Source: an uncultured Acidimicrobiaceae bacterium
GTDB lineage: Bacteria > Actinomycetota > Acidimicrobiia > Acidimicrobiales > CADCSY01
Assembly (NCBI GenBank): GCA_964349215.1
Contig: CAYGGL010000001.1
Coordinates: forward strand, 4,942 to 49,448
DNA length: 44,507 bases
Direction of reading: 5' to 3'
Below the pieces are notes generated by a model, which worked only from the letters and a program-made list of their open reading frames with translations, did no database searches and was not told the DNA's origin. Of this stretch, positions 1 to 44,507 are shown piece by piece. Position 1 is the first letter of the stretch. Each line of letters starts with the position of its first letter. The translations under genes were made by a program, and so were the position numbers.

Positions 1-716
1 ATGGTCTTGGTGCAGTCCTGATGTTGGGTTATGACGTCTACGTCCTGGTCGAGCAGGCTCTGTACTGCTCCAGCCTGCACGGTTGGGTCACACCAGCTTC
101 CGGTTGAAACCGTTACGACCTCAATCTTGGGGTTGACGCTTTGAGCACCCAAGGTAAAGGCATTGATGTTTGCCAATGTCTGTGGAATCGGGAAGGCATA
201 GATGTAGCCAAGCTTGGCTGACTTGGTGACAGATCCTGCAGCGATTCCGGCGGTGTAAACAGGTTCATAAACCGTGCCGAAGTATGTGCCCAGGTTATCG
301 AGCTTGGCCTTTCCTTCGAGGCCACCTTGATGCACAAAGATCACCTCGGGGTTGTCTTTGGCCAGGTTGGCGGCAGACTCCAAGTGTCCATAACTAGTGG
401 CAAAGATCAGACTGGCGCCTTTGTCGATCATGTCTTGCATGACTGATTCTGCCTCGGCCGTTTCAGGAACGTTCTCAGCTTGGAGAATCTCAACGTCGGG
501 GAATGCCTTGGCTACTGACTGGCTGCCGGCATAAGCGGCTTGGTTATAACCAAAGTCGTCCTTGGGCCCTACATATATGAAGCCAACAGTCATCTTGTCC
601 TTGCTCGTACTTGCACTCTTTGCGGCCGGTTTGTCGTCATCTCCACAAGCTGCAAAGAGAAGGGCTATGCCTAAGAAGGCCCCTAGATATCGGATGGGTC
701 GTATTGCTCGTTTCAC
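1..716 (-). CDS. BMP-family (PnrA/Med-like) ABC transporter substrate-binding lipoprotein; C-terminus runs off the window
   Basis: Absent from the ORF track because there is no stop in the window. Manual minus-strand translation from GTG (714-716) gives VKRAIRPIRYLGAFLGIALLFAACGDDDK (signal peptide plus lipobox), then MTVGFIYVGPKDDFGYNQAAY..IFATSYGH..LGYIYAFPIPQ. AGGAGG lies 5 nt upstream. The gene is last in an operon with two permeases and a double ATPase. Confidence 0.8.
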   Translation of the reverse strand, partial: MKRAIRPIRYLGAFLGIALLFAACGDDDKPAAKSASTSKDKMTVGFIYVGPKDDFGYNQAAYAGSQSVAKAFPDVEILQAENVPETAEAESVMQDMIDKGASLIFATSYGHLESAANLAKDNPEVIFVHQGGLEGKAKLDNLGTYFGTVYEPVYTAGIAAGSVTKSAKLGYIYAFPIPQTLANINAFTLGAQSVNPKIEVVTVSTGSWCDPTVQAGAVQSLLDQDVDVITQHQDCTKT

Positions 717-732
717 GTGTTCCTCCTGAGGA

Positions 733-776
733 GTTGATTGGATATGGCTGGTTGATGGATAGGACAGTTGATGGAT
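733..776 (-). repeat. Three direct repeats GTTGAT(T)GGAT (733-743, 751-760, 767-776) in the permease/SBP intercistronic spacer
   Basis: Read directly from the sequence. Spacing is 18 and 16 nt. On the mRNA strand the unit is AUCC(A)AUCAAC. Confidence 0.5.
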
Positions 777-791
777 GGGACAAGGGGGGTA

Positions 792-1691
792 TTAGCTCTT
801 GAATACCTTCTGTAAAGCGGCGGGCCCGCCATTGGCTCGGCGCTGACTCAATAGCGCAAGCACGACGAGGACCGTCACGTATGGAAGTGATTCAAGGAGG
901 TAGCGGGAGAGTTCCCAGCCGCGCGATTGCAATTGGAGCTGTAGCGAAATAGCGCCGCTAAACAAATAGGCGCCCGCTGCGAGTTTCAACGGGTTCCATC
1001 CCGCAAAGATCACCAGTGCGACAGCAACATATCCACGCCCGACAGTCATTCCCTCTGACCAGTTCAGTGTTGCCGCGGTTGATAGTTGGGCACCGCCGAT
1101 GCCCGCCAAGGCCCCTCCGGCGAGTATCGCCGCCCATCGCACTTTTCGAGCAGATGTTCCATATATCTCAAGAACCTCAGGACCTTCACCGGCCGATCGC
1201 AAGGTAAGACCCGCCCGAGTGCGCCAAATGATCCACGCCAATACAGGGCCCATCACAAAGGAGAGATAAGTCAACGGGTCGTGGTCGAACAAGATTCGAC
1301 CCAACATGGGAAGCGAAGAAAGCCCGGGGATCTTCCAGGACTCAAGCGGTTGTACCCCCTTGCCTACATAGTTTTGCCCAAACAGAGCAGTGATGCCGAT
1401 GCCTAGGAAACTGACGACGAGACCCACGGCGATCTGGTTTGCACGGCGGTGCAATACAAGAAAGGCATGCACCGAAGCCAGAGCCGCACCCGCCAACAGG
1501 CCTGCGAGGACCCCTATCCAAGGGCTTCCAGTGCTTATACCAACGGCGTAGGCTGCCAGTGCACCACAGAGCATCGAGCCCTCAGTGCCCAAGTTGATTA
1601 CTCCGGCCCGTTCTGCGATCAATTCGCCGAGGCCGGCGAATACAAGTGAGGTGCCACCTGCGACGGCACCGGCTAGGACGGCTTCTAACAT
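792..1691 (-). CDS. ABC transporter permease (BMP/nucleoside-sugar type)
   Basis: 299-aa polytopic Gly/Ala/Leu-rich ORF. Its start abuts the stop of the upstream permease (1691/1692). Confidence 0.85.
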   Translation of the reverse strand: MLEAVLAGAVAGGTSLVFAGLGELIAERAGVINLGTEGSMLCGALAAYAVGISTGSPWIGVLAGLLAGAALASVHAFLVLHRRANQIAVGLVVSFLGIGITALFGQNYVGKGVQPLESWKIPGLSSLPMLGRILFDHDPLTYLSFVMGPVLAWIIWRTRAGLTLRSAGEGPEVLEIYGTSARKVRWAAILAGGALAGIGGAQLSTAATLNWSEGMTVGRGYVAVALVIFAGWNPLKLAAGAYLFSGAISLQLQLQSRGWELSRYLLESLPYVTVLVVLALLSQRRANGGPAALQKVFKS

Positions 1692-2738
1692 TTAGGTTGT
1701 CCCTTCGCTTGCAGACTTGGTTCCCCAACCGAGCACCCCGAACAGAACCAGCGCCATCAAGATGGAGACCGCCCCTCCAGATAGGCCGGCGGTGATTTTC
1801 AATCCGCTGCCGCCGACAGCGATGGCGCCCAGTACCAACGACGACATGACAATTTTCAAAGGGTCGTGACGTGCAAGCCAAGAGGCGAGAAAACCAATGA
1901 AGCCGACCCCAAGTAGTAGGTCGGGGCGTAAGCGGCCTTCAGTTCCGGCAACTTCGATCATTCCGCCGATTCCCGCTGCCGCTCCGCCAACTGCCATTGC
2001 TGCAATCGATAGGCTGCCGACGGCCAATCCTGCTCGTTGGGCCGCATCGAGATTGCCTCCGAGCACTCGAAGCTTGAAGCCCCACGTGGTGGTTCGCAAT
2101 ATCCACCACATCACTACTGCAATGACAACTGCGATGAAGATTCCGGCGTGAACGCGGTTGCCCCAGATGATGGGGAAACGTTCCGGGCCGCTCAGTTCTC
2201 TTGAGTAGGCCTGCCCGAGACTGGTTGGGTCCTTCCATTGTTCGAAGCACAACCAGGTGACTATGAGACCAGCGATGTAGTTGAGCAACAGGCTCGATAT
2301 GGCCTCGTTGGTTCGGGTGAAGACTTTCAAAAGAGCAGGAATCATTCCCCATAGGGCACCAAATATTGCTGCGCCGATAACCATGAGGGCCAACAAGACA
2401 GGAGTGTTTGTCAGCCCCTCAACCTGGTTTGCCATGATGAATGCCCCGATAGCACCAAGAAGCAACTGGCCTTCTCCACCGAGGTTGAAAATACCCGCTC
2501 GGGCCGGCACGGCAGTCGCAAGAGCTGCCATGAGTATTGGTGTGGCTCTAAGGAATGTCTCTCCCAAAGAATCGCTGTTGCCAAACGCTGTATCCCACAT
2601 CGACTCGAGTACAGCGAAAGGATCAGCTCCTTTCGCCAGGAGGAATGCGGAGAAGATGGCGATGGTGCCCGCCGCAACGAGCAACCAACGAAGGGCGGGA
2701 CGCAGCAATGTCATGTTCTTGAACCAAGACGGCGTCAT
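1692..2738 (-). CDS. ABC transporter permease (BMP/nucleoside-sugar type)
   Basis: 348-aa polytopic ORF. There is an ATGA start/stop overlap with the ATPase gene. Confidence 0.85.
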
Positions 2739-4249
2739 GCGGCTTCTCCTTGGAGCATGAGTCGCCCTATCTCTTGGCGATCGGTCACGGCCGGATCGAC
2801 GATGCCCGCCAAGTGGCCGTCATGAAGAACGAGTATGCGATCGGCCAACATGAGCAGTTCGTCGAGGTCTTCGCTCACCATCAACAGCCCTGCCCCTGCT
2901 GCACGGCGCTCTAACAAGAGTTGTTGGGTGGCTCGAACTGACGCTATGTCGAGTCCACGGCTTGGATAAGCAACGACCACGAGTTGGGGTTCATTTACAA
3001 GAAAGGCACGGGTCAACATCACCCTTTGGATGTTTCCTCCTGACAAGGTGGACACATCTCGATCGAGCGGCGCCAGATGCAGCCGTTCTGCAATATCATT
3101 TCCCTGAACCAACGATCGCACTGCTCGCCAATCGACGCGTGGTCCTTTGGTCGGTAGGGGTTGGCCGTTCAGAGCCAGGTGCTCGAGTATTGCGAGGCCA
3201 CCAACTACGGCATCGTTAACTGGATCTTCTGGAATGATGACAGCCCCGGCCCTCAAGGCCGCACGCGGCTTGCCACTTCTTCCGATATCTCTTCCGGCAA
3301 TATGAATTTCGCCGGTGTCGAGAGGAATTACACCAAGTACTGCGTCGATCAACTCTCTTTGTCCATTGCCCGACACGCCTGCTACGCCCACCAGTTCTCC
3401 TGGCTGGACCATAAAGGTGACGTCGTGCAGGCGGGGCCGTCCGTCTGAGCCGCGCACTGAAACACCATTGACTACCAGAGCGGGCTCTCCACGACGTGGT
3501 GGTTGTCGCTCTGCCGGCAGGGGAGGTGGAACTGCTCCCACCATTGTCTCGATGATCTCTTCGTCGGTGAACTCTGATGGGTCACGATCAGAAAGGACCA
3601 TTTTCCCTTTGCGAAGAACCGTGGCTCGGTTGGCAACAGCGCGAGTTTCACCCAGCTTGTGAGTGATCAGAGCTACGCCTAACCCGTCGTCTCTCATGCG
3701 CATGATGACATCCAAAAGTGCTTCGACCTCTTGAGGTGCCAGTGCACTTGTGGGTTCGTCGAGTATGACCACGCGTGCATTCATCAGAAGCACGCGAAGA
3801 ATCTCAACGATCTGGCGTTCTGCAATTGAAAGGTCTTGCACCAAGGCGTCTGGATCAACATTCAGCTTGTAACGTTCGGCTCCGATCTGGACCCGCTCGC
3901 GAGCAACCTGTCGTTTGTATCTTCCGGTTCCACAGGCCAACTCAACGTTCTCGGCCACTGTCAGAGCCGGCACCAAACGAAGGTCTTGGAAAACCATTCC
4001 GATGCCGGCAGCACGCGAGGCGGCTGGAGAACCAAGCTGAATGGGTTTGCCATCTACAAGCACCTCACCTTCTTGTGGGGTATTCACGCCATAAAGCACT
4101 TTCATGAGGGTGCTTTTTCCGGCTCCGTTCTCACCGAGCAAGGCGTGGACTTCGCCTGCTCGAATGGTGAAATCGACAGACTCGTTTGCCACAAAATCTC
4201 CAAAGCGTTGTGTGATTCCCCGCGCTTGGAGAATTGGCGAATCGCTCAT
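2735..4249 (-). CDS. ABC transporter ATP-binding protein with two fused ABC cassettes
   Basis: Walker [10 protein letters not shown] and Walker [12 protein letters not shown] in the first half. LSGGNIQRV signature and MVSEDLDE in the second half. The 504-aa length is typical of sugar/nucleoside importer ATPases. Confidence 0.9.
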
Positions 4250-4947
4250 CGTGGTCCTCGTTTCAACATTCGTGCGATGGTCAGGGCAGCTCGTTCTTCA
4301 ACGATGGTGAGCGACTCCGCAAAGTGCTCCATCAAGAGGCGCTCGGCTTCGAATAACTCACCGGCAATCAGTTGGTCAAGAACTCCAAGGTGTTGTTCGA
4401 TGGTTTGTCCAACACGAGTGGCGTTTAAGAAGTCCTGCATGCGCACGACCCTGATCCGCTCATTTACCTTGTGGAGCTGTTGAACTAGAGTCACATTTCC
4501 CGCAGAGCCGGCCAGTCGTTCGTGGAAATCTTCGTCCATAAGCACGAAATCGACGTCGACCTCATCGTCGTCTCCAGGAATGTCAATATCGGTCCAGTCA
4601 TTCCGCAGAGCTATGAGGTCATCTTTATTGTGTGGTGTGCCAGACATGGCGGGACGCCCGATCGCCCCCGTCTCTAATGCAAAGCGAATCTCATACAGCT
4701 CTCTTATGAGATGTAGGTCGATGAGAGTTGGGCCGTATCCTCCGCCCTCCAGGCGCTCTACCAGGCCTTCGCTGTGGAGCCTTGAAAGTACTTCTCGAAT
4801 TGGTGTGCGCGAAACGCCCAGTTCTGCCGCCAGGCGTTCTTCACCCAAACGGTGCCCCGGGGGATAATCACCCATCAACAGGCGGTGTTTGAGCGTCTGA
4901 TAAGTCAGCTCTCTCCTCGAGCTGCCTGTATCCGACGCTGTATACAT
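4246..4947 (-). CDS. GntR-family transcriptional regulator (FadR/FCD-like C-domain)
   Basis: Winged [30 protein letters not shown] plus a helical C-terminal domain. There is a 4-nt overlap with the ATPase gene. ATG at 4947 is preferred; the track uses TTG at 4956. Confidence 0.85.
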
Positions 4948-5004
4948 GCAGGTCAAGATAGGAATATGGAGTGTCCAGCCCGTGTCTCAGATGTTAAGAG
5001 AGTG

Positions 5005-5031
5005 TGTAAGAAATCTGTCAGGTTTCTTACA
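5005..5031. promoter_or_regulatory. Perfect 9-bp inverted repeat TGTAAGAAA-N9-TTTCTTACA; candidate GntR operator or terminator of the upstream gene
   Basis: Read directly. It lies 58 nt upstream of the gntR ATG and 29 nt downstream of the stop of the 5060..5668 gene. There is no U-tract on either strand. Confidence 0.4.
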
Positions 5032-5059
5032 ATAAGACCCGAATGCTAGGAACCAGTGG

Positions 5060-5668
5060 CTAGGAATCGGCGTCTGGATCAGGGGGCAGAAATGTGAATT
5101 TGAGATCACCGATTCGAACCAATGTGGCAGCTATCCAACCACCGATAGCACCGAATTGATCGTCGAGTACCGAACCGTCAACGAGGGTTGCTTCGGTCAA
5201 GGTGATGCTGCCCTCGTAAGAGACCTCTATGGCCAATTCCGAAGGTTCAGAAAGATCAGTTCCGTATACCTCTTCAATCGTCAGCCCTGATCGCTCAAGG
5301 CGCTCATCGCCGATGTTTGGGCTCCACTCAGGCAACACATCCAACACCTTTTGTGGATCAGGCCGTTCGCCAAGTCGCTGGATCCGCATGGTTACTTCAA
5401 CGAGAATTTCGGGTGGTTCGCTGAAAGATTCGTCTATATACCATCTGCGATATGCCGTTTGCGCCCAGGTCGGCCAATCAAGGCTGATATCGGCAAGCAC
5501 CCGAGGCGGCGATCCCTCACCGGGAAGGCCGTAGCTAGTTTCCCAAGTGACGTCGCCAAGTAGAACGTCTACCTGAAAGCGTTCTTCAAACGCTTGACGT
5601 TCCAACAACGCTGCTTCAAGCGCATCACGCAGCGCACCGATGGCGTCAGTAAATACGTGGTCAAGCAT
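5060..5668 (-). CDS. Hypothetical acidic protein (202 aa)
   Basis: Long ORF with no competing frame. I recognise no motif in it. Confidence 0.5.
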   Translation of the reverse strand: MLDHVFTDAIGALRDALEAALLERQAFEERFQVDVLLGDVTWETSYGLPGEGSPPRVLADISLDWPTWAQTAYRRWYIDESFSEPPEILVEVTMRIQRLGERPDPQKVLDVLPEWSPNIGDERLERSGLTIEEVYGTDLSEPSELAIEVSYEGSITLTEATLVDGSVLDDQFGAIGGWIAATLVRIGDLKFTFLPPDPDADS

Positions 5669-5841
5669 GCCAAGACGACACTAGTGCCAACAAGGACATA
5701 CATATGGCGAAGGTCTTCAACAGACACGATAAACAGCTATACGATGCTTAGATGTTCTCACTTCGCCCGCGACGTCGTAACCCTCGCTGTGGCAAGAGCC
5801 AGACACGTCGAACTCATTGAAGCGAATAGCTGAGTCAACAC

Positions 5842-6669
5842 GTGACCAATAGTGAAGTTCTTGTCTCGATAGTGATGGCCGTCTATAACGAAGAGCGACA
5901 CCTGGAAGCCTGTTTGAGTTCTCTGACCCAACAGTCCTATCAACCGATTGAACTCATCGTGGTAGACGACGGCTCGAAAGACCAGACCCGTTCTATTGCT
6001 GCACAATTCAAAGAGGTGGTGCTGGTTGATTCCAACTCACATGCGGGTGCCGCTCCTGCCCGCAATGAGGGGGCCAGGCAGGCACGGGGTGAGATTTTGG
6101 TTTTCCTTGATGGCGACATGACGTTTCCACCCACCTTTATCGAGACCTTGATTGCTCCCATGCAAGACGGACACGTGATGGGTACCTTTACCCGCGAGAT
6201 CCTTGTGGCAAACGGCGAGCGTCGCTGGGCTCGTGCTCACATGCTCGGACGCAACCTTCCGCTCCATTCACACTTTCGTCCCGACTTCCCTGATCGGTGG
6301 GAAAACTATCGGGCGATACGTACCTCGGCCTTTTGGTCAGTTGGCGGCTTTGACGAGATCGGTCACGGTGAAGACGTAACGGTTGGTCGAAAGCTCGGAC
6401 AACTTGCTGTGGTAGCGCCTGGCGCAGTCTGTTATCACTACGAACCCGACAACCTTTTGGACATCTGGGCCTCTGCTCGTTGGCTTGGCCGCGGCGAGCG
6501 CATTCGCGAGCGCCCAAATGCCTGGCGTGATTACACGCCATGGGTCTCGGCGCGACGTGCCGCGCGTCTTGCGCGGAGTCATCGAATGCCTTCGCTCTTT
6601 ATTTATCGACTGGTTTGGGATATTGGAGTTCTCGTGGGCCTAATGCAAGGACGGAGTGTTGCAAAGTGA
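5842..6669 (+). CDS. Family 2 glycosyltransferase
   Basis: VSIVMAVYNEERHLEACLSSLTQQSY, ELIVVDDGSKD, and the DxD-type motif FLDGDM. GTG start. Confidence 0.85.
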   Translation: MTNSEVLVSIVMAVYNEERHLEACLSSLTQQSYQPIELIVVDDGSKDQTRSIAAQFKEVVLVDSNSHAGAAPARNEGARQARGEILVFLDGDMTFPPTFIETLIAPMQDGHVMGTFTREILVANGERRWARAHMLGRNLPLHSHFRPDFPDRWENYRAIRTSAFWSVGGFDEIGHGEDVTVGRKLGQLAVVAPGAVCYHYEPDNLLDIWASARWLGRGERIRERPNAWRDYTPWVSARRAARLARSHRMPSLFIYRLVWDIGVLVGLMQGRSVAK

Positions 6670-8279
6670 CCCGTCCAGGTAACTCAAATGCGAGGCGCTC
6701 GGCATTGTCCGCCGTTGTGATGGGCTATCGCAACGAAGATTCAATTGAGGCATCAGTTCGTTCACTTATCGATCAGGAATCGTCTGAGCCATTCGAAGTA
6801 GTCGTCGTGACTTCAGGCGGCGATTCTTCAGCCTCAATTATTAAAGAACGTTTCCCAGATGTTCGGGTTTATGACTCGCCTGAACGCTTGATGCCAGGCG
6901 GTGCTCGCAACGTTGGCGTTGGCATGTCAAACGCTGAGATTATCGGCTTTCTTGCGGCCGACTGCATTGCACTTCCAGGTTGGGTAGAGGGAAGAATCCA
7001 AGCTCATCGATCGGGAAACCCAGCGGTAGCAAGTGCGATCGTGGCACCTGAAAATTCCAACCTTGTATCAAAAGCAGCGTTGTATCTTCTCTTCCCAAGC
7101 AGACTTCCTGGTTTTTCTGCAGGCCCTGCTATTTACGCACAGAGCTTCAGTCTCTCGTTCGATGCGGAATTGCTTGGTGAACTTGGACCATTCGATGGCA
7201 ACTTGCGTATAGGTGAAGACAGCTTGATCAATGGGCGTTTAGATAAAGCGGGCATTACTGCTTGGTTTGATCCACGCATCCAAACTGCACATCCGGGCCC
7301 CTCAAAGATCACAGAGTTGGTGCGTGATCAATTTCGCCGTGGTGTGCTTCGGTCTGAATGGATGGTTGTAAACAAGCCGGCGCAAGGTCGCCGTCTTCAG
7401 ATTGAACAGCTGAGATCACCGTTCTTAATTGGTGGCGCTTGCGCATTATTGGCATTCAAGACATTGCCAAAGAGAGCACGGTCAACCGTTCGCCCTGCTT
7501 GGACTGGTGCCAGAGGAAACCGTCTCACTTTGCTCATGTGCTCACCCCTTATAGCCCTGGGCTTCTTGTCGAACCAAGCGGGTTGGGCCACTTCATTGTT
7601 TCGAACACTGGCACGCAAAGACATAGATAAAAAAGACAAGGATAAAAACGAAGACGACGAGATTGCCACGAACGCGATGCAATGTGTCGAGGCGACGATG
7701 CTACGGCGCTGGGCATCGACCTCAGGCGAGAAAGTTATTGCCCTTACCTTTGACGACGGCCCCGGTGACGACACTTCTGCCTTGTTAGATGAACTTGCTC
7801 GCCTTGAGGTGAAGGCCACGTTCTTTGTCCTCGGAGATCAGGTGCTCAAGCGCCCTGGAGTGGTTAAGCGCATGGTCGAAGGGGGTCACGTTGTTGGCAC
7901 TCACGGATTTCACCACACGCCATTTACTGAAATCGGTTCTTTTAAACTTGGCGAAGAGGTTCGAATGGCAAAGGACATGCTGAGTATAACAATCGGCAAG
8001 CCGGTCACACTCGTTCGACCTCCAGGTGGCCATTACGACACCAAAACCATTGAAGTTTTGGCTCAACTAGGACTTACCACCTGGCTTTGGACCATCGACT
8101 CCCAAGATTGGGCAAGTAAAGACGCCAAAGCCATTTCAAACGCCGTTGTATCGGAGGTGGCTCCCGGAGCGGTGGTCTTGTTGCACGATGGCCCAAACGA
8201 TAGGGCAGCTACCGTCGCAGCGTTGTCAACAATTGTCGAGGAAGCAAAGGCTCGTGGCTACAGGTTCGTCACTCTCTAG
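6666..8279 (+). CDS. Fusion protein: family 2 glycosyltransferase, two TM helices, K/D-rich linker and NodB-type polysaccharide deacetylase
   Basis: N-terminal part: SAVVMGYRNEDSIEASVRSL, VVVVTSGGD. TM helices: FLIGGACALLAF and LTLLMCSPLIALGFL. Linker: KDIDKKDKDKNEDDE. C-terminal part has all five NodB motifs: TFDDGP, GTHGFHH, RPPGG, DSQDW, LLHD. GTG at 6666 overlaps the upstream stop (GTGA), whereas the track start at 6540 would overlap the upstream gene by 130 nt. Confidence 0.8.
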   Translation: MTRPGNSNARRSALSAVVMGYRNEDSIEASVRSLIDQESSEPFEVVVVTSGGDSSASIIKERFPDVRVYDSPERLMPGGARNVGVGMSNAEIIGFLAADCIALPGWVEGRIQAHRSGNPAVASAIVAPENSNLVSKAALYLLFPSRLPGFSAGPAIYAQSFSLSFDAELLGELGPFDGNLRIGEDSLINGRLDKAGITAWFDPRIQTAHPGPSKITELVRDQFRRGVLRSEWMVVNKPAQGRRLQIEQLRSPFLIGGACALLAFKTLPKRARSTVRPAWTGARGNRLTLLMCSPLIALGFLSNQAGWATSLFRTLARKDIDKKDKDKNEDDEIATNAMQCVEATMLRRWASTSGEKVIALTFDDGPGDDTSALLDELARLEVKATFFVLGDQVLKRPGVVKRMVEGGHVVGTHGFHHTPFTEIGSFKLGEEVRMAKDMLSITIGKPVTLVRPPGGHYDTKTIEVLAQLGLTTWLWTIDSQDWASKDAKAISNAVVSEVAPGAVVLLHDGPNDRAATVAALSTIVEEAKARGYRFVTL

Positions 8280-8283
8280 GTCG

Positions 8284-8955
8284 TCACTCTTGGGAACGGA
8301 TATCGGGTGTCATGAATGCAATAGCGGTTTGCAGCCCTGCGGTTTTTCGCAAGGTGGCGATTCGTCGACCCGGCTGCACGGCATCTTTGACTCGCCCAAT
8401 ATGTTCTTTGAGAAACGAAGCAGTTGAGTCCAGATCCTCAACGGTAAAGGTAATTCCAAAGAAGCCAGCTTGGCCTTCGCCACCTTCTTTATCTAGCCCG
8501 ACCAATTCGAGCACTACCTCTCCCATGCGAAAGAACACTTGACGCATGGGTTGTCCGAAGGCCTCGTGTTGGCGAGTACGGCGGGGTTCGAGTCCAAATG
8601 GTGATAACTCAGCGATGGTGCCATCCAGGTTGGGAGAAAAGATAACCAGGTGATCAATGCTCAACGCGCCGTTTAGATGAGCTGGAATTTCATTTGGCAA
8701 AGACGTCAGCGAGTCGGCTTCTGGTGTGATGACTTTGGTGAGGAGCCCACTTATCGAATATTGGCCTGCTGGGCAAGCAGGTGTTTTGATTGACCAAGAT
8801 CGAATGCCGCTGCCAGTTCCATCATTAGAAACCAGGCTGATAAGGACCGTACCAATCTGACAGGTACCGTCTTGATCAACGCTGAAACCCACATCACGCC
8901 AGCGCTGGGGGTCGTCGCCTATCTCAAGGCCGGCGATTACAGGTTTGAAAACCAA
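8284..8955 (-). CDS. VOC/glyoxalase-like family protein
   Basis: 223-aa ORF. The C-terminal half (IDHLVIFSPNLD..FFRMGEVVLELV..GITFTVEDLD) resembles a glyoxalase/VOC beta-alpha-beta module. The start codon is uncertain (TTG). Confidence 0.55.
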   Translation of the reverse strand: MVFKPVIAGLEIGDDPQRWRDVGFSVDQDGTCQIGTVLISLVSNDGTGSGIRSWSIKTPACPAGQYSISGLLTKVITPEADSLTSLPNEIPAHLNGALSIDHLVIFSPNLDGTIAELSPFGLEPRRTRQHEAFGQPMRQVFFRMGEVVLELVGLDKEGGEGQAGFFGITFTVEDLDSTASFLKEHIGRVKDAVQPGRRIATLRKTAGLQTAIAFMTPDIRSQE

Positions 8956-8992
8956 TTGGCCGGCCCGCTATCCGAGAGAAATAGACTGAAGG

Positions 8993-9079
8993 TCAGCCTC
9001 GACCGGCGTTTGGCTTGGTGCCATGGTTGGCCTTGCACTTGCGGGCTTTCATCTTGCGCTTATCGGTCTTCTTCGACAT
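8993..9079 (-). CDS. 50S ribosomal protein bL37 (28 aa)
   Basis: Embedded in a longer spurious track ORF. MSKKTDKRKMKARKCKANHGTKPNAGRG carries the KANHG(K/T)(R/K)PNA motif I recall from mycobacterial bL37 (MAKRGRKKRDRKHSKANHGKRPNA). Confidence 0.75.
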   Translation of the reverse strand: MSKKTDKRKMKARKCKANHGTKPNAGRG

Positions 9080-9143
9080 AGACACGAGGCTACCGCCTAA
9101 TTGGCTGCACTGACGAGGCGACGGGCAGCTACCGTGGTGGCAC

Positions 9144-10220
9144 ATGGAACGTTTTGGCTTCGTCGGGCTTCCCAACGCTGGGAAGTCCTCTCTTTTCAAC
9201 GCCCTTTCAAGGGGAACCGCATTGGCGGCTGCTTATCCCTTCGCTACCGTCGATCCCAATGTCGGCATGGCGAAAGTGCCCGACAAGCGCCTTGATCTCT
9301 TGGCCGAAATGTCGAAGAGCCAAAAGGTCGTTCCTGCAACGGTCGAATTTGTCGATATCGGCGGACTTGTCGAAGGTGCAAGCACGGGTGAGGGGCTGGG
9401 TAACCGATTTTTGGCACACATCCGTGAGGTCGACGCTGTCGTATTTGTTCTGCGTGCATTTGCCGATGTCGATGTGATGGGCCCAACTGATCCGCTCGAG
9501 CACCTCAGCACAGTCGAGACGGAACTTGCACTGGCAGATCTTGCAAGCATCGAGGGTCGAGTTGAACGTCACCGTAAGGCGTCGCGTTTGGACAAGAAAC
9601 TTGTGCCTGAGGTTGACGCATTGGACGCAGCCCTTGGCGTACTGAGCGAGGGTACGCCTATTTACAGATCAGGATTGAGCGCAGAATTCAGAGAACTGTT
9701 AGCGCCGTGGTTTCTCTTGACGAATAAGCCTGTTTTGGTCGTCGTTAATATCGGTGATGATCAGCACGACTCACTAGATTCGATCATCAAGCCCGTGGCT
9801 GACGCCTTCGTAAGTGGCGTTGAGATTCTCCCAATTTGTGTGCAACTTGAAGCTGAGGCTGCACAACTCTCCATGGAAGAACAGACAGAGATGTTGGGAG
9901 AACTTGGTTTGGGTGAAGGAGCGCTTCCCCGCCTTTTGCGCGCCGCTTACTCGGCGCTTGGGCTTCGCACCTTCTTTACAACTGGCGAAAAAGAGTCTCG
10001 GGCTTGGACATTTAAAGCTGGAGCGAAGGCCCCTGAGTGTGCGGGAGTGATCCATACAGATTTCCAACGTGGATTCATCAAGGCCGAGTGCATCCATTGG
10101 GATGAGCTGTTGGAACTCGGGTCGTGGTCAGCCGCTCGAGATGTGGGCAAACTCCGTATCGAGGGTAAGGACTACGAGGTGGCAGACGGTGACGTCCTCG
10201 AGTTCCGCTTCAACGTGTAA
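9144..10220 (+). CDS. ychF: Redox-regulated ribosome-binding ATPase YchF
   Basis: FGFVGLPNAGKSSLFNAL P-loop, a 358-aa length and a TGS-like C-terminus (IHTDFQRGFIKAE). Confidence 0.95.
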   Translation: MERFGFVGLPNAGKSSLFNALSRGTALAAAYPFATVDPNVGMAKVPDKRLDLLAEMSKSQKVVPATVEFVDIGGLVEGASTGEGLGNRFLAHIREVDAVVFVLRAFADVDVMGPTDPLEHLSTVETELALADLASIEGRVERHRKASRLDKKLVPEVDALDAALGVLSEGTPIYRSGLSAEFRELLAPWFLLTNKPVLVVVNIGDDQHDSLDSIIKPVADAFVSGVEILPICVQLEAEAAQLSMEEQTEMLGELGLGEGALPRLLRAAYSALGLRTFFTTGEKESRAWTFKAGAKAPECAGVIHTDFQRGFIKAECIHWDELLELGSWSAARDVGKLRIEGKDYEVADGDVLEFRFNV

Positions 10221-10303
10221 CAGACGGGGGGCTTCGCTACCTGAGTTTCGGGACGATCGTGTAAATAGGTTGGGACGGCGAGTGAATTAAGAGGCAAAAG
10301 CAG

Positions 10304-10636
10304 ATGCCGTGGTTGATGAGAGACGATGAGGTTCTGGCTTCGTTGGAAGTGGCGAGTTCTATGACCACGCGTATGCGAGGCCTTTTGGGCAAGGATGGCA
10401 TCGAGGGGGCTTTGCTGTTGTGTCCGGCCATGTCGGTTCACACATTGGGTATGCGATTTCCGTTAGATGTTGCTTATTGTGACAAAGAAATGGTCGTTAT
10501 CGGTCTTGCACACATGCGCCCATGGCGAGTTGGCCTTCCGCGTCTCAAGGCACATTGTGTAATCGAGGCCGAGGCTGGTTCGTTCGAAGCCTGGCACCTA
10601 AAGCCTGGCGATCAACTAGAGGTCAGAGGTGACTAA
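10304..10636 (+). CDS. DUF192 domain protein
   Basis: 110 aa. RMRGLLGK...LLLCPAMSVHTLGMRFPLDVAY...VIEAEAG matches the DUF192/COG1430 pattern. Confidence 0.7.
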   Translation: MPWLMRDDEVLASLEVASSMTTRMRGLLGKDGIEGALLLCPAMSVHTLGMRFPLDVAYCDKEMVVIGLAHMRPWRVGLPRLKAHCVIEAEAGSFEAWHLKPGDQLEVRGD

Positions 10637-11519
10637 CAAGGGTTTGTTAGTTCTTGTTGCCACGCCCATTGGCAACCTTGAAGACCTGACACAGCGGGCC
10701 GCACGGATTATGGCCGAGGCCGACCTGGTTGTTTGTGAAGACACACGTCGCACAGGGCGTTTGTTGTCGTCGGCTGACATCAAGGCGCGCCAACTCCTGG
10801 CCATGCATGAGCACAATGAGGCAAGTCAGGTAGAAGTCGTCATAGCTCGCCTTAAAGAAGGTGAGACGGTGGCGATGGTTAGCGACGCGGGCCTTCCGGG
10901 CATTTCCGATCCGGGCGAACGTCTGGTGCAGGCAGCAATCCAAGCGGGTATTGATCTAAGCGTTGTTCCCGGGCCATCTGCCGGCTTGGCAGGTCTCGTC
11001 ATTAGTGGTTTGTCTACCGAGAGATTCGTGTTCGAGGGCTTTCTGCCACGAAAGGGTGCTGAGCGTCATGGACGAATTAAAGAGCTGCGAAGTGAACGCC
11101 GCACGATCGTCTTATACGAGGCTCCTCATCGGCTGGTGCGAACCCTTTCTGATTTGGCAACAGTCTTGGGTGACGATCGCCGTGTCGCTTTGTGTCGAGA
11201 GATCACAAAGCTTCATGAAGAGGTTTGGCGAGGTGATCTTCAAGCAGCTCTCGAACACTGTGGCGAGGTGGAACCCAGGGGCGAGTACGTCTTGATTATC
11301 GAAGGCGGGCCTGAGCCCGAACCTATTGACGACGAGGGATTGATCGATGCGGTTCAACGAAGTATCGATTCAGGAATGTCGCACCGCGACGCAGTGGCTG
11401 AAGTTGCAGCGAGCCACGAAGTGTCAAAACGCCACGTCTATGACGTAACTCTTCCTTCTAGGTCATCTTCTAAGGCGCCTTCTAAAGCGCTTGGGGACAA
11501 GGGTCGTGAACGGATGTGA
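10629..11519 (+). CDS. rsmI: 16S rRNA (cytidine1402-2'-O)-methyltransferase RsmI
   Basis: LVLVATPIGNLEDLT, EDTRRTGRLL, SDAGLPGISDPG, VLYEAPHR. Confidence 0.9.
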   Translation: MTNKGLLVLVATPIGNLEDLTQRAARIMAEADLVVCEDTRRTGRLLSSADIKARQLLAMHEHNEASQVEVVIARLKEGETVAMVSDAGLPGISDPGERLVQAAIQAGIDLSVVPGPSAGLAGLVISGLSTERFVFEGFLPRKGAERHGRIKELRSERRTIVLYEAPHRLVRTLSDLATVLGDDRRVALCREITKLHEEVWRGDLQAALEHCGEVEPRGEYVLIIEGGPEPEPIDDEGLIDAVQRSIDSGMSHRDAVAEVAASHEVSKRHVYDVTLPSRSSSKAPSKALGDKGRERM

Positions 11520-12535
11520 CTCAGATAGTTAGAAGTCCATTAACTAGAGCGGCTTTTGCCGCAATGCTCGCGACCGTCTTGTTGGCAGGCTGCGGTGGTT
11601 CTGATGAAACCAGGACTGCTAAAGGTGACAAGCGCTTACAAGTTGCGACAAGCGTCGCCCCAATCACAAACATTGTGGCCGAGATCGCAGGCGAAATGGC
11701 GGAAGTCACCGGGCTCATACCCGAGGGGGCCGATTCCCACATTTTCGAACCAGATCCCAACGTTGCCCAAAAGCTCTCTCAAGTAGACGTTATCTACCTC
11801 AACGGACTCCAACTGGAAGAGCCCCTTCGAAAGCTGTCTAAGAACAATCTCGGTGATGGCGCTGAAATAGTCGCCCTTGGCGATCGAGTCCTTCCAAACG
11901 ATGAACGCATCTACGATCACTCATTTCCGAAATCAGAAGGCAAGCCCAACCCTCACCTCTGGACTTCTCCTTCCTATGTACTGGCCTATGCACGAGTGAT
12001 TGCTGATGATCTCAGCGAACGCGACCCAGATAACGCGAAGGCCTATAGGGCGAATCTCAAAAGCTTTGAAGAAGATCTCGATGGTCTCGATAAGGCCATG
12101 AGGGCTGACTTTGAAACTATTCCTATGACAAAGCGTAAGTTGCTCACATATCATGACGCCTACGCTTATTTTGCTCGAGATTATGGATTTGAGATCATCG
12201 GGGCAATTCAGCCGGCGAGTTTCTCCGAGCCAACTCCAAAGCAAGTCGAAGCATTGATTGACCAGGTCCGACGTTTGGATGTCCCGGCCATTTTTGGTTC
12301 AGAAGTATTTCCAAGTCCGGTGTTGGAACAGATCGGGAAGGAGACAGGAGTGCGCTATGTAGATGAGCTGCGAGACGATGATCTGCCTGGCGATCCCGGC
12401 GAGCCTGAACATTCGCTGATTGGTTTATTGCGCTTTAACTATTTGAAAATCACCCAAGCATTGGGTGGAACAGCTTCTGCCTTGCAAGGCATTGAACTCA
12501 GGACCATCGATAAAGCCTCTACCCGTGATGAATAG
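11516..12535 (+). CDS. Metal (Zn/Mn/Fe) ABC transporter substrate-binding lipoprotein, ZnuA/TroA family
   Basis: Lipobox LLAGCGG. DSHIFEPDP, NPHLWTSP and TYHDAYAYFA are cluster A-I SBP motifs. Confidence 0.85.
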   Translation: MTQIVRSPLTRAAFAAMLATVLLAGCGGSDETRTAKGDKRLQVATSVAPITNIVAEIAGEMAEVTGLIPEGADSHIFEPDPNVAQKLSQVDVIYLNGLQLEEPLRKLSKNNLGDGAEIVALGDRVLPNDERIYDHSFPKSEGKPNPHLWTSPSYVLAYARVIADDLSERDPDNAKAYRANLKSFEEDLDGLDKAMRADFETIPMTKRKLLTYHDAYAYFARDYGFEIIGAIQPASFSEPTPKQVEALIDQVRRLDVPAIFGSEVFPSPVLEQIGKETGVRYVDELRDDDLPGDPGEPEHSLIGLLRFNYLKITQALGGTASALQGIELRTIDKASTRDE

Positions 12536-13328
12536 CGACTTATTGATCAACATGAATCAAATCACTTATGGCTATGACCATGAGATGGTTTTAGATCACG
12601 TTGATTTGTCGATCTCCCAAGGACAGTTCAGTGGAATAGTTGGGCCATCTGGATCAGGCAAGACAACCCTTTTGCGCGTGATGATCGGAACCATCAATCC
12701 CCATGGAGGCTCCCTTTGGAGAGCACAAAACCTGAAGCTCGCTTACGTACCTCAGGTTGAAACTGTTAATTGGAACTTTCCGGTAACAGTTGGCGAGTGT
12801 GTGCTTATGGCGAGAACTGCTCGTGGCAAGTCTCGGCGATTGGCCCCTTGGGCTTCTCGAGAAGAACGTAACCATGCCAACGAGATGCTTGAGCGTCTCG
12901 GAATACGCGGGCTTGGCGATCGCCATATTCGTGAGCTTTCTGGCGGACAACAACAGCGCATGTTCATTGCTCGGGCGTTGTTAGGAGAACCCCAACTTTT
13001 GTTGATGGACGAGCCAACTTCTGGGGTCGATGTAAAGACTCGCCACGAGATCGTCCACCTCTTGGGCGAACTCAATGACGAGGGTTTGGCGATTGTCGTA
13101 ACCACCCACGATCTAAATGGTATGGCGGCGCACTTGCCCCATCTTGTTTGTCTCAATCGTGCGGTAATAGCTGCAGGATCACCAGCAGAGGTCTTGACGC
13201 CGCGTGTACTTGAGCGCACTTATGGAGCCCCCATGGAGGTGTTGGAACACGGCGGCATGCCAGTTGTGGTTGATCACTATGGTCGCGGCTCGCTCGATGG
13301 ACTTCGCATCATTGGTAAAAGCTCATGA
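12528..13328 (+). CDS. Metal ABC transporter ATP-binding protein
   Basis: GPSGSGKTT, LSGGQQQRMFIARAL, LLLMDEPTSGVD. ATG at 12528 is preferred over the track start at 12465, which overlaps the SBP gene by 71 nt. Confidence 0.85.
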   Translation: MNSDLLINMNQITYGYDHEMVLDHVDLSISQGQFSGIVGPSGSGKTTLLRVMIGTINPHGGSLWRAQNLKLAYVPQVETVNWNFPVTVGECVLMARTARGKSRRLAPWASREERNHANEMLERLGIRGLGDRHIRELSGGQQQRMFIARALLGEPQLLLMDEPTSGVDVKTRHEIVHLLGELNDEGLAIVVTTHDLNGMAAHLPHLVCLNRAVIAAGSPAEVLTPRVLERTYGAPMEVLEHGGMPVVVDHYGRGSLDGLRIIGKSS

Positions 13329-14218
13329 TTGGCGCCACCTTGGTTTCAGATGTTCTCGGCCCAATAGGCTTTGAGTTCTTTCGCAATGGCTTGTTGGTCG
13401 CAACCCTGGCCGGAGCGCTTTGTGGGTTGGTTGGCGTATTTGTTGTTCTCAAGGGAATGAGCGCTATCGGCCATGGTCTTTCACATGCAATCTTTGGTGG
13501 GTTTGTCGCAAGCACTCTTCTTGGCGTCAACGTTGTTCTTGGTGCCGGCGTATGGGGAGTGGCGTCAGCGTTGATGGTGGGCGGCGTCACACGCCGGCGC
13601 ATGATTGGTTCTGATGCAGCGATTGGTGTGATCACTACTGCATCGTTTGCACTGGGATTGGCTCTTATGGCGCTTTCTGATCGAACGGCTCGCAACTTTG
13701 AAACGGTTCTTTTTGGCTCCGTGCTAGGAGTGTCTTCAGCCGATGTTGCACTGGTTGTAGCGATAACTTTGTTTGCGGTCGCTGTGGTTGTTCTTAACTA
13801 TCGATCTTTGTTATTCATGACTTTCGATCCCGAAGTGGCCGAAGTTTCCGGAGTCTCGGGCGCTCGTCTCGAAGCGCTACTCATGTTGGTCCTTGCGGCA
13901 TCGATTTTGGTCACCATGCAAGTTCTCGGCGTCACCTTGGTGGCCGCGACCCTGGTAATACCCGCAGCAACTGCTCGGATGCTCACCTCTTCGTTTTCTC
14001 GCATGTTGGTGCTCGCAACAGCCTTAGGGGCGTGTTCAGGATTTGTCGGAATGGTGGCGAGTTACCACCTAGATGTGCAGTCTGGCCCGGCAATAGTTTT
14101 GGTAGGGGCAATCATGTTTGCGGCTGTCTTTATGGCAGCTCCGACAAAAGGCCCTGCATCTCCTCGATTTCGCCTGGCTGTTCCTCGACAATTCGTTCGG
14201 CTAACTGCAAAGCGTTAA
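13325..14218 (+). CDS. Metal ABC transporter permease (ZnuB/TroC family)
   Basis: 297-aa polytopic ORF with an ATGA overlap with the ATPase gene. Confidence 0.85.
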   Translation: MIGATLVSDVLGPIGFEFFRNGLLVATLAGALCGLVGVFVVLKGMSAIGHGLSHAIFGGFVASTLLGVNVVLGAGVWGVASALMVGGVTRRRMIGSDAAIGVITTASFALGLALMALSDRTARNFETVLFGSVLGVSSADVALVVAITLFAVAVVVLNYRSLLFMTFDPEVAEVSGVSGARLEALLMLVLAASILVTMQVLGVTLVAATLVIPAATARMLTSSFSRMLVLATALGACSGFVGMVASYHLDVQSGPAIVLVGAIMFAAVFMAAPTKGPASPRFRLAVPRQFVRLTAKR

Positions 14219-14696
14219 TGGTAGAGCCCGCCTCCAATTCTTGTCTTGCAATTGGGATATAGCGACCAAGTTGATTTATCAGCAACTCAAGAAATTTCCT
14301 GTCAAAGACTGCCCCTTGAGGCACCCCTTCGAGAGATGAAAGTACTGCGCCGGTATCAGCTTGAGGCACCGACTCCTTTGGAGTTGCCCCCCACTCGATA
14401 AGCCAGTTATCAATCAGCTTCATTTCGTCGATGTAAACCTGGTTCATGACGTCGGCTAAATCTTTGACCCGAGAGTCTGTTGCGCGCAATTGTCCGATTG
14501 CCGAAAGCGCAACGGTCGTCTCATGAAGAGTTCTGAGTTCTCTCACGAAAGAAATATCCGACTCGTTTACCTTGTCGGGTTTCAGATCCATCTTGGTCAC
14601 AGATGTGTCTGAAGCCTTGTCCTCGTTCTGGCAGCCAACGAGTGCCACTGATATTGCCAAAAGCAAGCCTGCCGTGGGATTGGCTCTAGACAGCAT
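14130..14696 (-). CDS. DUF305-like lipoprotein (divergent)
   Basis: Lipobox VALVGCQ. Two helical repeats, DISFVRELRTLHETTVALS and FDRKFLELLINQL..., and a C-terminal QPGEIEEMQGLL like DUF305. ATG at 14696 shares one nt with the ku stop (TGATG). Confidence 0.55.
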   Translation of the reverse strand: MLSRANPTAGLLLAISVALVGCQNEDKASDTSVTKMDLKPDKVNESDISFVRELRTLHETTVALSAIGQLRATDSRVKDLADVMNQVYIDEMKLIDNWLIEWGATPKESVPQADTGAVLSSLEGVPQGAVFDRKFLELLINQLGRYIPIARQELEAGSTINALQLAERIVEEQPGEIEEMQGLLSELP

Positions 14697-15559
14697 CAAG
14701 CACTGAGTTCTTTGTGCTCACGTTCAATGCGAGCAGCCTGAACACTCTTTTCGAGTGCCGCCACCAGATCACCCACAGGTGCAGGCTCACGTTGTTCTTG
14801 TGGCCCTGACGTGACATCTTCACCCGCTGCTTTGCGCTCGATCAGATCGAGAACTTGTTGGCGGTATGTGTCGCTGTATTGATCTGGACTAAAGCTGGTC
14901 GAAAGCGACTCAATTAGTTGGCGCGCCATCGTCAGTTCACGATCTGAAACGCTGAGATCTTCAAGGCCATCGAGTTCTTCAATGGCGTCGGTGGGTTGAA
15001 TCTCATCGGGATAGACCATTGTCGATATCAGAAGAACCCCATCTTTTGCTCGCATGGCGGCTAGGTATTGCTTGGTTCGAAGTACGAAACGTGCGACACC
15101 CACTTTTTGCTCTTCTTCCATCGCCTTTACAAGTAGCGCATAGGGCTTGCGACCCGTTTCGAGCGGTGCAAGATAATAGGGAGAGTCATAAAAGATTGGG
15201 TCAATTTCTGCCAAGTCAATAAAAGCATCAAGGTCAATCGTATGTGTCGCTTCCGGATCGAGAGCGTCCAACTCGCCAGGTTCAATGATTACGTAGTTTC
15301 CCGGATGCAATTCGTATCCCTTGACGATCTGATCATATGGAACCTCGGTTCCATCGACTGAAGAGACCCGCTGTTGACGGACTCTCGCCCCAGTTCGTGC
15401 ATCGAGTTGATGGAACTGAACGCTCTTCTTGGACACCGCAGTAAAAAGTTTCACAGGTATGTTCACCAGCCCAAAGCTGATCGACCCGTTCCAAATTGCT
15501 CGTGGCATCTCCTCAGTCTTACCCCATAAACCATCGCTGTCACCCCCGGCTTCAGCCAC
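14696..15559 (-). CDS. ku: Non-homologous end-joining protein Ku
   Basis: RAIWNGSISFGLVNIPVKLFTAV is a canonical bacterial Ku N-terminus. Start is GTG at 15559 or ATG at 15508 (MPRAIW). Confidence 0.9.
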   Translation of the reverse strand: MAEAGGDSDGLWGKTEEMPRAIWNGSISFGLVNIPVKLFTAVSKKSVQFHQLDARTGARVRQQRVSSVDGTEVPYDQIVKGYELHPGNYVIIEPGELDALDPEATHTIDLDAFIDLAEIDPIFYDSPYYLAPLETGRKPYALLVKAMEEEQKVGVARFVLRTKQYLAAMRAKDGVLLISTMVYPDEIQPTDAIEELDGLEDLSVSDRELTMARQLIESLSTSFSPDQYSDTYRQQVLDLIERKAAGEDVTSGPQEQREPAPVGDLVAALEKSVQAARIEREHKELSA

Positions 15560-15565
15560 CCACGT

Positions 15566-16312
15566 TTAGTCGTCTAAACGAAAGAGGCGAGTGGCATTTT
15601 CACTAGAGGCCTCTTCGATGGCCTCGACAGTTAGGTTTTTGGCTGAAGCAACGGCAGCGCCTACGAATGGGACCCATGCGGGGGTATTTGTGCGGCCTCG
15701 ATGGGGGACCGGCGCCAGGTATGGGGCATCGGTTTCGACGGTCAAACGATCGAGTGGACAAATAGCCGCAGCTTCTCGAACCTCACTAGCGCCTTTGAAG
15801 CTGACGATTCCGCTGAAGCTCAGCATTGCACCAAGATCAAGCGCACGTTGCGCTTCGTCGGGGCCACCCGTAAAGCAATGAAACACGGTTCGCTGCGGCA
15901 CCTTTTCTGTCTTCAAGATGTCGAAGGTGTCGTCCCACGCATCTCTGGTATGGATCACAAGAGCGAGATCATGGTGGTGTGCAAGAGCAATCTGAGCAGC
16001 GAAAATTTCTCGTTGCCGTTCACGGGGTGAGTGTTCGTAGTGATAGTCCAATCCACACTCGCCGACGCCCACAATCTTGGGGTGAGACAAAAGCTCCGCG
16101 ATGCCGTCGAGTCCCTCGCTTGCATCATGTGGGTGAACTCCCGCTGTCGCCCACACTCCAACATGGCGGTTGGCGACTTCCAGCGCAGCAATTGACTGTG
16201 CAAGGTCAGTTCCAACTGAGATGAGGCGATTTACTCCGGCATTATTTGCATCGCTAATAACGCTTTCTTCAACTCCTTCATAAGGGATATGGCAATGGGT
16301 GTCGGTCCACAT
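15566..16312 (-). CDS. tatD: TatD-family metal-dependent hydrolase/DNase
   Basis: MWTDTHCH, VGVGECGLDYHY, LVIHTRDA, FHCFTG, VETDAPYL. The start is trimmed to ATG 16312 because the track ORF extends 294 nt into metG. Confidence 0.9.
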   Translation of the reverse strand: MWTDTHCHIPYEGVEESVISDANNAGVNRLISVGTDLAQSIAALEVANRHVGVWATAGVHPHDASEGLDGIAELLSHPKIVGVGECGLDYHYEHSPRERQREIFAAQIALAHHHDLALVIHTRDAWDDTFDILKTEKVPQRTVFHCFTGGPDEAQRALDLGAMLSFSGIVSFKGASEVREAAAICPLDRLTVETDAPYLAPVPHRGRTNTPAWVPFVGAAVASAKNLTVEAIEEASSENATRLFRLDD

Positions 16313-16319
16313 GCTGTTA

Positions 16320-17846
16320 CTAGGCCTCTGGAACAGAGATACGCGGAAACAGCGGTTGGCCTTTTTCGACCGTAACTCCACCGGGATAGCCACCCCACTT
16401 TGCCGAAGCAGGAAGAAGCTGTTCACTCGGACTTCCTGACAAGCCAATGCGACGCCACAACTCGCCACAGGTGTCAGGCATGGCAGGGGAGGCGAGTATG
16501 GAAACAATTCGAAGTACTTCAAGAGCATCACCCATGATCTTTTCCAACTCTGGGCCAGATTCGAGTTTCCACGGCTCATGGGTCTCAAGGTGGGAATTTG
16601 CATCACGAATCAAGCGCCAAGTGGCCTCAAGGGCGTCGGAAGGTTGCACGGCTTCCCATGCACTGGCGGTCGCCTCATATGCCTCGGCGGCAAGAGCGGC
16701 CAGCGGACTCTCGGGATCAGGAGCCGGACCGATGCCTCCACACTTCTTTGTAACGACGGTCGCCACCCGACTCAACAGATTGCCCAAGTTGTTGGCAAGA
16801 TCGGAGTTATAGCGAGACACCATCGCCTCATAAGAGAAATCTCCATCTGGGCCGAAGTTCACATCACGCAAGAAGTGATGACGAAAACCATCTACCCCAA
16901 AATCTTTTACCAGATCAGCGGGTGCGATTTGGTTGAGCCCTGTCTTGCTCATCTTCTCGCCACCGACCAATAAGAAGCCATGTACGAAAATGCGGTGAGG
17001 GGGAAGTTCTCCAGCTGCCATCAGCATCGCCGGCCAGTAAACGCAATGAAATCGTAAAATATCCTTGCCGATCAAATGGTGAACATTGGGCCACCATTTA
17101 CGAAAAGAATCTTCATCACTGTTGTAACCGGCAGCAGTTGCGTAATTGATCAAAGCGTCATACCAGACGTAAAAAACATGATCTTCATCCCATGGAACGG
17201 GCACGCCCCAAGTGAGCGACGTGCGTGTGATCGACACGTCCTCAAGGCCTTGGCGGATGATTCCAAGAGCCTCATTTTTCTTTGACTCCGGTTGAATTGC
17301 CTCGGGATTAGCTTCTAGCCAGTCAAGGAGCGGCTGTGTAAATTCGCTCAACTTGAAGAAATAGTTGTCCTCTTCAAATAGCTCAACTGGTCGTGCATGA
17401 ATTGGACAATTGCCCTCGTTGAGGTCTCCCTCGTTGTAGTAGGCCTCGCAAGCAACGCAGTAGAGCCCTTTATATGTACCTTGCTCGATGAATCCACGTT
17501 CGTATGCCCGTTGCAACAGTGCCTGAACCGCTTTGTGATGGCGAGGTTCAGTGGTGCGAATGAAGTCGTCGTAGGAAATATTCAGTTCTTCCCAGGCCTT
17601 GGCAAAGCGCAAACTGGTTTGGTCGGCTTGTTCTTTAGGGCTGAGGCCGTTCGACTCAGCTGTGCGAGCAACCTTGAGGCCATGCTCATCAGTGCCGGTC
17701 AGAAACAGGACGTCGTCTCCGACGAGACGATGCCAGCGAGCGAGAGCGTCAGCCGTAACCGTGGTGTAAGCGTGACCTATATGGGGAGCATCATTTACGT
17801 AGTAAATAGGGGTGGTGACGTAAAAGGGATTTGGCACGGTACCCAA
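16320..17846 (-). CDS. metG: Methionine--tRNA ligase
   Basis: HIGH motif (APHIGHAY), KMSKS motif (GEKMSKTG) and a Zn knuckle CVACEAYY...CPIH. Confidence 0.95.
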   Translation of the reverse strand: MGTVPNPFYVTTPIYYVNDAPHIGHAYTTVTADALARWHRLVGDDVLFLTGTDEHGLKVARTAESNGLSPKEQADQTSLRFAKAWEELNISYDDFIRTTEPRHHKAVQALLQRAYERGFIEQGTYKGLYCVACEAYYNEGDLNEGNCPIHARPVELFEEDNYFFKLSEFTQPLLDWLEANPEAIQPESKKNEALGIIRQGLEDVSITRTSLTWGVPVPWDEDHVFYVWYDALINYATAAGYNSDEDSFRKWWPNVHHLIGKDILRFHCVYWPAMLMAAGELPPHRIFVHGFLLVGGEKMSKTGLNQIAPADLVKDFGVDGFRHHFLRDVNFGPDGDFSYEAMVSRYNSDLANNLGNLLSRVATVVTKKCGGIGPAPDPESPLAALAAEAYEATASAWEAVQPSDALEATWRLIRDANSHLETHEPWKLESGPELEKIMGDALEVLRIVSILASPAMPDTCGELWRRIGLSGSPSEQLLPASAKWGGYPGGVTVEKGQPLFPRISVPEA

Positions 17847-17982
17847 TCTAGTGGGCAGCCCTGTGCATGTAGATAGATTGCGAATGTGTTACGAACCGCC
17901 TAGTCTTCGTCACGTCCTATAAGTCAAGACGGAGGGCGGAATCCTGTCTTCAAGCTTTGAGGCGCAACGCCGCGCCGGATTT

Positions 17983-18540
17983 ATGCTCGCAGTCTTTGCG
18001 TCGCTGCTGACGCTCCCATTGATTTTTCCTCACTCTGCAACGAGTGAAGTTCCAACTGACCTTGTTTCTGGAGTTTCAACCAAACAGTCCTCAGAGGGAA
18101 TGGCCTCTATCACCAAAGAGTGGGCCAAGATTCGTGAGGCGATTGCAGCTACCTCCACTACCACCACGACCACCACCACCACCACGACCGCCCCACCACC
18201 GCCGCCAACTACTGCGGCACCAATACGAACTCGAACCAGTGTCACCTTGGTTCCCACAACCACGGTTCCCCCAGAACCTGTTGCGCCGCCCACGTCTCAG
18301 TCTGGCTTGGCATCTTGGTATGAATTAGAGGGCGCGCATGCTGGTGTTTGTGCGCACAGAACTCTTCCTTTTGGAACCGTAGTGACCGTCACGGTTGTAA
18401 AGACGGGATCCTCAATGTCCTGTGTGGTGGGCGACCGAGGTCCGTTTGCCGCCAACTTGGTTATCGACCTCTTCCGTGATGATTTCGCGACCATTGCACC
18501 ACTTGGTGCCGGTGTGGTTTCAGTTCATCTGACGTGGTGA
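17983..18540 (+). CDS. Secreted RlpA-like double-psi beta-barrel (DPBB) protein with a poly-Thr/Pro linker
   Basis: Signal peptide, T11-A-P5 linker, then GLASWYE..GVCAHRTLPFGTVVTVT..SMSCVVGDRGPF....VIDL, typical of the RlpA/DPBB_1 fold. Confidence 0.75.
   Translation: MLAVFASLLTLPLIFPHSATSEVPTDLVSGVSTKQSSEGMASITKEWAKIREAIAATSTTTTTTTTTTTAPPPPPTTAAPIRTRTSVTLVPTTTVPPEPVAPPTSQSGLASWYELEGAHAGVCAHRTLPFGTVVTVTVVKTGSSMSCVVGDRGPFAANLVIDLFRDDFATIAPLGAGVVSVHLTW
18157..18207 (+). repeat. Low-complexity coding tract (ACC/ACG)x11 followed by a Pro5 run
   Basis: Read directly. It encodes TTTTTTTTTTTAPPPPP. Confidence 0.9.
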
Positions 18541-19364
18541 CTCTTTCGGCCAGTCAAGTGGCCGAATTAATGAGCCGCCACGGCTTAAAACCCAGTCGTG
18601 CACTGGGCCAAAACTTTGTGATCGATCCCAATACCGTGCGTCGTATTGCGCGCCTCGCAGAGGTTGGATCGGGCCAAAAAGTAGTTGAGATAGGCGCAGG
18701 TCTTGGTTCCTTGACGCTGGCACTGATTGAAACTGGGGCAGAGGTGCTGGCAGTAGAGCTTGACCGCTATCTGATTCCGGTACTTGAAGAAGTCGTAGAA
18801 CCACATGGGGCCCGGGTCGTACAAGGCGATGCCCTTGTTCTTGATTGGCAAGAACTATTGGTTGATCCCCCCTGGGTTTTGGTTGCAAACCTTCCCTACA
18901 ACGTTGCGACCATTGTGGTTGCTGACTTGTTGGACCATGTGCCGGCTATTTCACGCATGTTGGTAATGGTGCAGCGCGAGGTAGGCGAGCGTATGGCCGC
19001 AAAGGTGGGCGACAAGGCATACGGAGCCCTTTCGGTGAAGATCGCTTATTGGGCCAAAGCTTCATTAGTAGGTCGCGTGCCTCCTACGGTCTTTCTTCCT
19101 CAGCCAAGGGTGGAATCGACGCTGGTCTCTATTGAACGACTCGTTGCCCCTGCAGTTGATCCCTCACAGGTAGATTCCAAATGGCTATTCACATTGGTCC
19201 GGGCTGGTTTTGCCCAGCGGCGCAAAATGTTGCGTCGATCATTAGCCGGCCTGGTTGCCCCTGAGGCCTTTATTGATGCAGGTATTCGTCCTGAGGCTCG
19301 TGCAGAAGAGCTGGACGTTATCGAGTGGGGCAGACTGGCCCAGAACGCAAAGCAACCTGCTTGA
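18534..19364 (+). CDS. rsmA: 16S rRNA (adenine1518/1519-N6)-dimethyltransferase RsmA/KsgA
   Basis: LGQNFVIDPN, VVEIGAGLGSLT, VANLPYNV, FAQRRKML. Confidence 0.92.
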   Translation: MVTLSASQVAELMSRHGLKPSRALGQNFVIDPNTVRRIARLAEVGSGQKVVEIGAGLGSLTLALIETGAEVLAVELDRYLIPVLEEVVEPHGARVVQGDALVLDWQELLVDPPWVLVANLPYNVATIVVADLLDHVPAISRMLVMVQREVGERMAAKVGDKAYGALSVKIAYWAKASLVGRVPPTVFLPQPRVESTLVSIERLVAPAVDPSQVDSKWLFTLVRAGFAQRRKMLRRSLAGLVAPEAFIDAGIRPEARAEELDVIEWGRLAQNAKQPA

Positions 19365-19389
19365 TTAAATAACTATTTGATTCAATAAC
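19362..19389 (+). repeat. AT-rich direct repeat TGATTAAATAAC / TGATTCAATAAC (period 16) bridging the rsmA stop and the ispE start
   Basis: Read directly. The first copy contains the rsmA TGA. The second ends 1 nt before the ispE ATG. Confidence 0.5.
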
Positions 19390-19390
19390 C

Positions 19391-20122
19391 ATGAACCCAA
19401 ACCCAACACAATTTCTGCCGACAACCGTAAGGGCGTTGGCCAAGCTGACTCTCTCACTGCGCATTGGCCAGACGCGTCCAGATGGTTATCACGAGATTGA
19501 TGCAGAAATGGTCACGCTTGATTTATGCGATGAGTTGACATTCAAGCCCGGCGACGGCCTCGAAGTATTTGGTGCCGTTGGACTACCGATTCAAAGTGAT
19601 GACGACAATTTGGTTCGGCGCGCTCTTAAGGCAACTGGCCGCACGGCACAGGTTCGACTTGATAAGCGCATTCCAGCAGGGGCCGGACTTGGTGGAGGTT
19701 CGGCCGATGCGGCTGCAGTCCTTCGCTGGGCGGGTTGTGACGACATTGAAATAGCCGCAAGCCTCGGAGCAGACGTCCCGTTTTGCTTGATAGGCGGCCA
19801 TGCCCGCGTGAGTGGATTGGGCGAGATCATTGAGCCATTGCCTGCGACAAATAAGACATTCACGCTTCTCACGCCGCCCTTTGGCGTTTCTACGGTTGCG
19901 GTATATCGCAAGTGGGATGAACTCGGTGGCCCACGAAATGTTGGTCCAAATGATCTTGAGATTGCCGCCATAGCCGTGGAACCTCGACTCGTTGAGTGGA
20001 GAGAACGACTTAAAGAATTAACTGGACTTGAACCAGTGTTGGCGGGAAGCGGATCAACATGGTTTGTCGAAGGTGACTTCGAGGGCGAAGGGCTAGTTGT
20101 GACGCGAACCGACCGCCCCTGA
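19391..20122 (+). CDS. ispE: 4-diphosphocytidyl-2-C-methyl-D-erythritol kinase
   Basis: LAKLTLSLRIGQTRPDGYHEI, the GHMP motif IPAGAGLGGGSADAAAVL, and AGSGSTWF. At 243 aa it is short for the family. Confidence 0.88.
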   Translation: MNPNPTQFLPTTVRALAKLTLSLRIGQTRPDGYHEIDAEMVTLDLCDELTFKPGDGLEVFGAVGLPIQSDDDNLVRRALKATGRTAQVRLDKRIPAGAGLGGGSADAAAVLRWAGCDDIEIAASLGADVPFCLIGGHARVSGLGEIIEPLPATNKTFTLLTPPFGVSTVAVYRKWDELGGPRNVGPNDLEIAAIAVEPRLVEWRERLKELTGLEPVLAGSGSTWFVEGDFEGEGLVVTRTDRP

Positions 20123-20135
20123 CAGGGCGGTCGGT
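20108..20135. terminator. Perfect 11-bp stem hairpin ACCGACCGCCC-N6-GGGCGGTCGGT between convergent ispE and bS22 genes
   Basis: Read directly. The ispE TGA sits in the loop. There is no U-tract on either strand, so it would be an I-shaped terminator. Confidence 0.4.
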
Positions 20136-20177
20136 CATTGGTCAGCTAGTCAATGTTTAGCTACGAGCTGTAAGTGG

Positions 20178-20276
20178 TTACTTCTTAGCTCGTCGTTGGA
20201 AGCGCGTTCGCTTCAACATCTTCTTGTGCTTCTTCTTGCGCATTCTTTTGCGGCGTTTTTTAATCAACGAACCCAT
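20178..20276 (-). CDS. 30S ribosomal protein bS22 (32 aa)
   Basis: Below the ORF-track cut-off. Manual translation gives MGSLIKKRRKRMRKKKHKKMLKRTRFQRRAKK, close to mycobacterial bS22 as I recall it (MGSVIKKRRKRM.KKKH.KLL..TR.QRR). Confidence 0.8.
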   Translation of the reverse strand: MGSLIKKRRKRMRKKKHKKMLKRTRFQRRAKK

Positions 20277-20324
20277 GAGGATCACGAGGTTACCGGGAGA
20301 AAGGGCAAGAGACGCAACTGGGGC

Positions 20325-20330
20325 TAGTAT
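20325..20330 (+). promoter_or_regulatory. Candidate -10 hexamer TAGTAT for tRNA-Gln
   Basis: Fits the actinobacterial TANNNT consensus and lies 12 nt upstream of tRNA position 1. No clear -35 element. Confidence 0.3.
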
Positions 20331-20342
20331 GTTCGAGGCTGT

Positions 20343-20418
20343 TGGCGGGTAGTTCAGCTGGCAGAACGCCTGATTTTGGATCAGGAGGTCGCAGGTTCGA
20401 TCCCTGCCCCGCCAGCCA
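20343..20418 (+). tRNA. tRNA-Gln (anticodon UUG), CCA encoded
   Basis: Folded by hand. Acceptor TGGCGGG/CCCGCCA (U1:A72), D stem GTTC/GAAC, anticodon stem CCTGA/TCAGG with loop TTTTGGA, T stem GCAGG/CCTGC with loop TTCGATC, discriminator G, then CCA. Confidence 0.95.
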
Positions 20419-20469
20419 TTTCCCTTCTCATCTCCACTATTTCCATCCGAGACCGTCCTACCCCAGATC

Positions 20470-20475
20470 TATCCT
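20470..20475 (+). promoter_or_regulatory. Candidate -10 hexamer TATCCT placed 6 nt before the SIR2-like ATG (leaderless geometry)
   Basis: TANNNT match. There is no Shine-Dalgarno in the pyrimidine-rich 63 nt between the tRNA and the ATG. Confidence 0.3.
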
Positions 20476-20481
20476 GGACCC

Positions 20482-21987
20482 ATGTCTCGTTTTGTGCTCT
20501 CGCAAACCTCGGTCGTTTCAGCCCTGGACGACTTGGCAAATCAGAAAGAAATCACCGTGTTTGTCGGTGCTGGCTCAAGCGAGCAGGCCGGACTGCCAAC
20601 GTGGAACACTTTGGTGGAGCATCTACTGGTTCGAGTCGGATCGCTTCAAGGACTTTCTGATGACGATGCCATCGAGTTCGCTGATTGGACCATTAAGAGC
20701 GAGGGCTTAATGGGATCTGCTGCCATAGCTGAAGATGCCCTTGGTCCAGATTTTGAATTGGAACTAGGCAAGGCGTTATACGGTGAACGTAAGAAGCTTG
20801 TTCCTGGCGAAATTGCCGATGCCGTAGCTCGTCTTTGGGTCAATTGTGCAGACTCAGATTTAGAGATCGTCACAACTAACTACGACCTGACTCTTGAAGA
20901 TGCCCTTAAGTTTGAACTTAAAAAGCATCCAAAGCTTAAGGGCCTATCCCCAGTTTCGTTACATGATGGACGGCCGGCACCTGACGACAAACTGGTTGTT
21001 CGTCACCTGCATGGAGTCTTGCCTCCCACTGGTAAAAAGATTGGCGAAGTCATACTTACCGAAGGTTCGTATCAGCAGATGCAAAACAGTCCGTGCTGGC
21101 AGGAGGAATACTTTTCCAAAAGGCTTCAGACAAGCTCATGTCTCTTCGTCGGTACCAGTCTTTCCGACCCCAACATTTTGAGGTACCTCTACAGAGCCAA
21201 AGGTGACCTTGGAAGAAAACACTATGCGGTGTTTGTGAGGCAACAAGATGCCGAGATGTACGTTGAGCTGGACGAGAATATATGTGACGTACGTGAAGAC
21301 ATGAGTTCGAAACGTTGGGAAAATATTGGGGTGAGCCCAATCAGACTTGACTACTTTGCTGAAAGTGCTCAATTCCTTCATGAACTGGCCCTGAAAAAGA
21401 AAAACCCGAGTGCAGCCCCATTTGAAGAGCGGATGGAGTTTCTTGATGGACTCAGGACTCGGTACGAATTTTCGGAAGCGATTGAAGTTTTCGTGCCTAA
21501 CCAAGATCAGAAGCAAGAGTTACTCGCTCGTATAGTCGATGCGATATCTTCCGAGCTTCAAGAAGAAGGCTGCCCGCTCGGTCGGGGAGAGCGTCTCGGG
21601 TGTTCGTTATGGAGATATGATTCCGCTAGAAACCAGCTCATCAACTGGTTTTCTTCTGACCGGTCCTGGCGAAACCCAAGCACACTTGAACCTGTTGAAA
21701 TCAAGTGGCATAGCGACTTCGTATCTGTTATTGCATTTTGTAAGGGGAGTTGGACTTCATACAGTTCCGCACAACAATCGGCAACACGGTGGAACCATAT
21801 TATAGGTTTGCCGTTGTTTTCTGATGGCGAGGAGTTGGGCCGTCTTCCATTGGGAGTCATTACAATTGGTTCAACTGAGAGTGAATCTCATAGTGCACTG
21901 GCAAGAGGGACAAGCATCCTGGCCCCCTACATCCGTACGCTTATGCCAATATGTTCTGAGGCACTCGGTGCAGAGCGGAAAATTTGA
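20482..21987 (+). CDS. SIR2-like (SIR2_2/defence-sirtuin type) protein with an uncharacterised GAF-like C-terminal domain
   Basis: VFVGAGSSEQAGLPTWNTL, IVTTNYDLTLE (N133, D135), VVRHLHG (H175/H177), LFVGTSLSDPNI. No CxxC Zn ribbon. C-terminal residues ~345-495: LGCSLWRYD..LINWFSS..VSVIAFCKGSW..HIIGLPLFSDGEELGRLPLGVITIGST. Confidence 0.8.
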   Translation: MSRFVLSQTSVVSALDDLANQKEITVFVGAGSSEQAGLPTWNTLVEHLLVRVGSLQGLSDDDAIEFADWTIKSEGLMGSAAIAEDALGPDFELELGKALYGERKKLVPGEIADAVARLWVNCADSDLEIVTTNYDLTLEDALKFELKKHPKLKGLSPVSLHDGRPAPDDKLVVRHLHGVLPPTGKKIGEVILTEGSYQQMQNSPCWQEEYFSKRLQTSSCLFVGTSLSDPNILRYLYRAKGDLGRKHYAVFVRQQDAEMYVELDENICDVREDMSSKRWENIGVSPIRLDYFAESAQFLHELALKKKNPSAAPFEERMEFLDGLRTRYEFSEAIEVFVPNQDQKQELLARIVDAISSELQEEGCPLGRGERLGCSLWRYDSARNQLINWFSSDRSWRNPSTLEPVEIKWHSDFVSVIAFCKGSWTSYSSAQQSATRWNHIIGLPLFSDGEELGRLPLGVITIGSTESESHSALARGTSILAPYIRTLMPICSEALGAERKI

Positions 21988-22030
21988 GTTAAGTCCGACC
22001 GTGTCATACCCGATCGATAAGGTGATGGAT

Positions 22031-22204
22031 ATGAACAAAGGTGTTAGCAAGGTGATCAGTGGTATTCCTAAGGAGGGCCTTCCTAGTCGTGCCGCTCAGA
22101 AGGAACTTAAGTTGATCGCAGAATCGGTACGGTCTTCGGATTCGGCTAAAGAAATTAACCGTGCAATTCAGGCTCGCAAACTAGAAAAAGCTAAGAACCG
22201 CTGA
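22031..22204 (+). CDS. Small basic, predicted helical protein (57 aa, or 59 aa from ATG 22025)
   Basis: M(DM)NKGVSKVISGIPKEGLPSRAAQKELKLIAESVRSSDSAKEINRAIQARKLEKAKNR. AAGGTG lies 7 nt upstream of ATG 22031. It begins 44 nt after the SIR2-like stop. No recognisable family. Confidence 0.45.
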   Translation: MNKGVSKVISGIPKEGLPSRAAQKELKLIAESVRSSDSAKEINRAIQARKLEKAKNR

Positions 22205-22264
22205 CATTCTGAGTCAGGCAGAAAGAAATCCGTACCCGTGTTGTGATGCGGTCGTTGATCTAGG

Positions 22265-23371
22265 GTGGCCGTAATGGCTGAACGGAAGTTGACCTCGGTG
22301 ATTTTGGCTGCGGGAATTGGAACCCGCATGCGTTCCGAACGCCCAAAGCCACTTCATCTCTTGTGTGGTCGGGCAATGCTCCTTCATGTTCTCGATGCCG
22401 TAGCCGAGCTTGAAGTTGAGCGAGCGGTTGTTGTTGTTGGACACGGTGCAGAACGGGTTACCAAGAAGCTCATTGAACTCGGCCCAAACGGTCTACCCAT
22501 AGATTTCGTTGTACAAGCAGAACAACGCGGTACCGGCGATGCTCTCATGGCAGGACTCACTGCGTTTCCAGACGACGATGTAGACGATGGTGACTTGTTA
22601 GTCCTCCCCGGCGACACCCCATTGCTCCTCAGTGACACCCTTGCGCACCTTGTTAGCACCCATCGAAAGGCTGAGGCAGCGGCAACCTTGTTGACCGCTC
22701 GACTAAACGATCCAACTGGCTATGGCCGAGTCATCAGAGACAAGGGGAATCGCATCGTCCGCATAGTGGAACAGGCCGATTCAACACCCGAAGAGGCTCT
22801 GGTCGATGAGGTGGCGACTTCTATCTATTGCTTCCGTCGCAGTCTCGTGGCCCCAGCCCTGCGCCGTCTGGATCCCGAGAACGCACAAGGTGAGTACTAT
22901 CTGACTGATGTAATCGAGGTCCTCGGGGCAGCTGGGTATCCCATTGCGTCGTATGTGGTCGAGGATGCACTCGAGATCGTAGGTGTCAACGATCGAGCGC
23001 AGTTGGCAGCGGCCGAAGCCGAGCTCCGACGACGTACTAACCAAAAATGGATGAGCCTAGGCGTCACGATGATTGACCCGGCTCAAACCTATGTAGATGC
23101 AACAGTTGAGTTGGCACCCGATGTCACATTGTTTCCGGGAACAATTCTCCAAGGGCGCACCCGAGTGGGTAGTGGTGCAGAGATTGGACCGAACTCCCAG
23201 TTGATCGATTGCGTGGTGGGCGATGACGCCGTTGTTGCCAAAACCGTTGGTGATAACGCCGAAATCGGCTCTCAAGCCCATGTCGGCCCCTTTGCTTATC
23301 TTGGCCCGGGAACGGTCATAGCCAAGGGTGAAGTGATCGGACCGTTCTACAATGGAAATTCGAGGACATAA
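22265..23371 (+). CDS. glmU: GlmU-like UDP-N-acetylglucosamine pyrophosphorylase with a C-terminally short left-handed beta-helix domain
   Basis: VILAAGIGTRMRSERPKPLHLLCGRAML, GTGDAL, YYLTDV, then hexapeptide repeats ending at VGPFAYLGPGTVIAKGEVIGPF. It is only 368 aa against ~455-495 aa for canonical GlmU. Confidence 0.8.
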   Translation: MAVMAERKLTSVILAAGIGTRMRSERPKPLHLLCGRAMLLHVLDAVAELEVERAVVVVGHGAERVTKKLIELGPNGLPIDFVVQAEQRGTGDALMAGLTAFPDDDVDDGDLLVLPGDTPLLLSDTLAHLVSTHRKAEAAATLLTARLNDPTGYGRVIRDKGNRIVRIVEQADSTPEEALVDEVATSIYCFRRSLVAPALRRLDPENAQGEYYLTDVIEVLGAAGYPIASYVVEDALEIVGVNDRAQLAAAEAELRRRTNQKWMSLGVTMIDPAQTYVDATVELAPDVTLFPGTILQGRTRVGSGAEIGPNSQLIDCVVGDDAVVAKTVGDNAEIGSQAHVGPFAYLGPGTVIAKGEVIGPFYNGNSRT

Positions 23372-23419
23372 TTAAGGCCCCCAATCAATTGGCATCAAGA
23401 AACGGAGCGTGAAGCCGAA

Positions 23420-24409
23420 ATGGCTATGGAGCTGGTCACCAAGAAGAAGCTTCAATTGCTTGGGGGTCGCACGCATCCTGCACTTGCCGAAGAAATTGCC
23501 GCTCATCTTGGGGTCGAGTTAGGCGAGACCAATCTTGTTGACTTTGCCAATTCAGAGATGCGCTGTCGTTTTGGAGAATCAGTGCGTGGTGCAGACGTGT
23601 TTATTCTGCAACCTCATTCCTCATCTGATCACCGTTCGGTGAACGATTCTTTAATGGAACAGCTCATCATGATCGATGCAGCTAAGCGGGCCTCTGCCAA
23701 GCGCATCACCGCGGTTTGCCCTTATTACGGATATTCACGACAAGATCGCAAGGCCGAAGGCCGTGAACCAATCACCGCAAAATTGGTAGCCGATCTGCTC
23801 TACGCCGCAGGCGCACATCGGGTAGTAAGCGTCGATCTTCACTCAGGCCAGATCCAAGGTTTCTTTGATGGACCGGTAGATCACTTAACCGCAATGCCGG
23901 TGATAGTTGATTATCTACGCAACAATCTGCACGGCGAGTTGGTCGTTGTCGCACCTGACGCCGGTCGAGTAAAGGTCGCTGAGCGCATGGCTCAACACCT
24001 GCACGCCGATTTGGCCATCGTCCACAAGCGCCGTCCAAAGGGAATGGCCAATGTGGTTGAGGCACGCGATGTGGTTGGCGACGTCGAGGGGCGTATTTGT
24101 GTGCTTGTTGACGACATGATCGACACAGCCGGCACAATCGTTGCGGCTGCAGAACAGCTGAAAGACCACGGTGCCTCCAACGTTTGGGCAGCCGCTACCC
24201 ATGGGGTATTTTCGGATCCGGCAATCGACCGCCTTAAGAATTCAGTGATCGATCGGGTAATTATCACCAATACCTTGCCTCTTCCAGCTGAGAAACGGAT
24301 AGACAAGATCGAAGTCCTTTCAATAGCAGGACTCATTGCCGACGCAATTGACGCAGTATTTGAAGATACGTCGGTTTCAGAGATATTTGGTGGCGATAAC
24401 CAGGCTTAG
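23420..24409 (+). CDS. prs: Ribose-phosphate pyrophosphokinase
   Basis: YYGYSRQDRK, VDLHSGQIQGFF, VLVDDMIDTAGT. Confidence 0.95.
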   Translation: MAMELVTKKKLQLLGGRTHPALAEEIAAHLGVELGETNLVDFANSEMRCRFGESVRGADVFILQPHSSSDHRSVNDSLMEQLIMIDAAKRASAKRITAVCPYYGYSRQDRKAEGREPITAKLVADLLYAAGAHRVVSVDLHSGQIQGFFDGPVDHLTAMPVIVDYLRNNLHGELVVVAPDAGRVKVAERMAQHLHADLAIVHKRRPKGMANVVEARDVVGDVEGRICVLVDDMIDTAGTIVAAAEQLKDHGASNVWAAATHGVFSDPAIDRLKNSVIDRVIITNTLPLPAEKRIDKIEVLSIAGLIADAIDAVFEDTSVSEIFGGDNQA

Positions 24410-24477
24410 GGATTTGGCAAATCCTTAGGGTAGAGTAGAGGACCTTTCCAGAATCTGTTCTCGCAGGAGCGCGTCTC

Positions 24478-25155
24478 ATGGCTGAAATGACCCTAATTGC
24501 TGAATCAAATAGAGAGACAGGTACCCGTCCATCGGGTCGCCTACGTACTGAAAATAAGATTCCCGGGATTGTTTACGGGGCGGGGGGAGATTCTCAGTCC
24601 GTAACTGTCGCCAGGCGTGATCTTCGTATTGCGCTCTCCGGTGATCATGGTGCACACGCTTTGATCAATCTCAAGGTTGGATCCGATAGCCAACTTGTGA
24701 TGGTAAAAGATATGCAGCGCAATGCCGTTAGAAATGAAGTCATACATGTTGACTTTCTGAGAGTAAGCCGCGACTCGGCAGTTAACGCCGAAGTGGAGAT
24801 CACACTTGTGGGCGATGCTCATGAGGTGCGTCTTGCGGGCGGCAAGGTTGAACAACAGCTCTTCAAGGTTGCAATGAGCGCAAAGCCTAATGACATTCCT
24901 GCTGAAATCGTCGTCGATATTTCTGCGCTGGTGCCTGGCCAGATTCTGCGTGTAGCTGAACTCGAGGTCCCAGCCGGCGTGACGTTTACAACTGCAGAAG
25001 ACGAAATCGTTGCAGTCGGACACATCAACAAGCGCGTTGCCGGCCAGGATGGCGAAGAAGGCGGTCCAGAAGATCAAGGCGGCGAGGGAGCCGAGTCTGC
25101 AGTTCAAGGCGCCGGCAGTTCTAATGCCGAGACTGGCACCGCCGAAGGCGAGTAG
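24478..25155 (+). CDS. rplY: 50S ribosomal protein L25/general stress protein Ctc
   Basis: RLRTENKIPGIVYG, VKDMQRNAVRNEVIHVDF, and an acidic Gly/Glu-rich tail. Confidence 0.9.
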   Translation: MAEMTLIAESNRETGTRPSGRLRTENKIPGIVYGAGGDSQSVTVARRDLRIALSGDHGAHALINLKVGSDSQLVMVKDMQRNAVRNEVIHVDFLRVSRDSAVNAEVEITLVGDAHEVRLAGGKVEQQLFKVAMSAKPNDIPAEIVVDISALVPGQILRVAELEVPAGVTFTTAEDEIVAVGHINKRVAGQDGEEGGPEDQGGEGAESAVQGAGSSNAETGTAEGE

Positions 25156-25163
25156 TTAAAGCC

Positions 25164-25769
25164 ATGCTCGGCCGCGGTGATGGTCGAGTACATCGAGGCA
25201 CCCCTGCCGACATTTTGGTCATTGGGCTTGGGAACCCGGGTGAGGAATACGCCGGGACCCGCCACAATATTGGTGCCGAGACTCTTAATATCTTGGCTGT
25301 CCGTCACCGGACAAAGCTGACATCTACCAAGTGCAGAGCTCTTGCCGGTGAGACACGCTTTGGTGACAAACGGGTGGTGCTGGCGTTTCCTTTGACTTTT
25401 TATAATGAGGCAGGAAATGCCGTAGTGGCCCTTGCCAAACGTCACGGCATTGATCAACCGAACCAGGTAGTTGTCATCCACGATGAGCTAGATCTCGAGC
25501 CGGGCACCTTTAAGGTGAAAGTTGGTGGTGGCCTTGCCGGTAACAATGGCTTGAAGTCAATTAAGTCGCATCTGCATTCCGACGATTTCGTGAGAGTGCG
25601 TATAGGTGTTGGAAAGCCACCTGGACGTGGTGAAGGAGTCGATCATGTCCTGCGCCGTCCGGGAAAAGCCGAAAGAGCGGAGCTTGATGTAGTTATTGAA
25701 CGCGCTGCTGATGCAGTCGAGGCAATTGTCGCAGAAGGCCCCAATGCGGCAATGAACAGGTTCAATTGA
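25164..25769 (+). CDS. pth: Peptidyl-tRNA hydrolase
   Basis: LVIGLGNPGEEYAGTRHNIG, HDELDL, GGGLAGNNGLKS. Confidence 0.92.
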   Translation: MLGRGDGRVHRGTPADILVIGLGNPGEEYAGTRHNIGAETLNILAVRHRTKLTSTKCRALAGETRFGDKRVVLAFPLTFYNEAGNAVVALAKRHGIDQPNQVVVIHDELDLEPGTFKVKVGGGLAGNNGLKSIKSHLHSDDFVRVRIGVGKPPGRGEGVDHVLRRPGKAERAELDVVIERAADAVEAIVAEGPNAAMNRFN

Positions 25770-25791
25770 TCACCGATAGCCTCGAAGTTTC

Positions 25792-28700
25792 GTGACATCA
25801 CTTAGATCTTTACCGCCGCTTCTTAGCGATGACCCCGCGCTGGTCGATGTTTTGGGGACTTCGCACGCAGTACTGGCAGTTCCAGAGCCGGCCCGAGCAA
25901 TCACGATTGCCGGAATTTCACATTTGTCACAGCGTCATCCCATCTTGGTGGCAGTTCCAACGACGGGTGAGGCGACACGGCTAGTCCATGATCTGAGCGA
26001 ATTTTTAGGACCTGAAGAGGTCGAGTTATTTCCAGCATGGGAGACCCTCCCCTTTGAGCGAGTGAGTCCCAGCGTCGAGGCTATGGGCAGGCGCCTTCGT
26101 ACGATGTGGCGATTGCGTAGGTCCGATGAACACGGCACTCGAGTGGTGGTGGCTCCCATCCGTGCGCTTGTGCAAAGGCTTGGACCTCATGTGGGTGACA
26201 TCGAGCCAATCATCATTCGCCCAGGTGACCGTGTTGATGCCACCGAGTTGGTGGCTGACCTGGTTGGCTGCGGGTACATGCGTGAATATCAGGTGGAACA
26301 CCGTGGTGAGGTGGCCGTACGTGGTTCGATCGTAGATATTTTTCCGTCGACGGCTGATGTTCCTATACGAGTTGACCTATGGGGAGACGAGGTCGACCGT
26401 CTTAGTGAGTTTTCGGTTAGCGATCAACGATCTCGTTGTGATTTAACCATTGCCGAGATTTTCCCTTGCCGAGAACTGTTGACCACCGATGAGGTGCGAG
26501 ATAACGCAGCTTCTTTGGCTGCCAAAGAACCTTGGGGCAAAGAGCAATGGGAGCGCTTATCTGAAGGGCAGTTATTTGAAGGCATGGAGTCTTGGTTGCC
26601 CTGGCTCACTGAAGACGAAGGTTTACTTGTAGATCTATTGCCCTCTGAGGCACAAGTGCTGTTGATCGACCCTCGCCGCATGCGAGATCGCGCCGGTGAT
26701 TTGTTGGCTGAAGAAGCCGATCTTGCAAACGCGTTGGCTCGCACTTGGGGAGTGGAAGATGCAAGCAACATGCCACGGTTGCATCTTCCTTTCGATCGTT
26801 TACTGGCTCACACAAAAGCTCCGGCATGGACCATCACGAGCGTGCCAGAAGGCCCAGATGTCCAAGTAATTCATGCGAGTGGTTTTGAATCAGGTGTTGG
26901 CGGTGGCGAACAACTCGTTTCTCAGCTCAAGGGTCTTTTGAACTCCGGGTATCGAGTTGTCATAGCAGCCGATGGTGCAGGCTCGGCTTCTCGAATGGCG
27001 ACAGCCTTGGGCGATGCCGGCGTTGGTCTTACGTTGCACGAGACGCTGAACGACACAGATAACTTGGTCGCCGACGCATTGACCAAGCCTGGTGGCCATG
27101 TAGTAGTAGCCCCGCTGGAGCGTGGCGTTGTGCTTCCCGAGATCAAGCTTGCAGTGTTGTCAGAAAGTGACGTAACCGGTAGACGCCGTTCTCACCGAAC
27201 GGCACGAGCTCGTCCAAAGCGTGAATCAGCTGGTTTTTTCGACACACTTCAATCTGGCGACTACGTGGTCCATATGCATCATGGAGTGGCTCGATACGGC
27301 GGAATGGTCAAGCGCCATATTGGAGGAGTCGACCGCGATTATTTGCTCTTGGAATACCGAGGCAACGACAAGCTTTATGTTCCTTCCGACCAAATCGATG
27401 CAGTGCGCCCCTATACGGGAAGCGACAGCCCGAGCCTGCACCGACTGGGTGGTTCGGAATGGCAGAAAGTTTCGAGCAGGGCCCGATCCGAGGCCCAAAA
27501 GATTGCACAAGAACTGGTCGTGCTGTATCAAAAGCGTATTCACAGTCCTGGCCATGCCTTTGCTCCTGACACTCCTTGGCAAAAGGAGATGGAGGATGCC
27601 TTTCCTTACCAAGAGACGCCCGACCAGCTTGTCGCAATCGAAGAGGTAAAGGCTGATATGGAAGAGCCGGTTCCAATGGATCGCCTCATTTGTGGAGACG
27701 TGGGTTTCGGCAAGACTGAAGTTGCATTGCGGGCAACCTTTAAGGCAGTACAAGATGGCAAGCAAGTTGCGGTTCTGGTGCCTACGACTCTGTTGGCACA
27801 ACAGCATGGCCAGACATTCAGCGATCGTTTTTCCGGCTACCCGGTGCGTGTTGAGGTACTGAGTCGTTTTCTTACAAATGCCCAGGCCCGCAAGGTGATC
27901 GATGGAGTTAAAGATGGAACCGTCGATGTGGTTATTGGTACCCATCGACTTTTGAGTGGCGACCTTTCGTTCAAACGTCTCGGATTGTTGATAGTTGACG
28001 AAGAGCAGAGATTTGGCGTGACCCACAAAGAGGCGATCAAACAGTTCAAGGCCGATGTCGATGTGTTGACACTTTCTGCGACGCCGATTCCTCGCACCTT
28101 GGAAATGAGCCTTACCGGTATTCGTGATCTCTCGCTTTTGAATACAGCGCCTGCCGATCGACAGCCCATCTTGACCTATGTCGGAGAACATGACGAGCGC
28201 GCTATAGCCGAGGCTTTGCGCCGAGAGCTGTTACGTGAGGGCCAGGTTTTCTTTGTTCATAACAGGGTTAAAGACATAGAAGATGTAGCAGCCGGCCTTC
28301 GTGAGATGGTTCCCGAAGCTCGCATCTGTGTGGCTCACGGGCAAATGGACGAGGGAACTCTCGAACAGGTAGTTATTGATTTTTGGGAAGGTCGCTACGA
28401 CGTTTTGGTATGCACGACGATCATCGAATCAGGTATTGACATGCCGACTGTTAACACCTTGGTTGTAGACCGCGCCGATCGTCTTGGGCTGGGCCAGCTT
28501 CATCAGTTAAGGGGCAGAGTCGGACGAGCGGGTAGCCGGGCCTATGCCTATCTATTTCATCCTCGTGACAAGGCATTGACCGATGAGGCCTATGAACGCC
28601 TCAAGACAATTGGTGAAGCCACCGAACTTGGGTCAGGGTTCCGTATTGCGATGCGAGATCTTGAGATTCGTGGTGCCGGCAATCTTTTGGGTGAGAGCCA

Positions 28701-29259
28701 GACCGGTCATATCTCAGCTGTTGGCTACGACCTTTACATGCAAATGGTCAGCGAAGCGGTGTCTGAACTCAAAGGCGAGGCTGTAAAAGAGCCGGCTGAA
28801 GTCAAGCTGGAGTTGCCGGTAGACGCTTTCTTGCCCTCTGATTATGTATCGAGAGAAGAACAAAGACTTGAGGCCTATAGGCGTTTGGCAACCGTTGTCT
28901 CATTATCTGAAGTAGATGACATTGCCGAAGAGTGGAAAGACCGTTATGGCCCAATTCCTCCACCTGGCGAAGCGCTCTTAACTGTGGCTCGTTTGCGGGC
29001 CGAATGTCATCGAAGCGGGGTACGAGAAGTGACAGTTACACCAAATCGCACTTCACCGGGTCTTATAGCCCGACTGGGCCCACTTGTTTTGAAGTCCAGT
29101 GCCACAATTCGATTGCGGCGTCTCGCAAGAGATGCTCGCTATAACGAAGAGGCTGCTCAGCTGGTAATTCCATTGCAAAAGAATGACGACGTGGCCCAGG
29201 TTCTAACAAAATTATTGGGTGAGCTGGTCCCTTTTGACCAGGAATCTGTAGCATCCTGA
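25792..29259 (+). CDS. mfd: Transcription-repair coupling factor
   Basis: 1155 aa. CarD-like YVVHMHHGVARY, helicase motifs GDVGFGKTEVA, VDEEQRFG and LSATPIPRT, and a TRG region. Confidence 0.97.
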   Translation: MTSLRSLPPLLSDDPALVDVLGTSHAVLAVPEPARAITIAGISHLSQRHPILVAVPTTGEATRLVHDLSEFLGPEEVELFPAWETLPFERVSPSVEAMGRRLRTMWRLRRSDEHGTRVVVAPIRALVQRLGPHVGDIEPIIIRPGDRVDATELVADLVGCGYMREYQVEHRGEVAVRGSIVDIFPSTADVPIRVDLWGDEVDRLSEFSVSDQRSRCDLTIAEIFPCRELLTTDEVRDNAASLAAKEPWGKEQWERLSEGQLFEGMESWLPWLTEDEGLLVDLLPSEAQVLLIDPRRMRDRAGDLLAEEADLANALARTWGVEDASNMPRLHLPFDRLLAHTKAPAWTITSVPEGPDVQVIHASGFESGVGGGEQLVSQLKGLLNSGYRVVIAADGAGSASRMATALGDAGVGLTLHETLNDTDNLVADALTKPGGHVVVAPLERGVVLPEIKLAVLSESDVTGRRRSHRTARARPKRESAGFFDTLQSGDYVVHMHHGVARYGGMVKRHIGGVDRDYLLLEYRGNDKLYVPSDQIDAVRPYTGSDSPSLHRLGGSEWQKVSSRARSEAQKIAQELVVLYQKRIHSPGHAFAPDTPWQKEMEDAFPYQETPDQLVAIEEVKADMEEPVPMDRLICGDVGFGKTEVALRATFKAVQDGKQVAVLVPTTLLAQQHGQTFSDRFSGYPVRVEVLSRFLTNAQARKVIDGVKDGTVDVVIGTHRLLSGDLSFKRLGLLIVDEEQRFGVTHKEAIKQFKADVDVLTLSATPIPRTLEMSLTGIRDLSLLNTAPADRQPILTYVGEHDERAIAEALRRELLREGQVFFVHNRVKDIEDVAAGLREMVPEARICVAHGQMDEGTLEQVVIDFWEGRYDVLVCTTIIESGIDMPTVNTLVVDRADRLGLGQLHQLRGRVGRAGSRAYAYLFHPRDKALTDEAYERLKTIGEATELGSGFRIAMRDLEIRGAGNLLGESQTGHISAVGYDLYMQMVSEAVSELKGEAVKEPAEVKLELPVDAFLPSDYVSREEQRLEAYRRLATVVSLSEVDDIAEEWKDRYGPIPPPGEALLTVARLRAECHRSGVREVTVTPNRTSPGLIARLGPLVLKSSATIRLRRLARDARYNEEAAQLVIPLQKNDDVAQVLTKLLGELVPFDQESVAS

Positions 29260-29263
29260 ACTC

Positions 29264-30376
29264 GTGAACATCTTTCGCTCAAAGCCAATAGTTATTGCCG
29301 CCCTCCTGGCAGTTGTTTCTGTGAGTGGATGCAGCCTCTTATCCAACTCGCCTGCAGCGACTGTCAACGGCGTCGAGATCAGTGACGGGTCCCTTCAAGA
29401 CGAGCTGTCAGCCATACGTGACAACAAGTCTTATAGAGATCTTGTTGAACAGGGCATGCAGGCTGCCCAGACAGGCGAATCAGTCGGTTCGTTCGACACA
29501 ACCTTTATTGCTCGACTCTTGACGCAGCGGGTCTATTACGAACTCATCAAGAAAGAACTTGAGCGTCGCAAGGTAAAGATCACCGACGCCGATCTCACTC
29601 CGTTGCGTGAAGGGGTCATTCAACAAGTTGGTGGTAAGCCAGTATTCGACAAGTTCTCTAAGGGCTATCAAGACCAGCTGGTACTTCAGCGAGCACTCTT
29701 TAAGAAACTCAACGACACGTTGGCAAATGAACTTGGAGCAGGTAAGCCCGAGACTTATTTCAAAGAACATGCTGATGAATTTGTGCAAGGTTGCGCCAGT
29801 CACATTCTCATCAGCACCCAGGACAAAGATCCAGAGGCAGCTAGAGCTGAAGCAACTGAGGTAAAGGCTCGTCTCGACAAAGGTGCCGATTTTGCGACGG
29901 TTGCCAAAGAGGTTTCAGATGATCCTGGTTCTGGACAACAAGGTGGAGACCTCGGTTGTGTTGGTAAGGGTCAATTCGTTCCTGAATTTGAAGAGGCATT
30001 GTTCACTTTGCCGATTGGAGAATTGAGTGGACTGGTGGAATCACAATTTGGCTTCCATCTGATCATCGTTAAGGAGCGTAAAACTCCTACATACGAAGAA
30101 GCTAAAGCCGAGGTAGAAGCAGCTTTAGGAAGGCTGGCGTCGATGGAGCTGGAGAAGTTCCTTGTCAAGGCTTCTGGAGATGCCAAGGTGAGCGTTGATA
30201 AGCGTTATGGAACGTGGGTAATCCAAAAGGGTGCAACAGACGGAACCCCTGATGGTGTTGGAATTATCGTGCCACCCAAGGGTCCGACAACCACAACAAC
30301 AACGGCTAAGCCAGGTACGGAGGTCGTGCCTCCTGGAGCTGGAGTTCCTGAAACCTCGCCTTCTCCAAGCCCTTAA
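29264..30376 (+). CDS. Parvulin-type peptidyl-prolyl isomerase lipoprotein (PrsA/SurA-like)
   Basis: Lipobox VSVSGCS. Parvulin domain ASHILI...GGDLGCVGKGQFVPEFEEA...SQFGFHLIIV. Thr/Pro-rich tail. Confidence 0.85.
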   Translation: MNIFRSKPIVIAALLAVVSVSGCSLLSNSPAATVNGVEISDGSLQDELSAIRDNKSYRDLVEQGMQAAQTGESVGSFDTTFIARLLTQRVYYELIKKELERRKVKITDADLTPLREGVIQQVGGKPVFDKFSKGYQDQLVLQRALFKKLNDTLANELGAGKPETYFKEHADEFVQGCASHILISTQDKDPEAARAEATEVKARLDKGADFATVAKEVSDDPGSGQQGGDLGCVGKGQFVPEFEEALFTLPIGELSGLVESQFGFHLIIVKERKTPTYEEAKAEVEAALGRLASMELEKFLVKASGDAKVSVDKRYGTWVIQKGATDGTPDGVGIIVPPKGPTTTTTTAKPGTEVVPPGAGVPETSPSPSP

Positions 30377-31698
30377 TGGCCCAACCACTAGTTAATGTCA
30401 TTGGGCTGGGGCCTGCAGGGCCTGAGTTGGTGACCGAAGCTGCTTTGGGCATCATCGGTGAATCAAAGGCTTCCTTTATTCGCACAACGCGTCATCCTGC
30501 TGCTTCGGTCATGACTGATGCAACCAGTTTCGATTACCTGTATGAGGGTGCATCAACACTTGAAGAGGTTTATTCGGCAATAGTCGAAGAACTCATTGCG
30601 GCGGCTATCAAATTTGGTGAGGTTGTCTATGCAGTGCCTGGTTCGCCCCGTGTTGGCGAGCGCAGCGTTGACTTATTACTCAGCGATACTCGGGTGTTGG
30701 AAGGAATACTCGATGTTGTTGTAACCCCGGCATTGTCATTTCTTGACTTGGCCTGGGTGCGCCTCGGGATAGACCCCCTGGTGGAGGGAGTACGTGTTGT
30801 AGATGGCCATCGTTTTATGGTCCAATCTGCAGGACAGAGGGGCCCTCTGCTGGTTGCTCAATGTGATAGCCCAATTGTTTTGTCAGATATCAAGCTCGCG
30901 GTAGGCGACGAGACGCCCGAGTCTGTTGTGGTGCTGAGTCGACTTGGCACTGCAGATGAATCAGTTTCTGAAATCACCTGGACCGAGCTTGACCGAATCG
31001 AGGCCGACCATCTCACATCGCTATATATACCCGAACTCACAGCCCCAGTGGCTGCCGAGTTGGTCGATCTCATCGATCTGGTTCGTACCTTGCGTGAACA
31101 ATGTCCGTGGGATCGCGAACAGACTCACCAAAGTCTTACCCGCTATCTGCTCGAAGAGACCTATGAACTGCTTGAGGCAATTGATTCTCTCGATGAGAGC
31201 GCCGGCGAAGGTTACGAACACCTCGAAGAAGAGTTGGGTGACGTTTTATTCCAGGTTCTGTTTCACGCTGCTCTTGGCGCCGAAGCAGGCCAGTTCACCA
31301 TTGCTGATGTCGCACATACCGTGAATGAGAAGCTGACTCGTCGACATCCTCATGTCTTTGCGGGGCTGGAAGTGGCCGACACCGACGAAATCGCACGTAA
31401 CTGGGAACAAATCAAGCGAGAAGAAAAGGGGCGCTCCAGCGTGATGGAGGGCATTCCGGGAAACCTGCCTTCATTGCTTTATGCCCACAAGGTGCAGCGC
31501 AAGGCTTCGAGTATAGGCGTTGAGGTCGAAGTTAAACAGACAAGTGATACCGCCGCCCTCGTTGATGACGAATCTATTGGAAGCGCCCTTTTCGCCTTGG
31601 TTGCAGCTGCTCGGCGGGCCAAGGTTGACCCTGAGTCGGCCCTGAGGGCTACGGCAGCTCGATTCAGGGCTGAAGTAGAAGGTCTTGAGCGTAATTAA
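30376..31698 (+). CDS. mazG: MazG nucleoside-triphosphate pyrophosphohydrolase with an N-terminal tetrapyrrole-methylase-like domain (YabN architecture)
   Basis: N-terminal: VNVIGLGPAGPELVT. C-terminal MazG motifs: EETYELLEAI, EELGDVLFQV, RRHPHVF. Confidence 0.88.
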   Translation: MAQPLVNVIGLGPAGPELVTEAALGIIGESKASFIRTTRHPAASVMTDATSFDYLYEGASTLEEVYSAIVEELIAAAIKFGEVVYAVPGSPRVGERSVDLLLSDTRVLEGILDVVVTPALSFLDLAWVRLGIDPLVEGVRVVDGHRFMVQSAGQRGPLLVAQCDSPIVLSDIKLAVGDETPESVVVLSRLGTADESVSEITWTELDRIEADHLTSLYIPELTAPVAAELVDLIDLVRTLREQCPWDREQTHQSLTRYLLEETYELLEAIDSLDESAGEGYEHLEEELGDVLFQVLFHAALGAEAGQFTIADVAHTVNEKLTRRHPHVFAGLEVADTDEIARNWEQIKREEKGRSSVMEGIPGNLPSLLYAHKVQRKASSIGVEVEVKQTSDTAALVDDESIGSALFALVAAARRAKVDPESALRATAARFRAEVEGLERN

Positions 31699-31720
31699 CA
31701 CTTTTCTTAATTAACACTTT
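31692..31720 (+). repeat. Direct repeat TAATTAACACTTT x2 (period 16) overlapping the mazG stop, upstream of eno
   Basis: Read directly: copies at 31692-31704 and 31708-31720. It is followed by a ~48 nt C/A-rich, G-poor leader. Confidence 0.5.
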
Positions 31721-31771
31721 CAACATCAGCAACAATGAGTAACATAAACAACAATCACAACAGCCATCTAG

Positions 31772-33067
<1,296 letters not shown>

Positions 33068-33069
33068 GA

Positions 33070-33453
33070 ATGAAGCGTGGCGCCCGGTTTCGTTTGTGGC
33101 TGTGCTCAGCTGGGTTGCTGGTTGCATTTGCTTACTTCACGGGCGTATCTCCGGCTCGGACCTATCTGGCTCAGCGCGCATCGTTGGCCAAGGCAGATAA
33201 GAATCTCGAGATGTTGAGCGAGCAGAATGATCTGCTTGAAAAACGCGTTGAGCTTTTACGCAGCGATGCCGAAATCGAACGTCTCGCTCGAGAGCGTTAC
33301 AACCTCGTTCGCCCCGGGGAAGAGGCTTACGCAGTCACGCCACCGCCAGAGTCGCTGCCTCCACCGACCACCCTTGCTCCAAAGCAAGACAAGTCTCCAG
33401 ATGATGGCAACTTCTTCCAGCAAGTCTGGAAAAGCCTCACCGGCTGGTGGTGA
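33070..33453 (+). CDS. ftsB: FtsB/DivIC-family septum formation initiator
   Basis: One TM helix, then a coiled coil (NLEMLSEQNDLLEKRVELL) and IERLARERYNLVRPGE. Trimmed to ATG 33070, since the track ORF overlaps eno. Confidence 0.75.
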   Translation: MKRGARFRLWLCSAGLLVAFAYFTGVSPARTYLAQRASLAKADKNLEMLSEQNDLLEKRVELLRSDAEIERLARERYNLVRPGEEAYAVTPPPESLPPPTTLAPKQDKSPDDGNFFQQVWKSLTGWW

Positions 33454-33547
33454 AGTACATATAAATTTTGCAATTCCGCGCTTTGAGAAGCGTTAGTAAC
33501 TAGCCTTTCGGAGGCTCCACATAAGTTGGCAGCACAAAGGAGGCTTT

Positions 33548-35461
33548 ATGAAACGCTCGAATCGCGCAATCGCAGTTGTGGTTGGCTTGTTGATGGTCAC
33601 TACGGCTTGCGGTGGTGGTGACAGTAAGAAGAGTTCATCAGGTGACAAGGCCGGATCCACTGCTGCCGCCAAGGGGGGTACTGCTACGGCTCAGGCGCTG
33701 TTTTACCAAGATACTCCTGAGGGTGGTAAGGGTGGTTTCAGCGAGGTGCGAGTTCGTATGGCCTCATCTGATGAAAAGACCTTGCGTGTAGGCTTTACCG
33801 AAGACGAAGTTGCGGGTACGGGTGACCAATGGCGAGCGGCAGGGTGGTCTGCCACGACAGTGGCCACGTTGCTTACCGGTGCTGCCTTAACTGGTCGCGA
33901 AGTCACCTTTGATGTGTCCGGTCGTATTGATGGTCCGAGCGCAGGGGCTCTGATGACAGTTTCAGTGTTGGCCCTGATACGCGGCGATAAGTTGAAGACC
34001 GATATCACAATGACGGGAACGATCAACCCCGATGGAACGATTGGTCCGGTCGGTGGTATTCCACTCAAGCTCGACGGCGCTATAGCTGCCAAGAAGAAGC
34101 GCATGCTGGTACCTGTCGGACAGCGCAACAGTACCCATCCGGGAACCGGTGAGATGGTAGATGTTGTTGTTGCCGGACGTAAGAAGGGCATCGAGGTAAT
34201 CGAAGTAGATAATATCTATGAGGTCTACAAAGCCTTTACCGGTAAGACGTTGCCCCGTCCTGTGCCTGGCGAAGATGTAACGCTCAATGAAAAGTCCTAC
34301 AAACGTTTAGAGGCCAAGACCAATACGTGGCTGGCTGAGTACCAAGCGGCAGCAAGTTCGTGGGCAAGTCTTCCCCCTGAGCTTCAAGCCGAACTCGATT
34401 TGACCGATGCCCAAGAGACGGCCGATCGAGCGGGCAGGCTTTCTCAACAAGGACTACAAGCCGGTGCCTATTCGGCAGCAATCGAAGCTGCAGCTCTCGC
34501 TAATGCATTAGTCAAGGTCGGCGAAGGTCTTACGTCATATTTAACCGGTGGGGCAGCTGCTTTCTTGGCCAAGATTGAAGCCAGCCAATCGATCACCGGC
34601 AAGGTGAACGCTCTTGTTGACTCGCTACAGACCTTTGACCCCGAGACAGTAGGTGATGCTGCTGCGTTGATTGATGCATATACAGCAGCCATTGACGCAG
34701 TAAGTCTTGCGAGCTTTGCAGAAGGTCAGCTCAACATTGATGGCCTAGGCGAAGAAGAGGCTCTAAGTCAGTTGAGTATCGCTGCATTGTTCTACGAGAT
34801 CGCCGGCAGCATGGTCGAGGCAGCAGGTGACTCGGTAGAAATCGGACGGGGATTGGGTGGGGTTAAGTTGGCCAAAGACCTGAACCTTGATTCAGTTGCT
34901 GATTTCTTCAGGAAGTCGGGTGAGGCAAACCTCGCTGCATTCGACACAGTGGTGCTCGGCCCAGCAGCGAGTTCTCAGGGCGTCAGTATCGACATCATGA
35001 AAAATGCATTTGCCAATAAAGATATTGAATACGCACTAGCTCTTTCAGGATCTGGGGTCATGGCGAATCTGGAGGAGTATTTCGGCGACCTCGATACCAG
35101 CGCTTTTGCTTCCCTCGGAGGGGCTCTGGCGCTTTATGGCCGAACAAGTGGTCTGATGGCTCGTTATTACTCGCTCGGAGAACTTACCGACGAAGCGGGC
35201 AACGTCGTCGGTGTCGAGAACGAGAAGGCATTGACAGCGTCGCTTGAGCTTGCTCAAGACCAGCTTGGACGCAGCATCACACTGTTGCGTTCGAAGAAAG
35301 TGGAGCCGGTTCCAGTTGTTGGTGCCTATGAAGTCGGAGGCATTGATCGAGAAGGTGATACCGAAGACAAGCTCTCTGCACTTGTGAGTTATTGGAACGG
35401 TTTTGTCGGTAGCCGCATTTTGACCTATCTCGGAGGTTTCTCCACAGCAGGGTTGAAGTAA
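33548..35461 (+). CDS. Secreted lipoprotein with a Lon-like S16 peptidase domain and a ~400 aa Ala-rich helical C-terminal domain
   Basis: Lipobox VTTACGG. RIDGPSAGALMTVSVLAL (catalytic Ser context), ITMTGTINPDGTIGPVGGIPLKLDGA (Lys context). No AAA+, PDZ or further TM segment seen. AAAGGAGG Shine-Dalgarno. Confidence 0.75.
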   Translation: MKRSNRAIAVVVGLLMVTTACGGGDSKKSSSGDKAGSTAAAKGGTATAQALFYQDTPEGGKGGFSEVRVRMASSDEKTLRVGFTEDEVAGTGDQWRAAGWSATTVATLLTGAALTGREVTFDVSGRIDGPSAGALMTVSVLALIRGDKLKTDITMTGTINPDGTIGPVGGIPLKLDGAIAAKKKRMLVPVGQRNSTHPGTGEMVDVVVAGRKKGIEVIEVDNIYEVYKAFTGKTLPRPVPGEDVTLNEKSYKRLEAKTNTWLAEYQAAASSWASLPPELQAELDLTDAQETADRAGRLSQQGLQAGAYSAAIEAAALANALVKVGEGLTSYLTGGAAAFLAKIEASQSITGKVNALVDSLQTFDPETVGDAAALIDAYTAAIDAVSLASFAEGQLNIDGLGEEEALSQLSIAALFYEIAGSMVEAAGDSVEIGRGLGGVKLAKDLNLDSVADFFRKSGEANLAAFDTVVLGPAASSQGVSIDIMKNAFANKDIEYALALSGSGVMANLEEYFGDLDTSAFASLGGALALYGRTSGLMARYYSLGELTDEAGNVVGVENEKALTASLELAQDQLGRSITLLRSKKVEPVPVVGAYEVGGIDREGDTEDKLSALVSYWNGFVGSRILTYLGGFSTAGLK

Positions 35462-35490
35462 AGAGCTTGAATTAAAAGACTCAACAAAGA

Positions 35491-35527
35491 ACGGGCGGAG
35501 TCATGCGACTCTGCCCGTTTCTTTTAT
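35491..35527. terminator. Bidirectional intrinsic terminator between the convergent Lon-like and vapC genes
   Basis: ACGGGCGGAGTC-ATGC-GACTCTGCCCGT is a 12-bp stem with one G:U pair. TTCTTTTATT follows on the plus strand, and TCTTTGTTG follows on the minus strand. Confidence 0.75.
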
Positions 35528-35928
35528 TCGGGTACGGTGACCGGAAATCCTAGGTCTGTGGCCGCAGCGCTCAACTCAGTGTCGTAGGTGACGAAGTCGG
35601 ACAGCTCGGTGCGGAACGGGTCAGCTGTTGCCAGGTGGATCGCATCGAGCGATCCGAGTTTGGCTAACTGATAGGAGCGTGCACGGTCCAACACGGTGCT
35701 CGAAAGGTCAACGATATAAACACCCCTTACGGCTTGCCCTACGAAATACGGAACCCGTGTGTGGTCGACGCCTCCTCTTAGTAGGGCCCGGGTGATCTCC
35801 AGCAAGGCCAGTTCGCTGGAGATTAACTCGGCGTCATCGGGTAGTGCCTCTCGCCAGCTGCGCAGTGCCTCGGTTTGTTTCTCGGGCTTGATGAACTTCA
35901 CCAATGCACAAGCGTCAAGGTAGATCAC
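35524..35928 (-). CDS. vapC: Type II toxin VapC (PIN-domain ribonuclease)
   Basis: MIYLDACALV (Asp5), SSELALLEITRAL, LDAIHLATA. 134 aa. There is a 4-nt overlap with the antitoxin gene. Confidence 0.85.
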   Translation of the reverse strand: MIYLDACALVKFIKPEKQTEALRSWREALPDDAELISSELALLEITRALLRGGVDHTRVPYFVGQAVRGVYIVDLSSTVLDRARSYQLAKLGSLDAIHLATADPFRTELSDFVTYDTELSAAATDLGFPVTVPE

Positions 35929-36206
35929 CGCTTGCGCTCTTTGTCGCGATCCGCGATCACCAAATCAGACAAGCTTTCTACTTCATGAGCCAGGTCGGTG
36001 ATGAGGTCGGGCATGCCCCGCTCAGCAGGCGGCCGGACAGCGCCGTTGCTTATCATGCGCTTGAGCGTGCTTGGGTCTTCAATTTCGGGCACCATCCTCA
36101 ACACGGGTCGGCCACGATCAGTCACGACAATCGACTCACCCGCTCGTACTCGAGCGACGGCCTTGGACGGGTTCTGGTTCAACTCTCTTAAGCCGATGGT
36201 CTCCAT
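35925..36206 (-). CDS. vapB: Type II antitoxin, Phd/YefM-like N-terminal domain (VapB partner)
   Basis: METIGLRELNQNPSKAVARVRAGESIVVTDRGRPVLRMVP. ATG at 36206 is preferred over the track start at 36266. Confidence 0.8.
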   Translation of the reverse strand: METIGLRELNQNPSKAVARVRAGESIVVTDRGRPVLRMVPEIEDPSTLKRMISNGAVRPPAERGMPDLITDLAHEVESLSDLVIADRDKERKR

Positions 36207-36216
36207 CCCCTGAATG

Positions 36217-36235
36217 TACCTACAAAAAGTAGGTA
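36217..36235. promoter_or_regulatory. Palindrome TACCTAC-AAAAA-GTAGGTA; candidate VapB/VapBC operator
   Basis: Read directly. It lies 11 nt upstream of the vapB ATG, within the divergent vapB/coxL intergenic region. Confidence 0.45.
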
Positions 36236-36284
36236 TCACAACCAATCGATTATGTTTCGCCGACATTGGGCGTATCTAAGCCGG

Positions 36285-36290
36285 TAGTGT
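36285..36290 (+). promoter_or_regulatory. Candidate -10 hexamer TAGTGT placed 6 nt before the coxL-like ATG (leaderless geometry)
   Basis: TANNNT match, preceded by CGG as in the bL37 and bS22 upstream motifs. No Shine-Dalgarno. Confidence 0.3.
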
Positions 36291-36296
36291 GCGCTC

Positions 36297-38600
36297 ATGG
36301 CGAGTTTGCAGGGTCAAAGGGTTGTCCGGCGTGAAGATCATGCCCTCTTAACCAGAGGTGGCACTTACGTAGCCGATGTACGTGATCCTATTTTGGACGG
36401 AGCAGCGCACGTCACGTTTGTTCGTTCGACTATGGCGCATGCACGTATAACGGGCATCGACATAGAAGGTGCTCGTAAGGCTCCTGGGGTAGTGGGTGTA
36501 TTTACTGCGGCAGATCTCAACTTGGGGTATTCCCCAATGGCGGTGCCCATTCTGCCTGCCGCCATGGCTCGCCCTTGGTTGGCCTCAGATGTTGTGCGAT
36601 TCGTCGGTGAACCTATCGCTGTAATTTTGACCGAGCGCCAAGACCAGGGCGAAGACGCTGTTGAACAAGTGATCATCGATTACGAACCATTGCCCTCAGT
36701 GGTGAACCCTGAAGATGCCCTTAAAGACGAGGTCCTTCTCTTTCCGGAATATGGCAGCAACACCGCCGCAGTGTTTGGAGATGAGGCCGACGGGTCAGAG
36801 TTTGAAGGCTGCGAGGTGGTCGTCAGCGAGCGCATAGTCAATCAACGCGTTGCGGCTGCTCCCCTGGAGGTGCGTAGTGCAGCGGCTGGTTTGGGCCCAG
36901 ATGGCAGACTCAACGTTTGGCTGAGCACCCAAGGCCCTCAGTCTGCGCGGTATGCGATCACCAAAGCTTTTGGGTGGGAGCTGGAGAGCGTTCGAGTGAT
37001 TGCTCCAGATGTCGGCGGAGGATTTGGAGCAAAGATTGGTCTTTATCCTGAAGAGGGATTGGTTGCTTACCTGGCGAGGCATTTGAATAAGCCGCTGCGG
37101 TGGCTCGAAACTCGCTCAGAAAATATGTTGGCGATGGGTCACGGGCGCGGCCAGACTCAAAAGGTCACTATTGGAGGCCGAAGTGACGGAACCGTCTTGG
37201 CTTATCGGCTCGATGTCATCCAAGAAGCTGGTGCTTATCCCAGCATGGGGGCATTCCTTCCTTACATGACCAGGGTGATGGCGGCAGGTGTATATGCCAT
37301 TCCCAAGGTCGCATGTCACGCCGTGAGCGTGGTTACAAATACGATGACTACAGTTGCTTACAGGGGGGCGGGAAGGCCCGAAGCCACCGCCGCAATCGAA
37401 CGCGCTATGGATCTCTTTGCAAAAGAGATAGGGATGAGCCCAGTAGAGGTTCGCAAGCGGAATCTAATTGATGCGGCGTCGTTTCCGCATACAACACCTA
37501 CTGGTGCGACCTATGACAATGGTGATTATCGCCGAGCGCTTGATCTTGTTCTCGAGGCAGCAGGCTATGAAGACCTGTTGGCCCAACAGGGTGAAAGACG
37601 AGCAAGTGGTGCGATCAATCAAATTGGAATCGGCATTGCGCTTTATGTCGAAATAACCGCCGGCCCAACTGCCGGCAAAGAAAATGCTCGTGTTGAGATC
37701 ACAAGCGATGGGCGAGCAAAGGTATACACCGGCACATCACCTCATGGACAAGGACATGAAACCTCATGGGCGATGATTGCGAGTGACGCACTTGCCATAA
37801 GCCTTGACGATATTGAGGTCATCCATGGCGATACTGATCTGGTGCCCAAGGGCATGGGAACTATGGGTTCACGGTCTTTACAGCTCGGTGGAGCAGCAGT
37901 TCTGGAAGCTTCGGAGCAACTCTTGCATGTAGCTCGTCGTATCGCTGCTGAATTATTAGAAGCAGACGTTGAAGAAGTTGAACTTGATCATGATCGCTCA
38001 GTCTTTAGGAGAATGAAAGATTCAGCTGATGGCCCTCAGGTTTCTTGGCAACAAGTTGGTAATGCCGCAGGCGGAGAAGGGGGGACCCTTAGTGTCAGTG
38101 CCGAGTTCAAGGCTGCGAGTCCTACCTATCCATTTGGGGCTCATATTGCTGTCGTCGAAGTTGATACCGAGACAGGCATGGTGACCCTCAAACGTTTCAT
38201 CGCAGTTGATGACGCCGGCAGAATATTGAATCCTCTTATTGCTGAAGGCCAGCGTCACGGAGGCATTGCGCAAGGTGTAGCTCAGGCCTTATGCGAAGAG
38301 ATGGCCTATGACGAATATGCCAACCCTATTACGAGCACCTTCGCTGACTACACATTTATTTCCGCATGTGAGTTGCCAAGCTTTGAGTTGGTTCCAATGG
38401 AAACTCCAACTCCTATGAATCCACTTGGGGCAAAAGGAGTAGGCGAGTCGGGAACTATTGGGGCGACTCCTGCGGTACAAAACGCCGTGGTAGATGCCCT
38501 GGGTAATTTCGGCATTAGGCATCTGGATATGCCCGCTACTCCTCAGCGGGTTTGGCGTGCGATCCATGAGAGCAGCGAAGCTAGCAGCAAGGGGGTCTGA
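36297..38600 (+). CDS. Molybdopterin hydroxylase large subunit, form-II CoxL-like (xanthine dehydrogenase family)
   Basis: 767 aa. The active-site loop [11 protein letters not shown] is the AYRGAGR form-II signature rather than AYxCSFR of true CO dehydrogenases. GGGFG motif present. Confidence 0.88.
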
Positions 38601-38602
38601 CA

Positions 38603-39067
38603 ATGAAAATTTCTCTGAAGGTCAACGGTCAATCACAAAGCCATGATGTAGAGCCCCGAACATTGCTGGTTCATTATCTACGAGAACAGTGCGGTCTCAC
38701 CGGAACAAACGTGGGTTGTGACACTTCATCGTGCGGTGCGTGCACGGTTCACCTTGATGGTTCGGCGGTGAAATCGTGCACTGTGTTGGCAGTACAGGCC
38801 GATGGCCATGATGTGACCACCATTGAAGGACTTGCGAGTTCAGATGGCACTTTGCACCCAATGCAAGAAGCATTTCGTGAACAGCATGGCCTTCAGTGTG
38901 GATTTTGCACCCCTGGGATGGTGATGGCAGCGGTGTCCTTGCTCGATGAGACGCCAAATCCTTCTGAGCACCAGGTGCGCCACGGGCTTGAGGGCAACCT
39001 CTGTCGATGCACTGGCTATCACAACATCGTCAAGGCTGTTCTTTCCGTAGCGGAGCAGTCTTCATGA
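38603..39067 (+). CDS. (2Fe-2S)-binding small subunit, CoxS-like
   Basis: [12 protein letters not shown] and CGFCTPG...CRCTGY, which are two [2Fe-2S] cysteine clusters. Confidence 0.92.
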
Positions 39068-39900
39068 TCCCCGCATCGTTTGATTATGAACGCCCAAGCT
39101 CACTCGACGAAGCCCTGGCACTATTGGCTGAGCATGGAGATGAAGCAAAGGTCCTGGCCGGCGGTCATTCATTGTTGCCACTCATGAAATTGCGATTTGC
39201 AACTCCGACGGTCGTAATCGACGTGGGTCGTCTTGGCGAGCTTTCATATGTTCGAGACGAGGGAGACCACTTGGCGATTGGAGCTTTGACGAGCCACCGC
39301 GATTTATCGAATCACTCTCTCGTCGAACAGCATCTACCGTTGATTTCCCAAGTCGCGGGCCAGATTGGCGATTCCCAAGTTCGTAAGCGGGGCACGGTCG
39401 GCGGATCACTCGTTCATGGGGATCCAGCATCTGATCTTCCTGCAGCAATGCTTGCGACTCGTGCCACCTTTGTTACAAAGGGCCCACAAGGCAGTCGTTC
39501 AATTCTGGCTGAAGACTTTTTTCAAGGCTTCCTTGAGACCGCCCTTGCTCCAGAGGAATTACTGGTTGAAATTCAAGTTCCGAAAATGGAAGGCGTGGGT
39601 TGGTCATTTCAAAAGCTGACCAAGAGGGCTCAGGATTGGGCAATAGTTGGCGTTGCTCTCGTTCATGGAAAGGGTCAATCTGGTGTTGGCCTTATCAATA
39701 TGGCCCCCACTCCCATACGCGCTTTAGAAGTTGAAAAGGCGTTGGCGACAGGAGCATCCGCCAGTGATGCTGCCGAACTTGCTGATGTTGGATCTGAGCC
39801 GACCGTTGACCTTAATGCCGATGAAGAATTTCGACGCCACCTGTCAAAGGTATTGGTGAGAAGAGGTATTGAAGAAGCACTATCCGGCTCACATTTATGA
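39064..39900 (+). CDS. FAD-binding medium subunit, CoxM-like
   Basis: [41 protein letters not shown] overlap with the small-subunit stop; the track start at 39007 overlaps it. Confidence 0.88.
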
Positions 39901-39913
39901 GACTGGCGAGTAA

Positions 39914-41044
39914 ATGAACTCCATTATGGACTCAGTAATAAACGACATCGAGCGCTGGCAGGACTTGGGACTAAAAGTTGTGCTGGCTCGAATCATTGAT
40001 GTTGAAGGATCCGCTCCACGTTTGGCGGGTGCAACCATGGCAGTCAACCAAAACGGTGAAGTTGCCGGTTCTCTATCAGGCGGATGTGTTGAATCGTCTG
40101 TGGTTGACTCTGCCCTTTCACTTCTTTCCAATCAGAGCGCGAGCGATAATAAACGCGGCCGAGTACTTCAGTTCGACGCTGCCGGAGATGACGAAGTCTC
40201 CATGGAAGTCGGCCTTACTTGCGGTGGAAAAATTGGAGTGTTCATTGAACCGCTTACAGACATCGTTCGTAACGCTCTCATAAAAGCGCGAGATGCCAAG
40301 TCGCCACTGGCAATTGTCACGATTGTCGAGGGTGATGACTCGGGTAAAAGTCTGGTTGTTACGCAAAGCGCCGAACATGAGGGCTCGCTCGGTTCGCTAG
40401 AGTTAGATGCCAGTCTGTCTAGGGTTGCTCTCAACACTTTGAAGACTGGCGAGTGTCGGTTGGTTGATGGAGAAAATGGATCCATCGCATTTATTCAAAG
40501 CATTGTTGCCCCCCCGCATATTGTGATTGTCGGAGCGGTTGACTTCACTGCTGCACTGACAAAAATTGCGAGGGTATTGGGCTATCGCATAACGGTTTGT
40601 GATGCACGAGAAACGTTTGCCACCTCCGCACGATTTCCTGAGGCAGACGAGGTGGTTGTTGACTGGCCACATCGTTTTATAGAGTCGATTTCTTCGTCGC
40701 TCGGCCCCAGAGACGCCGTTTGTGTGTTGACCCACGATCACAAATATGACATTCCTGCAATCGTTACCAGCCTTAATTCAAAAGTTGGATATATAGGAGC
40801 AATGGGTTCACGAAAAACTCACGGTGAACGCAAACAACGATTGATCGACGCTGGTGTAAGTGAAGATGCATTAACTCGCATTATGGCCCCAATAGGACTT
40901 GATATTGGTGCAAGTACACCTGAAGAGGTTGCTGTCGCAATATGCGCCGAAATTATTGCCGCTCGCCATGATCGAATTGATTATCCGGTGATGGCGTTGC
41001 GCGACGCTCAAGGCCCAATTCATCGATTTCCAGTCCGTACGTGA
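39914..41044 (+). CDS. XdhC/CoxI-family molybdoenzyme maturation protein
   Basis: N-terminal XdhC_CoxI pattern (VLARIIDVEGSAPR, GSLSGGCVE). C-terminal Rossmann-like IVIVGAVDFTAAL...VLTHDHKYD. Confidence 0.85.
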   Translation: MNSIMDSVINDIERWQDLGLKVVLARIIDVEGSAPRLAGATMAVNQNGEVAGSLSGGCVESSVVDSALSLLSNQSASDNKRGRVLQFDAAGDDEVSMEVGLTCGGKIGVFIEPLTDIVRNALIKARDAKSPLAIVTIVEGDDSGKSLVVTQSAEHEGSLGSLELDASLSRVALNTLKTGECRLVDGENGSIAFIQSIVAPPHIVIVGAVDFTAALTKIARVLGYRITVCDARETFATSARFPEADEVVVDWPHRFIESISSSLGPRDAVCVLTHDHKYDIPAIVTSLNSKVGYIGAMGSRKTHGERKQRLIDAGVSEDALTRIMAPIGLDIGASTPEEVAVAICAEIIAARHDRIDYPVMALRDAQGPIHRFPVRT

Positions 41045-41604
41045 AGAGTTGCGCAGTTCTGTTGGCCGGTGGTTCCGGTACTCGCTGGAGAGGTACAAAT
41101 CACAAACTTCTCGCCGAATTTAGAGGTAAACCAGTTCTCCAATGGTCAATAGAAAATGCAATTGGATCTGGTCTGGAAGTTTTCGTCGTATATGGGGCCA
41201 TCGATCTGAGCGCTTTTATAACCGAGCACAAAGCACGGCCGGTGCTGAATTCGAGATGGCAAGAGGGCCAGGCGACTTCACTTGTTTTAGCTACCGATGT
41301 CGCGGCCAAAGAAGGTTTCGACTCGATTGTCGTGGGCCTCGGTGATCAGCCGCTCATTCTTCCATCGACTTGGGCATCGGTTGCCGGCGTCGATGAGACA
41401 CATGCGATAGTCGTCGCCGCATATGAAGGTGTAAAAGGCCATCCTGTTCGATTGAATGCATCAATATGGGAACGATTGGATCGAATGGGTGATTCGGGGG
41501 CAAGGACTTTGATGACCCGCAACCCCGAGTTCGTATGGGAGCTAGCGTGCGAGGGGAGTACAGCCGACATTGACACTTTGGAGGATCTGCAGCGATGGAG
41601 TTGA
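41041..41604 (+). CDS. MobA-like nucleotidyltransferase, probable molybdenum cofactor cytidylyltransferase (MocA-type)
   Basis: AVLLAGGSGTRW, LGDQP. 187 aa. GTGA overlap with the xdhC-like gene. Confidence 0.7.
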   Translation: MKSCAVLLAGGSGTRWRGTNHKLLAEFRGKPVLQWSIENAIGSGLEVFVVYGAIDLSAFITEHKARPVLNSRWQEGQATSLVLATDVAAKEGFDSIVVGLGDQPLILPSTWASVAGVDETHAIVVAAYEGVKGHPVRLNASIWERLDRMGDSGARTLMTRNPEFVWELACEGSTADIDTLEDLQRWS

Positions 41605-42197
41605 ACAACGAGTTCACAGTCAGTGTGCCAGTCAACGAGGCTTTCAAGGTCCTAACAGATCTTGAGCGAATTGCCCCCTGCTTGCCTGGTGCCCAGCTCC
41701 GAGAGGTAGAAGGCGATGAGTATCGGGGCATCGTCAAGGTAAAGGTTGGTCCGATAACGGCCCAATACGAGGGCACTGCTCGACTTGGCGAACTAGACGA
41801 GGCAGGCGGACGTATTGTTCTAAACGCCAATGGCCGTGAGTCGAGAGGTCAAGGTAACGCTTCAGCAGTAGTAACTGCCACACTTATCGCAGAAGGACAA
41901 GCCACTCGGGTGCAGGTTAAGACTGAATTGAGTATCACCGGAAAGGTGGCTCAGATGGGCAGGGGAGTCCTGGCCGATGTCAGCACCAAGTTGATGGATC
42001 AATTTGCGCAAGCGCTGGAAGCCAACCTGTCCACTTTTAAAGACTCGGGAACACGCAAAATTTATAATCCTGAGCCCGCTCCAATCAATCTCACTTCAGT
42101 CGCAGGAGCTCCAGTTGCTAGAAGGGTGGGGCCGATGATCGGAACGGTAGTAGTGGTCCTTTGGTTGCTGCGTCGTCGCCGTCGCCATCGGAGATGA
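41595..42197 (+). CDS. coxG: CoxG/SRPBCC-family protein with a C-terminal membrane anchor
   Basis: FTVSVPVNEAFKVLTDLERIAPCLPGAQL..., typical of CoxG. The tail IGTVVVVLWLLRRRRRHRR is a TM helix plus poly-Arg. Confidence 0.8.
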   Translation: MELNNEFTVSVPVNEAFKVLTDLERIAPCLPGAQLREVEGDEYRGIVKVKVGPITAQYEGTARLGELDEAGGRIVLNANGRESRGQGNASAVVTATLIAEGQATRVQVKTELSITGKVAQMGRGVLADVSTKLMDQFAQALEANLSTFKDSGTRKIYNPEPAPINLTSVAGAPVARRVGPMIGTVVVVLWLLRRRRRHRR

Positions 42198-42697
42198 GCG
42201 AGTCGTCATCCATACCCGACAGAGCCGATGATATTGCGGCAGTTGAAGCGCTCTTGGGACGTGCTCCCCAAGGTGGTTTCAGCGTCGTTGTGAGATCAGA
42301 TGACGGTTCTCCTGTAGTTATATGCAACGACCCCTTTCTCGAAGACGGCAGTCCCATGCCCACCCGTTATTGGTTGGTGGGCGCTGTCGAATGTGAAACG
42401 GTCAGCCGTCTTGAGGCAGGCGGAGGAGTCAAAGCCGCTGAGGCTGCGGTTCCCGAAGATGAGTTGGCCGACGCTCATCACCGATATAGCCAAGAACGAG
42501 ACGCATTGATATCGCCTTCTCACGTTGGGCCCCGACCCTTTGGTGGTGTTGGCGGAACGCGCCGAGGCGTGAAATGTCTTCATGCTCATTATGCGTGGCA
42601 CCTAGCCGGTGGCGAAGACCCAGTGGGAAAGTGGGTAAGCCAACAACTGATGCAAGTGACAGCAACAAACCCAACTGCAAATAAGGACTCGCAATGA
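42194..42697 (+). CDS. DUF501 domain protein
   Basis: PTRYWLVG, HHRY, GVGGTRRGVKCLHAHYAWHLAGG. Syntenic with Rv1025. ATGA overlap with the coxG stop is preferred over the track start at 42161. Confidence 0.75.
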   Translation: MSESSSIPDRADDIAAVEALLGRAPQGGFSVVVRSDDGSPVVICNDPFLEDGSPMPTRYWLVGAVECETVSRLEAGGGVKAAEAAVPEDELADAHHRYSQERDALISPSHVGPRPFGGVGGTRRGVKCLHAHYAWHLAGGEDPVGKWVSQQLMQVTATNPTANKDSQ

Positions 42698-43620
42698 CTG
42701 AAGTAGTCGCAGCCATCGATTGTGGAACCAATTCCACTCGACTCTTGGTTGGCCGGGCCAACTCAGATGGCGGCATTGAGGTGCTCGAGCGCCTTATGAC
42801 CATTACCCGCTTGGGGGCGGGGGTCGATTCCACAGGACGCCTTCAAGACGATGCAATGACTCGCACAATTGAGGTCCTTACTCATTACGCAAAGGTGGCT
42901 GATAAATATGGAGCCACCAAAATAAGGGCAATCGCTACCTCGGCTGCCCGTGATGCTTCGAATAGTGATGAGTTCTTTGAGCGTGCAAACAATGCTCTTG
43001 GAGTAAGGCCAGAGTTGCTCAGTGGTGACGAAGAGGGTCGGCTGACATTTCAAGGAGTCACCGCTGATCTTGATCCAAATCTTGGCCCCTTCTTGATTGT
43101 CGATATCGGTGGAGGATCAACTGAGTTCATAGCGGGATCAGCAGACGCAGAGCCAACGGGGGTGTTATCAATTGACGTTGGATGCGTAAGACTTTCAGAA
43201 CGCTTCTTGCACTCTGACCCACCAAAGCCCGAAGAACTTGTCGCAGCGATATCTCTTGTTGAGACCCACCTTGCGGACGTGACGCGACTGGTGCCTGGTG
43301 CCGGCGATGCTCGTTGTCTGGTGGGTGTTGCAGGAACAGTTACAACTGTGGCCGCAGTAGAAATCGGTTTGGCCAAATACGACCGAAACCGCATCCATCA
43401 TTTTCTGCTGACCAGAGCTGCCATTGAGGATGTGTTCAGAACTCTTGCCACAGAGCCACGAGCCGATCGAATTTACAATCCCGGTCTTGAAGTTGAACGG
43501 GCTGATGTGATCGTGGGCGGTTGCTGTGTCTTGGTTGCGATCATGCGAAATCTCGGCTTCGACGACTGCCTGGTTTCTGAGGCAGACATTCTCGATGGTC
43601 TGGCGCTCAGCCTCATCTAA
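42694..43620 (+). CDS. ppx: Ppx/GppA-family exopolyphosphatase
   Basis: VAAIDCGTNSTRLLV, IRAIATSAARDA, IVDIGGGSTEF. Confidence 0.88.
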   Translation: MTEVVAAIDCGTNSTRLLVGRANSDGGIEVLERLMTITRLGAGVDSTGRLQDDAMTRTIEVLTHYAKVADKYGATKIRAIATSAARDASNSDEFFERANNALGVRPELLSGDEEGRLTFQGVTADLDPNLGPFLIVDIGGGSTEFIAGSADAEPTGVLSIDVGCVRLSERFLHSDPPKPEELVAAISLVETHLADVTRLVPGAGDARCLVGVAGTVTTVAAVEIGLAKYDRNRIHHFLLTRAAIEDVFRTLATEPRADRIYNPGLEVERADVIVGGCCVLVAIMRNLGFDDCLVSEADILDGLALSLI

Positions 43621-43690
43621 TCAACTTACTTATTTAACCAACATAGAATTTTGAACGCGTAACCTGGCACAGGCGGTTAGTCTGCATGAC

Positions 43691-44507
43691 GTGATTCGTA
43701 GCGATCGCATCTTGATGGGTCCTGGCCCTGGAAATCCCTACCCAGAGGTAGCAGAGGCCTTTGCTCGCCCGATGCTTGGCCATCTCGACCCTGAGTTCAT
43801 TGACCTGCTTGACGAAACTTGTCAGCGCTTGCGCGACCTCTTCAAAACCGACAATGCCCTAACACTTGCGATAAGCGGTACCGGCTCTGCCGGCATGGAG
43901 GCTTCCTTTGTGAACTTTGTATCTCCCGGAGACCCAGTAGTTATTGGAGTAAACGGAGTCTTTGGGATGCGAATGTGTGAGGTCGCATCACGTTGTGGTG
44001 CTGAAGTCATTCGGGTAGATGAAAAATGGGGTGAAGCGATTGAACCTGATCGTTTGCTCAGTGCTCATCCCAACCCTTCAATCATTGCCGTTGTCCACGC
44101 GGAGACTTCAACAGGTGTTCGAAATGACATAGCTGCACTCGGCGCAGGCAAAGGCGAAGCCCTTCTCTTGGTCGATTGCGTTACATCATTGGGTGGCATT
44201 GAGCTCGATATCGATGCTTGGCAAGTTGATATTGCTTACAGTGGAACTCAAAAGTGTTTGGGAGTGCCGCCCGGACTCTCGCCTTTGACCGTAAGCGAAA
44301 GATCCCGCTCTCGCATTGTTGAGCGACCCCAATCGTGGTATCTCGATTTAAACCTCATAGGTCGCTATACAGGATCGGCCACAGGAGTTCGCACTTACCA
44401 TCACACTGCGCCAATAACGATGATTTATGCCCTGCATGCCGGAGCAGGCGCAGTTCTGGAAGAAGGCCTTGCTCAGTCTTGGGCTCGTCATCAATCATGT
44501 GGAGATC
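43691..44507 (+). CDS. Class V aminotransferase (alanine/serine--glyoxylate type), C-terminus runs off the window
   Basis: Not in the track because there is no stop in the window. Manual translation: VIRSDRILMGPGPGNPYPEV..., ISGTGSAGMEA, VVHAETSTGV, DCVTSLGG, and YSGTQKCLG, which carries the PLP lysine. GTG at 43691 is the first in-frame start after the TGA at 43652. Confidence 0.85.
   Translation, partial: MIRSDRILMGPGPGNPYPEVAEAFARPMLGHLDPEFIDLLDETCQRLRDLFKTDNALTLAISGTGSAGMEASFVNFVSPGDPVVIGVNGVFGMRMCEVASRCGAEVIRVDEKWGEAIEPDRLLSAHPNPSIIAVVHAETSTGVRNDIAALGAGKGEALLLVDCVTSLGGIELDIDAWQVDIAYSGTQKCLGVPPGLSPLTVSERSRSRIVERPQSWYLDLNLIGRYTGSATGVRTYHHTAPITMIYALHAGAGAVLEEGLAQSWARHQSCGD

Follow-up and report, generated by a model that had tools for sequence, protein, structure and literature searches.

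Organisation of the locus

The window analysed here (the whole stretch of DNA, 44,507 nucleotides from an uncultured Acidimicrobiaceae bacterium, to which all coordinates refer) carries an accessory insert between the tRNA-Gln gene and glmU. The insert contains exactly two ORFs, namely a gene coding for a protein with a SIR2 domain and a predicted GAF-fold domain (SIR2-GAF protein), and a small ORF located downstream. The following features were annotated:

20343..20418, + strand: tRNA-Gln, anticodon TTG (ARAGORN; Rfam tRNA, 68 bits)
20419..22264, no strand: accessory insert, 1846 nt, between tRNA-Gln and glmU (empty sites in L021 and L022)
20482..21987, + strand: SIR2-GAF protein gene, 501 aa, ATG start
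20482..21402, + strand: SIR2_2 (defence-type sirtuin) domain, residues ~1–307 (Pfam, PADLOC, PDB profile matches, Foldseek, conservation)
21481..21966, + strand: predicted GAF-fold C-terminal domain, residues ~334–495 (model, Foldseek, weak Pfam GAF matches, conservation)
22031..22204, + strand: small partner ORF, 57 aa from ATG 22031 (alternative ATG 22025, 59 aa; SD-like AAGG)

The insert was delimited by comparison with two related Acidimicrobiales genomes, L021 and L022, in which the corresponding site is empty (57 and 15 nt at the insert position, respectively). Their GlmU is 81–82% identical to that of the window, with which they share the gene order Ku-TatD-MetG-DPBB-KsgA-IspE-tRNAGln-GlmU-Prs-L25-Pth-Mfd. 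The left boundary of the insert is the 3' end of tRNA-Gln, the alignment with both genomes stopping exactly after ...CCGCCAGCCA, while the right boundary lies just past the small ORF. Since only two ORFs are held by the 1846-nt insert as compared with the empty sites, the gene pair moves as a unit. At 0.486, compared with 0.533 elsewhere in the window, the G+C content of the insert is the lowest of the window, the minimum among 1846-nt segments sampled every 200 nt being 0.488. The insert is not bounded by a repeated copy of the tRNA 3' end or by any other att-like direct repeat, and no integrase was found in the window, indicating that the insert is not an autonomous island.

The genes flanking the insert are housekeeping genes by synteny, and the Pfam families found in ten further large ORFs of the window are all of the housekeeping kind. 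No known defence gene adjoins the insert in the window, and no HerA, KomA/KomB or short pAgo partner was found in the insert or its flanks. A preliminary description of this DNA had reported that the window holds no signal-producing partner, and indeed neither a TIR nor a cyclase gene could be found in it. Rfam identified only the tRNA as RNA element between positions 19900 and 22500. No promoter-like site was detected in the insert, and terminator-like sites are no more frequent than expected by chance.

The N-terminal SIR2 domain

The N-terminal domain was confirmed, far beyond chance, as a defence-type SIR2 fold. The motifs that had been listed in the preliminary description are all in place in ORF 20482..21987: the GAGSS NAD-binding loop (residues 29–33), TTNYD with N133 (codon 20878–20880) and D135, HLHG with H175 and H177 (codon 21010–21012), and FVGTSLSDPN (residues 222–231). 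Pfam analysis gave a clear match to SIR2_2 (PF13289; E=3.8e-19, 69.6 bits against a cut-off of 24.5 bits), a family present in all homologues. The family profile compared with solved structures retrieved KomC (1e-21), ThsA (6e-21) and DSR2 (7e-16), and the same three proteins were obtained with Foldseek, ThsA being the top match. In both sequence and fold, the nearest solved relatives are these anti-phage NADases, plus FAM118B. With PADLOC, the region matched the SIR2 parts of ThsA and Dsr1, ThsA being best (E=1.9e-18); the matches to the SIR2-HerA, Kongming and SPARSA SIR2 models were weak (E>=2.5e-5). The earlier assignment to the non-deacylase SIR2 domains thus agrees with both the profile and the fold matches.

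Conservation was evaluated on 131 aligned diverse members, representatives of 50%-identity clusters. N133 and D135 are both present in 131/131 sequences, H175 in 130/131 and H177 in 129/131, so the Asn/His pair, for which a conservation check had been proposed, is maintained in nearly all of these members. G29-A30-G31, lying within the SIR2_2 domain, is kept in all of the 126 members with residues aligned there. N133 aligns with N112 of ThsA and N107 of KomC, and H177 with H146 of KomC. Judged from the sequence, the SIR2-GAF protein is likely to be an NAD+ glycohydrolase.

Alternatively, the protein could be a housekeeping or regulatory sirtuin acting as deacylase or ADP-ribosyltransferase on a cellular target, with metabolite control exerted via the GAF domain. 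Relatives are listed by some sources as 'NAD-dependent SIR2 family protein deacetylase', and GAF domains often regulate metabolic enzymes. Against this stands the lack of a zinc ribbon (no CxxC pair is found anywhere in the 501-aa sequence) and the match to Pfam SIR2_2, not to classical SIR2; on the first of these points a CobB-type deacetylase had rightly been considered unlikely. Furthermore, the closest of the solved relatives are NADases, and the similarity to classical sirtuins is confined to profile positions ~11–43 or ~93–150 (E>=3e-4), the former being the ~30 first residues with the NAD-binding loop region. The genomic context, presented below, also weighs on this alternative, which is very improbable.

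The C-terminal domain

The full-length AlphaFold model of the SIR2-GAF protein was obtained with a pLDDT of 92.2 and a pTM of 0.92, the latter suggesting a fixed arrangement of the two domains. A domain-only model of the C-terminal domain reached a pLDDT of 93.4. In the model, a long helix is followed by two strands, a short strand, a helix, a strand, two long strands and a C-terminal helix, as expected for a GAF fold, whose antiparallel sheet is packed between helices from the N- and C-terminal ends. Foldseek searches against the PDB returned GAF domains for all top matches, with a probability of 0.98–1.0 for the best ones and E=1.9e-5 to 8e-4, the TM-scores against GAF structures being just ~0.42–0.52. 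The top match is the free Met-R-sulfoxide reductase (fRMsr; E=1.9e-5), a non-nucleotide GAF, and further matches include the tandem GAF of CyaB2 (2.3e-4), a GAF sensor protein, Nlh1, and the GAFs of PDE5A/PDE2A and DevS.

Sequence scores were below threshold: Pfam GAF_2 matched with E=0.096 (13.3 bits against a cut-off of 28.6 bits), Pfam GAF matched one of 34 family members (E=0.013), and a sequence-profile search of the PDB with the C-terminal domain gave noise and no match. The structural model thus confirms at the fold level that residues ~334–495 adopt a predicted GAF fold, in line with the GAF-like strand pattern recognised earlier. The earlier exclusion of a SLOG domain was equally sustained, since Pfam STALD gave no match at E<=1 in the SIR2-GAF protein, the PADLOC match to ThsA covers only ThsA positions 13–277 of 478, and the predicted fold is that of a GAF. 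An fRMsr-like enzyme was considered as identity of the domain and rejected, as the sole conserved cysteine of the domain (C420) is replaced in about one quarter of the members.

A profile of the C-terminal domain identified 732 cluster representatives at E<=1e-3 and 476 at E<=1e-10. The GAF-like domain was found only in fusion with SIR2 among the best 150 of the 732 representatives, which were inspected. Nearly all of these 150 are proteins of ~500 aa with the domain at ~330–500, or fragments. SIR2_2 was also detected in nine of ten members of atypical length that were checked. Residues E370, W377, D393, R394, G422, R436, W437, P444 and G458 are conserved in the domain.

GAF domains classically bind cyclic nucleotides, and the protein could be a ThsA-like effector gated by a second messenger, the GAF pocket binding a nucleotide (cNMP, cADPR-like or other) provided by a distant enzyme or by the phage, with the small ORF being accessory or irrelevant. 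The top fold matches do include the cNMP-binding GAFs of CyaB2, PDE2A and PDE5A, the conserved polar and aromatic residues D393, R394, R436 and W437 sit in loops of the domain, and the architecture parallels the SIR2-SLOG layout of ThsA. Several points argue against it: the very first match, fRMsr, is a GAF that does not bind nucleotides; neither a cyclase nor a TIR gene turned up in the 20 loci with readable neighbours; the insert consists of two ORFs only, and the same two recur in other contexts; and the small ORF is the only constant neighbour. Gating by such a messenger was judged decidedly unlikely.

The small downstream ORF

The ORF of 57 aa mentioned in the preliminary description does exist. 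Its ATG at 22031 is preceded by an AAGG motif 8 nt upstream, and its stop lies at 22204. For the protein, a short hydrophobic segment (KVISGIPK) and, after it, a basic helical tail are predicted. Its co-occurrence with the SIR2-GAF gene was examined in the homologue loci, and an ORF of 46–82 aa was found on the same strand after the SIR2-GAF gene in 20/20 loci with readable DNA. The distance between the two genes ranges from -8 to +83 nt, with four start/stop overlaps among the 20 loci. The small ORFs have a GC3 similar to that of the neighbouring gene and are equipped with SD-like motifs. Nine pairwise comparisons from five sub-clades revealed an excess of third-position and synonymous change, a pattern typical of coding sequences. 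The small ORFs are under purifying selection within sub-clades.

Sequence similarity between the small proteins is low. The ORF of the window has no close relative, giving a weak blastp match (E=0.002) to that of L018 in a set of 19 sequences, and no homology of the small ORFs was detectable across clades. An HMM built from five small ORFs, that of the window left out, recognised neither the window's ORF nor those of other clades above background. No Pfam domain was found at E<=0.03 in ten representatives, and no DNA-binding domain either. A hand-made motif occurs in 9/20 small proteins against 1.7% of background ORFs; little weight was given to it because it was designed post hoc.

These features bear on the possibility of a single-gene system, in which the downstream ORFs would be due to chance or unrelated and the SIR2-GAF protein would sense its trigger directly, as DSR2 does. 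The lack of detectable cross-clade homology would fit this possibility, as would the shuffle probabilities, which are unremarkable for each locus (P=0.08–0.43; Fisher P=0.03), a single small ORF being not improbable in G+C-rich DNA. The case for the small ORF rests on its recurrence in 20/20 loci and on the codon-level conservation. Together with the four start/stop overlaps, the GC3 and SD signals, the protein-level conservation accompanied by synonymous change, and the insert of the window ending just past the small ORF, this renders a single-gene system highly improbable. The preliminary description had dealt with a single protein; this view stands with respect to the SIR2-GAF protein itself and is incomplete in that the small ORF, as a constant companion, is probably part of the system.

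Homologues and their genomic context

Homologous loci were collected with a search using 11 sequences, which finds only close relatives, so that the locus counts understate the size of the family. The family is present in Actinomycetota, namely in MAGs of Acidimicrobiia and on plasmids of Rhodococcus and Paenarthrobacter, these plasmids being conjugative or mobilizable. Cultured carriers are Rhodococcus sp. M8, whose plasmid encodes the pair WP_072636836.1 and WP_139311048.1, and P. aurescens TC1, where ABM10367.1 on pTC1 is accompanied by a small ORF lacking annotation. A tblastn search against 50,697 phage records gave no match.

The flanking genes of the window recur in none of the homologue loci. 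Most of the loci with readable neighbours adjoin restriction systems, transposases, integrases or relaxases, or are located on the Rhodococcus or Paenarthrobacter plasmids. R-M, GmrSD, IS, integrase, TrwC or ArdC genes, or plasmids, were recorded for at least 12 homologue loci. Examples are a type I R-M system with a resolvase, GmrSD with IS elements, PRTase-CE with ORC/CDC6-like genes, and elements with integrase, ArdC and TrwC. At least four loci (L005, L016, L020 and L007) lie among metabolic or housekeeping genes. Such metabolic neighbours would be in favour of the housekeeping sirtuin considered above; the presence/absence polymorphism in close relatives, the variable context and the carriage by plasmids speak against it. 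The homologues do not occupy a conserved housekeeping operon, a question raised in the preliminary description, and many are found beside mobile or defence genes.

Proposed function of the gene pair

Most likely, the two genes form a mobile NAD+-depletion module of the abortive-infection or toxin-antitoxin-like type. The product of the first gene would be a SIR2 effector of the ThsA/DSR2/KomC type that consumes NAD+, N133 and H177 being the catalytic residues. The rigidly attached C-terminal GAF-fold domain would be regulatory, holding the SIR2 activity in check and then releasing it. The second gene would encode the cognate regulator, a fast-evolving, co-translated protein of 46–82 aa. Most likely, it would inhibit stoichiometrically, targeting the GAF-fold domain as an antitoxin-like 'fuse'. 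Upon infection or another insult, the small protein would be removed, titrated or no longer replenished, and the SIR2 domain set free in this way would deplete NAD+ and arrest the cell, resulting in abortive infection. We would give this explanation as a whole (SIR2 NADase, GAF switch and small inhibitor in abortive infection) about an even chance. While the identities of the domains, the conservation of the catalytic residues, the pairing of the genes, the polymorphism of the insertion and the mobile or defence-related neighbourhoods were observed, the NADase activity and the defence phenotype are predicted. The inhibitor role of the small protein rests on analogy because no domain is recognisable in it, and the direction of its effect and its binding site are putative.

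A related reading, possible and yet on the doubtful side, takes the GAF-fold domain as a receptor whose ligand would be the small partner protein itself or a competing metabolite derived from the infection, and would make the pair the founding member of a self-contained, peptide- or ligand-fused type of NADase immune module.

The pair may also be a plain toxin-antitoxin (addiction) pair stabilising mobile elements, with the SIR2-GAF protein as toxin and the small protein as antitoxin. The tight coupling of the two genes, the small size and fast evolution of the second one, and the frequent location on plasmids and integrative elements are consistent with it. However, the toxin gene comes first and its partner has no DNA-binding domain, the toxin bears a sensor-type domain of its own, needless for a simple toxin, and chromosomal copies of the pair, that of the window among them, are found at a distance from mobile genes. 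A mere addiction function is therefore unlikely. Toxin-antitoxin function and abortive infection are compatible with each other.

SIR2 NADases count among the most common effectors in bacterial immunity, and the known families are each defined by the way of activation: SLOG with gcADPR, binding of the tail tube, HerA, pAgo, or dITP. If the proposed mechanism is true, a GAF-fold switch with a tiny co-evolving protein would represent a further activation logic. If the receptor reading is true, a GAF domain would serve as immune sensor in a system that dispenses with a signal-generating enzyme and is widely distributed among the Actinomycetota (hundreds of 50%-identity clusters). Should the small protein be the gate, the pair could also find use as a tool, being a compact two-part switch for NAD+ depletion. 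The existence of the cultured carriers makes the idea directly testable.

Comparison with known systems

No SIR2+GAF system was described in the literature searched, as had been supposed, and neither the 2023 PADLOC models nor the other libraries searched contain SIR2-GAF with its small partner. A close parallel is ThsA of type I Thoeris (PDB 6LHX, 8BTO), a SIR2-SLOG/STALD NADase that likewise has a SIR2_2 domain at its N-terminus and shares the catalytic Asn/His, a similar length (~480–500 aa) and the same two-domain layout of effector and sensor. The C-terminal domain of ThsA is however a SLOG domain, whereas the fold search here points to a GAF fold, and its partner is ThsB with a TIR domain, in place of a protein of ~57 aa with no assigned fold. 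DSR2 and DSR1 possess a similar SIR2 NADase domain (PDB profile E=7e-16; Foldseek E~3e-11) and are, like the SIR2-GAF protein, self-contained with no signal-producing enzyme. They differ by their size (~1000–1260 aa against 501 aa) and by large helical sensor domains which bind the phage tail tube protein; NCBIfam Dsr1 reaches 33.4 bits for a cut-off of 1400, on the SIR2 part only. Among the solved structures, KomC of Kongming (PDB 8ZSF) comes closest in sequence, but it is a SIR2-only protein of 264 aa working with KomA/KomB and dITP, and the KomA/KomB genes are absent here.

Xre-RES and MbcT-MbcA are likewise modules of two genes, often on mobile DNA, with an NAD+-destroying enzyme kept in check by a small cognate protein. 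They differ in that the toxins have other folds and no fused sensor, and that the antitoxins are usually encoded upstream and have recognisable domains.

For the GAF-fold domain, a structural precedent is offered by the periplasmic domain of T4 holin T, which has a GAF-like fold and is regulated by binding of a small protein, the antiholin RI (PDB 6PXE, 6PX4), thus reading a small protein and not a metabolite. Holin T acts in the periplasm on the timing of phage lysis, has no enzyme domain and shows no sequence similarity to the SIR2-GAF protein; it was nevertheless retrieved among the Foldseek matches of the C-terminal domain in both the PDB and the viral-protein searches (E~1e-3).

Insertion site in the window

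The gene encoding the 501-residue SIR2-GAF protein and the small ORF downstream of it lie next to a tRNA-Gln gene, in a conserved housekeeping run comprising metG, a DPBB protein gene, ksgA, ispE, glmU, prs, the L25 gene, pth and mfd. Exactly the same gene order was found in two loci from Acidimicrobiales MAGs with GlmU 81–82% identical (L021 and L022), where tRNA-Gln and glmU are spaced by 57 and 15 nt, respectively. Comparison with these nearly empty sites defined an insert in the window, and in the alignment similarity ends precisely at the 3' end of the tRNA.

Features of the insertion site
20343..20418: tRNA-Gln, 63 nt before the SIR2-GAF gene
20419..22264: insert of 1846 nt, containing two ORFs only
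20482..21987, + strand: SIR2-GAF gene, 501 aa
22031..22204, + strand: small ORF, 57 aa from the ATG at 22031

The G+C content of the insert (0.486, against 0.533 in the rest of the window) is lower than in any stretch of the same size sampled along the window. Neither an att-like repeat nor an integrase nor a promoter-like site was found in the insert. Between ispE and tRNA-Gln, a 32-aa highly basic ORF (20178..20276, − strand; MGSLIKKRRKRMRKKKHKKMLKRTRFQRRAKK) is conserved in L021 and L022, the former having a 33-aa gene annotated there; it resembles the actinobacterial small ribosomal protein bS22.

SIR2 domain

Pfam SIR2_2 was detected at residues 128–259 of SIR2-GAF (E=3.8e-19, 69.6 bits vs a cut-off of 24.5). 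The SIR2 motifs quoted in the preliminary description are all present at the residues assigned to them, and the zinc ribbon is indeed missing, since the sequence contains no CxxC pair. The top PADLOC matches were to ThsA (E=1.9e-18, model positions 13–277 of 478) and Dsr1, in each case to the SIR2 part, while NCBIfam returned nothing except a far sub-threshold Dsr1 match (33 bits vs a cut-off of 1400). A profile built from 38 homologues and run against the PDB matched KomC (1e-21), ThsA (6e-21), DSR2 (7e-16) and FAM118B (6e-15). In these alignments N133 corresponds to N112 of ThsA and N107 of KomC, and H177 to H146 of KomC, the residue mutated in entry 9XVC. Classical sirtuins matched in the NAD-loop region only, which speaks against the rival reading of SIR2-GAF as a metabolic sirtuin, as do the matches to KomC, ThsA and DSR2, which place the N-terminal domain inside the SIR2 fold as initially proposed.

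GAF-like C-terminal domain

The AlphaFold model of the full-length protein (pLDDT 92.2, pTM 0.92) matched ThsA, DSR2 and KomC in the PDB with Foldseek over ~310–420 columns, essentially the SIR2 part; in the model, the C-terminal domain appears rigidly joined to it. The C-terminal 174 residues were modelled separately (pLDDT 93.4) and show, in order, a helix, a pair of strands, a short strand, a second helix, a further strand, a pair of long strands and a closing helix. In the PDB this model was closest to free methionine-R-sulfoxide reductase, itself a GAF domain (E=1.9e-5); the other top matches were the tandem GAF of CyaB2 (E=2.3e-4), a GAF sensor protein, the GAF domains of Nlh1, PDE5A, PDE2A and DevS, and the periplasmic domain of T4 holin T, which is GAF-like. 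TM-scores were ~0.42–0.52. The early guess of a GAF domain was therefore correct at the level of the predicted fold. Pfam scores stayed below threshold (GAF_2, E=0.096 for SIR2-GAF; GAF, E=0.013 for one homologue), and hence the label GAF-fold (GAF-like) is used; a PDB sequence search with the domain found no match.

Family size and conservation

A word-indexed search yielded ~40 full-length relatives of ~500 aa (28–46% identity), nearly all from metagenomes or MAGs of Acidimicrobiia/Actinomycetota, with PF13289 as sole Pfam domain in all of them. An exhaustive HMM search with the C-terminal domain only gave 732 cluster representatives at E<=1e-3, of which 476 reached E<=1e-10. The best 150 of the 732 are nearly all ~500 aa long with the domain at ~330–500, or fragments, and SIR2_2 lies upstream in nine of ten atypical-length members examined; among these proteins the GAF-like domain was thus seen only fused to SIR2. 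One 520-aa member (P0214) has a strong match to the C-terminal domain (residues 287–456) without a Pfam SIR2_2 match, and its N-terminal domain may have diverged or been replaced.

Conservation was counted across 132 full-length members. In the SIR2 domain, the Asn/His pair highlighted in the preliminary description is retained (N133 131/131, H177 129/131), as are D135 (131/131) and H175 (130/131). In the C-terminal domain, E370 (124), W377 (127), D393 (118), R394 (112), G422 (128), W437 (130), P444 (131) and G458 (131) are conserved, as are E301 and Q341 (131 each) in the helices linking both domains. The catalytic centre and the C-terminal domain are therefore both under selection, and the SIR2 domain is of the defence type as judged from its sequence.

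Six members (P0030, P0031, P0033, P0034, P0035, P0037) carry a 10–20-residue insertion in the beta1-beta2 loop of the GAF-like domain (columns ~520–545 of the family alignment). In this group DNA is available for L016 and L020, and both loci encode a distinct small-protein type (...RSEEKLR.L..LKEA...), which could reflect co-variation or merely shared ancestry.

Small downstream ORF

A same-strand ORF of 46–82 aa follows the SIR2-GAF gene in 20/20 loci with readable DNA (the window, L001, L003, L005–L009, L011–L014, L016–L020 and L023–L025), starting from 8 nt before to 83 nt after the stop codon; the preliminary description had asked whether the small downstream ORF co-occurs. GC3 of the small ORFs tracks that of the adjacent SIR2-GAF gene, several are preceded by AGGAGG-type motifs, and in four the start codon overlaps the upstream stop (ATGA or GTGA). 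In nine pairwise comparisons from five sub-clades, changes at codon position 3 exceed those at positions 1–2 and many identical residues use different codons (for L008/L009, 13/5/19 changes by codon position, with 14/43 identical residues synonymous). The ORF of the window was accepted as a companion on the basis of its position, size, the insert boundaries and an SD-like AAGG 8 nt before the ATG.

Ten representatives of the small proteins matched no Pfam family. The rival reading of SIR2-GAF as a single-gene system may invoke that DNA of this kind could well contain each ORF, taken alone, by chance (P=0.08–0.43 per locus), and that an HMM fails to link the small proteins across clades, the window's own ORF not being retrieved. 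Set against it are the recurrence in all 20 loci and the codon pattern, and a small, rapidly diverging protein is, from sequence comparison, a constant companion of SIR2-GAF. A short motif, V/I-V/I-G-x-V/I-P-R/K, picked post hoc, is enriched among the small ORFs; it reads VISGIPK in the window and IVGAVPR in L018.

On plasmid pRWAY01 of Rhodococcus sp. WAY2 (L025 7316–7547), the 51-aa gene in the RefSeq annotation is on the minus strand. This is likely a strand mis-annotation, because the plus-strand ORF there has a homologue in Rhodococcus sp. M8-50 that is annotated as a small gene (WP_139311048.1). The small ORF of Paenarthrobacter aurescens TC1 pTC1 (L024 ~7361–7555) has no annotation; the motif RS(A/S)(A/V)TG(K/R)(F/Y) is common to the three small proteins.

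Genomic context of the homologues

The preliminary description had asked whether homologues sit in housekeeping operons. The flanking genes of the window recur in none of the homologue loci, and several of these adjoin restriction-modification (R-M), transposase, integrase or plasmid genes.

Neighbours of SIR2-GAF homologues
L018: type I R-M, resolvase
L006: ISL3- and IS30-type transposases, GmrSD endonuclease
L008, L009, L017: PRTase-CE and ORC/CDC6-like genes
L003: integrase/ArdC/resolvase element after tRNA-Ile
L011: TrwC, ArdC
P0024 locus: integrase, TrwC, ParB-methylase
L001: integrase fragment, IS-type HTH protein
L005, L016, L020, L007: metabolic or housekeeping genes

More distant homologues of full length (25% identity; E=1e-10 to 1e-13 with the C-domain HMM) are carried by plasmids, conjugative or mobilizable, from Rhodococcus and P. 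aurescens TC1, likewise with a small ORF downstream and with XerD, IS21 or invertases nearby. A search of 50,697 phage records gave no SIR2-GAF-like sequence. The pair is mobile as one unit, and its settings are accessory, mobile or defence-rich.

In the Candidatus Poriferisodalis-type clade the pair always adjoins the PRTase-CE and ORC/CDC6-like cluster (L008 3918–10049, L009 3966–8151, L017 2628–5650), which may form a conserved composite defence island with it. In L003 only, an XRE-type HTH gene (7351–7590) precedes SIR2-GAF, with 10 nt between its end and the SIR2-GAF start; the integrase, ArdC and resolvase element is downstream and tRNA-Ile ~1 kb upstream.

Predicted function

SIR2-GAF would follow the working plan of ThsA and DSR, a SIR2 effector with a sensor. 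It differs from Thoeris in having neither SLOG nor TIR and from DSR in lacking a sensor of that size, and the pair is without HerA, pAgo or KomAB, the defining partners of other SIR2 systems; it fails the defining features of every known SIR2 defence family compared. In agreement with the initial remark that no described SIR2+GAF defence family of ~500 aa was known to its author, no such defence system was found in the full-text literature searched, PADLOC (2023) and NCBIfam hold no specific model, and in database sources the proteins go by 'SIR2 family protein' only. The pair is a well-supported candidate defence system of predicted function.

By analogy with ThsA, DSR2 and KomC, SIR2-GAF would deplete NAD+, the GAF-fold domain may gate this activity and the small protein would be the cognate regulator. 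For the latter, a role as inhibitor or 'fuse' is favoured because it would be co-translated stoichiometrically with SIR2-GAF, because it evolves fast, like antitoxins and arms-race interfaces, and because no signal-producing enzyme was found beside the pair in any locus that was read. T4 holin T, whose GAF-like periplasmic domain binds the small antiholin RI, offers a precedent for a GAF-like domain reading a small protein. A rival is a second-messenger receptor with its signal supplied in trans; against it stand the same lack of a neighbouring enzyme in the loci read and the constant small companion. A pure addiction module, another rival, is consistent with the antitoxin-like divergence and the mobility of the pair; against it stands the sensor-type domain fused to SIR2, for which a simple toxin would have no need.

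Other genes of the window

Upstream of ksgA, a secreted DPBB/RlpA-like protein (17983..18540, + strand; Pfam DPBB_1) with a poly-Thr/Pro linker (TTTTTTTTTTTAPPPPPTTAAP) is encoded at a position conserved in L021 and L022. A 637-aa protein (33548..35461, + strand) has the Lon_C proteolytic domain (residues 128–228) as sole Pfam match. The gene at 22265..23371 (+ strand), named bifunctional GlmU by the sources, encodes 368 aa; GlmU of E. coli has ~456 aa. Of the 120 closest relatives listed, nearly all are likewise short, at 360–375 aa.
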